Shown here: piece after piece, positions 1 through 64,000 of the stretch
Position numbering within the stretch: the first letter of the stretch is position 1
How the letters are laid out: each line of letters begins with the position of its first letter
Assembly: GCA_000165425.1 (NCBI GenBank)
Contig: CT868042.1
Location: forward strand, 1-64,000
DNA: 64,000 nt
Source of the DNA: Paramecium tetraurelia
Lineage: Eukaryota
Direction: 5' to 3'
Notes under the pieces: generated by a model
Seen by the model: the letters and a program-made list of their open reading frames with translations, nothing else
Told to the model about the DNA's origin: nothing
Database searches by the model: none
Made by a program: the position numbers and the translations under genes

Positions 1-671
1 TTCGTGTAGGAGTGAGTGCGTTTACTAAAATATTAATAATAATAATTTTGCTCTAAATATATAACATATCTTCCTTTATTTTGTAATTCTATTAAAGACT
101 TTTATTGTGGAAATTAATATCTACAAAGATTTATTTTCTCTTAATTAATTAATTTTACACTGTAATTAAATTGCTTTATATGATTATATCAATTTTATTT
201 CTAATTTTTGAATAATCTTCTTTAATAGTAAAATGATTAATTGAAAGATTAAGACTCTAGATTATATTATCAGCACAAAATAATGAGTATAAAGAGCAAA
301 AAATTATTTCTGATTTACAAAATTCTTTCTATATCATAATATTAGAGCATGTTTGAAATAATATCAATTTTTTATTTAATATCGATATGTTAATAACTTT
401 GGAATAGTAAACATTGCCATATGTTATTAGTTTTTAAATAATATGACTCAATCAAAGAATTATCAAACTATAATACTAAGAGATAACAGCAAATTCTAAG
501 GTTTATCCTGATTTAAACATTAAAAATATTGAATTTCAATAATTTTGATTAACCATTTTCTTTTTAATAAACTAAAATGTTGATTAAAATTTTCGAATGA
601 TCAAGTTTTGATATTAGTCTGTTATTCTATGATAAAATTCCAAATTCAACATTATTAATTAAATTAAAATT

Positions 672-3600
672 ATGAAATAGCCCGACAATTCTAAATATGA
701 AGTTGATAAACTGTACTCCAAAGGTAGTTATTGAAACAAATGCTTAGGTTTAAGGTTAATGAGCGATGAAAATTATTAGAAAGCAATTAACACCTTCGAT
801 CATATTTTAAGAATTGATCCAAAGAATTTCGAGTCTTTGTGCTAAAGAGGTAAGATAATAATATATCAGGTGAATGTTTAAGATCTTTAGAAAAATATTC
901 AGCTGCTTAAGATAGTTTTCAAAAGGCATTGCTGATCCAACCAAATAATCTAGAATTAATACTTAAACAAAGTATTTCGTAAAAGAATTCGTTTTAGGTT
1001 TATGCTTAATATAATTGGAAAAGTACTAAAGTTCCTTAAATCTAATAGATACCGCATTAAAATACGAACCTAAGAATATTGACCTTTTATTCAATAAAAG
1101 TATTAAATATAAATTATTTAGGTTTATGTTTAAAGATGATGAACAATTTTGATAGGGCTTTGAATTGCTTAAATGAGGCAATTAAAATTGATAATAAGAA
1201 TATCAAACTGTTGCTTCACAAAAGTAATTAAATTTTGATTTTAGGTTTATGTTTATGAGAACTCGAAAAATATGACTAAGCATGTATACCATTAGATTAA
1301 GCCTTAAAATTGGAGCCTAAGAATGTTGAAATATTATTGAATAAGAGTATGAAAATTAAATCGATATTTTAGGTATCTGCTTAAAGATGATGAAATAGTA
1401 TGTTTAGGCTTTAGAGCTTTTAGATAAAGCACTTTAATATTCGCCAGAAAATGTGAATTTGATGCTAAATAAATGTAATTAAAGTTTGATTTTAGGCTTT
1501 TGTTTACAGGCTTTAAATAAATATGATCAAGCCTCTAAAACATTGGATAGAGCCATATAATTAGAACCCAAAAATTTTGATGTTTTATTTATGAAAGGTG
1601 TTTAAACATTTATATTTAGGTTTGTGTCTAAAGATTCTAAATGAAGTTGATAAGGCAATATAATTTTTAGATAGAGCATTAGAAATATAACCAAAAAATG
1701 TTGAAGTATTATTAAATAAAGGTTAGTTGTTCATTATTATTTAGGCATTTGTTTACAAATGTTAAACAAGTTTGATCTAGCTTCTAAAGTATTTGATAAT
1801 GCTATAACGCATGATAACAAAAACATAGATTTATTTAAGAATAAAGGTAGTAAGATTGGTTGATTTATAGGGAATTGTTTAATATAACTCAAGAAGCATT
1901 CTGAGGCTTTGCAATATTTTGATAAAGCATTAGCTTTTTAACCACAAAATGTTGAAATATTAATCAATAAATGTTTTAGATATATTAATTTAGGTTAATG
2001 TTTAATGATGATGGAGAATTATTAATAAGCTTGCTAATCAATTAATTTGGTGTTAAGAATTGATTCTAAAAATATTCAAATGTTATTAAATAAAAGTTAG
2101 ATTATATGATAATCTAGGTATATGTTTAAGAAATCTAAATTAAATCAAAGAAGCACTTGAGTAGCTTGATATTGTTTTATCTATTGAACCTCAGAATATC
2201 GAGGCTTTGATAAATAAATGTATTTTCTCATTCGTATAATTAGGTCAATGTTTAAAATTATAAAAAGAATATCTTAAAGCCCTGCAACAATTAGAAAAAG
2301 CTTTATGCATCGACCCAAAAAATTTTGACCTTCTTAAGGATAAGGGTAAAAATGTATATATTCTTAGGTGTTTTGTTAAGAATAATCGAAAAATACGGAG
2401 AGGCTTTGCAATAATTTAAATAAGTAGAGAATATTTAACCAAATGATGTGGAAATTTTGTTGAATAAAGGTAAGAAATTTAAGAATCAAAGGTATTTGTT
2501 TACTAAAACTAAATAAATGTGACCAGGCTTTGCAATAATTTGATCACGCATTAAGATTTGATTCAAAAAATATTGAGTTGTTAATTAATAAATGTATTGA
2601 GATTCTTTAATGAAGGCATTTGCTTATAAAATAAGAAAGAATATAAATTGACACTTGAATGTACTTCAAAAGGCCTTAAGATTTAACCAAAAAATATTAC
2701 ATTTTTGAAAATTTAAAGTGCTGAATATTCTTGATTAAATAGGTGATTGTTTATTAGAATTGAAAGAGTATAAGTAAGCATGTGATTCTTTAAAAATGGC
2801 GTTAGCGATAGAACCGAAAAATGTTGAAATTTTGTTGAAAAAATGTAATATCCAATTTTAATTCAAGTTCATGCTCTATTATAGCTAGAAAAATATTAAA
2901 AAGCTATTTAAGAGTTAGATAATATTTTAAATATTGATAACCAAAATGAATTTTGTATTTTGTAAAAAGGTACCAAGTAAACTAAACAATTAGGATTTTG
3001 TCTAAAATTAAATAAAGAATATTAAATGGCAATTCGATGGTTTGATAAAGCTTTGCAATTTGATTCGAAAAATCTTAAAGTGATTGATGAAAAAGGTAAT
3101 TAAGCCTAATTATACATAAAATAGGTCAATGTTTATTAAAGTTGAATGAGTTTGATGAAGCCATCAAATGCATTGATTTGGCATTATCAATTAATCCAAA
3201 ACATGTTCCATCCTTGGCAATAAAAGGTATAGACAATAACAATTAGGTGATTGCTTATTATCTAAGAATTTGTATGAAAATGCTCTTTCCATATTAGAAT
3301 TAGCATTGTAAATAAACCCTTATGATGTATGTACTTTGTCCATAAAAGGTACTGTTTAAACCATATATAGGGAAATGCTTATTATTGATGAATAAGTATT
3401 AAGAGGCTATTTAGTGCTTTGATAAAGCACTATAACTTGATCAAAATCATTTTGATTCGCTATAACTCAAAAGTATAGATTATATTAAGTAATTCTTAGG
3501 CAAATGCCTATTATTACTCAAGGAATTCACTACTGCTATAATATATTTAGATAGGGCTCTGGAAATAAAACCTAAAAACTTTAATTGCATATTTATAAAA

Positions 3601-5794
3601 GGTTTTGTTATAATTATAAATCATAGGAGAGTGTTTAAAATGTATTGGAGATTACGTAGAGGCTATTCGATACTTATCAATGGCAATATCAATTAAATCA
3701 AAACACTTTCTTTGCAATTTCTTTAAAGGTATTATTATGCATTAATAAGGTGAATGTTTACAATAAATTGGATCTTATGAGGAAGCAATAAATGCATACA
3801 AATTAGCATTTTAAATTGACAATAATCACATCTTGTGTTTAAAAAATTTAGGTTTTATGAAATTCTTATTTATAAGGGAAATGCCTATTCTAGCTGTGTG
3901 AATACAAAGAAGCATTCGATTAATTAGAGAAAGCATTGCGATAAGATCCTAATGATGCTTTTTCATTATATTTACAAGGTAATAAAATTATATAAAATAA
4001 TTTAGGCAAGTGCCTACAGAACTTAAACAAATGCTAGTCAGCCATTATATAATTTGAAAAAGCCTTAATTCTTAATCCAAAAGATNNNNNNNNNNNNNNN
4101 NNNNNNNNNNNNNNNNNNNNNNNNNNNNNNNNNNNNNNNNNNNNNNNNNNNNNNNNNNGCTATTGAGATAATAGAGAAAGTTTTAAAGTTAGAGCCCTGC
4201 AATGTTGAATCATTGCTTATGAAAGGAAATTATTTACAAATACAAAGCAATTATGAACAAGCAATTGTAAACTACAAATCAGTATTGTAAGCTGAAGGAG
4301 ATAATATTACTGCTTTATTTTAATTAGGTAATCAAAGAAATCTTAGTATTAGGTATTTGCTTAAAATAGATTAAAAATTATTCTGAAGCCATAATTTATT
4401 TCAACCATAGCCTAAGAATAAATCCAAATAATCTGTCTATATTATATGAAAAGAGTAAAGCAGTTAATAATTTTAGGTGAGAGTTTACGACTTCTTAGAT
4501 AATATTCTAAGGCTGTTGAATGTTTGCAACAAATATTTGATATAGATCCAAACCATATTGAATCTATGATTTCGAAATGTAAAATCATAGAAAAATAGAT
4601 TATAAGGTGACTGCCTAAAAGGTTTAAAGGAGTTTGAGAGTGCAGCAAGACTCATTGAAAAAGTAGTAAATATGATTCCCTTGAATATCGAACTCCTATT
4701 ATCAAGAGGTTTATAAATACTTTACAATTAGTTGAATGTTTAAAATAATTGGGCAGATATCAAAATGCTATTCAAGAATTGAATCGAATTATAATTATTG
4801 ATCCTTTATCACTTTCATCATTACTTTTAAAAGGTCAAAATTATATTAATTGAAGGGGGCTGTTTATCGTTAATGGGATAATATGAAGAGTCTATTTAAT
4901 GGCTAGATAGAGTTTTAAAAATCGATTAAAATAATGTTGAAGCCCTAGCAACTAAAGGTAAGCTTTTGTTGTGAAAATAAAGGAATGTCTTTAACTATGA
5001 TGGGAAGATATTAGGAGGCTATCGAATGGCTTGATAAAGCATTGGCTATAGATCCTTAACATTTATACTCATTGTCAGATAAAGGTGTTGATTATTTATA
5101 TAAAAGGTGGTTGTTTAGCAAATTTGAATTTACCTTAGTAGGCTATCGAATATTTCAATTAAGCATTAAAAGTTGATTAAAAACACTTATATTCTTTATC
5201 ATAAAAGGGTAACCAACTATTCAATTATTTAGGTATGTGTTTAATAATGATGGGATAATATCATGAAGCAATTGAATGGTTAGATAAATCTTTGAGGATT
5301 GATCCAAAGCACTTTTATTCTCTATCTAGTTTAGGTTACAATATTTTATGTATTCAAAGGAGGATGCTTAGCAATTTTGAACTAATTTTAAGAAGCCAAT
5401 ATATGGTTCAATAAAGCCTTGTCTATAAATGAGTTCGATGTTTATTGCTTATCTTAAAAGGGTATTTATTGGGATTCTACTTATTAATTAGCCTATTGTC
5501 TATCAATGATGGGACAATCTTAATTGTCTATCAAATTATTTAACAAGGCCTTAGCCATCAATCCTAATCATATCTATTCTTTATCTGCAAAGGGTAAAAA
5601 AAATAATAATTTTAGCTCATTGCTTAAGTCTTAATGGAGAATACTCTCAAGCTCTAAAATGTTTGGAGGAAGTGCTCAGATTAGAACCAAACCATGAACC
5701 ATCATTAAGATTAAAAGGTTTAATTAATTAAATAATTTAAGTGAATTGCTTAACATTATAATCAAACTAGGATGGAACAATTTAGCATAAATGA
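672..5794 (+). CDS. TPR-repeat protein (~40 TPRs), one phase-1 intron per repeat
   Basis: Code-6 translation from ATG 672 (MKQPDNSKYEVDKLYSKG). Exons of 102 nt (748-849, 870-971, 998-1099) each encode a 34-aa TPR (G.CL..L..Y..A...DKAL...P.N....L.K), separated by 20-30 nt GT..AG introns. TGA at 5792-5794. Interrupted by an N gap. The true start could lie upstream. Confidence 0.9.
4086..4158. other. Assembly gap (73 N) inside the TPR gene
   Basis: Run of N. True length and repeat number unknown. Confidence 0.99.
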
Positions 5795-6470
5795 ATTTAA
5801 TATAAATTATGAAAGATATATTAAATAGATATAATTATTTCTCAATGGTGAATATTTTAGAATGGTTTTTGGGTGAAATTAATGTAGTTATTAGTAGATG
5901 ACATCTCAAAAACTGAATTTTTGATAATAAAGAGGTATCCTTATACACATTAATTTCATTTTAATGTCTACTCTTACCTTTTTCTTAAATGCTTTAAATT
6001 TTTATACTCATTTAATAAATTAATCAATTAAGTAATAAATATGAGCCAAGTGAGGAAAAAGATAAAATTTAAATGTGATGGATAATAAAAATCATTTCCA
6101 TTTATTTGTAACGATCAAAAACCCAAAATCTACTTTTTTTGTAAATTTGAATGCAATATTTAAGAGATTATCCCCTATAGCCAAATTAGTTCATAACTTG
6201 ATTAATCCAGTTTCCTTTAGAATAATATACGGTTTTGGTTCTTTCCAAATTCATTCTTATAGATTGTAGATAATCTACTTATTCTAAAACAAATCTATGT
6301 ACCAACTTCCATTTGAGCTTCATTTATTTATCTTTCCATCGGTATTTAATAATCAAGAACGATAACTATTTTGCATCCTTTTTTGATGGCGAAAAGTTAG
6401 GTAATGATTTAATAGATTCTTCATTTGTAAAACATTATTGATTTGATTATGTATTTTAATAATAATAAAA

Positions 6471-9400
6471 ATGATTTTCTTTTATTTTATCTTTGCTTTT
6501 CAAGGTCTTTCGTGTATAGAAAAGGAATAGAAAAACATTCATTTGTATCCAACTAATGGAGAGTACATAGAATATCCTATGAGTAATTTATTTGAGGGAG
6601 AAAATCTTTTATATCATTATAATCCAATTATACCAAATGTATAGATAGCAAATGCTTTCACTGAAATAACTCAAATAGAGGGATAAGGTATATATTAAAG
6701 TTATCATATTAGAATTTATATCAATATCATCCAATTAAACTCATTTTGCTACAATAACTAACCAAAATCAAATAATATTATATGAATGGTAAAATTTTAT
6801 CATTTAATAGTATGGATAGATAGTAAATATTGAAAGAAAATATAAATGTTATAATATTATTTTGTTGGCTGATATCGATATTTTGCTTGATTGTTATACT
6901 GATGAACATTTTCATTTATTAAAACTAATCAATACTAGTTTTGATATAGTTTATTCATTCGAAGCAAAATAACCATAATCAACTGACATCAAAGGTATTT
7001 ATAATGAACCAACCTCCTTCCTTATTTATGCCTAATATTACAAAAATTTGTCTATTCTTACATTATTCTCATCTCAGTTTAACAATTTAACATCTTACTA
7101 AAATTAATTTATCCAATTAGGTATACCTTAAAGATCAAACCCTTATATATATTTACTATTCAAAAAATTCATCTTATAGTTTATCTTCACTTAGAATTAT
7201 GCTTTTCAAGAAGCATAACACTATGCTATCAATGGTTTAGCTGATACTTTTTAAGTTTATTACAACTACTAAGCTTTTTCTTAATGTGATTAGCTATTGA
7301 TCTAATCTTAAAGTGGTTATTAATAGTTTATTGAAGGATGTTAGAACTAATTAATTAAGTATGATTATGGATATATTGATCCTAAGCAATAAGTGATTTA
7401 GCAATATTTTAATAATGAAATCCTCTTGATTTAATAATAAAACTATCTAACATTGTATTAAACAGGGAATTTCTGGAAATCAATTGGGTTTACTGAGATC
7501 AACAGTAACTCTTAAATATTTTTTAATCCTTACAATTGCTATCTATTTATATTTAACAAATTAATTACTGTTTATTAACTAGCGATACCCTATCTATCAA
7601 TCAATTTAACAGAATAATAAGCTTCAAAAAAAAATTACAATATTACAATTTATTCTCAACCTCAAAAACTAACTTTAAAAGGGCATTGTAGAATTTTTAT
7701 GTCTATTACAATTTTAGATTAGAATGATGCATCAATTTATGTAATATACAAATAATAGTTTTCTCAGTATAAAGCTATTACAAATGAGTATTCCTATTAA
7801 TAAGGTTTTACAGGCTATTCAGGAAAATTACTATAATATGTTGCAAACTTGAATGATCAATATTTTGGATCATTTATATAATCAACATTTTAAGAATTTT
7901 TCAAATTAGAAGAGCAATATTATTTAGCCTAATTTTTAATATTAGCAAATTATACAGCATATCAAAGTTCTAAAAAAATAAGCTACTTTATCGGAGTTAC
8001 AAACAAATCAATACAAATCTTTACACAGCTAAACTTAAAAGAATTTAATTATCTGATGCAGTTTATTAATATTACTATTTAGGCTCAGTCATTATAAGTT
8101 GCTTATGATATATATGGGACATTAATTATAGGATTAAAAGACAGTGATAAAATCTACATTTACTAAATACCGGTTTCTTTCAATGGTTCCAATTTTACCT
8201 CACATTATAAATTTAAATAAAAGTTTTCTGAATTTTTAGTGACATATAATAATTTAATAACACTGTTTTACAACGGAGAAATTTAAATAATGTCTTTGAA
8301 TTTTACTGACTTAGTAATTGTTAACTAGAATTTGATTCAATAATTATTTAAATTAGATGATTTACATTTCAATCCTATTTAAATAGCTGTAAATGTTTAA
8401 TCATTATCCTCATGCTTATTTATCAATAATGTTAATAATGTCATAATTATCTTAATTGGTTAAAATAATCATCTGGCACCAATTTCAATTATCGATGTTA
8501 AATTCAATATTAAATCAATAAATATTGTCAATCAACAATTAGTGTTGTCTTATTATTGTAATAAAGGGAATTACCTTTGTTTCTAAGTTTGGAGTATTCA
8601 AAATTTTAAATCGCCATTTTTTGTAAGAAATATGATGAGTTTGCATTACAATAATTAAGTGTAAATACTATCAGATAACTTGTTTTTTTATGTTTAATTT
8701 AAAAATTACACTGTGTTTGTTTACAATCCATAATATCCGGAGCATATGAATTTATATTAATAACTAAATTTATCATCGTAATTGATATGTACAACTGAAA
8801 TAGAATATTCAGGTTAAATCGGAGTTTCAATGTTTTATGAAAATAAGTTCGATATCTTATCAGCTAAAGTTTTTATCTAGTTTTCTGTTAATTAATCTCT
8901 AAACTTTCAACGCACCTACCCATCGATCATTTATAATTATAGTATTACTTCTCCATTAAATTAAAGTGCTATTTAATATACTCCCAATTAAAGCTTGACT
9001 TACTTCTCGAATTTCACCTATTTCTAACCATATGCTTCTAAAAACATAAATTTGGAATTAAAAGAGTTAAACCTAATAGATCGAACCTTCACAATACCTA
9101 TGAATATAATAATTGATAGATAGGTAAGTATTTGTAATCTTCCTAATAGTTAAAATAATACTTCTAGTGATTAATACTTTTCAAATCATATTTGCAATTT
9201 AACAAATTTTGGTTACTATAATACACTTTCTTATTAAAACTTTACATAAGTAACTGCAATAAATAATTAATTTTTTGTTTTGTAGGATCACAATTAAATC
9301 AAAATAATTAATTCTAAAAATGAACACCTTTCAGATTACGATTATTCTAATTTGAATTTTAGTGGTTGCTTGAAATCAACATCTTTTAATTTAACCTTAT

Positions 9401-10428
9401 CATCTATATGTCAAAATAAAACTGCACAATATTGGCTTAGGATTACTTTTGATTCTTTTGGAAATGTTATAGCTTAAAACATTACTTTAATTTCTATGAG
9501 ATTCACTAATATATCTAAGATTAGTAATATAGGCAACTTAAATTTTATTTTAGGCTCTTAGAATGAATTCAATACCTATGTCTATTTATTCACTTCGTAA
9601 AATAGTAGCATGAATAAACTGAATAAAGCTTGCTCAGATTTTTCAGTTGCTCTCTATAATTCTAATTTAGATAGATATTACTTATGCACGATAGAGTTTA
9701 ATGTAGCCAATTGTTACCAGTTTTCTATTGTAAATAACTCAATTCAAACGTGGAAGTCTTATAACTTAATAGTGCAATCTTTCTGTGTTTAAATTTTGAT
9801 ATTGTAAATAATTGACCATTAAATACTCGTGTTTATTACTGGTAGAGAAGGTGTTGGGTAATTTAATTTGATAAACGGTAACTAAGATAATATGGTTTAA
9901 AACTTTGGCATATTTATCCCTTCTTATGGCGATTTGTTGCCGATTCCCAGCGCTGTGTTCTCAAATGGTTTTTTACTTCAATAATTTCAATATGAAGATA
10001 CATATATTATAGGAGTTTACTAAATTAATCAATTCATCTATGACAGCTTGAATGAACCTATTTTGATGTTTGGATCATTAAATTCTACATCTATTGAATA
10101 TGCTTTAATCACTAATGGAGAAGATGATAATGCTACATGTCTTACATTTAAAGATGGGTAAGCTATATCTTATCCTATTAATACCTAAACATTAAAATGC
10201 CATTTTAAGAAACATAGTAACACAGTTATCATGAATATTTCATGCATGAATGCATTTTCAAATGGAATTTATGAGTTAACATTAAACCTTCCAGATTTAA
10301 ATATTCATAAAAGTGCATGGATTTACTCATTAATAGCTATAATTACAGCTTAATTAATAGCTTTTTACATTTTAGTCAAATATAGAATGAAAAATCATAG
10401 TTATGTAAATACGGAAATAGAAATTTGA
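6471..10428 (+). CDS. Large single-pass (type I) membrane protein, ~1310 aa, unknown function
   Basis: Signal-peptide-like start MIFFYFIFAFQGLSC. One 25-nt intron 6688-6712. Spliced length divisible by 3. C-terminal hydrophobic helix WIYSLIAIITAQLIAFYILV, then short basic tail KYRMKNHSYVNTEIEI-TGA. Confidence 0.85.
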
Positions 10429-10898
10429 AAGTACAATTGATATTTCATTTTTAATAAAAAATATGATTTCTTATCAAATTCAAATATTATAAGACAATAT
10501 TTGTAGCCTCAGTGATTAAAACAAACTATTCTTTATAAAATTGAACTTCTTATAATTGATAATTAAATATTATATTATATAATAAATCTTCATCATTTAA
10601 ATGATAATAAATTCATATACTTGATGTTCTCTGAGTATTATTACATAATTTGTTGACAATGAGGTAAAAAAAGCAATAAAATAAGAAATATCATATGCAG
10701 TAGGAAAGTATAAAAGATTATATGTTTATTCACAAAACAAAATGTTTATTATTAAATAAATTAAAAATAAGAAATATTAACAATTTATAAATCGCAAACA
10801 AATTAAGTGAATTGTACTATCCAAATTTAGATGTTTAAAAAATAAATATATCTTTATTTTTTATTTTAATGATGTATGAATAATAGTAATTATTAAGA

Positions 10899-13800
10899 AT
10901 GAATAAACTATTGATATTTGTAAGTGTTTTATTGTTTATAAATTGTGAAACAATAAGGGTATTTCAGCCTTGTAAATGTATATAAATGCTCACTTAGGTT
11001 GATTGTTCTAAAAAGGAAGATTGCATATGGGATAAATAAAAAAATGAATGTATTGATTACACAATAGAAATGAAGATATAGCATTTTACAAATCATGCTA
11101 CATATTGCAATCAACATACAAGCAAAGAAATTTGTGTTTCAATTTACTAGTGCTCTTGGGATGATGAACTATGTACTCATTTCACAGGATGTACAGCCTT
11201 TGTTTATGATACACATGAAAAATGTAAAGCAATTTCACATCGATGCATATCAGATGGTTTGCACTGTGTCGAATTAGGTGATTGTAATAGTTACTTGAGT
11301 TCTATATCATGTATCTATAATTCAGTAGGTTAATATTGTTATTGGAATGCCACTTAGTCAAAATGCTAAGATGTAGATGAATGTTCAAAATTGCCATAAA
11401 CATTTGCCTCTGATTCTTAATGCAGGTCTCAATTTTCAACATGTACAGCTTAGATTGGAGGAGGATGTATTGAAGAAGGGAATAATTGTTAGGCTTAAGA
11501 TGATGAAATAAACTGTGTATATAATCAAAAAAATAAACAAATTTGTTTTTGGTTGGATGGAAAATGTTTTGATAAAATATGCGAAAATGCTCCATTGAAT
11601 TTAACAACAGATAAGGAATGTTAAGATTTCCTTCCTTCTTGTACAACTAAATAGGATGGTGGATGCATAACTAGGTTATTGTGTTCAACAAATTAAACAA
11701 AAGAAGCTTGTAACAAAGATGCTGTAGGAAATGATTGTTATTGGACAGGTAATAAATGCGTAGATAAGACATGTGAGAATGCTTTGAAAAATTATAAAAC
11801 AAATGAAGAATGTCAAGTATACTTAAATAATTGTATAACAAATGGATAAGGTTGTGTATTAAATACCAGTTGTGGAGCAGCAATAATTGAAGAAGCATGT
11901 GATAAAACTATTAATGGTAAATTATGTCATTGGGATGGATCTACTTGCTTGCCTAAGACATGTAAAAATGCAGGTCCATCCTATATTGGACATGTTGAAT
12001 GTTCAAAGTATATGGAGACTTGTACTGCATCTACAGATGAGATTACAGGATGCACAGATAGAACGTGTGATAATGCTCCAGTATAGTTTAATACGTACAC
12101 TTAATGTTTGAAATATTTATAAAATGGAAATTGTATTCCTAAAAATGGAGGAGGGTGCATAGTAAATACAAATTGCGAGAACATTAATATGAAAGAAGGT
12201 TGTGTCAGGGATGCAAATAATTAAGAATGCTTTTGGTGGAAGGACAAATGTTAATTGAAAATATGTGAAAATGCTCCTATAGAATTGAATACTCACGAAT
12301 AATGTAAGGAATTTATGCAAACTTGTACCATAGGATCAGATTAGAGATGTGTATCTCTGACTTGTGAAAATGTACAGGAGAGATCTAATTGTAACTATGA
12401 TTTGCATAATAAACTATGTGTTTTTAATGAAGGGTGCTTTAAGAAATTCTGTGCTTTAGCTCCAAAGAATTTACTAAACTTTAATCAATGCTAATCTTAT
12501 TTGTCATCGTGTACTGTAGATAATTCTGGGTCTGGTTGCATGGAGTTGCCGATTACATGCAACGCCATAACTAGAAGGGAAGGATGTTATTTAACTTCTG
12601 GATAATAAGAATGCGGTTGGTATAACGGAGAATGCATTGATAAATCTTGCTAAACAGCTCCTCCATATTTAAGCTCAACATTTGAATGTAATAATTATAT
12701 GGTTGGATGTGTTGTTAAGAATGATAGAGCTGGATGTATGAAACCACCGAATTCATGTTAATAACGAGAGCTTTCATAAAACTGTGAATATGAATAACCA
12801 TAAGGACTTAAACATAAATGCTTTTGGGGTTAGGATTAATATTTAAATGGGATTTGTCTTGATATAAAATGTGAAAATGTACACCTTTCTTTAGGGTTTC
12901 AGATCTCTTAAGATGCATGTTGGAATTTTTTTGGATTAAAATGCATTTTAGATTATTCTACATATAAGTGCATAATAAGACCGAATTCTTGTCTTGAATT
13001 AGGGTTTTAAGCTTGTACTTGGAGTGGAGTGTTAGAAGATGGTAGAAATTGTTATTGGGATATAGAATCTAGTTCTTGTAGATCCTATTAATGTTCCAGT
13101 ATTAGTATTTAAATATATTCTCACGATTTGTGCAATTAGATTATGTAATAATGTACTGTTAACTATTATGAATATGGTTGCACAGATCTATTAGAGTGTT
13201 CTTAGTATGGAAATCGAAATCAATGTGTTTTGTCTAAGGATCACATTAGGTGTGTTTGGGTTGATTCGAAGTGTATTGACATACCTTGTGAATAAGATAC
13301 TGAATCTTGGGATTTTTAATAATGCTAAAATATTTCTAAGAATTGTGTTCCAACATCTAAGAAATGCTATATAAAGAAATCAAGATGTGAAGATATTAAA
13401 TAGAAGAATTAATGTGAGTAAGCAACGATTGATTGGAGAAAGTATTGTATCTGGAATGGCACGAGTTGTGAAAGCTCGAATTTTCATGTATTTCCATTTG
13501 ACTGTTCTCTAATTAGAACTGATGGATTAACTTAAGGATATTGCTAATCTATAAATTAAGTTTGTTCAGTAAATAAATAAGGTACTTCTTGTATTTAGAG
13601 TGATTATTGCTACAATTATACAGAAGATTAATGTTTTTGGGGGCTGGATGGAGAATGTATTTGGTATCAGAATTTATGTAGGCAAAATATATATTGTGAA
13701 TATGCTAAACCACCTTATACTTACGATACATGTAGAGTTTTCAATTATAATTGCACTGTAAAGATTGATGGATCTGGATGTGTTGAAACTGTTTATAATT

Positions 13801-16800
13801 GCTAAAACACACCTTTTGAGAATTGTACAAATTCATTATCAGCTATTTGTTATAAAAAATATTATGAAAATGTCTGTATAAATGCTTGGTAACAGCCATT
13901 ATAATCTGCTGAGTGTACTTCAGTCTAAGGAAAAGGATTAACTTTTGCTTACTGTTTAAAGATAAGTTAAGGGTAATGTTCAGTTAATACATCTGAAACA
14001 AGTTGTATAACAATGAGAGGGTAGTGTTAGGAATATAGCTAAGAGGAGTGTGTATCAACTAATTATCAAAAGTGCATTTATTCAGAGACATTACTATAAT
14101 GTATTCCATTTTATATTGGAATTAACTCTTGCTCAGAAATAAAATTATATCAGCTAGAAGTTATATCAGATTTATTATGTAGAGAATTTCATGACTCATG
14201 CAGAGCACTTTGTGATGGATCTGGATGTTATTCAAATTATATACTTGATTGTGATAAGGCAATCTTACCATTTACATATTATAATTGCTTTGTATTTTCT
14301 CAATTCTGTTCAGTTAATGTTGCAAAGACCTAATGCATTCCTGCAAAAAACACATGCACTGAATATTCATTGATTGATTGTGTTCATGCAATTGATGAAG
14401 GTGAATGCATGGTAGTTGGAGAGTCTTGTGTCTAAAAGGGGTGTGATTATGTTTCAAATAGAATTAATACTCCTTAGGATTGCTACTAGATTTCAGCAAA
14501 TTGTGGTTACAGAGATGATGGATGCTAGAAAAAACGAGAATGTAGCTAATATTTATTGAAAAAATCTTGCATTATAAATTAATAAGATTAAGACTGTTTG
14601 TGGAATCCAAATACAGCAAAATGCGTAAATAAGTCATGTGAAAATGCTGAGGCTTCAGAATATTTTGATAGTCATGAGGAATGTATTTAAGTTGGAAGAT
14701 GCACTGTGAAGGCATCCAACGATGTTACAGTTGGTTAAGGATGTATTTCATGGGGACCTTGTAGATCATATGTAATTTAAGAATAATGTGTACGGAATTT
14801 ATTAAATGAAGATTGCATTTGGAATACTAATGTAATTCCCGCAAAATGCAGTGATAAGTCTTGCGAGACAGCCGAACTATTCAGAGATGATCATGTAGAG
14901 TGTTAGTTATATTTAAACAAATGTACTGTAAGAGTCATAGAAATAGATGGAATATATGTAAGTTAAGGTTGTATTTCCCTTAAACTTAGTTGTAATTAAT
15001 ATACTCATTAAAACTAGTGTATTATTGATGCATCTGGTAATATTTGTGGTTGGAATGGTAATTCATGTGAAAATCAAAGTTGCAAAACTGTACCAACTTA
15101 CTTAATCACTCCTCAATTGTGTTAATAGTATTTTGAGAATTGTACAATCAATTCTACTGATTCTGGATGCACTTAAACCCCAGATACCTGTGAAGAGATG
15201 ACTCAAAACTAATGTTATTATGGGGCTATTAACATCTAATAGCAAGAATGCCTTTGGGATCAAAGTTAAATGAAATGCATTCTTAAAACATGTGAATTAA
15301 TACCGATTTCATATTCAGAGTATGAATGTTCAAGTTTTCTAAATTATTGTACAATGAGTGCATAAAGATGTAGAAATGCAATTTGTGAGGACTTTTCATT
15401 AGCATTAGATGAACAATGCAGTAATATCATGTCAACTTGTACTACCAATGGGGTTTACTGTGTCAAAAGGGGTTCTTGTCTATAAGCATAATCAGAAGCA
15501 GGTTGTGTGACTGATGTTCAGGGGAGAGAATGTGCATGGATAAATACATAATCCCATTGCATAATCAAAAGTTGTGAAACAGCTCCATTAGATTTCAATA
15601 CTGAATAATTATGTTAAGGGTATTTTAAACCCAAAGAAGGGTCTTGCACAACTACTAAATCTGGAGGTTGTGTTCTCAAAGGCACTTGTTTTGATGCTAA
15701 CATATAGGCTGCATGTACAACCAGTAACATTGGAGAGCTCTGTGTTTGGGATGAAATCTTAAATATATGTAGAATCAAATAATGTTAAGACTATCTTGGT
15801 TCTACACATAAAGAATGTCAGAGTAAAAGACAATAATGTACTGTGGGATTAGGTTCAAGATGTGTAAATATTAGTACTTGTTAAGATACCAAATTCAAAG
15901 CGGCTTGCATCGAAGGTACTGATGGACCTTGTTTATGGATAAGTAGATATAAAAATAAAGATAATACGCTTGGTGCTTGTTTTCGATATGATTCATGCCA
16001 AAGTTTAAAATGGAACTCCCATGCTTTATGCTAAGAGATTTCTGCCAAATGCACAACTGATGGAGATTAATGTGTGCCAATTACAAATTGCAATCAAACT
16101 AATCTAAAGGGATGTGTAATTGGTGTTGATAACAAAGGAATTTAAACCTGTATTGTAACTACAGAGTCTTTAGATTCAAAATAGAATATCTGTAAATTAT
16201 TTAATAAATGTACAGATATTTATTATTTAACTCATGAACAATGTTAACAAGCATCCTCTCAATGTACCTCTGATTATCAAAACGGCTGCATTTCGTTAAA
16301 ATCATGCTTTGAATACAAAAATGGATAATGTCATATCAATAATATGGGAATTCTTAAAGATGGTAAGGGATAAATATTATCAACTGGAATCTGTGTTTGG
16401 GATTAGATGCAATAATAATGTCGAGATGAAGACTGCTCTGATCTCCCATTTATAACTCATCTTGAATGCTAATCAAGACTGACTTATTGCACCACTAATG
16501 GCAAAAAATGCATTCTCAAAGAACAATGTTTATCTTATTTGTCATAGGATGTTTGTTAGAATGCAGAAGGACTAGACGGTAAGTGTTTTTGGGAAACTGC
16601 ATATGATAAGACTTTGGAGAAATGTAGAAAAATGGAGTGTGAAGATATCCCAAATGGATATATCACTTCATCATGTAGAGTATTAGAAAATTGTATATCA
16701 GATGGCCTATAATGCATTAGTAAGGTTAATTGTTCATATTATAAATTTAAATAAAGTTGTAACTCTTAAGGATAGGATGGAATCTGTGTTTGGATTGAGA

Positions 16801-17198
16801 CAACAGAATAATGTAAATTGATGGAAAATTGTGAATCTGCAAACTAAGACTAAAATGCATGTAAACTAGCTAAAGATAGGTGTTATTGGGAGTCAGCAAA
16901 GTCTTTGTGTTAAAGTCATACATGTCAAACTTATTTTGCTTAAGTAGGAAGATGTAAGAATTTTTATTCATGGGATTATTAAAATATTAATTTATGTCAC
17001 TATCTTGGAAAAAAGTGTGTTTCCATCAATATTAACACTCTTAAATCTTAGGATTGTTACATCAAGACAGCCGAACATTATAGATGGGATCCATATAAAG
17101 GCTAATGTACTTCATGTGAAAAATCTGTTAGATTGATAACTGAATTTAGTGATATTCTTGGCCATCTATTACTAATATTATTCATATTGATCTATTGA
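10899..17198 (+). CDS. Paramecium surface (immobilisation) antigen family, Cys-periodic protein, 2099 aa, probably GPI-anchored
   Basis: 6300 nt from ATG to TGA, apparently intronless. Signal peptide MNKLLIFVSVLLFINC. Periodic C..W....C.DK.C.NAP....T...C...L..CT....GC units. Hydrophobic C-terminus ILGHLLLILFILIY. Confidence 0.9.
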
Positions 17199-18640
17199 AT
17201 AATTTGCAAATATAAATTAAATCATAAATTTAAACCAATATTTATTAATAGAATGCTTAGTTAAATATATAATAAATTTTTATATTAAACAATTCTAATT
17301 ATCTATTATGTGATAATTGTGCATTAAGAGATAATAATAATAATGTAATTGAGATTAAATCATATAAATAGCAACCACATATATGATGTTATAAATAGAT
17401 ATTAGAATAAAAATTAAAGGCTTTGGTCTTTAAGGAAATAACTATTATGATTGCTCATAAGATAATAATATATTATTTATTTCATGCTAATCAATTATTC
17501 CATCTTTTTCGGACTGATTCCATTATATTCTATGTAAATTATTCCAAATTAACGCCTTCTTACTCTTTTTATTCTGCTGCTTGTAATGCAGCTGATAATG
17601 CCATCAAAATCTACGACATGCTCTTATGTTAATACCAAGAGTTGTTTTTCTTTGCCGCACCGCATTAAAATGAGGCATCTTTAATAAAATATCCTGAACA
17701 GTCTTTTTAGTGATTTTCACAGAAAATATCGCCAAACTCACTGATGAATGATGGTTTTCCACATTATTTATGATGCCAATTTCTTGGACTCCCAGAATCA
17801 CATACGCAACCTTTAGGGCATTAAAATATCAAAGGAATAACTATTCCCTTATTAAGATTTTCTTTAGGTTAATCTTTAGATAACATATATTAAAAATAAA
17901 TAATCAGAAAGGACAAGGTCAACATATCTATATAATAAAATAATATTCTATTGCTAGTTTTTAATATCAATGTTTAAAAAATCTATAATTCTTTATATTA
18001 AATGGTTTCAGTCGATGGAATGCAAGTAGCAAATATTAGAGTTAACAATAATATCGAACTAATATGACCAATGAACATAAATTTAGAATTTAATAAAACA
18101 ATTCTTGTTTTCTCTCCATTTAATTAAAGTCTATTTACTTTAAAAAAATCATTTTTTTCTACAAATTCATAAAAATCTATCAAAAGAAATATATTTCAGC
18201 AATACTGGGGTGGGCTATGAAATTAAAACCTCCTAAAAGTACATAAATTTATAAACATTGATTTTCTATTGTGGCCCTTGTTATATTGATTGATTATCAA
18301 GGAGAGTTGAAATATTAATATAGTTCAATTATAATTTCTATTTTGAATGAATACAAAGTTTGATTCCAAATTATATACATCTTCCTTGAATATAAATTAA
18401 TTAACACATATTTTATTATTTAATTATAAAAATAATGAATTTAATAAATATCAATATTTGGCTTTCTTAGTTTATACCATCTTTAGCATTGTTTATTAAG
18501 TTAAATTTGAATATTAAGAAGGATTCAATTATTATTACTGTTATCCATCAAGCGAAAATACGGAATTCATACCTCCTTATGTATTATTATTAACAACTAT
18601 TTAACACAACTACTTGGAACCATAAGAATTGTATGATATG
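16622..18640. repeat. Source copy of an inverted segmental duplication (partner ~49015-50575)
   Basis: Reverse complement of 49.0-50.6 kb aligns by eye to the surface-antigen 3' end, the intergenic DNA, the small Cys/His gene, its upstream region and the vWA 3' end. Example: ctaaagataggtgttattgggagtcagcaaa is present in both. Confidence 0.9.
17491..17886 (-). CDS. Small Cys/His-rich (putative Zn-binding) protein, 131 aa, copy 1
   Basis: Intronless code-6 ORF MLSKDQPKENLNKGIVIPLIFQCPKGCVCDSGSPRNWHHKQCGKPSFISEFGDIFCENHQKDCSGYFIKDASFQC...RKRWNN. Frame supported by the paralogue at 49429. Confidence 0.88.
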
Positions 18641-20472
18641 CTTTTAGTAGCTTCCTTTGCTTAATTTAAATCCTATATGATTCCAGCACATTCTAAGACA
18701 ACTTTATTGTTTTTTTTCGATATTTGTATCGTCATATCATCGAGTAATCTTTAGGCATCTTCAAAATTATTTTATTCACAAGCTCTCTTTGCATCATCAA
18801 TTGCTTATGTTCCTTTTACTCTCATATATTGAGAATACACGTCTATGTTTTCCTCAATAACTCCTACATTCTCATTCTCATTAAATAGAGTTAAGTTCAG
18901 GGCAGCAGATTTTTGAATAATCTCTCCACTTAAAGGATCTTTCAATTTTAAACGGGCTTCAAGTACCTTTACAACTCTTTCTTGATCTTAAATTTTAGAA
19001 TAAATATAAGGTATCTAAATTTCAAATACAAAATCCTTTCTTGTACCTGATGCTAATTGAGGTATATTTATTTCATAGGCATGTTCTCTCTTTTTCCACA
19101 TATTCCCATATGTTTTTGAAATCTATACATCTTACAGAGGTTTTGTTAATGTTAAAGAAAGACTTATTTAAATTTATTCTGCTATCACAGAAACTATTCC
19201 TCCTAAAGCATGGGCAAAAAATTCATCTAATAATGTGATATCCTTAACATAATAAAAATTTCCATTCTTTAAATTACTTATAGATGTCATCATTTATGCA
19301 TCATGATCATCACCAAACCCAAATGTTGAGATTGTAAAAACTTCCTTAACATGTCTAATTTAATCAGATATCTCAAACAGGGCGTCTCCATCATGTCCAT
19401 CGGATAGCAAAAAAACAGAGGTCACATTGTTTCTATAGACCTTTTCCTTTAATTATTTAAATGCTATATAAGTAGCACTTGAAATTTTGGTCAATCCTTC
19501 TGCACTGATTTATGAAATAACTGCTTGAAAATATTGTTTATTTTTCTCTGTTAAACACTTTAATGGAGTTAGTCTTTATGCATGTTCATTAAAAGTAATG
19601 ATTTGTAGTCGGTCTTGTTCGCCTAAAAAATCAAGTAGTAGTAATAAGCTTTTTTTAACCATATTTATATTGTCTCCGCTCATGCTCATACTTTTGTCTA
19701 TTAAGCAGATCTAACGTAAATGATAATAAATACCAAATCAATTCCAATAGTTCTTTCAGTCATTTCTGTTTAATTTTCTTTTGTTTTAATACTTATCATT
19801 GCAGGAATATACTCTGATTTATAATTTGATACTTTGCAACTAGTTCTAAGGGAATTGATTTCAAAAGCAATAGATGATTATAAATCATATTTGTTTTTGT
19901 TTTATAATTTTGCACTTTGTTTTTGGATCAATTGTTCATCGTCATCACATCTTGGTATTTTCTGTATGTATTTATAATTCATTCTCATTTAAGGAGTCAA
20001 CATTTACATCTGAGGTTAGAATTAATCTGGAAACTGAATAGTACTTTAATTGTCTTTATATAAATTATTTTTTAATTTTGGAAGAGTATTTTGTTGAGTA
20101 TTTTATTAAGAAGGCTGAAATCTTAAAAGATTGCTTAATTGAACCTAATCTCCAATCTAGTGAAATTAGTTATTAAACATAAATTCTTGAACTTTATTGT
20201 TTTACTTGAAAGTAGGCATTCGATCCCAATTTACATTATTCTTCTGCTAATGCTACATCATACCAGAAAATCTTTCCGTATCTATATTTTTGAATATGTT
20301 TTGATTCATTTAAATATTCTGATTTTTCAATCCATTTAGAGTCATCTTTTGTGGCAATAAATTCTGTAAGTTATAGTCAAATTTGCTTGAAGAATTGTCC
20401 CTTACATCTCTATTTTTCGCTTTTAGGACCTTCCTGTGTTTGTGTCTAAAGTTAAGCTTGGATATTGTTCAT
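18451..20472 (-). CDS. von Willebrand factor A domain protein with Q/N-rich N-terminus
   Basis: DDDE motif, then GIDL|ICLIDKSMSMSG (MIDAS DxSxS), VFLLSDGHD, TFGFGDDHDA. 23-nt intron near 19712-19734. TGA at 18451. 5' exon structure uncertain. Confidence 0.85.
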
Positions 20473-20593
20473 AGAACTGATTATTAATATATTTAAATAT
20501 AGAGAAGAGAAGTTTCAATTTTATTCTTTTTATATTTAAATCTGATGATTTCGGATCGTATTATAATATATTTTATTAAACTTAATGATTTGT

Positions 20594-23006
20594 TCATTTA
20601 CAATTATGGTAATCATTTTGATTCCTTTTACTCCCCAAGTCCTTTGCTTATTTAAGAAATTATAGATATAAAATAGAGTAGAGGGAATGATTTTAGAATT
20701 TAATCATAAGAGTAATTATTGCAATTCTTAATAATTATTTGATAGCAATAATCATCATAAATTCTATTTTAGTTTTCTCCCTTAATAGCTCCAGCTTTCT
20801 GATAGACGAAAATATATTATTGATTTTCTTAGCATTTTCTATTTTGATAGCAATAGCCCTAATGATTTAATTAATTAATAACATTTAGTTGTAATTAATC
20901 TCTAATTTTCAGATCTTTTCATTCCTTAATCAACGTAATACATTGATTCAAATAGATTTTTTTAACTTAGTAACTCCTCAGCTATTTATTATAATTTAGA
21001 CTACCAAGGGCTAGATAAAACTCTGGATCATTTTAGTTTTTCTCTAAACCAAACTTTAGACAAGCGACAGCTTCATTTTTCCTTCCCAACTTCTTTAGTA
21101 ATTCACCTTAAACAATTTGAATAATTTCTACCTTTTTTATTATAAAACACCACATCACTAGGATTTCTTGATATTCCTTCATCCCAACAATGAAGAGCTT
21201 TTTCTGCATTTTCTGATAGTGGTATTGTGGAAGCTAACTATTATATTTTAAATACTCTATTCATTTTTGCATGATTCATCATCAAATTTATTAGAACCTT
21301 CTTAATCTGAACTCCAAGCTTTCTTCAGCTGCTACTAAATTTTCAAGTTTCATTAAAGCATAACCTAATATTGGATATCAATTTACAATTTTTATTCATA
21401 AAACGAAAAATTATGAGGGTTATTCAATATTCCTTGATCCCAACATTGAAGTACTTCTTCATTTCTTTCCAGTGTCTCTAAGGCTGTAGCTAAATATGTA
21501 ATTATTAATGATCCTACCTTTTGAATAGTAAAAGTTTTCATTATGAATGTTACTCTGAATTCCATCATCCCATACTTTGAGAGCTTCTTCATATCTATGT
21601 AATCTCATTAGCACATCAACTAAAGTTTTGATATTCTGCTTACATTTTCCTTCATAATAATTAGAAGAATCTTTTTAGATTTCTATTCCACGTTACCAAC
21701 ATTCAAGTTCTTCTTCTACTCTATTCAATCTTTTTAATTAATAAGCTAAAATTCATTAAAAACTAATTACCTTTACTAAAATAAAATTGATAATCAGTAG
21801 GGTTATTTTGGATACCAAATTCAAGACATTCAATACAATCTTAATTTCTTCCTAAGTCTTGTAATATTTCACCTAATTGTATAAGCACAATTTATAACAT
21901 TTATAATTATAAAACTCAATCTTAGTTTTATTTTAGCTTATTCCATAATCTAAACAATTTATAACTTGTTATTCTTCTCCTAGTTTAAGTAATACATTAA
22001 CTAAAATATTAAATATTAGTATATCAAATTAAACCTTTTTTAGTATAAAAGCTAATTTTCTATGGATTTGATTCAATTCCAAACTACATACAATTAGCAA
22101 CTTCTTAAATTCTATTCAATTTGGTTAAAAGGTTTGCTAATCTTTTATTTAAATTAAGATTACAAAAAGCGTCATAAAATTTTAAGGAATTTTAATTTTT
22201 TGATAATCCAAACCACCAGCAATCTACTGCTTCTTAATACTTACCTATTGATTCTAAGTACATTGCTATTTTTCAAGTATGATCAATACATTTTGCATAA
22301 TAAAAATCTATGTTGTTAATATTATTCATGACTCCCCAATCCCAACATTACAGTATCTCTTTATCTTTACCTAACTTTTTTAATATATTAGCTAATTGTA
22401 TTTCATCTTGATTTACTATAGGCAAGATAGTCTCTGATATTATTTAAACATAGAATTTTCTTTCCTATCATCCAATCCAAATCTTCGCGATCATCTATTA
22501 ATTTATCAAATTTATTTATAGTTGCTAACCAATCAAGCTAAGATTATTACATTAAAAATTATAACTTGAAATTTAAGAAAGCTCAAACTCAACCAAACTA
22601 CAATTCTTGTTTAAATGCATCCATTTATTTATGCATTCAATGACCTCATTATCTCTACCCAATTTCTTTAAAACATTTACTTTATAAATTTATCAAATAC
22701 TTTTTGCCTTATAAAACTCTATGTTTGTTTGATTCTACTCAATTCCAAAATCCCAGCATTTGATTAATTCCTCATAATCATTATTTCTCATTAATGCGGC
22801 AGCTACATCTAATGGGGAAATACCTTTTTCTTCATAGAACCTTATATCTTATACATTTTCTAATATTTTCTAATCCAAAATATTAAGAGCTTCCTTTAAT
22901 TACCCTTTCTTTTCTAACAGTTTGCCTATTTGTTAGACCATCTATTAATACTTTTTAATATTAAATTAGCATAGATTTGTTGATTAATGAATCTTGAAGG
23001 ATACAT
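20594..23006 (-). CDS. TPR-like repeat protein with recurring CWD.GI motif, about one intron per repeat
   Basis: Repeats such as ALMRNNDYEELIKCWDFGIEQNQTNIEFYKAK, with short introns after the terminal K. Exact stop position approximate. Confidence 0.75.
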
Positions 23007-23693
23007 CTTTAAAAAAATAAATTTATCAAAAAATATTATTGAATTATTATATTATCAATTAAAATTAGCAGATAGGGATATATTTGTGATAATTATAATT
23101 TCAACTATAATCTGATATAAATAAAGGATGATTCAAAACCTATAATTTAGATACTGTTAATAATAAATTTCGTATTTTTATTTCAAAGTTAATTTAAATT
23201 ATAACTTTAGAATCATTAAAATATTTTTAGAATAACCTGTGAGTTATAATTGATTGTTCAACTCTCAACAAAACTAAACAATAGTAGGAAAAGAGCCAAT
23301 TAATTCGAAATTAAATGAAAATTCAGATTTGCATATTTTTTGATATTTGTTTATTCATCTATATATGTATTTTAATTTTTTCTCTGAAAATCATGTGAGT
23401 GTCTAATTATATTTTATACAAGAGGGTAAATAGATAATTTAATAAAAGTTATATATTTAGATTGTTTATTAGTGTAAATTAATTCATCAATACATCATCA
23501 ATGATAATTTAAGCATTAAGAAATAATTAGAATGGTGTTAAAATGAGTTATTATGAATGGTATTTGCATTTTAATTATATAAAAATGAGTAATAAGATTC
23601 TCTGATGCAAACCGGTTGTTTTGTATTATAAAATTTAATACATAAATTTTAATTCCGGTGTTCCCTTTTTTAAAAATTAATATCTTAATAAAA

Positions 23694-24437
23694 ATGTTCT
23701 AAGTCTAATACGATGTAATTTCAGAGTTCGAACAGGATAGAAACAACAGTTTTTAGGATGAGGAATCCAATATCAACATATTCACTTAACATTAACTTGG
23801 CTTATTCAAAAAACCAAGTTACTTCGTTGAAAGTGAAGAGTTTAACCTAAAGAATAATTGTGAATGTTCTACAGCTGAGTAGACTGAGTCGTCTGAACAC
23901 TCTGACAACTCTTTTGAGGATATTCCATCACCAAAATTCCCTTCAAAGCAACTTCCTCCTCCAATTAATGCTGATCAACATTTGTTTAATTTGGAGATGA
24001 ATTACTATCCAAGCATCTCTCAGGAGAACTTTCTCTTGAATTTCATTAACTAAGAGGACCTCCAAAGAATAAAAATTGGTTTAGATTATAAGATTTTGGA
24101 TGATCCATAAACTTTAAAATTCGAAAATTGGGTTTAATAATTGTGCAACACTAAAGCCAATCAAAAAGAGATGCAAAGGAAACTGAAAGTAAAGAAATAC
24201 TTGGAGAAAAAGCACAGCAGAACTAGTTTTGAGAAGAAAGTGCATTATCAGATCAGATAGAAGGTGGCAGAGGAGAGACTGAGAATTAAGGGAAGATTCG
24301 TCACTTGGAAACAGGTACAATATCAATATATAGTGTAGGCTATTAAAATGTTAGAGAAATCGGATACTAAGAGAGAGTGGACTAATAGTGATTACTTCAA
24401 AATAAAGATCTTGTTAAATGAAAAGTACGGGCAATGA
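23694..24437 (+). CDS. CCT-motif protein
   Basis: Acidic/Ser-rich N-terminus, then RKLKVKKYLEKKHSRTSFEKKVHYQIRQKVAEERLRIKGRFVT, matching the CONSTANS/CO-like/TOC1 motif (R..KGRF). One intron near 24315. Confidence 0.88.
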
Positions 24438-24664
24438 AAAAGAATTGCAGGTTCTGATTTTTCACTTTATTTGTTTATATGTTTTTCATTATAGAATTAT
24501 AGTTTTTAATGGCATGCTCAAATGTCAATATAAAATTTAAATTGTTCAAATAACTAAGTAGCTGTTAGAGAATGAGAGTGATGAAAGGAAAGGTATGGTG
24601 ATGTTGGGAAGCATGCTGAGAGTTTGTTTCTAATTTCATTAATAATTGTTTATAATAAAATTAA

Positions 24665-25183
24665 ATGAACTCGAACCCTCCTCCTGTGATCATTTTGTAT
24701 AGGTAGAGTCTCAATGTAATTTAATTTAACTCACATCATAGGACCCAGAGAAGAAGAATTTCAGCAAGTTGTGGTAGTAAGAACCGATTGAAGTGAAAGA
24801 AGTATGAAATGATTATGATGAGTGAATAGTTTTTTTCAAATTTATTTCAGGCTTTGAAATATTCAAAAGATGGTATGGCACATACGATTTTCGAATTGGA
24901 GACTAGTGATTCCCATTCTGAGATTTCTGAGATTAATTGGAAAAATTAAGGATTTATTAGTGAATAGAGTAATTCTATGTAAGAATTGCTAAATATTTTG
25001 GAAATAGAGAAATTACCAATACAGTCTGCATTTTTGGAGAACAATTCAATAAATTCAATAGCGTATGATATAATTTAAAAGGTTAGATAATTGTGTGAAA
25101 GAATGAAAACTCTGAATATCAACGAAGAATTGAGTCACAAAATAAATGATAGCTTTCTCAAGATTTAAAAACTTCGTAAGTGA
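24665..25183 (+). CDS. Hypothetical protein (~145 aa)
   Basis: Continuous frame after removing three short GT..AG introns. TGA at 25181. Start uncertain. Confidence 0.6.
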
Positions 25184-25237
25184 AAAATAAACATTGATTT
25201 TTGATACTACAATAAATTTAATATTTAATATTAATTA

Positions 25238-27883
25238 ATGTCCTCGTATCACAGCAGCGATCCCTACGAATTGTATTATATCACCCATCAATTCCTTTAG
25301 TTTACATTATTGCAATGATCAAGACCAACATATTCATGATTAAAACAAATTGTTTATTGAAAATCTTGTGATTTATGATGTTAAATACTAGGTAAATAAA
25401 ATAAATCATTCATTCTAGATTCACCATCACAAAACAGTCCTACAAATATTCAATGGCCAGAATCAACTACTCAAAACTTTATGGGGTAATATCTCCTAAT
25501 TCCATTGTAGGGTTCTAAGATGTCCAATTTCCCACTCATTCAAACTTGGATTAAATAATCAAGGACTCAATTGAAAGCAATCTAGTTGTAACATAATCAT
25601 AACTAATTCAGCAAACTGTCTATAGTCAGACCTACCCAGGAGGTTAATTATTTAAGATTGGATACTAGAAGGAAATCGATGCCTGGTTAATCTATTCTAA
25701 TAATCTCACTATTGTGGCATAAAAGTCTGATGATTTATCCGAATTTGCATTCCAAAGATTTGATTCAGCAGTCTAAGTAGCTGAGTTATGGTTCAATATT
25801 TTGAATGAATGTAAATCAATATCTTTATTCTAGTCAGCCAAGAAAAAATTACTAATTTGAAATTTGATTTTCACAATCGAACTGTGTATGGTCATATCAT
25901 CAATCAAGAATCTCTGATCTATCACCCTGATGACATTCTACAATTTATTGGCATTGTCGACGTGAATTTCGAACAATCCCAATAATTATTCTGCTTTTAC
26001 GGATTACCACATCCAAAAACATCCTAATTCAAATTGCAATTAAAATTACTCTAAAAACACATAGAGAGAATTCAAAGAAGTGATATTGAATTAGAATCAG
26101 CAGGAGTTATCCTATATTTCCATGATCAATACTATGTTGTGCACACAGCTGAGTATTTAATTTACAAACATATTCAATCCATGTTATTGAATGAATAACA
26201 CATTGAAGGAGACTTTAAATAATTTGTAAAAGCCTTGTAAGTTAAACCCCCTAGACCATTTAAGTTTTATGAGAGCATATATGCAGAAGGCATGAAAATT
26301 CTGGAAAATTACAATAAGATGGAAAATACTATCAAATTTAATTTTAATGACTTCGTCACTATTATCTTGTACAACATCTTCAACAACAAGACTTTCAAAT
26401 GGAATCAATTAAGTTCTATTAAAGATTATAGAGCCTCTTGGGCATCCTATCAACCAAACTCACTAACAAGAATACCAGTTTATACAGGTGAAGATCTCTA
26501 AAAGAACCCAGAAAATGTGTTTTTAATTATACCTGTATGTGTTAATGGAGTTGGTGTGTCAACCTTTGCAAGAACATTTCAATCCTTCTATTCCCAAACC
26601 TAAATTGTCAGTGATATCTAAGATGCCAAAATTAGAGACAATTATGTTATTATCCTAGAACATAATCACACTCCAGAAGAAGCATAGTCCATCCTATCTA
26701 GATGTAGTTAATTTTACAACAAAATCATCCTGTATCCATATACCAAAAAGTCTTATAATCAATTGAAATTACCTTTTTCATATGAATTGCTTATTACTGC
26801 CATGAAAAGAACATGTACTTCTCTAGAAAAAGTTCAATATTTCGTTAAGAAGGCTAAGACATTTGAGAATTTTAAAGTAAGCTCACTTTAAGTAAATGGA
26901 GTAATTGAATTTCCATTTGTTGATGAAGATCTAAAGATTGATCATGAATACCTCGAGGATGACTTATTGGATGTATTTGATAACGATTCAAAAAAGAATT
27001 TAAATCAATTCTTTAAGAGTCTCAAAGAGATTCATCTTTAAAATTAGAATAATGATACTTTCGATGAGGAAATCAAGAATATTATTCACTAGTTATTCCC
27101 CAAAGTCACAAAGATTACTAAGCATCAACCAATTAAAGTAGACGATGTTGTGAGAAAGGAAAGCGAAGACATAGTAGTTCATGAGAAAAAGAATAAATTA
27201 CCCAAAAAGGAAAAGCATGTCCAATATGATCCAACTTATTTACCAAATTCACTTAGTTTCTAACTCAAAGGAGGATACAATATGAAAGATAGAATAAATA
27301 GATGGATTTTAGATTGTTTAGTAATTTAATAAATTTAATTATCTTTTAGAATGCAGGTAATTCACATTTTAAAAATGATGAAGTTTACCAAAAAATTGTT
27401 AACATCTTCTAGAAATAGACCTTTGAGAATGGTGAATAGCATTTCATCCCAGAAAAGGAACTCAAATTAGAGTTATTAACGATCAACTAAAATGATTAGA
27501 GTGTTAGATAGTTACCTTATTTCAAAGATTTTGTATAAGACAAAGAAGCAGAAATATTTATTAAGACCTTGTTTGTGAGTTTTGATGGTTTGATTGCTGG
27601 TCTTGCTCATTAAACATCATTGGCATGTTAAAGTCCTTATCCCCACATTCCATTTTATTTCAAAAATCTTAAAGTAAGAGACAGTCTTTCTGTGATATCA
27701 TAAACCATTTTATCAAATCAAGTTCTAAAGTAAGCATTTAAAGATGGACAACTCTCCAAAGTCACAAACCAACCACTGTTTTCCTCTGAAGACATTAAAT
27801 ACAGAGGCAAGACTTACAGAGTTTATGTAATTTCATTGTAAGATGGCATTAAAGTTAGTGCCATCTCTACAGATAGATTATGA
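25238..27883 (+). CDS. Trl1/plant RNL-type tRNA-ligase-like protein (ligase-kinase-2H phosphodiesterase) with degenerate active sites
   Basis: Ligase-like motifs (WLIYSNN, RTVYGH, ESAGVILYF, HTAEYLIYK), kinase-like LIIPVCVNGVGVSTF..IILEHNHTP..PFSYELLITAMKR, and CPD-like ..LIAGLAH..SPYPHIPF, in the canonical order. About five short introns. Confidence 0.7.
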
Positions 27884-27948
27884 TGTGAGTATTATAAAAA
27901 ATACATAAATATAGATTTATATCTGCTTATTTATCTATTTTAATAATG

Positions 27949-28903
27949 TCATTAAGCTGGTTTTTCAGCTGGTTTCTCAGCTGGTTTTTCAGCTGGCTTC
28001 TCACCTTAAGGTTGTTCTTGAGGTTTTTCACCACCTTCTTATGTCTAAGGATTTTATGCAGCTTCTTCAGCCTTCTTTTTTTCTTCCTCAGCTTTAATTT
28101 TATCTTCTTCTTCCTTTTTCAATCTCTCTTCTTCAGCTTTCTTTGCAGCTTCCTCTTCTGCAATTCTCTTATTCTCTGCTTCTATTTTCTCCCTCTCTTG
28201 TCTTTCCTTCTCTTCCTTCTCTTCTTACTCCTTTCTCTTTCTTTCATTTTCTTCTCTAATTGCTTCTTGCCTTGCAAATTCCTCTTCCTTCATCCTTATG
28301 TAAGCCTAAAAGGTTGGTTTTGATTTCTTTTCAATTGGTTTTTCTTGCTTCTTTTCTTTGGTTGTGGCATAACCCTTAACATCTTTGCCATTTTAGAGAT
28401 CATCAAGAAATCTTTTAATTCTCTCCACTGTAGGTGCAACACAAGGAAACAAACCAGAATTCTTTTTAGAGTAGATTATCTTGTCTACTTTAGATATTAA
28501 TGCATTACTTTAATGAGTTATTTCAAATGCTCCGATGGAAGGTTTCTAAATTGAATGATTAACTACGCAGAACGAATTTGGAATTGCAGCTTCAACAGCT
28601 AGTGTATTAAATAATAACTTATGTTACCATCCTTAAATTCATGATATAATTTTGCATATCGAAGTTCGTCATGCTGTGTACAAAACGAATGTGATTTTTA
28701 GCAATTGATGCAGACTTCAAAATTAATCACTATTGCATTTGGAGGAATTGGTTTATTAGATAAGTCTAAGTAATTCTTGGCAGGAGGCTTTTACTACTGT
28801 TGGGTTTGTTACTACTGTTACTATTCTTCTTTTGGCTTTTCTTCTCCTTCTTCTTTTGGTTTCTAGTGATGAATGAAATGGATACTTCTTCAGGAGGTTG
28901 CAT
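27949..28903 (-). CDS. Rdx (SelT/SelW/SelH-like) thioredoxin-fold protein with CxxC and a charged coiled-coil tail
   Basis: INFEVCINCQKSHSFCTQHDE...PSIGAFEITH...IYSKKNSGLFP, then an E/K/R-rich helix and EKPA repeats. TGA at 27949. Confidence 0.78.
27955..28002 (-). repeat. 12-bp coding minisatellite (EKPA x4)
   Basis: GAG AAG CCA GCT GAA AAA CCA GCT GAG AAA CCA GCT GAA AAA CCA GCT on the minus strand. Confidence 0.9.
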
Positions 28904-29007
28904 TTTTTATTATTTAATTTAATTGTTTCTAGATGTTTTGGAATGTTTAATTATGAATAGTTAAAATTTAGAATAATCAAAGTAATTATAATTATTATTA
29001 AATAAAC

Positions 29008-29792
29008 ATGGAAGATGAGGAGATCTGTTAAAACATACAATAAGGAGATGTAAAGAGTCTTATCAATATTAAAGTGCTCCAAAAGTGTTATATCTCTAAG
29101 GGAATCTTTCAATGATTATCCTTCATTCTAAAATCCTTTTAAATTGCATAATGAAAAATATTTAAAACTTTCTAAGTTATTGGAAGAAAAAAATGAGAGT
29201 CAGGAAGTGTAAAAGATATTGGAAGAGGGAGAGTTTAATTAGGAGGATGAGTATTATGCAGCATTTCAAAAAATAGAAGAGAATTATAAAGAAAATAACT
29301 TTGCTTAATAAGCTAAGCCAAATTTCTAGACAAAAGTAGCTTATCAATTAACAGATGAATATTTGAGACAATTGAAGAGTAGTTAACTTTAATTGTTTGG
29401 TTTGATTTATAGCAGCAACAAAATCAATGAGAATATTGGTCATTTTTTGATTCTTAAAAACCAATAAATAGAATCGATTTTAAGTAAAGATTTTAATAGA
29501 ATTATCATTTTTAGATGTGTAATAAGAAAATGAGGTAACTTCTGCATTCAAAGAGAATGAATTGACTAAATTATGTGCGATTTTGGGATGCGATGAGTTC
29601 TTCAATGAGGAGAGAGAAAAACAAGTGGCTTCTTTGAGTTTAAAAACACAATTATACTTGTTGAAATTTAATAATCAGAGAGGGTTGGTAAGTTGCTAGA
29701 ACTATGTAAATGGAGTTGCATCACCTATTGGAATCTAGGAGATAACGGTGAGACATTTCGAAGGAGTGAGACAATACTGGATAAAGTAATGA
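29008..29792 (+). CDS. Hypothetical protein (~240 aa)
   Basis: MEDEEICQNIQQGD..., two short introns, ends RHFEGVRQYWIKQ-TGA. Confidence 0.7.
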
Positions 29793-29828
29793 GATTAATA
29801 ATTACAGTATGTAATCGTAATTTAATTA

Positions 29829-30836
29829 TCAAAACAATTTGGTGTGAAATCCTGTGCTGTTTCTTAATTATTAATCGGCATTGTAGTATTGTTTAATAAA
29901 CTTAGTAATTTGAGCAGAGGCATCAAATTCTGCTAATAAATTCTTACTTATCGATGATCTAGTAACATTCAATTTCCTTATCATATTTGGTTTTTCTGTT
30001 TTGAGTTTTCGATCTGGACTATTTTGAATAGATTGACTTTGAGAGTAATATTGCTTGATTTTGGCTGGTTCTGGAGGAGTATTGTTTCTTCTTATGATAG
30101 TGCCTTGAATGTCTTTTTTGAAATTGAGGAATTGCAATTGTTCTTTAGCTTGTAGGATGATTTTCGAATTTTCCAAGAGGAGTGTGTTGGATAGATTGCG
30201 TAATTGATGGACTTCTTTGAGGATAGCCTTTAATTTGAATTTGATGGCAGAGGACATTTGGGGAGAATTTAATTTGCCTTCTGATGCTATAATTCGAAGA
30301 TGCTCGCTTTCTATTGCATAGGTTTGGAGTTGAGTTTAGAAGAGGACTAGTTTGTCTTTTAATCTGTGGATCTTGTCTTGGGCCTTCTTTTTGAGAGCCT
30401 CATATTATTGACGATAATTATCCTTGTCTTCTTTTTTTTATCTATTTAATTCTTCGTATTTAGTCCGTTAATCGATTAACTTCTATTGGAGTTCTGCTTT
30501 CTACAATTCGATTTGTTGATTGCAAGCCTTGAGGATGAGAAACTCTGTGTTGAGTTCATCATAACGGTGTTTCCATTAATCCTGCTATGCATCGTGAAAT
30601 TCATCAATAATTGATTATCTAGTATGTTAGCTATTTTACTTGTACTTCGAACAATTATTACAATACTTACCGATGGATTCTTTCATTTCATATTCCAGTT
30701 GTTTGATTTCGATAAAGAAGGACTCCATTGCATGTTTCAATTCTAATTCCAGTCCTTCTGATGGCTCAAACTCTTTCGAAATGATCCGCATCAATTGCTA
30801 AGTGAATTATTACTGTTGTATCAGAATCCCTTGCAT
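29829..30836 (-). CDS. Coiled-coil protein, unknown function
   Basis: MQGILIQQQQFTQQLMRIISKEFEP..., E/K/Q-rich helix. Includes the tracked 128-aa ORF, which continues through TAA to TGA at 29829. Confidence 0.72.
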
Positions 30837-30943
30837 TTAATTAGGTGCAATATATTTTAATTTATATGTGTTAATCATGTATTATTTTGCAATAATCATT
30901 TCTTGTTTACATAATCAAAAATACAGTTTTATTTTTATTAATA

Positions 30944-33900
30944 ATGAATACTTAAGAAAAATTAGATTAAATATCGGAACAGGTAGATTCTCTAAATAGG
31001 AAATACGGAGAGAGGAGTATCTCCCCCACTCAAGACTCCCAAAGAAAAAATAGTACCCATTCAATTATATAAAAGTGCGTCGAATCAAAAGCAGTGGTCA
31101 ATCCCTCAAAACATTCAATATGAAACCTCAATAACAAAACTTTCTAAAATCCTCCAAAGAAACATCTGGAGGAGGATTCTATTAGAGATCTTAAATAATG
31201 GGTACATCATTTCCTTCAATACGTACAAGAGATAAATAGAAGTAATAATGTAAATAATTCAAGTAATGAATCAAAATAAGTGAATGCTAAGAAAGAAGAG
31301 AGTGTGAGTTTGGCTCACATAGATTCAATAGTGGGGATCAAATCTCTACTGGGACCCAATCATCATTGTCACTTCGAAATTTAAGTAAAACATCTTGTTG
31401 CCAAATTGGTAAAATATGTCCATCTAACATTATAAGGAAGCCAGTGAATAGTTAACAATCAAAGCCAAGGAAGAATTGGAGAGTGTAATTTGGATGGTCA
31501 AGAATTATAATAGTGAAGGTTTGATATCCAAGTTATTACAATTGTAATAATTGAAAAATGAATTAGAGAAGGATCAACAATTGATGAGGGAGGAAATAGA
31601 AATGCTGGGAATGCAGAGAGATGATTGGTAATCCAAGTATTAGGAGATTTATGAGAAACTATTGAAAATGCAAGGTATTGAAAATGATCTGCATGATGCA
31701 TTACATAAATTGTAGATGTCAAATGAGTCATTAGAATAAATTAACAGGAGATTGAGAGAAAAGCAATTGGAAGTTTAGGATTGGCAAAGGAAATGCAATA
31801 CTCATGATGAATAATTTAAAATCAGGATCACCAAATTGGAAGAAACATTAAAAGAAAAAGAAACATAAATTTAACAATTACAAAAGAAATTATAAAGATT
31901 AGATAGTGAAAATGCATTCCTACAATAAGAGATGAGGAACAAGACAGAAAAATTGGAAGAAGAACAAAGAAGATCAAAATAATTACATGCCGAGTTATTA
32001 GATACTAGAGTCAATAAGGTTTAGAATTTGTAAGATGAAATTGTCAAGTAAAAGAAAGTCATCCAATAGAGAGTAGAAGAAATTGAAGAACAAGAGAAAA
32101 AGAATAAATTATTGAATGTAAATTATTGTTCATTATTGTAGAATAAACTCAATCTATTAGAAACGTAATTGAAGAATTTTGATGATGTGGCTAGATAAGA
32201 AAAAGAAGAGTTAGAAAAAGGATGGTAGAAGAAGTATAAGGAATTGGAGAAATAGAGTGTCTAATACAAAAGAGATTTGAATTAGTTGGAAATACAATTA
32301 TAATAAGTTGATTTGTTAGTCTAATAGAAAGAGCAAGAAGTAGAATAAGCAGTAGTTAAAGTTAAAGAACTATCAGATTTAAATGAGAGGCAACTATAAA
32401 CTCTGCAAGCCAATTCTATTGAAATACTTAGATTGAATCAGGAAGTCTAAGAGAAGGATTAAGATTTAGAATATGCAGAATAATAAAATGAAGAAATCTC
32501 CAAAGAACGAACTACTTTGATGGATAGAATTGGAGAATAAAACAATGAGATTTCTGATCTTAAATAATAGGCATTTTAAATGAAGAAGGAGTTGGAGGGT
32601 ATGAAATGGGAGAAACAAGATTCAGATAGAAAATTGGAGAGGCTAAATGAATAGATCGCATAGGCTAATCAAAGTTCAGATCAATTTAGATAATAATTAG
32701 ATGAAGAGATCAAGAAAACATACTCATTGTATTCTGAAATCAATAAGTTGAAATAAGACATTGAAGACTTAAAGGTCTAACATCAAAAGGAAATGTAATA
32801 GCAATAGAAGGTTATTGATGGTAAAGATGAGGAAATAAAGAAATTGCATGATAAATTATAAGAATTCTAGGATCAAGATAAAGATCTATCAGACAAATTA
32901 AAAAAGTTGATGAATGAGAATGAGAATAATTCGAAGTTGATTTAGTAATTGTAGAATGAAAAATTAGAGTTGGAATAATAAATTGAAGAGCTAAAGAAAT
33001 TGCTTTCTCAATATGAATAACAAACTATAGAATTCTAGAAGGAAAAACAATAATTACTGTAGAAAATAGAAGAAATCCAAAACGATAAGACTGAAGTCCA
33101 ACTATTGAATGCTGAAATAGAAAAGTTAAAAGCTGATTTAGACTCAAAAAAAAACTATGACGAATTGAAAGAAATGGCTAGTCAAATTAATACGGTTTAT
33201 GAAGAAAAGGTGTAGTTGGAAAAACAAAAGAATGAATTGCAAATTTAATTAAATAAAACAACTGAAGAACTTAAAGAATGGAAAGACAAATATGCTAAAT
33301 TAGAAAATGATAAGAAAAATAGTGATGCTTTATACGCTTAATTTAAAGAGAGGTCAGAACAGTAGCAAGAAATTTATTTAACACAAATCAAAGGAATGGA
33401 AAAAAAGAACTTTTAACTTAATGAGGAATACTAAAAATGCCTAGACAAAATCGATATTTTAGAAGAAGCCCTCTAAAATTAGAGTAAAGATATTAAAATC
33501 ATTCCAAAATAAGCCTAAATCCCTCTTCATAGAAATAATACATTTCAACAGATCTTTGTTGAGGACAAGGTGTTTTCTAAGGATTCTACAAATGAAGAAA
33601 TTCAATTGAAATTCTCAGAAATTGATTTTACAAGATCGAAAGGACATCTTACAATTTGCTTTTGGGTTAAAATTGATAGAACTAATTCTAAAGAAATGCT
33701 TCCTATCCTCAAAATTAGCACTGAAAACAAGAAGCTTCTAGAAATGGGTGTTTATTTAGATAGCAAATAGGTGTATAGTACTTTCATTCCTAACAATCAT
33801 CCCAAAAACACTAAATAACAGAATCCATTAACAGTTACCTCCTAACTATCAATTAAATTAGGAGAATTTTAATTGTTAGCCCTTATTTTAAACGAATCAG

Positions 33901-35715
33901 GCTAATATATGGATATGGGTTTGTGTTTGAATGGAGTTAGAGATGATTAGGTTTCAATTTCCACTTCTTTAATCTTCCCAGAGGCTCAATTGTCATTTGG
34001 AAAATACACCACTCATCATCTTGTATTAAAGGATTGTTTAGTAATAACTGAGAATTTACAAAGAATCAACATATTTAAAGAAGTATATTAAACATTCTAT
34101 CAAAAATATAATGGAGTTAAGAAAATGAGTAGAAGATATGGATAGAAGAAAGAAAGTATCTCCTATTTATCTGCAGGAGATTTGATATTCTTTTTGATTT
34201 AACAACATGAATAATCTCCCCCGAAATCAGGAAGCAGATCTAAATCCCCTCCCCCAACTTAAGCAGTAATTATCAATAATCGAACCATTCCAGCTGGATT
34301 AGTTAGTTAATATGAATTAGCAAATACCTAAACAAAAACTGAAGAAACCAAGCCAGAAGAGATTCAAGAATAACCTTAATGGAGCAGGAAGTATTCAATG
34401 GATAAACTCAAGAAGTTTTTATATACAAATTTCAATTATAAGAGGTTGTTGAGTCCATTCACTGAAAATTATGATTACATTAGTTTGGGATTACAATTAT
34501 TACAACCACCACGAAATGATGAGTAACCTCCTACCAAATTTCATAAAGTGATCAAACCAAAAATCCAATTATCTCCCTATTATATGATGCCTTATAAATA
34601 GTTTCTTCAATATATCCAATTTGTGGGATTATTAAGAGTAACCTTTGAAGAATTACACGATTTGTGTGAATTAATGGAAGTAATCTATACAAGTGACAAA
34701 GTACAATATATTCACTATGATCACTTTCTGATTGTGTTAAGAGAATGTATTATGACAAGGGCTGACTTAAAGAAGAAAAAGGAGTTAGAAAAAGGTGAGC
34801 CTCAACCACCACAAGTAATCGAATCCTATAGATATACTTATAAGGAAATCATCATAAAATCAACAGGCAAGGAAGAGCAAGAAGTTGAATTGTTTAATGC
34901 TGTTGAAGTAACAGAGGTTTCAATTATAAAAAATGAATAAGAAACTCAATTAGAAATCAAATTAAAAAATGATTCCGTACAGACCTTCCCTCTTGAACAT
35001 TTGCCTGCAGCATTTGTTGGTACATTGAATCTAAGCTAGTAAAGAAAGTTGAGTTTTATCTTTTCCAATGATTCACAAATTAATGAGATCAAAACAGAGA
35101 CCAATTCATTATTGTTGGGAGAGTAAAGTGAAATCACATTGAATCATGAAGTAGAATTAGATGAAAATGAAAAAATAGTCAAATTTAGCATATAAGATAA
35201 ACAAATAAGAATAGTGATCTAAAATTCTAAGAAAATACTTGAAGAAATTCCAGTAATAATCTTATTAGTTATATTAGCCACTTGAGATGGATCCAGAAAC
35301 TGAATTGGAAACTTTGAGTTTACCTTAAGTTCCAGACAATTGGAATCTTGGCAAATTCTATGTCAATATTACCAGATGCTAAAATTGTGATAAGCACCAA
35401 TAGACTACAAGGCATTAAGAGAAAGATTTTATAGAGAAGACAGAATATGTAACAAATATTCTCAAGGAACTATTTCCTAATGTTGAAATTATTGAAAATG
35501 AAGATAAGACTGACAAATTGGAAAACTTTGAAGTGTATATCAAAAATTCTCTTGGTCCTGAAAAGATCATGCTTCTTCAGAAACAAGAGAATATGAATAA
35601 GTTTAAAGATCATTTTAATGATAAATTGCCCAATCTATTTGAAAAATTAATGCGCATAATCAATTTTCATGGTACAACAGAGAAGTTGGGACAGGAGTAG
35701 GAAAAGTTAAAGTGA
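30944..35715 (+). CDS. Large multidomain protein: long coiled coil, LamG/ConA-like domain, EF-hand-like segment, C-terminal Rdx-like CxxC..H..H domain
   Basis: E/K/Q-rich heptads ~31.5-33.5 kb. HLTICFWVKI...LLALIL...LCLNG (LamG-like) at 33.6-34.0 kb. VNITRCQNCDKHQQTTRHQEKDF...LFP...ENFEVYI at 35.36-35.55 kb. TGA at 35713-35715. Confidence 0.78.
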
Positions 35716-35786
35716 AGATTAATTAAATAACAATATAAAATATTTATATTATTTATAATGTACTATTAAATGTGGTATAAATGCAC

Positions 35787-36283
35787 TCATTTTCCAACAA
35801 AACCTTTAAGGTAAGTTTCCTTTTAAGCTCTGATGACTTCTCTCTTGTCTGTCTTTCTAGACATGTAAATCTTTGTTTTTTCAGCGCCTCTGGTTTTCTT
35901 TAACTTAGACTTGACTTCCTTCCATCCCTTTCTGCTACCGTCTCTCTTTGGAATGATGCCTCTTCTTCTCAATCTGAATTTTGGTTCGAATTTGAGAAGA
36001 TATCTATGTTAATTGGAAACTCAATACTATTATGTATCGTAGATCAAAGCAAATCCAGTTGTTCTATTTCCTCCGAATGTTGTTCTAAGACCATACACGA
36101 CAACATTTCTTTCGTCTGCCTTGTATTTGCTTGCTAATTCCTTAACAACTGATTCCTATGAGGGAGTTGGCTTATTTGGATGGAGTAATTCGACACTCTA
36201 AAGTTAATTGATCACTATACTAATTGTCTTCTGTTCAAAACTTTGTTTAAGAGTACCTTCCTGGTTTTTACTATGAATGTCAT
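35787..36283 (-). CDS. RPS24: 40S ribosomal protein S24 (eS24)
   Basis: [33 protein letters not shown]...[21 protein letters not shown]...[10 protein letters not shown]. Two short introns. Confidence 0.96.
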
Positions 36284-36611
36284 CTTCTTGAATAATTCAA
36301 AATAAATTAAATCTTTTTTATTAAAATATAACACAACACGAATAGCTCTCCATCATTACTTTTTTAATTTAAATTTTAGTAATTATATAAAGAAATAATG
36401 TGCAAATATATTTAATTAGTTAGATAATCATTAAAATACTTAGATTTTTATTAAATCTAAGACCCAACATAGAACTCGTCTTAAGTATTAAGTTTAAATA
36501 AATTAATTTTCTATTTCTATGAACAAAAAATTATTTAATAACAATATAAAGATGAGAATAAGATTATATATTCTTATCACTTCTTATAAATAATTTATCA
36601 AGTATTACCAT

Positions 36612-38174
36612 TCAAGGATAACTAATCTAAAATGTTTAATACCCTTGATGTTTCTCATCCCAAAAAACCAAATATTTTCCATCATTCGTGACAGCACCTT
36701 ATACTTTTATTCCATTAGATCGCAAAAAAGATTATAATTCTAACTTACTATTTAGAATATAAATAAATGATTAAAGCTTGAAATATAACAGCTATTTGTC
36801 CTTATTGTATAAAATTGGAAATAATCGTTAAGGTTAATCTTAGAATACTAAATCAACAAATTGGGTAATTTGTCCTTCTAAATCTTGAAATAGAAAAGCA
36901 CTATGATAATTCTCAGATATTAGGATAAATCTGTCTTCATCAATAAATTTAAGTTACGGTCTATTTATTTTAAACACCTACGTAACAAAGTGTTTGAATT
37001 AAAAACGATTTTGCTGACTTTATATTTTTTCCCAAACGATAATTTATTCCTAGCCCTGTACACCAGATATTGCACTATCTTTTGCACAAGATACTAAAAT
37101 GGTTTCCAATTCATTGAGGCTCAACGAACTTACTAATCGATCATGTTTTTTTAAATCATATTTTTTGCTTAATTGATCCTATTCATTGAACTACCAAACC
37201 TAAATTGAATTATCTGTGCTTCCAAAGAAAATTTATTCCTCCTTTAGGTCTGTAGAAATGCAAGTGAAACTGAAGTTATTCAGACATATAGTCTGCTAAC
37301 AACTCCATTGGGAGTTGAAAAACCAGGTTTTTATAGTCTAATCTGAACTAGAAATAAAATTATTTTTCAACTTTAAGAAAAACAAGTATTAAACAAAGTT
37401 TTCGTGACCTTTTAAAGTTTACATTAATTTAAGATGCCCATCCTTAAATTCCCATACTTTTATGAAGCTATCTAAAGTAGATATCATAATTGATCCTTGA
37501 TTATTAAAAGCCACTGCTCTACATTATTCCTTTTATTCCTTTAAATCCCCAATTTTATTGATATTAATTTTCTATTCTCGAATAATTATTTTTTTTTTTT
37601 ATTAATTATAACATCCAGAATAATCTATATTTACAACTTCCTTTAATATTAATTGTAAATCATTATAATCAGATTCTTTTGAAAACTAAGCACTAAGTTT
37701 TTTTTCAAAAGACTATTTATTCAAAATAATTTAATTAATAAGCTCCTTTTCATATTTACTTTCTTCATTCTTTCCTATTTGTTAAACCTCATCAATTAGG
37801 CTATACTCTAATATTTTATCTTTCATTGAAGCAAAATAAGTATCCCAAACATTCAAAATTTATTCTATTGTATTTAATTTTGTCAACATATTTTGCCTAA
37901 AAGATTCACATTTTTCCTTCAATTCGTTAAATTTTGTGATATTATCGTTTATTCTTTTATATAATTTTTCTCGATTTATTTATAATTTGTTTTCAATGAT
38001 TGATTTTACAGAGTCTAATCCAGAGATTTCCATTTTCTCACGTAATGTTTCTAAGCATATTTTACACACAATTCGTTTTTCTCCTTTGAAATTTGGACTA
38101 ATATCAGCTGCGATTATTTTTTTATTATGTTCATTACAGATATTTTCCTTCATAGAAAATTTTTTTTTTTCCAT
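36612..38174 (-). CDS. WD40-repeat protein with N-terminal CxxH...CxxC motif and coiled coil (520 aa)
   Basis: ICNEHNKKIIAADIS...RIVCKICL, helical segment, then CRAVAFNNQGS..IKVWEF, GHENFVQYL..SSSDQTIKTW, HDRLVSSLSLN. Ends WDEKHQGYQTFQISYP-TGA. 1563 nt, intronless. Confidence 0.85.
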
Positions 38175-39391
38175 ATATGAATAAACCTAATAATAATTTT
38201 TAAAACAATATATTTAATCTAAATTTAAAAGTTGGTAACTTTTATCTAAAAATACAATCATTTTGAAGAAAAAATTTTTATCAAGAAGGCTATAAAATTG
38301 GTAGTTGTTATTAATATTGCATGGGATAAACTTAATAAGAATAATTTAAGATTACTGCTTTTTGACTTACAAACAATTTATAATTTGAGCAATATTTCAT
38401 AGACCTATATTGTAAAAATCAACAAGGGATACTTTGTTACATCAACAACTATATCCGAAAGATAAATTTAAATTGGAAAGAAATTATTTCTAATGTTAAT
38501 GTTATATTAGGTTGAAGATTTACTTGAAATTTTGTCATGGGAGTTCTTCAAAAATGTCAAAGTATTATTTATTTTTGAGTTCTTAAGTTGTCAAAATCTG
38601 TTAAAATATTTTGAATATTATTTGAATCCATCAAGTACAAATGAGATAATTGATATAAGAGAAAACATAATATAATCAAACTTAAAAAGTCATGTTCAGA
38701 ACTTTTACTGTGAATCTTATATAATGGATTGAATAATAACAAGATTGAAAAATTAGGATATTATCATAAGACATTTTTTTGATTCTATAGGCATTTCAAA
38801 ATATTAATTAATATTAAGCAAAGGACAGACAGAATTATTTTATAAAAACAATTCACATGTGATATATTATATATTTTATATGTTTAATATGTAATTTAGA
38901 TAAAATTGTTATGAATTATTGATAATTTAATTAAGATTTACTTATAAAATTCGTTGTTAATGATTGGAGGAATTTAATTTTAGGCAATAAAGTAATTAAA
39001 TAGTATTATAATTTTGACTAAAATATTATTTTTTCCAATTTCACCCCAAAGGGTAATTCTTGTCAAGTGAATTTGAACAAAATTTAACAAAAAAGCTTAA
39101 CTATCTTTATTTAATTTGATATTTGAAGAAATTAATGAATGGAGAGAGATAATACAGAATTTCTTGCATAACGTAAAATTATGAAGTCTTCAAAATTACA
39201 TAATATAATAATATAGTCAATATTCCAAACAAAATCAAGTTGCTTTAATTATGAATCGATTCTTCGCTTCTAAATTTCAGCTACAAACAATTTCTAATTT
39301 AAGAATCCTTACTAAAATATACTCAAGATTTATTTATTTGTTATCAATAGCATAAATCAATTAATAAATAATCAAAATTATTAATAAACTA

Positions 39392-42300
39392 ATGAATTGC
39401 AATTATCATATTCAAAATCAAATATCATTTATATGTTTAGCACCTCACAAGTGTTAAAATTAAAGGAAATTGTGTGATGAATGCTTTTAAGAACATGGAG
39501 TGGAGGTGTAATTTCTAATTCCGATAAATGGATTACAAGAAATAGTTAAGAAGAAATTTTAAGAATTGAAGTTGGGAGATATTTCTGAAATATCTGTATA
39601 GAGAATAAATTTTAAATCCATGCTCTCCCAAAGCCAAAGTAAATTTAAGCAAATTTTGGATTAATTTTCAGAATCAGCCTAATATATATTCGATATGATT
39701 GAACTATAAACCAAATCATACGTTCATCTAATTAACTAAAATATTAACCCAGCAGAATTATCAAATTATGACTTAGAAATATTGATATAAATTTTAAAAG
39801 GGGAAAGCATAAATGATTGGATAGAATAGAAAAATATTTATTTGAATAAATTGGAAGAATTAAAAGTTTATTGGGATCAAGAAGAAAAGTTATTTATTAG
39901 CAATATTTAAGACAAATTGAGAGGATTGCTTTCAATAAATGAGTAATAAAGTAGTAAATTTACAGGATAAACCAAAGAAATCTAAAAGAGTTATTTTTAA
40001 TTCAAAGCTTTATAAATTACAACAACAGAACAAATGTCTCGAAACGAAAAATAAAATTTTGTTAAAGATAATTCTAATTTAAGAATGTAAAGTTTCATTA
40101 ATATTATTTAGAGATTCAATAATAGAAGATAAAAGAGAACCAGAGGATTTAACAAATTTAGAATAAATCCAACATTTGAAGTGGGTTGGTAAATATGGAC
40201 AAAACAATAAAAAAATCGGTTTATGGGAAGCAACATGGTAGGGTGAAAAAATTTAGAGGGTTGGCGGAGAGTACTCTTTTGATGGGAAAAAATAAGGCAA
40301 ATGGATAGAAATAATAGAAAATTATTAGATGTAAAAATTTATTAAACTATTAGTCTAGCCTAAGTTTTTAAGGTAGGTGAATATGTAAGGGGTTAAAAAA
40401 TAGGATTTTGGAAATATGTTTATGAAAATAAGGAGATGTATAAATTGATTAATTAATTCAATAACAATAGAGGTGGAGGAGTCTATAGTACAGAAGGGTT
40501 GAAGATTGGAAAATGGATAGAGTTGAGTAAAGGTTTTTGGAAATATTCTTAAGTAACTCATTAAGGCGAATATCACAATGGTAAAAAGGTTGGTAGATGG
40601 GATATTTTTAATAGAAAATATAGAAGTGGTTCATCTTCAAAAATGTAAACATATTTTATGTAGTTTTTAATAAAATAATAATTTGGAAAAACAATATATT
40701 AGTGGTGGCGGATCATACGATGAAGCAGGTGCAGAATTCAAGATTGGGTATTGGGTAGAAATGATGGATATACTTAATTCTGATTGTTAGATAATGACTA
40801 GTGGTCGATATCAAAATGGGAAAAAAATTGGTAGATGGAACTTGTACAATAAAAAATCTTCAATGTAAAAAAAAATAATAACAATATTTTGGAAAAAATT
40901 ATATTAGTGGTGGTGGGTCATATGATGAAGGATGTGATGGAGTAAAGTCAGGTGATTGGGTTGAAGTTATGGATATTTTTTGTTCTGATTCTTAGCTTTT
41001 TTACTTCGGCGAATATAAAAACGGAAAAAAGGTTGGTAGATGGGATATTTAGTAAAAGTTGTAGGGAGAATGTCGAATAATGTATTTATATTTTATATCT
41101 TATTAATTCCAAAACCTTATGAAAAATACAGTGCCGGTGGATGTTATGAGGAACCAGATTATGAACAAAAAGTAGGGAATTGGGTTGAAATATCAAATAA
41201 TTTCAAGAATGGCTCTCAATTAACATTAAATGGCTTATATAAAAGTGGTAAAAAGGTTGGTAAATGGGATATTTTGTACAATTATAAAGGAAAAAATGAA
41301 AAGATGTAATAATACATTATATAGTTTTAATAATATTAATCCAATTGAATACAGAGGTGGTGGATCATATGAAATAGGGGGTGATGAACTTAAAGAAGGA
41401 AATTGGGTGGAAGTATTAGATAATTTCAAGGATAATTCTTAATTAACATAAAATGGCGTATATAAAAATGGTAAAAAAGTTGGTAGATGGGATATTTGGT
41501 TCAATTATAAAGGAAATAATGAACAAATGTAATACTTTATTATGTAGTCTTAATAATAACAACTTATGAAAATATAGTGGTGGTGGATATTATGAAGAGA
41601 ATGAACAAAAAGAAGGTAGTTGGGTGGAAATATCAAATATTTTTACAGATATTTCTTAAATCATATACAGTGGAAAATATATAAATGGTAAAAAAATTGG
41701 TATATGGGAAATTTGTCATAGAAAATAGGGTGACAGTTATTTCTAAAAGATGTAAACTTATATCTTATAATTTTAATTTGCTAATTTTATGGAAATTATA
41801 GTGGAGGTGGATCATACGATGAAAAAGGTAATGAACTTAAGGTAGGTGATTGGGTGGATATATCAGATGATTGGAAGGACTTTTGTTAAATAACTTACAA
41901 AGGTGAATATAAAAATGGTCGAAAATTTGGTTCCTGGGATATTGAAGAGATAATAGACTTTAAAAAACCATTAAAAATAATGTAAACAAAGGAATCTAAT
42001 TAATACAGGGCAGGTGGATAATATGATAAAGTAGGTTATGGGGTAAAGTTAGGGAAATGGATTGAGTTGCATCATGAATTTTTGACTTAGGCCACTTTTC
42101 ATGGTGAATATCGAAATGGTAGAAAGGTTAATAAATGGGATATTTATTTGAAATAAAATGGAAAGAATGAATATATGTAAATAAATAAAAAAGTTTAGTG
42201 GTGGAGGACTTTATGATGACTAGGAAAGCGAAAATTTAGGTCCAGTTAAGTAAGGGAAGTGGATAGAACTGGACGATAGATTTTAAGAGTATCAAGATTA

Positions 42301-42700
42301 AATGTTATTTATTAGAGATTGTCGAGCAACTCATCAAGGTGAATACTCTAATAATAAAAAGTTTGGTAGATGGGATAGCTACTTTTCAAACTACTAGATG
42401 TAATTTATTTAATTATAGTTATAAAACCTAGAGGTGGTGGGCTTTATAATGAAAACGGTGTAAAAGAAGGATTTTGGTCATAGCTGAGCGAATCATTTTC
42501 TATGTTAGACATTTGTTGATATTTAGTTATAACCTTGTGATACACATGGGATTATTAAAAAATGGAAAAAAGGCGGGATTATGGAATGTTATGAAGATAA
42601 ACATTTAAGGTGACGTTTTTATTTATGAGAAAATGTATAAAATTACGATTAATATATCAGTGCAGATATAAAATATTAAGATGACAAAAAAAATGAATGA
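39392..42700 (+). CDS. Repeat protein (MORN-variant/YwqK-like GGG.YD...K.G.W.E...G.Y.NGKKVG.WDI repeats) with N-terminal Cys/His motif and coiled coil
   Basis: MNCNYHIQNQISFICLAPHKCQNQRKLCDECFQEH, helical region, then about ten ~57-aa repeats, each ending at a phase-2 intron. TGA at 42698-42700. Confidence 0.82.
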
Positions 42701-42923
42701 CGCATATATAGATTTTAAAATTAACATTTTTTTCTAATTTTTCTCTAAATTTTTACAATAAATATTCTAGGTCATTTAGTTATGTTTATCCTGAGAATAT
42801 TATGAACAAAAAATTCTATAACTTGAATAACATAGTAAATATATAAAGAAGTTTTAAGATTATTTCTCCATAAAGAAATAAAGTTATAGAATAAAATGAT
42901 TTTTTATATTATTTTTATATCAA

Positions 42924-45821
42924 ATGAAATAAAAGCTAGCATAATAAAAAAAATAAAATTAGAAACATGGATTTACCAAAGAGGAAACTGCAGATGGATT
43001 GGCATTCGGATATTATCAATTCTAAAAGAAAGTGGGTATATGGTCCATTGAATATCCTGACAGAATGTAAAATATTTTTAAATTAATAATAAGAGAGTAT
43101 GGGGAATTTGACGGAGAATTTAAAGTTGGAGAATGGATTATCAAAAATCGCTTTGAAGGTCTTTAATAAGAGTAATTTAATTTAAGTCAAATTTAGAGGA
43201 TAAAGAATACAACAAATAACCTCAACAATAAACAATAAAATTATGATACCGAAGTTGATTCCACATTGTCTCCTTAAATTTCATTTACAAATGGAATTAC
43301 AGACACTATAAGAAAACCTAATATTATAACTAAATCAGAATAAATCGAATATTTGAGATGGCATGGAAATTATGGTATGAATAATAAGAAGATTGGATAT
43401 TTGATGGCTACATGGAAAAGGAGAAGCAATGTAGAGAGTGGGTGGAGAGTACTCTGATGAAGGAAAAAAATAAGGTTAATGGAGAGAAATAATAAAAAAT
43501 TATTCTACGTAAGTGCAACTTTCAAAAATTATTAGTCTAGCTGAAGTAGTTGAAGTAGGCCAATACCTAAATGATGTGAAATAAGGAGTTTGGAAATATA
43601 TTTATGAAAATAAGGAGATGTATAATTAATAAAATAAATAAAACTAGAGGCGGAGGAGTCTATAGTATTGAGGGTTCGAAAAATGGGAAATGGATAGAAC
43701 TGAGTGAGAATTTTTGGAAATATTCATAAGTGACTTTTGAAGGGGAATATAAAAATGGGCAAAAAGTTGGTAGATGGGATATTTGTTATAGAAAATTCAA
43801 CAAAGATAAATTTTCATTGATGTAAATAAAATATCAATTAGTTTCAATATAACAATATTATTGAAAACCGAATATTAGAGGTGGAGGATCATATAGTGAA
43901 TCAAATGATGGACTCAAAATTGGCAATTGGATGGAAATTATTGATAGTTTTAGATCTGATTCTTAGATAATGTACAGCGGTGAATATAACAATGGGAAAA
44001 AGGTTGGTAGATGGGTTATTTTGTATAAAAAAGAAGAAATGTAAAATATAATTATATAGATTAATAAAATATTAGTGGTGGCGGGTTATATGATAGATCA
44101 GGAGATGAAGTAAAAGTTGATGTTTGGGTAGAAATAATCGGCAGTTTTAATTCTGATTCCAAGGTAACTTGCCGTGGCGAATATAGAAATAGTAAAAAGA
44201 TTGGTAGATGGGATATTTTTCATAAATACGAAGGAAGAAATTAAAAAATGTATTAATATCACAATTAATATTATCACCAAAAACACAGAGGAGGTGGATC
44301 ATATGATGAATAAGGCGATGAACTTAAGATTGGTTAATGGATGGAAATATCAGATTTTTTCAATAATTTCTCTTAAGTAATTTACAATGGCTTATATAAA
44401 AATGGCAAAAAGGTTGGTTACTGGTATATTTGGGAATAATCTGAAGGAAATTATGAAAGAATGTATTAATATTACAATTAATAATTATTACCGAAAATAT
44501 AGAGGTGGTGGATCATATGAAGTATCAGGCAATGAATTTAAGGTGGGTCGATGGGTGGAAACATCAAATAATTACAGTGATATCTCTTAAGTAACCTACA
44601 AAGGTGAGTACAACAATGGCCTTAAGATCGGCGGATGGGATATTTGGTATAAATATGAAGGAAAAAGTACCAAAATGTATATATATTACTATTAATATCG
44701 TTACAGAGGAGGCGGATAGTATGATGAATCAGGCAATGAATTTAAGTTGGGTCCATGGGTGGAAATATCAGATGTTTTCAATAATTTCTCTTAAGTAACT
44801 TACAATAGTCAATATAAAAATGATAAAAAAGTTGGTAGATGGGATGTTTGGTATTAGCAAGAAGGAAAAAATGAAAAGATGTATGAATATCACAATTATA
44901 ATTATCACAAAATACAGAGGAGGTGGATCATATGATGAATTAGGTGATGAACTTAAGGTTGGTTAATGGGTGGAAATATCAAATAATTACAGGGATAACT
45001 CTTAAGTAACTTATAATGGAGAATATAACAATGGCATTAAGATTGGCCAATGGGATATTTACTAGAGGATAGGCTTTGATTAACCAATTTAAAAAATGTA
45101 AAAATAATTAATAATAATGATATAGAGGCGGTGGATAATATGATAATGTAGGCCATGGAGTAAAGTTTGGATAATGGATTGAGTTGCATGACGAATTCAT
45201 GAATACTTCATAAGTTACTTTTAATGGTGAATATAGAAATAATAGAAAAGTGAATAGGTGGGATATATTTTTCAATTCTAATGGAGAGAATAAATTGATG
45301 TAAAATATTTAAACATTTTTAGTGGAGGAGGACTTTATGATAATGAAGAAAGGGAAGATTTAGCTCCAGGTAAATTAGGAAAGTGGATTGAGCTAGATTA
45401 TAGATTTAATGAGTATCAAAATTAAATCTAATATGATAGAAGTTTTTAAGTTACTCATCAAGGCGAATACAAGAATAATAAATAGACTGATAGATGGGAT
45501 ACCTATTTCTAAGACCGTAAAATGTATTTATTTAAAAAGCATAATAATTAGAGGTGGTGGATCATATAATGAAAATGGAATAAAAGATGGTTAATGGGGT
45601 TTATTGACCACGAAATTTAGTCCGTAAGTTTACATTTATAAATATAGCTACAAGCTTACCTTATTTTTAGGTTTATTTACAAATGGAGAAAAAGTGGGAA
45701 ATTGGATTCTCATGAATATAAAGATTGAAGATCACTATATAATATTTGTGAAGATGTATAAAATTATATATCATATAAAATTAGAGGAGAAAAAACATAT
45801 GAAAATGAGAAATAATATTGA
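42924..45821 (+). CDS. Tandem paralogue of the preceding repeat gene with a different N-terminus; apparent +1 frameshift at 43416-43419 (pseudogene or sequencing error)
   Basis: Same repeats and intron positions as 39392-42700. TGG AAAA GGA GAA breaks the frame where the paralogue reads TGG TAG GGT GAA. Confidence 0.75.
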
Positions 45822-46156
45822 ATGCTTCATTTATATATATTAAAGTCAGCATTTATTTTTAATTGATTTCTTCAAGCTTTGGGTCAATTTTAGTCAACAA
45901 AAACCTAGAAATATTATTCTTATTCATTCCTCTTCGGTCTTCCCTAAGTAACCTAAAGTTCAAGTTATTGTAAAATCTGGTAATATTATTAGAGGATGAA
46001 CCTAAATTAATTTATTTTATATATAAATCTATTTTAAACGATAATAATAAAAAAAAGATGTCATAAAAGGCATCCTAACGATATTAAATTTTTATATTAT
46101 GACTTATAAGAATATATTTTAAGTTATTTAATTTATAAATATTATTATTATTTAGA

Positions 46157-47845
46157 ATGATTAATCAGGATTAGCGTATCAAAGTTCTTGAGAATAAGTA
46201 CGTAGTAAATTTAAATTATCCTCTTGGACATGTAAAATTACATAAATCCTAGATTGAAGGGAGGTTTTGCAAAAGTCTATATTGGACATATGTTTGGAAA
46301 TGAGAAAGAATTAGTTGCTATTAAAATTATTGATAAGAAAAAATTCAAAAACCAAAAGAATACAAAGAATATTGTCCTGAATTATATAAAAAGAGAGAGC
46401 TAAAATTAATTTTAATTATCAAGTCCTCATATAGTAAAGTATTCTTTGTTTTTATTTAGAATGATAGATCTTATAGAAAATGATGATGAAAGCTATTTTA
46501 TATTAGAGTATTGTGAAGGAGGGAACCTTCAACAAAAAATTGACCAAGTTGGAATTCCTTTTGAAGAGGCACTTTTAATTTTCAAACAAATTGTAAATGG
46601 ATATAAATAAATCAGAGAGAAAAATATAATCCATAGAGATTTAAAGCCAGAAAATATTCTTTTTTCAAAGAATATTGCTAAAATAGGAGATTTTGGGTTT
46701 TCTAAATTTTTAGATGATCTTGATGAAATCGTGCTTCAATCAGCTGTTGGAACTCCTATTTATGCTGCGCCTGAAATTATAACAAGGAAATTTTCATCTA
46801 AAGTAGATATTTGGTCTTTGGGAGTAATACTTTTTTAAATGCTATATGGTTAAATTCCAAATGAGATAAAAGATTATCTAAACTTAAAGATTAAAAACAT
46901 TGATTATATTAAATTTCCAGCTAATAAGAAGATTCCTGAATATGTTGTAAATATAATGAAAAAAATGCTTGATGTCAATCCAGAAAAGAGAATTAGTTGG
47001 GATGATTTATTTGCAGAAAATCTTTTAGAATTAATAGAACCATAAAGTAGTGAAATTATAGACTAAATAAGCGAATCTAAGGCTATGATGATGAAACAAG
47101 TGCTTTAAACAGAAAATAGGGTAGAGAGTATCTTTTTATATTTCATTTATGTTTCAGATATTCTAAAATTCATCTAATAGTTGATGACTGAAGTGTAAAA
47201 TCTCAATATGATGGCACAATTTTCGCAAGCGTAATAATTTAGTTATTCAATAATTACTATTAAGTATATGGAGAATGAATTAAAATTCTATTTAGATATT
47301 CTGAAAGGATAGGTAAATTCAATGATTTCTATCTTAGAATTTGTTCTCAGTTTATATCCTTCAAGCAGATTTTGAGTTGTTTAGGAACACTGATAAATTT
47401 TATAAGACATTCAATAATTTTAAAAAAAATTATGAGATAATGAGCCAATTTTACGTTCAAGCTAGAGTCAAATATGATAAGTTTGCATCATAGAAAACTT
47501 AGAAGGAAGAATAAAAGAACGTAATAATATGGTTAATTTAAGTGGTGTAAAAATGTAATTGAAGCACTTGATCAAAATGAGAATAATCAGAAGTTTTGTT
47601 AAACATTCAATTAAGTTTATAGTTAAATAATACACCGGATTTTGTAGAAATATAATAAGAATGAGAACGCAAACGAAGATAAGAATCGAGTTTTGAAGGT
47701 GTTAATTAAATTGTTACATTGTTTATAACCACTCTAATTTAGTCATCACAAAAAAGATGCATATAAAATTGAAGAAAGGCTGCTCACCACAACTTGTTTA
47801 GAGAATGAGTTTAATGTACTCTATGCTCAAATATTTAATTAATGA
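46157..47845 (+). CDS. Ser/Thr protein kinase (ULK/CAMK-like ciliate expansion) with helical C-terminal region
   Basis: LGHGGFAKVY, VAIK, HRDLKPEN, KIGDFGFS, GTPIYAAPE, DIWSLG. Short introns. TGA at 47843-47845. Confidence 0.92.
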
Positions 47846-47888
47846 AGTATAAATTCAATTTTTATAATTATATAAATAATTGATTGAT

Positions 47889-48770
47889 ATGGAATAGGAC
47901 AGCGTTTCTATTTTATGTGAATAGTAGGAGAGAAAAATAAAGTAAATGCAAATGATCTACATAGAGTAATCTTGATTGGAGATCAGTCTGTGGGTAAAAG
48001 TAAATTAATGGAGTGTCTGCTGAATATTGAATCTAAAGTTAACGATAAATAAATTTAATCTGTAGATTTCTTTATATCAAGAATTATGTTACCTAATAAG
48101 ATTACATAAAAGATTCATGTTTGGATTACTTCTGGAGAAATAAAGAACATGTTTTTATATTGATTTGATCTTTAGTGCCATGATAAGAGCATTTCTACTT
48201 TAGAGCAACATCTACATTATAGCCTTCTCTTTAAATAACATGGTGACCCTAGAGAATGCTTTGAATACATGGTTTTAATTATGTGTTAAGAATGCCAAAT
48301 AAACAAATGCGTATTATTATTTCTTAGGAACCATGGGAGATTTAGAAAGAAAATGTCCTAAATACAATGAAATAATTAATTAAATAAATGAAAAATGCGC
48401 AGAATACAAAGTAGCAGTATTTGGTTCAAAAAATGCACATCCGGTTAGTGGAATTCGTTAATCAGAAAAATGGAATGATGATCATATTATAGAGTTTGCG
48501 ACTAAACGACTTCCTCAGAATGTCTATTATTCTGAATGTTCAGCAACTGAAAATTTAGGAATGGATCGAAGCATGAGTATATTTACTAAATTGATAATGT
48601 CTGCAATGGATATGTAGGATAAATTAAATGGAATAGTTAAGGTTACAGAATAACCAACAACTGCAAAACCTTAATTGCAATCTACTTAAGATAAGAGGCC
48701 TTCTGCAAAGATTGAAATTCGATAATAACCTTAAGAACAGTAAGAAAAGATGTGTTGCAAAATATTTTGA
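47889..48770 (+). CDS. Atypical Ras-superfamily (Rab/Rho-like) small GTPase, prenylation tail CCKIF
   Basis: KIKVILIGDQSVGKS (G1, after a 23-nt intron), HVWITSGE (G3 position), FLGTMGD (G4), YSECSAT (G5), KMCCKIF-TGA. Confidence 0.85.
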
Positions 48771-49014
48771 AAAATAAATTATATCATATAATCAATTAAT
48801 TAAAATTAAAGAATTAAGAAGACTAAACCAATTACATTTCACATAATAAAAGTAATCCTTTAAATTTTAATCATGTTTAAAGAGCTATTCAATTATGATC
48901 TCAATTCTAAAATACTATCTCCTTGTCATATTAAAATAGTTAATCATCAATTGTGCTTTAGATTAGTCTGTTGAAAAAGTTTATAAAAGATAACTAAAAA
49001 TTAGAACAACTCTA

Positions 49015-49163
49015 CATATTATTGATAAGTCTTGTGGTTCAATTTTGGGCTTATTTTCAACATGAATCTAAAATAGTTATGATGGTTAAACCTTTCTTAA
49101 TTTTTCTGATTTAACAAAATAAAAATGCTAAAAATCGTATAAACTAAGAAAGTTAAATATTGA
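49015..49163 (+). pseudogene. Decayed 3' remnant of the vWA gene (18451-~18640)
   Basis: aatgctaaaaatcgtataaactaagaaagttaaatattgatatttat matches the vWA end acaatgctaaagatggtataaactaagaaagccaaatattgatatttat. No upstream vWA domain recognisable. Confidence 0.75.
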
Positions 49164-49428
49164 TATTTATATTCATTAGTTTTATAAGATAATTATAATA
49201 GATTATGATTTAAATAGGTAAAAAAATTATAGATTTATTGTTTTGTCAATGAATTTGATATTATTATTAACTCCATTATCTGCAGCCTGTACTCCATCTG
49301 CTGAAACCACTTAAATTCAAAATTATCGAATATAGAAATATTTATACTAAAATATATAACTAATAGAATAAATTTTTGTATATAGATTAAAGAGCCTATA
49401 CTTTTTCTGATTATTATTCCTACAAAAT

Positions 49429-49821
49429 ATGTCAGCTAGTAATTTACCTCAAAGAGATGATGATAAGCTAATAGTTGTTCCTTTAGAATTTAAATGCCTT
49501 GAAGATTGTGTATGTAAATCTTAGGAAAAAAGAACTTGGTATCATAAAAAATGTGGAAAACCATCTTTCATAAATGAAAAAGGCGATATTTTTTGTGAAA
49601 ATCTCTAAAATGGCTGTTCATCATATTTTATTAAAGATGCCTCTTTTTAATGCGATGAGGCAAAGAAAAATAACACTTGGTATTAATTTAAGAACGCGTC
49701 GGAGATATGTATGGCACTAGGCAAGGCCTTATAAGCAGCAGAAAATAAACTTGAATCGGTCAAATTATTAAAATTTACTCATTAGATTTTGATATAATTA
49801 GGTTAGAGATGGTATACTTGA
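49429..49821 (+). CDS. Small Cys/His-rich (putative Zn-binding) protein, 130 aa, copy 2
   Basis: MSASNLPQRDDDKLIVVPLEFKCLEDCVCKSQEKRTWYHKKCGKPSFINEKGDIFCENLQNGCSSYFIKDASFQC...QRWYT-TGA. Paralogue of 17491-17886. Confidence 0.88.
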
Positions 49822-50037
49822 TTAGCATGAAATTAATAATTTATTATTACTAAATGAGCGATCGCAATTGTTATCTTGTCAAAGAATAAAGTATTTAAAA
49901 TTCATTCTAATATACATTTATATCATTATATATATAGTTGTTGGTTTAATATAACAATTATTATATATTTAACTAAGCAATCTATTAATAAATAGATATT
50001 AAATTTATGATTTAATTTATTAATTGTAAATTGTTCT

Positions 50038-50575
50038 TCAATAAACTAATATGAAAAATATTATTAATAGATTGCCAAGAATATCATTAAATTCAATCAC
50101 AATCTAACAGATTTTTCATATGATGATCCCATCTAAGAATCACTGCTGTTTTGATGTAACAATCTGACGATTTAAGAGTTTTAATATATCGATTGAAAAA
50201 CATAAATAAATATTTTACCAATTCCATGAATAAAAATACTTACATCTTCCTACTTAAGCAGAATAGGTTTGACCTGTATGACTCTAACATAAAGATTTTG
50301 CTGACTCCCAATAACACCTATCTTTAGCCAGTTTATATGCATTTTAATCTTATTTTGCAGAATCACAGCTTTCCATTCAATTTACATAACTCTGTTTGTG
50401 TTAATCCAAACACAGATTCAATCCTAGCCTTAAGAGTTACAACTTTATTTAATTTTATAATCTGAACAATTAGCCTTACTAATGCATTAAATACCATTTT
50501 ATATGCAATTTTCTAATATTCTACATGATTAAGTGATATACATTTGGGGTATCTTCACTCTTCATTTTCTACATC
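50038..50575 (-). pseudogene. Truncated, frameshifted copy of the surface-antigen 3' end (16622-17198)
   Basis: Clear nucleotide similarity, with a 2-nt deletion, a GGA>TGA nonsense change, 1-nt insertions and two ~20-nt deletions. Confidence 0.9.
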
Positions 50576-50993
50576 ATTTAGACCTTATGAGGATTACTTA
50601 AAGAAAAAGACGTTGGTTTCAAGCTTTCTTAACACATTTGAAAATGTTAGTTAATTGTCTTATTATTGTAACTATCATTTTAATCATTTTCTTCATAATT
50701 ATTTACATTTTTCTTAAATTGACATTTAATACACCCTTTAATAATCGATGGATCTTGCCTGAATATGATGAAAGTGTTATGATGTGAATGTGTAATTCAC
50801 AATTCTTAGCTTAATTTAATTGTTCTAAGATGTTTTGCTCTCTTATGAATTCTTGTGAATTTTAGAATGATGAAAATGCATGTGTTAACATAAACAGTTA
50901 TTATTATATATGAAATAATAAAGCGCATCGAAACCAAAAATTACTACACAACTACCAATGCTACCAGAAATAAAGAGATAATCAAAGGATTCA

Positions 50994-53900
50994 ATGGAGG
51001 CTCCTCTGTAAGTGAGTATGAATATATAGGAAATTAATGAAACCAGCTATTTAGAATCCTTTATCATTATCTCGCATCTCAAGACAATCAAGCAGCATTG
51101 AAACTACAATCTCATAAGAATCGTAACGGAAGTAATAATAATCGAAGAAGCAAACTATAGAACCTTTGGTAAAGAATAAGACATACTTTAATCATCGTAC
51201 ATTAATGAACGATTATTTGAAGAGATAGAACATTTCTATTGCAACTAAAGTGTTTTGTTTTAATTCGCAGGATGAGTATGTTCGAAGATGCTTATAAAGG
51301 CATGGTTGGCTTGAAACACCTTGTAACTAATAAATTTTTGATCTCAAATGGGTTTATAATGACACTCCCGATGATTTTAAAACATTAGTGGATGGATAAT
51401 TTTACAATCATTTTAGTAACACCAAGGAACTTACAACAAAATCGTGTTTATTAGCAAATTTCAAAAATTAATGTGAATATGGATATGATACTAGTACTTT
51501 CTTTCCTAGAGCTTTTGATTTAGGTAATGCTACTGACAGAGATGATTTCCTTAAAGAATATGAAAGAACTGCTGTCACCATTATATTAAAAAAGGCAATT
51601 ATTGCTTTAAGAGTGAAGAGAAAAAATGAAATGAAGAAGATAAAGGAAGTTATATTTCAGGAATGGAAGAAGAAGGAAGAGAACTCAAAGATTCGAAGAA
51701 TTGATATGAAGAGAACTGTGAAGAGGAAATACAAAAACATTTATACAGCACAGGAATTGTAAGACTCATCTTAGCAATCAGATATAAAGTTTGATTGTTC
51801 GATTATGTCTGAAGTGTTATCGAGACTTTCGGATATGAAAAGATAGTTGAAGGATGGGTTTTATGATGATAAAAACTTCGAATTGAGTCAGTAATACATA
51901 TCAAGAACTCGATATAAGTAATATTGTCTAAGTAATTTAGTATAATTACATATTCTCAGAATTAGAAATTCGACAAAGGTTCAAACCCGAGCAAATTTCT
52001 AATTAGAAAATTGTACAGATATCATTTGTTTTTTAAAAAGTATGATCCAGCTTACAAAGTTGATGGTGTCCATAATATTTGGATTATTAAACCAGGAGGA
52101 TGTGCAAGAGGATCAGGAATTTATTTAGAGAAGGATATTGCAGAAGCAATCAACAGTGGTTAATAAATGTAAGCGAGATTGGTGCAAAAGTACATAGAAA
52201 GACCATTGTTGTACAAAGGATTCAAGTTTGATTTGAGACAGTGGGTTCTAGTGAGGAGTTTCTAACCTTTATAAGCATTTGTGTTCAGTCATTGCTATAT
52301 GAGGATGTGCAGTTAGCCATATGATGTGAAGGACACTAAGAATTTATTAAAGCATTTGACAAATTTCTCTTTAAACAAATCAGAATTTAAGAAGTAAGTG
52401 AGCAATTATAATACATTAGTAAAAATGATTCAATTTACAGTAGTGATTTTATGTAGCAATGGCTTCCTGTTGATTGGTAAAAGGTAGTTAGACCATAATG
52501 CAATGAGCTAATGATCAAAACACTCAAGATATTGTAAGATCAATTTGAAGGAGAATCTAAATATTGCTTTGAATTATTTGGTTTTGATATTATGTTAGAT
52601 GAATATTGTAAACCATGGTTGTTGGAAGTCAATCTATCCCCAGCATGTGCAGAAAGGGCTGATTGGTTGCATGAAATGCTGGATTCTATGGCTGAGAGTA
52701 TGTTTAATATAGTATTTGGTGATGAATTCATAAGACCTAAAAAATATTATTATGAGTTATTAATTGATGAGGAATAAAATTACAATAATTAATAATAGAA
52801 CGATGGGTAATTTGAGTTATGGGGATAGAAATGCAATATTAGGAGAGAAAAGATGATCGATAAGAGATATATAGATTCACTGGCAGCTTTAATGATATAA
52901 AAGTTTTATAGAATGTACAAGGCTAAAAAGATAAAATGGTTTTTAAGAGATACTAAATATGCTATTGTCATATAAAAATATGTTAGGAGAATGCTTGCTA
53001 AATTGTTAAGGATAAGATTGAAAAAATATTATTCAGCCAGGAAGTTATAAACGCTTATCAGAGGATTTCTAGCTAAGAAGAGGAAATTTCATTTGAAAAG
53101 AGCCAAAATGGCAACTAAAATACAATGCCGATTTAGATGTAATTAAGCAATTTAGATTAAGAGTTAATTGAAGAGAGAACTAGCACTTTTGTATTTAGAA
53201 TAATTGATCTCAATTAAAATCTCATCTAAGTTGGCTAATGAACTGAAATAAAAGTTATTTAAATATAAAAGGATACAGAGATGGTGGAAAGTATTATATA
53301 GAAAAAGGGTAAAATAGAGTGCAAAAATAAATTCACTTGTTAAATGGTATTCATCTATTATCATCAATATAGTTTTATTTAAAAAAGGAAATACAAGAAA
53401 TTACTTAAAAACCATAGATCTGCTATTGTAATTTAGAAGAATTACAAACGATTTTAAGCAATTAAATTGAGAAAGAGATTGGAAAAAGAATAAGCAACTC
53501 TTTTGTTATAATGCTTAATGAAAATTAAATTGGCAAAAAGATAATAGAGATTAGAGATTTTTCAAAAGGGATTGAATAAATTTACAAAGGCATATGGTAG
53601 ACATAAATCAAGAGTAGCAATGGTCAACATTTGGAATATGGGATTGTTAAGGGTTAAGGCTATTGGAAAAATATAATCATATAGACTTGTGATCAAATCA
53701 AAAAGATACGCTCGTAGACTCAAACGATTAAAGAAGTTTATTAGATTGTAGGCATTTATAAAGGGGTTTTTATAAAGAAAGAGATATAGGAGATTAATCA
53801 AAAGGAAAAGAGCAATCAAGTTGATCATTAAATGTATCAGGAAATATATTTTTAAAAAGAAGATAAAGAGAAGAATCTAATAGAAAAAGGGAAGAGGACT

Positions 53901-54033
53901 CAATCTATATTCCTAATAGCCGAGTAAAGCTAATACAATTCAAACTACGTCTACTAGAAATTCATAAACTATATAACAATTTCAAAGCTAAAATGCAAAG
54001 AAATAAACAAGCCAAATTCCTAAAAAGAAATGA
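50994..54033 (+). CDS. TTLL3: TTLL3-type tubulin glycylase with a C-terminal IQ-motif array
   Basis: WIIKPGGCARGSGI, VQKYIERPLL, KFDLRQWVLV, HLTNFSLNK, FELFGFDIMLD..PWLLEVNLSP, then repeated IQxxxRxxxxK motifs. The glycylase assignment rests on the RQW motif. Confidence 0.85.
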
Positions 54034-54064
54034 TTCAATAAAACTAATTAGATAGAAAAAATCA

Positions 54065-54876
54065 TCAAAATAATGCTTTCTATTTACCAATATAGGTTGG
54101 AAGTGCATCCAGATTTAGTTTAGGCACTCCATTTACTTACTACATTTTACTCATTTTGACACTATTGGATCTAACTTATTAACGAATCCTTTTAGTATCA
54201 CCTTCTCTGTTGCTCTCTTGTCTTGCACTTTCTTTCTTTTCGTTAAGAAGGGATTTCAAAATTCTATTTTCTTCTAAAATCAATTTTATTCTTAATTCCA
54301 AATGTTCAACTCTCATTTTCTCTTTCTTCAATTCCTGTTCATGACTACAACATTTCTGATATTAATTCTAAATGTTCTCTTTATTGTCTTATAGCGTCTC
54401 AAATTTTTTGGACTTGTTATCAACAATTTATCCTAAAATTTAATCATTCTCTCCGTTTAACAAACTATCTACAGTCTAATAATTTTGATTATTTTAGATG
54501 ATTGATATATTGCCTATTTTCTGTTATAATTATTCAATGTCTTATTCTTAGAAATCCAGTTATTTTAGCTCTTTTAAAATATTTCTCAAGAATACTAAAT
54601 GACCTTCTTCTTCTAGCATTTATTCGATAAAATTTTTTAAACAAATATGAACTGCTTCAAGCTCATCTCTGCCAAATCCACTTGCATTAGTACCTTTGAA
54701 CCTAGTTATTAATTTGATTATTCATACATAATAGTGCATTCAACACATTTATAGCCAACTTATTTTTAGGTTTTAGTGATTCCTGCAGCAACTAACAAAT
54801 TTAGCAATTTATCCAAATCCTTATTCGGGAGACTATTGAAAATACTCTTAACTTGTTATACAACTAATTTGTTCAT
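54065..54876 (-). CDS. Hypothetical protein with coiled coil and possible degenerate dsRBD-like N-terminus
   Basis: MNKLVVQQVKSIFNSLP..., one 26-nt intron, continuous frame to VPKLNLDALPTYIGKQKALF-TGA. Confidence 0.75.
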
Positions 54877-55399
54877 ATGACAGTTAAATTAATTTAATTA
54901 AAGGATTTCAGATGAGAAGCTCTTTTAATTTGAGTATTCACATCATAGAATAAAATTGATCATTTGAGGAGGTTAAAAATATTAAAGATAGCAAAAGGGG
55001 ATTATGGGAATAAGTGAAATTTGGCAATTCAAAAGAAGTGGGAATTCTGGAGTCGGAGAGACGATTTGCAGGGTTTCACAATTGGATTTTGTATAACAAT
55101 TCTATCATGAAAGAAAAGTGATCGTGTGCAAATAGGAAATATAAATTAAAATTAAAATTCCAAGATGAATTGAGAAATTATTTATTGGTACTGAAATCTG
55201 ATAAGAAATGAATTATGATTATAAATTTTAAGAATGTGTATGTTCATAAATTCAGTGCTCTTTCGCTGAGGAGTATTAGTGTTGGGGATGGTTGAGTGTG
55301 ATTTTGTAATTGGTGATTCGATGAGTGTCTTTAGTTGAATGATTTTTGGTTTGAGTTTAAAATTACGGTAAAAAAAAAATATTGATTATTTATTAACTT

Positions 55400-57645
55400 A
55401 TGGGAAGTGCCTTACAATGTGGGATCCAAAGAAGACCAAAGAAAAGCAGCACTCATAAACTGGTTGCTCAAAAATACTTGGGAAAATGTAAGCATTGAAA
55501 TTAGAGTGTAGTTGAACAATTTGAACTGGATATGCTTACTCTGATTTTCAAGGACTTGGCTTCGAGATAGAGTAATTCATTGTTAAGTAGAGATACATTC
55601 AATACCTTCTTTTAAATAATAGTTTGTAGCATATAGATTATTAATGTAGGGATTTTGGGGAGAACAAATATTTAATAAGTTCACAAACAAGCAGGAAGAC
55701 TATATGAATTTTGACGAGTTTTTGGCAGGAATGGAAATGTACATCAAGTGCTCTGATGAATAGCGAATAGTGAATTTATTTCAGCTTTACGATTTACAAA
55801 ACCAGAAAGGAATAGCGAAAAGTGACTTTCTATAGATGGTATGATAAGTGTTTGATAGAAATAGATGCAGAATTATCCCCAATATGAATTAAAGAAGATA
55901 TGTGAAGATTAGCTATTTTTAGATGAATCTTTAATCATAGACGATTTTGGTAATCGACGTAAGCATCGCCATAGGAAGTATAAGAATAGTGCAGATCTAC
56001 TGGAATTGTCAGGTATATCTAAATGAATAATGAAAAAGTCTAACCATTTCGGAAACAGAGCTAGAATATTTCAGAGTGTTAATTCGACAGTTCAAATAAA
56101 ATAATCTCAGAAGGTTAATAGAGTTGTTTTTCCAAGTAATCAGATGCCCTCTTTGTATAAGACAGTATGATCTAGGAAAATGGAACAACGCAAAAACGAT
56201 TTGGATTGTTAATAACAGCTTAAGTAAATAAGATAAACAAATTAGGTTGATGGTTAAAAGATAGAAATGTGTGTGAATTAAAGTGTATTGATTAAGAAAT
56301 ACGTAGACTTGGTGTATAAGAATAAGCACGATTAATTATTGTCATTGCAAGAATTCTAGGCTTTTATTGCGAAACATCCCAACTTAATCCAACCACTTTA
56401 TGCAGCATTTAACTATAACATTTGGGGGATCACAGATAAATAGCCCAACTATAAATAACTGTAAGAATGCGATGAATACAAAATAGAATGTTAATAATGT
56501 CAGGAGACTTATATAGAATCTCAAAGAAAAAGGAAATAAAACAGAAGCATTGCGAACTTTATCCCCATGTGCTTTTGGAGTATAGTAAAAAAGGAGAAGG
56601 TCCTTCAAAGGTGATTTGTTTGTAGGGTTTGATAATAGAGGAAAAGGCACACCAATAGGTTTAGAAGTATGGATTTGAAGTAATGCACGTTGGGAAATAG
56701 TACAAGGTTAAGAGTTATGAATGTTCCGATGATAAGCAATTTAGATTGTGGTAGAATGCATTGCAAGCTTATAACAAGTAAGTATTACATTATTATTGGA
56801 GTGGTGAGATAAGTAAGAAGTATTCCATTTTGGAGAAGATTGGACAGGGTCAATCCTCCATGGTGTATAAGTGTTAGGATAAATAGACAAAGGAGACCTA
56901 CGCTTTGAAGATCATCAATAAACAACAGATCTCTTAAAATTAAGCAGATGCAATAAAGCATGAGGTGGAGATCATGAAGTTGATCAATCATCCGTACATC
57001 GTAAGATTAGTTGAGAGTTTTGAGAATAAGAGTCACATCTATTTAGTTACAGAATTGATAAAGGATGGGGATCTCTATGATTATGTGGAGGAGAAGAAGT
57101 ATTTGGCCGAGGAAGAGGCTGCCTTGGTATTGTCTTAGTTGATTGACGCCTTGGAGTCCATTCAATAAATGGGAATTGTACATCGAGATATCAAACCAGA
57201 GAACATAATGATAGTGTTGAATTAGAACACTATCAAGCAGGTGAAGATAATTGATTTCGGATTTGCCAATTATTTATCCATTCTGAATGAGAGGAAAGAG
57301 AACTTCGAGTGTGGGACCATGAATTACATTGCACCTGAAGTATATCAATAATGCAAAGAATTGACATCCAAAATTGATAACTTTGCCTTGGGAGGAGTGC
57401 TCTATTTCATGCTCTGTGGTTATGCACCTTTCTATTCAGAAATAGTCTTGGAAATCAAGGAGAATATTCTAGATGGCAATTATGATATTCAAGATGAGTT
57501 CTGGCAATGTGTAAATGATGATGTGAAAGAACTCATCGCTGGATTATTTGAAGTAGATCCACTCAAAAGATTTTCACTCCAATAAGTGAAGGAGCATATT
57601 TGGATGAAGAAATTCCTGGAGAAACGCAAATCAAAAAAGAAATGA
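55400..57645 (+). CDS. EF-hand + PH + CAMK kinase (CDPK7-like architecture), putative N-myristoylation
   Basis: MGSALQC start, MNFDEFLAGM and LFQLYDLQNQKGI EF-hand-like loops, PH-like GDLYR...ICLQGLII...YGFEV...LWQNAL, kinase IGQGQSSMVY, HRDIKPEN, DFGFA, GTMNYIAPE. Confidence 0.88.
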
Positions 57646-57712
57646 TATTATCTACAAATTCACATTTTGAAATCCACATATCAACTAAATTATTAATATA
57701 CCATATAAATAA

Positions 57713-58718
57713 TCACACACCCAAATTACCATATAAATGTATCACACTCTCCTATTTGTTCTTGTCCTAACACACTATAGCCAATATGAATTTGTTAGGA
57801 TGGAAACAAAGATCAGATGGCTATCCCTCTAATTTTATCGAATCTATATGATCAGTCTTGCCAGCCAAACATCTGTCCACCTAATAGATGTATGCCTACT
57901 CTTCCAAACCAATTGCTGCTATGTATTTACTGTCAAAAACAGACATCGATTTAATCTCTGATTCCACTGTCACCAACTATCCTGCACATAATAAATCTGG
58001 TAATTGCCACAATATAATCAGAGAATCCTAAGCACCAGTATACATATGCTAACCATCCTTGCTGAATTTGCATTAAGTAATTCCAGCTCTATGGGCTTCC
58101 ATCTAATGAAGAGGAGGCAATTAAGGATTGGTGACATCCATAAATTAAATCATGCCGACTCCATTTTATTGACCAACTGCTACAAACACATCTTGGTCAT
58201 ACATGATGTTCTTCAATTCAAAATTTTTATCTTTATCTTTTGGTTAATACATTATTTATCTCTCTCCTCCTTACATGTCCAAGAACATTATCTGTGTTTC
58301 CTTATTCTATTTAGTACCCACTGCCAATTCATTGCCATTTGGACTCCAACAGGCTATACCCATTTATTCCTTCTTCTCTTGTCTTACACTCTATTTTGTG
58401 CGAATATCCCAAATTTTCACATACTCATTCGTTATTGAAGCTATTATGTCTGGCTGTGTCGGATGAAATAACAACTTCTCTAATTGCTCCGATCCTTGCT
58501 TCAAATCAGTTGATCTCTTAATGTTATTGCCATCAAATGACCAAATTTTAATTGTGGAATCACTTGACGTAGCCAAATAACTTCCATTACAATTCCAATC
58601 CATTGATTTGATTGTCTTGCGTTCCTATTGAGTTTTCTCTCTCTATGAATTTTTTGGGTATTCTTTGAACTATTAATAAAACATATAATAAAGATTAATC
58701 CACCGCATTAATGTGCAT
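57713..58718 (-). CDS. THOC3: WD40 protein, THO complex subunit 3 (TEX1)-like
   Basis: IKSMDWNCNGSYLATSSDSTIKIWS...EKLLFHPTQPDIIAS...VKIWDIRTK...LAWSPNGNELAVG...CFHPNKFILAIVC. Confidence 0.72.
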
Positions 58719-58776
58719 CAACCAAGATTACAGAATATATAACGATCATCATACTGTGAAAACTTAATATTAATAT

Positions 58777-59242
58777 TCAAATGGCAGCTAGAAGTTTTTA
58801 CTTCTCAAGTTCTTTCTGTTACATCTCCTTCAACTTATCCTCAATCATTTGATTTTCAATCACTTTCTTCATTCTGCCTCCGTAGTATGTAGCCAAGGCC
58901 TATATAACATAGAATCCCACAAACACCACTGCACAAACAATTGCGTATTATTTTGAATTTCCCTTAGCTATTTTTAGATATTAGGTATATACCAGCCTCA
59001 ATCAATCCATACCAAATAGGCAAACACATTCCCCAAGTGAACAGTGTCATCAATACAACATAAAAGTAGTCAATGCATTCAAATGGGTAATAACCTGGTG
59101 TAGTTCCATGGAATTTAGGTTTATAGGCACCAAATTTTCTAAATTGATCATAATACTTAATTGCTTACCTAGTATATCCATCATCCAACATTGGGTCTTC
59201 TACAATGGTTGGATCAATTTTGTGGTAATCTTGTTAATCCAT
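58777..59242 (-). CDS. Small two-TM membrane protein (~136 aa)
   Basis: Two introns. Hydrophobic segments YFYVVLMTLFTWGMCLPIWYGLI and YAIVCAVVFVGFYVIQALATYY. Charged tail. Confidence 0.82.
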
Positions 59243-60268
59243 AGGATAAAAAAAATAATTATATTAATGAATGTATTTATTCTGTGATTATAGTATAAAT
59301 ATAGAGAAATGTAATTGTTAAAAATAGCAATTAAAAATCATATTTGTAAAGAACCAAGACCACATCATTAAAATCAGTTACAATAATTTCAAAATCAATT
59401 TCCTTGTTCCTTATTGACTCTCCATTAAAGTATGGTTGTGTTTTCTAACTCCAAAAATAGATAAAAAGTTTATTCTTAAAAAATAACTTATTATATTTGC
59501 GAGAAATGATTTCTTCTTTAATTAGGTTTTGATTTCATATGCATGTATGAATATCCATAAATTCAAGAGTAAAGAATCATCTATATATTGCATGTAATTG
59601 AAGTTTTATCAATAGCCAGTAAATAATAATCGTTTGGCTATTTAGGAACAAAAGGAACTACAAACTAAACTCATCTTAATAATTCTGCAATTTAATATCC
59701 AAGAGTATTGACCTAAATATAGCCCATTTTACACCTCTTGAAAGATTTGAATATCAACGCTAATTCTATTTTTGAATAAGTAAAATAGGAATTAATGATC
59801 TTATAGATGATAGTTTGTAGAAAAAAAAGGAAGGAAGAATTTATAATATGACTATGCATAAATATGAAACATTATTTTACAATTAATAATGATAAAAACC
59901 TGTTTAGAACATTTAAATTTACTATCAGTTATAAAACCACAAAATGAGAGTTATTTCAAAAGTCAGTGAAACCAAGTAGGTATCTTGAAATAAGGATATT
60001 TTTGTAAAATACCAAAAAATGCAAAAATTTTTATAAAGATTACATAAAATACTAACTTAGGTTATTAATTTAATATAAAATTATAATTATTTAAATTTCT
60101 TTTATATAAACTAATATTATAATATATATTCATAATGCTATATATGATTTATATTGATTTAAATAGTGATCTTCTTGATTGAGGGGATCTTAAAATATAA
60201 ATTTAGTTTAATATATTGATATGAATATTTATGTAAATTAATTCTTATTAAACTTTAGAATTCTTACT

Positions 60269-62113
60269 TCAGTAATGATTTTAATATTTTGATTATATAA
60301 TATTGGATTATTACTATGATCTATTAACAGAAGCTAGGCCAGCAAAGAGTTGACTATTTAAAACTAAACCTTATTCTCCACTTTAAACTAAATCTTTTTA
60401 TTAAATTGTGTTCCTTTTAATTACTTAAGTAGTAGCACCTAATCCAAACATTTCTAAGGTTGTTGGTTCTTGCAGAGCAATATCATTTTTGAATGGGTCC
60501 ATAAGTATCTAATCATAAAAGTTTCCAGAATAAAATATGTTGAATTCATTTCTCTAAACTGCAACCAAAGAAGTAGCGAGAATCATCAAGACTTCAGTGA
60601 AGATAGAGCTAAGATAGTAAGTTTTTGATACGTTGGAAGAGGGAATGAGGAAATGAATTGGATTAGTACCCACAAAATTAGTCCAAGTAGTAAACCAAAG
60701 AAAGCAATAATTTCATAGACATATGTTTATTTATGTTTGTCAAATCTATTGACATAACCCAAAAAGAAACCTAATTAATTAGAGAAAATGATTACCAGGA
60801 AATAGCAAATTGAAAATTGAAACCCATGCACATTTCTTTTTGTAAATATATCTAAAATAAGGAAATTAGGCAGAAAGTGGAGTGTTGAAATATCTCAATG
60901 CAACACTATCCCATTCATATCTGACAGTTTAACTCAAATAAATTGAACAAAAAATATCAATTATCATGAGAGGTATAAAAAATTAGAGAGCATCTTTTAA
61001 AGATATTATCTTGAATAATTTAATGAATGATCCTAATATGCAGATGGATAAAAGATTGCTAACCTAAGGGTAATTAATATATAATACATACAAACCAAGG
61101 TTATTCATAATAGAGGTAAAAGAAAATCAATAAAGTGGATAATAAAATTGATATATAATCCCTAATTTTTAAGCAATACACCTTTTGAGTCAAAATTGGG
61201 ATAGTGTTTCTGAATTTACCAAAGATTTCATTGAAAAAATGGAATGAAGTGAGAACACAAATTAAATATACCAATATTTTAATGACTTTCTCTGCCTTCT
61301 CTTGATAACTCATTGAGGTAAATAAAGCAATCAATAACAATCCCATGTAGGCCACAGCTTGAGGCCAATATAAATAAAATCCTTAGAAGGGACTTAGATC
61401 TACATTTTAGATGTTTTGTTCTTCAAATTACTTCCTTTTAGCTGGTGTTACAAAAGCAATTCTAAATGAATAAATTTTTCCAAAAGTAGCTAAAATTATG
61501 ATAACAATAGAATCAAATGTAATTAAAATGATATTGCTCCAATCAAATCTATAGTTTATTTAATTTAGTACCTTTTTGGATGGAAACTGCCATCACAAAT
61601 AAATTAATATTAGAAATTTAAACCCTAAAAGTCTTGAAATCGAATAAAGACATTTTATATACTCCAGTAATTGGTATTATTGACTTATCTCTCACAACTA
61701 TGAATAAACTCAACGACTATGCTTTAATGAGGTTATAGAATAGGTAGAGCTGATAATTTAGGTGCAACAGGAATATCTTAATATTCTAAATAATCAGTTA
61801 TTGTTAATTATCTCAAAATAATAGTCTCATTTTCATTGTTTGTTATGGTTAAGGGCAATATAAATTTTTACCTACCATGTCCATGTAGATTTAAGGAATC
61901 TACTTTGTACTTTGTCAGATTGGTAGGACAACATGATAATAATGGGAATTGATCATAATCAAAATATTTATTGATTTAGTTATTTTTGTAAATGGTTGCT
62001 GGCAGGTTTTCTTCAGGGTCTTGTTATTTAGGCATGAGAGTGCCAAATGAGAGTGTTACATCTGGAAATGCAATGGTTGTTGTGATTATTTGAAATAGTA
62101 TTATATTAAACAT
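60269..62113 (-). CDS. Signal-peptide-bearing multi-pass membrane protein
   Basis: MFNIILFQIITTTIAFP start, extracellular region, several hydrophobic helices at 60.6-61.6 kb, polar tail, TGA at 60269. Confidence 0.78.
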
Positions 62114-62129
62114 TAAATATAAAGTAAAA

Positions 62130-62972
62130 TCAAATTTCATATTCCTTAATTTTAGTTTGAAGTAGTTAATTCAATTGTTTTTGATCTTCAATCTTCTTGA
62201 CAAGCTTTTTAATGATTAATTTTTATAAGATGATAATTTCATCCTTATCAGGTATTCTAACATCTTCATCTGCATCCTCAATGTGATTTAATAAACTCTA
62301 TTCTAATTCAGGTAGAACATCGTTATGCTAGACTTAAAGTCCTCTTAAAAGTTATATCATCTATAGGTAGGTGTCATTAATTTTGTCTTTGGAACGGGCA
62401 TGAACTTCATTTCCATCTTTGGCAACTTTGAATTTATGCTATAATTCTTCTTTTTGTTTTTGAATTTCTTCATATTATTGCTTGCAATTGTTCATCTATT
62501 TTGTCATTTACTTCATATCATTCAAAATGACCTGCTTTTCCTTTTTAATTAACCCCAAAATTCCAACAATCCCTTGTTATAATTCTGGAGGCTGTTATTA
62601 GTGTTCTTCTACTTATTTTTAAGTATCCTAAAATAGACTGGCACTGCAAACAGATTTGTCTTTTACTTCAAATTCATATTGACTTAGTGATCGATCTATT
62701 TGAGTTGAATTGTCAGTTTGATGATGACTACTTAGAGAATAGCATTGTTGTCTTTTTGGACTTGGACTAGTTTGCAATCGCAAATTTTTTAGTTTTGAAT
62801 AACTTAATTTAGGTTATTTAAAGAGAGGAGAATATGATTACTTTGCTTATTATTTTTTAGGTTCCAAGATAGAGGCAGTATTTTTTCGATTCTTTTATAG
62901 AAAGTCTTAATATTGTTTAATAAAAGAATTCTAGCTGGCTTATGAACGAGGCTTAAAATAAGGCATGTTCAT
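62130..62972 (-). CDS. Hypothetical low-complexity (Q/S/K-rich) protein
   Basis: Open code-6 frame MNMPYFKPRSQASQNS... ending LLQTKIKEYEI-TGA. Confidence 0.72.
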
Positions 62973-62996
62973 GTTAATAATGATATTAATTAAATT

Positions 62997-63321
62997 TCAT
63001 TCCAAAAATATTTTCTTTTCTTTTAAATATTTTGTAAATTCTTATTCGATCACTTGTCTTTCAGCTCTCATCATACTATATTTGACAAGAAAGAGGTAAT
63101 AATCATCAGCAGTAAAATTGAAATTGAAGAATGCTTATGGATTCTACTTCATTTCATCAATCAAGATGTCTTTTTGTATTTTACTTTCTAGGATGACAAT
63201 TGTTGTTACCTAATTTGCTGCAGATTTCTTAAGCTTACTCTAGATCCTGGAATTACTCCAAGGTACACTTTTCTCCGATTCTGGGAAGGGTGCCTTCTAT
63301 GTCATCATAACTCTTATTCAT
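62997..63321 (-). CDS. Small hypothetical protein (~100 aa)
   Basis: MNKSYDDIEGTLPRIGEKCTLEQFQDLEQAQEICSKL, 22-nt intron, ESKIQKDILIDEMK...YLKEKKIFLE-TGA. Confidence 0.68.
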
Positions 63322-63419
63322 TAGAAATAATAAATAATATATTTAGTGCAGAAGAGTGACAATGGAAGTATTAATAATTAATAAATCTTATTGTACTTAT
63401 TTCTATATATATTATTTTA

Positions 63420-64000
63420 TCAAATTTCTAAACGCTTTTCACTAACATAGATTCCATCCAAGAATTGTCTAATATCCTTGTTCTTGACAGCACAAGCTTA
63501 ATGAATAAGTGCACAGGTGAGTGAAACGTTATTCGAAATCGTTTCCTTAGAGTGTCAAGACATCTATAGTGGGTATATTAAGATTTTATTACTCTTCTCT
63601 TCAGCTTCATTTCTGGTGATGGTCACTCCTGGAAGGCATTTGATAGTTCTGATGATCTTTTCTCCGAGGAAATTCTTGATTTCAACGCCTTGTCCATTAC
63701 CAATGAGGTTGATAATGATTGGAAAGTGAGCATATGCCAATACCATCTTGAATTTATAACCTGTGGTAACACCTCTAATCATGTTTCTAATTTGAGAGGC
63801 AACTGAATTAACTTGGCATCTTTATTTTCTGTATGATTGCCACATCCTAACACTGACTCTGGATTTGGCAACATTGTTCTTCTTATTCACTTTCTTTGAA
63901 ACTTGGATGTCCAAAGCAGAATGTCTGAAATTTTTGGTCAATTCCCCTCTGGGTCCTAAGAGACGATAAAACATGACTCAATACCCTTAACTTTGACCAC
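63420..64000 (-). CDS. RPL9: 60S ribosomal protein L9 (uL6), 5' end outside the window
   Basis: [12 protein letters not shown]...[22 protein letters not shown]...EIKNFLGEK...[34 protein letters not shown]. Confidence 0.97.

Follow-up and report, generated by a model that had tools for sequence, protein, structure and literature searches.

Can an RNA ligase with several activities lose the chemistry of each of its domains and still be maintained? This question is raised by a Paramecium tetraurelia gene located at 25238..27883 on the forward strand of the window analysed here, that is, the whole 64,000-nucleotide stretch formed by positions 1 to 64,000 of contig CT868042.1. Both pseudoenzymes and Trl1-type ligases are familiar. 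The motifs of Trl1 and of plant RNL, whose three activities follow the Trl1 order, are KxxG, SKN/H, E, EGxV and K in the ligase domain, GxGK[ST] and DKN/DRN in the kinase domain, and two HxT in the CPDase domain. A first-pass annotation of this DNA had proposed an intact, spliceable ORF of about 830 amino acids, homologous to these ligases and with catalytic residues replaced in all three modules.

The ORF is indeed intact and transcribed, and it encodes 829 amino acids, as do its four orthologues. Read with the ciliate code, in which TAA and TAG specify Gln, it extends from the ATG at 25238 to a TGA at 27881-27883, and its 2490-nt CDS is distributed over seven exons (25238-25272, 25301-25391, 25419-25485, 25511-25587, 25612-25810, 25834-27320 and 27350-27883, including the TGA), separated by six introns of 23-29 nt, all on the forward strand. 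RNA reads from three oligo-dT runs carrying this species label cover 25312-27911 at a depth of about 10-45x, with the first mate on the reverse strand only, which places transcription on the expected strand. Splicing was assessed from clipped read ends and from dips in read depth, and reads support three exon junctions. Removal of intron 1 (25273..25300, 28 nt, GTATT..TAG) is required to bring the ATG exon into the frame of exon 2, and the resulting N-terminus agrees with the orthologue pattern MS.Y.S.DPYEFLHYCN. Removal of intron 2 (25392..25418, 27 nt, GTAAA..TAG) is demanded by the gapless alignment with orthologues. Intron 3 (25486..25510, 25 nt, GTAAT..TAG) is consistent with the orthologues, and five X22 reads run on at 25486 into the sequence of the next exon. 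Intron 4 (25588..25611, 24 nt, GTAAC..CAG) is a multiple of three in length and contains no in-frame TGA; its eight residues are absent from the orthologues, and seven X23 reads at 25612 bear the end of the upstream exon. Around intron 5 (25811..25833, 23 nt, GTAAA..TAG), loose read ends match the flanking exons on both sides (seven X22 reads at 25834, three X23 reads at 25810). Finally, intron 6 (27321..27349, 29 nt, GTAAT..TAG) accounts for the frame shift between two long ORFs, in agreement with the orthologues, and read depth drops to 1.1-4.8 in bin 27288-27391, versus 27-45 one bin earlier. A model with five GTA..TAG introns misses intron 4 and yields 837 amino acids, whereas the 829-aa product aligns without gaps to the four 829-aa orthologues.

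Exon 1 (25238-25272) has a read depth of only 0 to 0.2, many molecules ending at 25320, and the start codon is therefore placed by the N-termini of the orthologues and by considerations of reading frame. The ATG at 25375 was rejected as an alternative start, as the read-backed excision of 25486-25510 breaks its frame. Seven variants are present at half frequency in the RNA reads, of which five are synonymous and two conservative. The reads also suggest a second expressed copy or allele of the gene. No tRNA or Rfam family was found close to the gene. A selenoprotein reading of the neighbouring gene was also discarded, as it has no CxxU and an ordinary CxxC is present in its upstream exon.

The protein is 87-89% identical to the orthologues of four sibling species of the aurelia complex, 620 of its 829 positions are invariant in the five species, and identity is evenly distributed over all domains (87-90%). 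These values, together with the one-strand RNA coverage, show that the observed ORF is more than a chance one. The gene is real, transcribed and evolutionarily maintained, constraint being judged from identity and branch lengths. A decaying relic, i.e., a pseudogene or a functionless, drifting gene, could be suspected from the loss of all catalytic motifs described below, from a very long stem branch leading to Paramecium (2.0 substitutions per site, where end branches have a median of 0.42) and from the existence of a decayed, 355-aa paralogue in P. sonneborni (P0005). Such a reading is nevertheless the least probable of those considered here, with hardly any chance of being correct: the frame is intact and gapless in the four other species, three quarters of the positions do not vary, the transcript is spliced, and most read variants are synonymous. 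Moreover, branches within the genus are short (0.02-0.07), and the corresponding paths for the ligase domain (0.07-0.12) are like that between the intact ligase-only paralogues of two species (0.11). The placement of the Paramecium lineage beside P0007 in the tree carries a long-branch warning.

What this maintained protein descends from is visible only via intermediate sequences, as direct Pfam and PDB searches are empty. No Pfam family is matched at E<=0.01 by any of the four orthologues, and no relevant one at E<=1 by the window exons; the gathering scores of PF09511, PF08303 and PF08302 are not reached, and no PDB chain is matched by the window exons or by the orthologue profile. In contrast to these direct searches, when the profile of the four orthologues (A2) is compared by hhalign to that of 13 intact relatives (A3), the two match with a probability of 100% and an E-value of 5.5e-42 over 769 columns (query positions 8-825), so that the homology to ligase-kinase-CPDase RNA ligases proposed at first pass is upheld by the profile match that it called for. 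A profile of ligase-only proteins (A5) is matched as well (99.5%, E 4e-23, query positions 83-342). An exhaustive HMMER search yields 43 matches at E<=1e-3 (best E 1.6e-15); the best stretches of the long, non-Paramecium ones lie at residues ~68-420, and the short fragments P0006, P0008 and P0020 match the C-terminal domain. Of these fragments, P0006 is a close one (29% identity, E 6e-21), in which both HxT motifs are present and PF08302 is matched at 26.2 bits, above the cut-off of 23 bits. In agreement with these results, language-model features place two orthologues nearest to Trl1 clusters (0.97; 221 and 215 of 256 features), and a mostly Streptophyta Atlas cluster carrying PF08302 scores 0.94-0.95.

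The relatives in turn connect to known domains. Gathering scores are exceeded for PF09414 by P0007, P0015, P0035, P0057 and P0145, for PF09511 by P0015, P0043 and P0067, and for DUF7920 by P0043 and P0140. PF08303, the Trl1 kinase family, is reached by none of the scanned relatives, and the intact ones match AAA_33 and PSTK kinase structures. Their domains follow the order PF09511/PF09414, AAA_33, PF08302. The ligase-only profile A5 matches the ligase structure of Candida glabrata Trl1 (9QW7, E 1.5e-6). Motifs III, IV and V of the ciliate-family ligase domain align with this structure, as does an N-terminal R-G...G..KFF element in the region of R62, which touches AMP according to the structural report, where K110 is described as the adenylylated lysine. 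The alignment spans residues 173-308 of the 384-residue chain, and most of the C-terminal subdomain given there as specific to Rnl6 (residues 284-377) lies outside it. PDB searches retrieve only generic P-loop matches (FtsY/SRP54, PSTK) with the full-length family profile A3 and a weak P-loop match with P0199 (E 0.027), and no match with P0006 alone.

Based on these alignments, the Paramecium polypeptide has the order ligase, P-loop kinase and 2H CPDase, as in fungal Trl1 of the Rnl6 clade, and its link to Trl1 is a transitive one, through its relatives. The Trl1/RNL label given at first pass holds for the three-domain ligase type, but has to be qualified, since the nearest kin belong to a ciliate-specific family, rather than to fungal Trl1 or plant RNL proper, and this family is itself only marginally recognised by the Pfam models of Trl1. 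The family is uncharacterised. Homologous to the Paramecium protein over its full length, it includes Tetrahymena thermophila TTHERM_00052480 and members in Blepharisma, Stylonychia, Oxytricha, Pseudocohnilembus and Moneuplotes, and it shares with the Paramecium protein the scaffold motifs W..I.S.N, WF..L, G..LYF, T.EY, PPRP, PFS...R and P.H. Its members are ~950-1200 amino acids long, versus 829 in Paramecium, where several conserved segments are deleted.

All ten motif strings assigned at first pass are found in place and match the corresponding family columns. In the degenerate RNA-ligase (nucleotidyltransferase) domain (25558..26459, +; residues 81-365), motif I reads QTYPGG (25627), with Y98 (25633-25635) instead of the lysine; YPGGQ is found in four of four Paramecium orthologues, versus K.NGE in all 30 aligned members from outside the genus (one KADGE). 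The lysine of motif Ia (SKN) is replaced by N120 (25699-25701) in YSNN (25693) and the glutamate of motif III by H177 (25893-25895) in TVYGH (25881). Motif IV reads SAGVILYF (26097), its glutamate being replaced by A246 (26100-26102; A or G across orthologues) while the motif glycine is kept, and the K.K of motif V has become V258.H260 (26136-26144) in VVHTAEY (26136). Upstream of these motifs, RRG is replaced by HHH at residues 44-46 (from 25422), at the place where the family arginine aligns with R62 of 9QW7.

The degenerate P-loop polynucleotide-kinase-like domain (26502..26924, +; residues 380-520) has GVGVST (26547) as its P-loop, with V398 (26556-26558) replacing the lysine, and EHNHTP (in LEHNHTP, 26655) instead of DKNHPP, with E432 (26658-26660) replacing the aspartate. 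The segment PFSYELLITAMKR, quoted at first pass, lies at 26772; the kinase PFS...R motif is retained and the conserved R..H.TL segment that follows it is deleted. The plant-RNL-like segment PFS..L...M.R reported at first pass is thus present, but as this motif is family-wide in ciliates, it is not evidence of any special plant affinity. In the degenerate 2H phosphoesterase (CPDase) domain (27315..27880, +; residues 651-829), the first HxT is replaced by K691-L-E693 (27464-27472) within LKLEL (27461), with K or R691 across orthologues, and the second one by H751-I-P753 (27644-27652) within PHIP (27641), with P or S753. The proposed loss of the 2H motifs is therefore right for three of the four HxT residues and not for the second histidine, H751, which is kept in PHIP/PHIS. 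Further losses include RKLREK, replaced by YKHIQSM, and the SSD.R segment. The replacement residues Y98, N120, H177, H260, V398, E432 and E693, together with H751, are fixed in five of five species.

The extent of these changes was evaluated in a census of 129 non-Paramecium family proteins of at least 700 amino acids, aligned with hmmalign; since P0001 and P0002 are unaligned there in their kinase and CPD columns, these positions were taken from MAFFT and hhalign. The motif I lysine is present in 127 of the 129 proteins, both motif V lysines in all 129, the P-loop lysine in 125 and the kinase aspartate in 126. The HxT columns have their H or T in 101-102 proteins (102 for each histidine), 23 others having no aligned CPD, so that conservation is 97-100% where the domain is present. 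All three catalytic sets are intact in 96 proteins, and none of the 129 has all three mutated; among 133 proteins of at least 700 amino acids, the Paramecium protein is the only one in which all three are changed. Among the 89 columns in which identity reaches 80% or more across 65 relatives, 36 are kept in Paramecium, 40 changed and 13 deleted, the affected ones being mostly K, R, D, E or H. The replacement of catalytic residues in all three modules is confirmed by these alignments, which include between 65 and 129 intact relatives.

As these residues are lost, we infer that the protein is a pseudoenzyme, that is, a non-catalytic binding or scaffolding module. Judged from residue loss, constraint and transcription, it falls within the definition of a pseudoenzyme, and we consider it probable that it descends from a ligase-kinase-CPDase and has been maintained with the catalytic residues of its three modules lost. 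Its ancestor would be a ciliate three-domain, heal-and-seal RNA repair enzyme, in which an ATP-dependent RNA ligase forms the N-terminal part, a P-loop polynucleotide kinase the centre and a 2H cyclic phosphodiesterase the C-terminal part. On the Paramecium stem, the chemistry residues of the three modules would have been replaced or deleted and the hydrophobic, Gly and Pro scaffold positions kept, the fold being apparently preserved and the chemistry lost. With such residues, the protein is predicted to carry out neither lysyl-AMP formation, nor P-loop NTP binding and phosphate transfer, nor 2',3'-cyclic phosphate hydrolysis.

Activity could alternatively persist through non-canonical residues, such as another lysine for adenylylation or a one-histidine 2H site, or in the form of a new chemistry. 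The retention of H751 and the presence of K105 seven residues past the former motif I leave room for such a residual activity, and replacement residues that do not vary in five species would be expected if they were important. However, motifs I, Ia, III, IV and V, the P-loop lysine, the kinase aspartate and, H751 excepted, the HxT residues are all changed at columns that hardly vary in the relatives, and the protein is improbable as an enzyme.

A role that retains the ligands is somewhat more plausible, but still rather unlikely: the dead domains might bind 5'-OH or 2',3'-cyclic-phosphate ends, or nucleotides, and sequester or flag them without processing, as a decoy or a sensor, along the lines suggested at first pass. 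The preserved three-domain architecture and many scaffold residues, including PFS...R and H751, would fit such a role, as would an ordinary charge for each domain, with a pI of 6.0-6.5 for the ligase (family median 6.4), 8.7-8.8 for the kinase (9.06) and 7.9-8.45 for the CPD domain (7.05). The basic residues that line nucleotide and RNA sites are nevertheless precisely those lost, as in the change of RRG to HHH, and the motif V lysines, RKLREK, the P-loop lysine and the SSD.R and R..H.TL segments are gone. An argument drawn from the pI of the whole protein (6.4, versus 8.1-8.8 in five intact three-domain relatives and one ligase-only paralogue) was abandoned, as the comparison by domain renders charge uninformative on RNA binding.

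Are active-looking copies available to such a pseudoenzyme? The search for them, advised at first pass, points to intact three-domain relatives in ciliates and, in Paramecium itself, to motif-intact ligase-only paralogues, namely P0035 (P. primaurelia) and P0215 (P. tetraurelia), both of 469 amino acids, and P0212 (P. sonneborni), of 524. These belong to the same ligase superfamily and have intact motifs (KANGEN, SKN, GEYCG, EGAVLYF, KLKTIEY), but are devoid of kinase and CPD domains and are placed on an older ligase-only branch of their own. The favoured guess at a mode of action, speculative and tentative, is that the pseudoenzyme takes part in the processing of RNA ends by binding either such an end or a partner protein, maybe beside these paralogues. 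It is unlikely, though conceivable, that functions have been split in Paramecium between a stand-alone ligase that is intact and a three-domain protein that is inert and serves as its targeting or regulatory subunit, in the manner of a "prozyme", where a dead paralogue controls a live one; such a pair might act on RNA ends from ciliate-specific small-RNA or food-RNA pathways.

Another reading concerns PDS1 (gene model PTETG600032001), described as a Paramecium-specific factor of unknown function needed for dsRNA-feeding RNAi. If the present gene were PDS1, PDS1 would have an RNA-ligase ancestry. Its published description speaks of no BLAST or domain match outside Paramecium, of presence in all examined Paramecium species and of expression throughout the life cycle, which would be compatible. 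PDS1 is, however, presented there as a 2-kb, single-copy gene, whereas the present one spans 2.65 kb and its reads suggest a second copy or allele, and identity between the two is very improbable.

In a full-text literature search, no multifunctional RNA repair enzyme was found in which all three catalytic centres are erased and which is yet conserved and transcribed in a whole species complex. The Paramecium gene could be regarded as a natural separation-of-function allele, since its role would have to draw on the ligase-kinase-CPDase scaffold without catalysis. Paramecium is amenable to knock-down by feeding. The ciliate three-domain RNA-ligase family comprises 173 proteins at E<=1e-5, nearly all labelled hypothetical, and has undergone repeated single-domain inactivation, ligase-only and ligase-plus-CPD forms being found as well. 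This variation bears on the processing of broken RNA ends in ciliates, whose genome biology is heavily RNA-guided.

Removal of five GTA..TAG introns from 25238-27883 (+) yields an 837-aa reading. A sixth intron of 24 nt (25588-25611, GTAAC..CAG) is removed as well, as seen from four 829-aa Paramecium orthologues (P0001-P0004), which are 86-88% identical to the large exon of the gene. The resulting 829-aa product, which bears out the spliceable ORF of ~830 aa proposed in the first-pass annotation and contains in place all the motif strings quoted there, aligns with the orthologues without any gap at 87-89% identity, with 620 of the 829 residues the same in all five species. Intron 25588-25611 ends in CAG instead of TAG. 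Its length is divisible by three and it lacks an in-frame TGA, and its retention would add just 8 residues; according to the reads, splicing removes it at least partly. Introns 1 and 2 are placed from the orthologue alignment only.

The gene is transcribed. In three oligo-dT paired RNA-seq runs bearing the same species label (58-nt reads), 953, 1046 and 1151 reads fall on 25000-28100, with a depth of ~10-45 over 25312-27911. The first mate lies almost wholly on the - strand over the gene (+ side at most 1.1), and reads on the downstream convergent neighbour have the opposite orientation. Reads of this length give no called splice joints; splicing is supported at three introns by clipped read ends bearing adjoining-exon sequence (5 reads of run X22 at 25486; 7 of run X23 at 25612; 3 of X23 and 7 of X22 at 25810/25834), and depth collapses over intron 27321-27349. 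Exon 1 has almost no coverage (depth 0 to 0.2). Within 25208-25320, depth is near zero across exon 1 and the initial 20 nt of exon 2, and in two runs 5/8 and 7/8 of the leftmost molecules have their end at 25320. This pattern may be technical, arising from 58-nt reads, tiny exons and duplicates, or may reflect a transcript start that would leave the annotated ATG outside the mRNA. A start at ATG 25375 is ruled out, since its frame would be broken by the read-supported removal of 25486-25510.

The RNA reads also contain a second sequence version, at window positions 25613, 25620, 26018, 26060-26061, 26102, 27275 and 27284. At 25613 a further set of clipped ends gives a different upstream exon end (..ESKLI instead of ..ESNLV); together with seven variants at partial frequency, five of them synonymous and the other two I233V and M640I, it points to a second expressed copy or allele. 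This version retains the QTVYSQTYPGG stretch and may derive from an expressed duplicate, another allele or a difference between strains.

The window is macronuclear DNA of the Paramecium aurelia complex, with a GC content of ~22-34%, long frames open solely with the ciliate code and introns of 23-29 nt, and the closest protein matches are from P. primaurelia, P. sonneborni, P. pentaurelia and P. octaurelia. Nearby lie a surface-antigen gene (10635-17198, +; 2187-aa ORF with 16 PF01508, Paramecium surface-antigen, repeats) and genes for a VWA-domain protein (18451-19737, -), a CCT-motif protein (23589-24437, +) and a WD40 protein (36612-38396, -). The convergent neighbour (27949-28889, -), whose 3' end is ~40 nt or less from that of the ligase-like gene, encodes a SelW/SelT-like protein of the Rdx family, whose long tail is rich in Glu and Lys and has PAEK repeats at its end. 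A selenoprotein reading of this neighbour was rejected: an upstream exon carries an ordinary CxxC (VCINCQ), and the protein shows no selenocysteine sign.

Pfam identifies no relevant family in the window exons and matches none of the four orthologues at E<=0.01, and PDB searches by sequence and by orthologue profile give no relevant match. The first lead came from language-model features (score 0.97; 221 and 215 of 256 features common for two orthologues), the nearest clusters being Trl1-type ligases with PF09511, PF08303 and PF08302. An exhaustive HMMER search with the orthologue profile finds 43 proteins at E<=1e-3; the long matches outside the Paramecium cluster have their best stretch mainly over residues ~68-420, and the matches of three short fragments lie in the C-terminal domain. 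Among the 22 of these 43 that were scanned with Pfam, PF09414 is present in seven, PF09511 in five, PF08302 in three, AAA_33 in three and DUF7920 in two, and nine have no match; gathering scores are exceeded for PF09414 (P0007, P0015, P0035), PF09511 (P0015, P0043) and DUF7920 (P0043).

The decisive homology tests are profile-profile comparisons. The orthologues match 13 intact three-domain relatives over 769 columns, from residue 8 to 825 (probability 100%, E 5.5e-42), and a ligase-only alignment over residues 83-342 (probability 99.5%, E 4e-23). The ligase-only profile in turn reaches PDB entry 9QW7 (E 1.5e-6), with motifs III, IV, V and the N-terminal R-G...G..KFF element aligned. 9QW7 is described as the ligase domain of Candida glabrata Trl1, which typifies the 'Rnl6' clade, with K110 as the adenylylated lysine and R62 as an AMP contact. 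Homology to ligase-kinase-CPDase proteins extends over the whole length of the Paramecium protein. The kinase and CPDase (CPD) domains are less firmly linked to known families: among relatives, the former has sub-threshold AAA_33 matches and matches to PSTK kinase structures, PF08302 is above its gathering score in P0006 only, and PF08303 is reached by none of those scanned with Pfam.

In a 34-sequence alignment (4 Paramecium and 30 other family members), catalytic residues are replaced in all three modules. In the ligase, motif I is K.NGE in the others (KADGE in one; K in 30/30) and YPGGQ in Paramecium, SKN of motif Ia becomes S/C-N-N, GE of motif III becomes GH, EG of motif IV becomes AG/GG, and KLKT.EY of motif V becomes V/I-H-T.EY, the preceding segment being deleted. 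The P-loop G.GK[ST] and the kinase Asp motif DKNHPP read GVGVST and EHNHTP, and the two 2H motifs, H.T and PH.T, read K/R-L-E and PHI-P/S. At the sequence level, the active sites that had been claimed as lost are changed in exactly the places named, and Y98, N120, H177, H260, V398, E432, E693 and H751 are fixed in 5/5 Paramecium sequences.

A census by hmmalign of 133 proteins of at least 700 aa, 129 of them non-Paramecium, gives the background. Among these 129, the lysines of motifs I and Ia are each kept in 127, motif III E or D in 128, motif IV E in 128 and G in 129, both motif V lysines in 129, the P-loop lysine in 125 and the kinase Asp in 126; each 2H His is kept in 102, with 23 proteins having no aligned CPD. 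All three catalytic sets are intact in 96, ligase and kinase are intact with no aligned CPD in 19 more, and all three sets are changed in 0/129. Single-module mutants are few and include a five-member dead-CPD clade, Blepharisma paralogue 2 and the kinase-dead P0007; one protein, P0077, has both ligase and kinase changed. In this census P0001 and P0002 stay unaligned over the kinase and CPD columns; P0003 and P0004 are aligned over them, in agreement with MAFFT and hhalign.

In 65 relatives, 89 columns are at least 80% identical. Of these columns, 36 are kept in the Paramecium protein, with W, F, Y, G, P and L prevailing; 40 are changed and 13 deleted, with K, R, D, E and H prevailing. Among the altered sites are RRG>HHH, where R62 of 9QW7 aligns, RKLREK>YKHIQSM and, in the kinase domain, SSD.R and R..H.TL. 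Judged from these residues, the protein would be capable of neither lysyl-AMP formation, P-loop phosphotransfer nor 2H hydrolysis, and the alternative of a residual or new enzymatic activity is improbable.

The ciliate three-domain RNA ligase/kinase/CPDase family is large and almost wholly unannotated, 173 proteins matching the profile of 13 intact relatives at E<=1e-5, and Pfam recognises some members only. The named proteins among the 120 listed are all from ciliates and nearly all called hypothetical: Blepharisma (two), Tetrahymena thermophila TTHERM_00052480, T. malaccensis (two), T. utriculariae, Stylonychia (two), Pseudocohnilembus (two) and Moneuplotes; a further two rows with numeric database identifiers are presumably Oxytricha. 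Tetrahymena, Blepharisma, Stylonychia and Pseudocohnilembus have several paralogues per species. Inactivation of single modules is recurrent in the family: the HxT motifs are degenerate in the clade of P0078, P0081, P0082, P0085 and P0088, both are gone in Blepharisma P0038, and the P-loop lysine is lost in P0007, P0043 and P0156. P0019 (579 aa) and P0178 (675 aa) apparently have ligase and CPD without an intervening kinase domain, and many members are ligase-only proteins of ~420-525 aa. Animal proteins of ~500 aa, P0222 (Brachionus) and P0224 (Liolophura), are distant matches to the ciliate ligase profile (E 1e-12 to 1e-10); some of the animal matches carry DUF7920, which suggests that this domain marks a wider eukaryotic RNA-ligase-like group.

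A second profile search (400-1353 aa) yields three proteins from Paramecium, P0035 (P. primaurelia, 469 aa), P0215 (P. tetraurelia, 469 aa) and P0212 (P. sonneborni, 524 aa), which have the ligase domain only, with all nucleotidyltransferase motifs intact, and are placed in a separate ligase-only branch. No intact three-domain Paramecium protein is found among the 120 listed of 173 matches, nor among all 90 matches of the second search, whose limited reach for divergent members is evident from the absence of the degenerate orthologues.

After its divergence the protein has been conserved. In a 48-row tree, the Paramecium stem branch measures 2.0 substitutions per site, compared with 0.42 for the median end branch and 0.02-0.07 for branches within the genus. 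The sister of the Paramecium clade is P0007 (1115 aa; SH-aLRT 91, with a long-branch warning), in which ligase and CPD are intact and the kinase P-loop is gone; that this nearest relative is dead in the kinase only hints at stepwise loss. In a 51-row ligase-domain tree, paths between degenerate copies (0.07-0.12) are close to the 0.11 between P. primaurelia and P. tetraurelia for their intact ligase-only paralogues, and identity among orthologues is even across domains (87-90%). With such values, a drifting relic is extremely improbable.

In P. sonneborni, a second copy of the gene (P0005, 355 aa), of which only parts of the middle and the C-terminal domain align and whose remainder is scrambled, is apparently decayed and probably a dying duplicate from whole-genome duplication. 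The short fragments are more distant: P0008 (62% identity over the last 52 residues), P0020 (40% over 81 residues; second 2H motif PHIV) and P0006 (29%, both HxT intact).

The full-text literature searched, which covers few subscription journals, contains no paper on a ciliate Trl1-like family or a Paramecium RNA-ligase pseudoenzyme. It is very improbable that the gene at 25238-27883 is PDS1, a Paramecium-specific RNAi factor without domains; the available parts of the reports describe PDS1 as a 2-kb single-copy gene, which fits poorly (PMC4066745, PMC8059543, PMC4330347).

Although the Paramecium protein shares descent with Trl1/RNL enzymes, it lacks every catalytic feature examined and stays below Pfam thresholds, and is thus filed among the ciliate three-domain proteins as a degenerate member and not classed as a tRNA ligase. 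Its mode of working resembles no nameable system yet. An acidic pI of 6.4 (8.1-8.8 in six relatives) was considered as an argument against RNA binding and dropped, as a like-for-like domain comparison shows nothing unusual. That the protein acts specifically as an RNA-end decoy is rather unlikely: conserved basic residues around the nucleotide sites are specifically lost, making a simple model in which it binds its old substrate less than obvious. More generally, loss of the three chemistries would make it a pseudoenzyme acting by binding, and its role is probably non-catalytic, that of a protein scaffold, a regulator or a binder of RNA ends.
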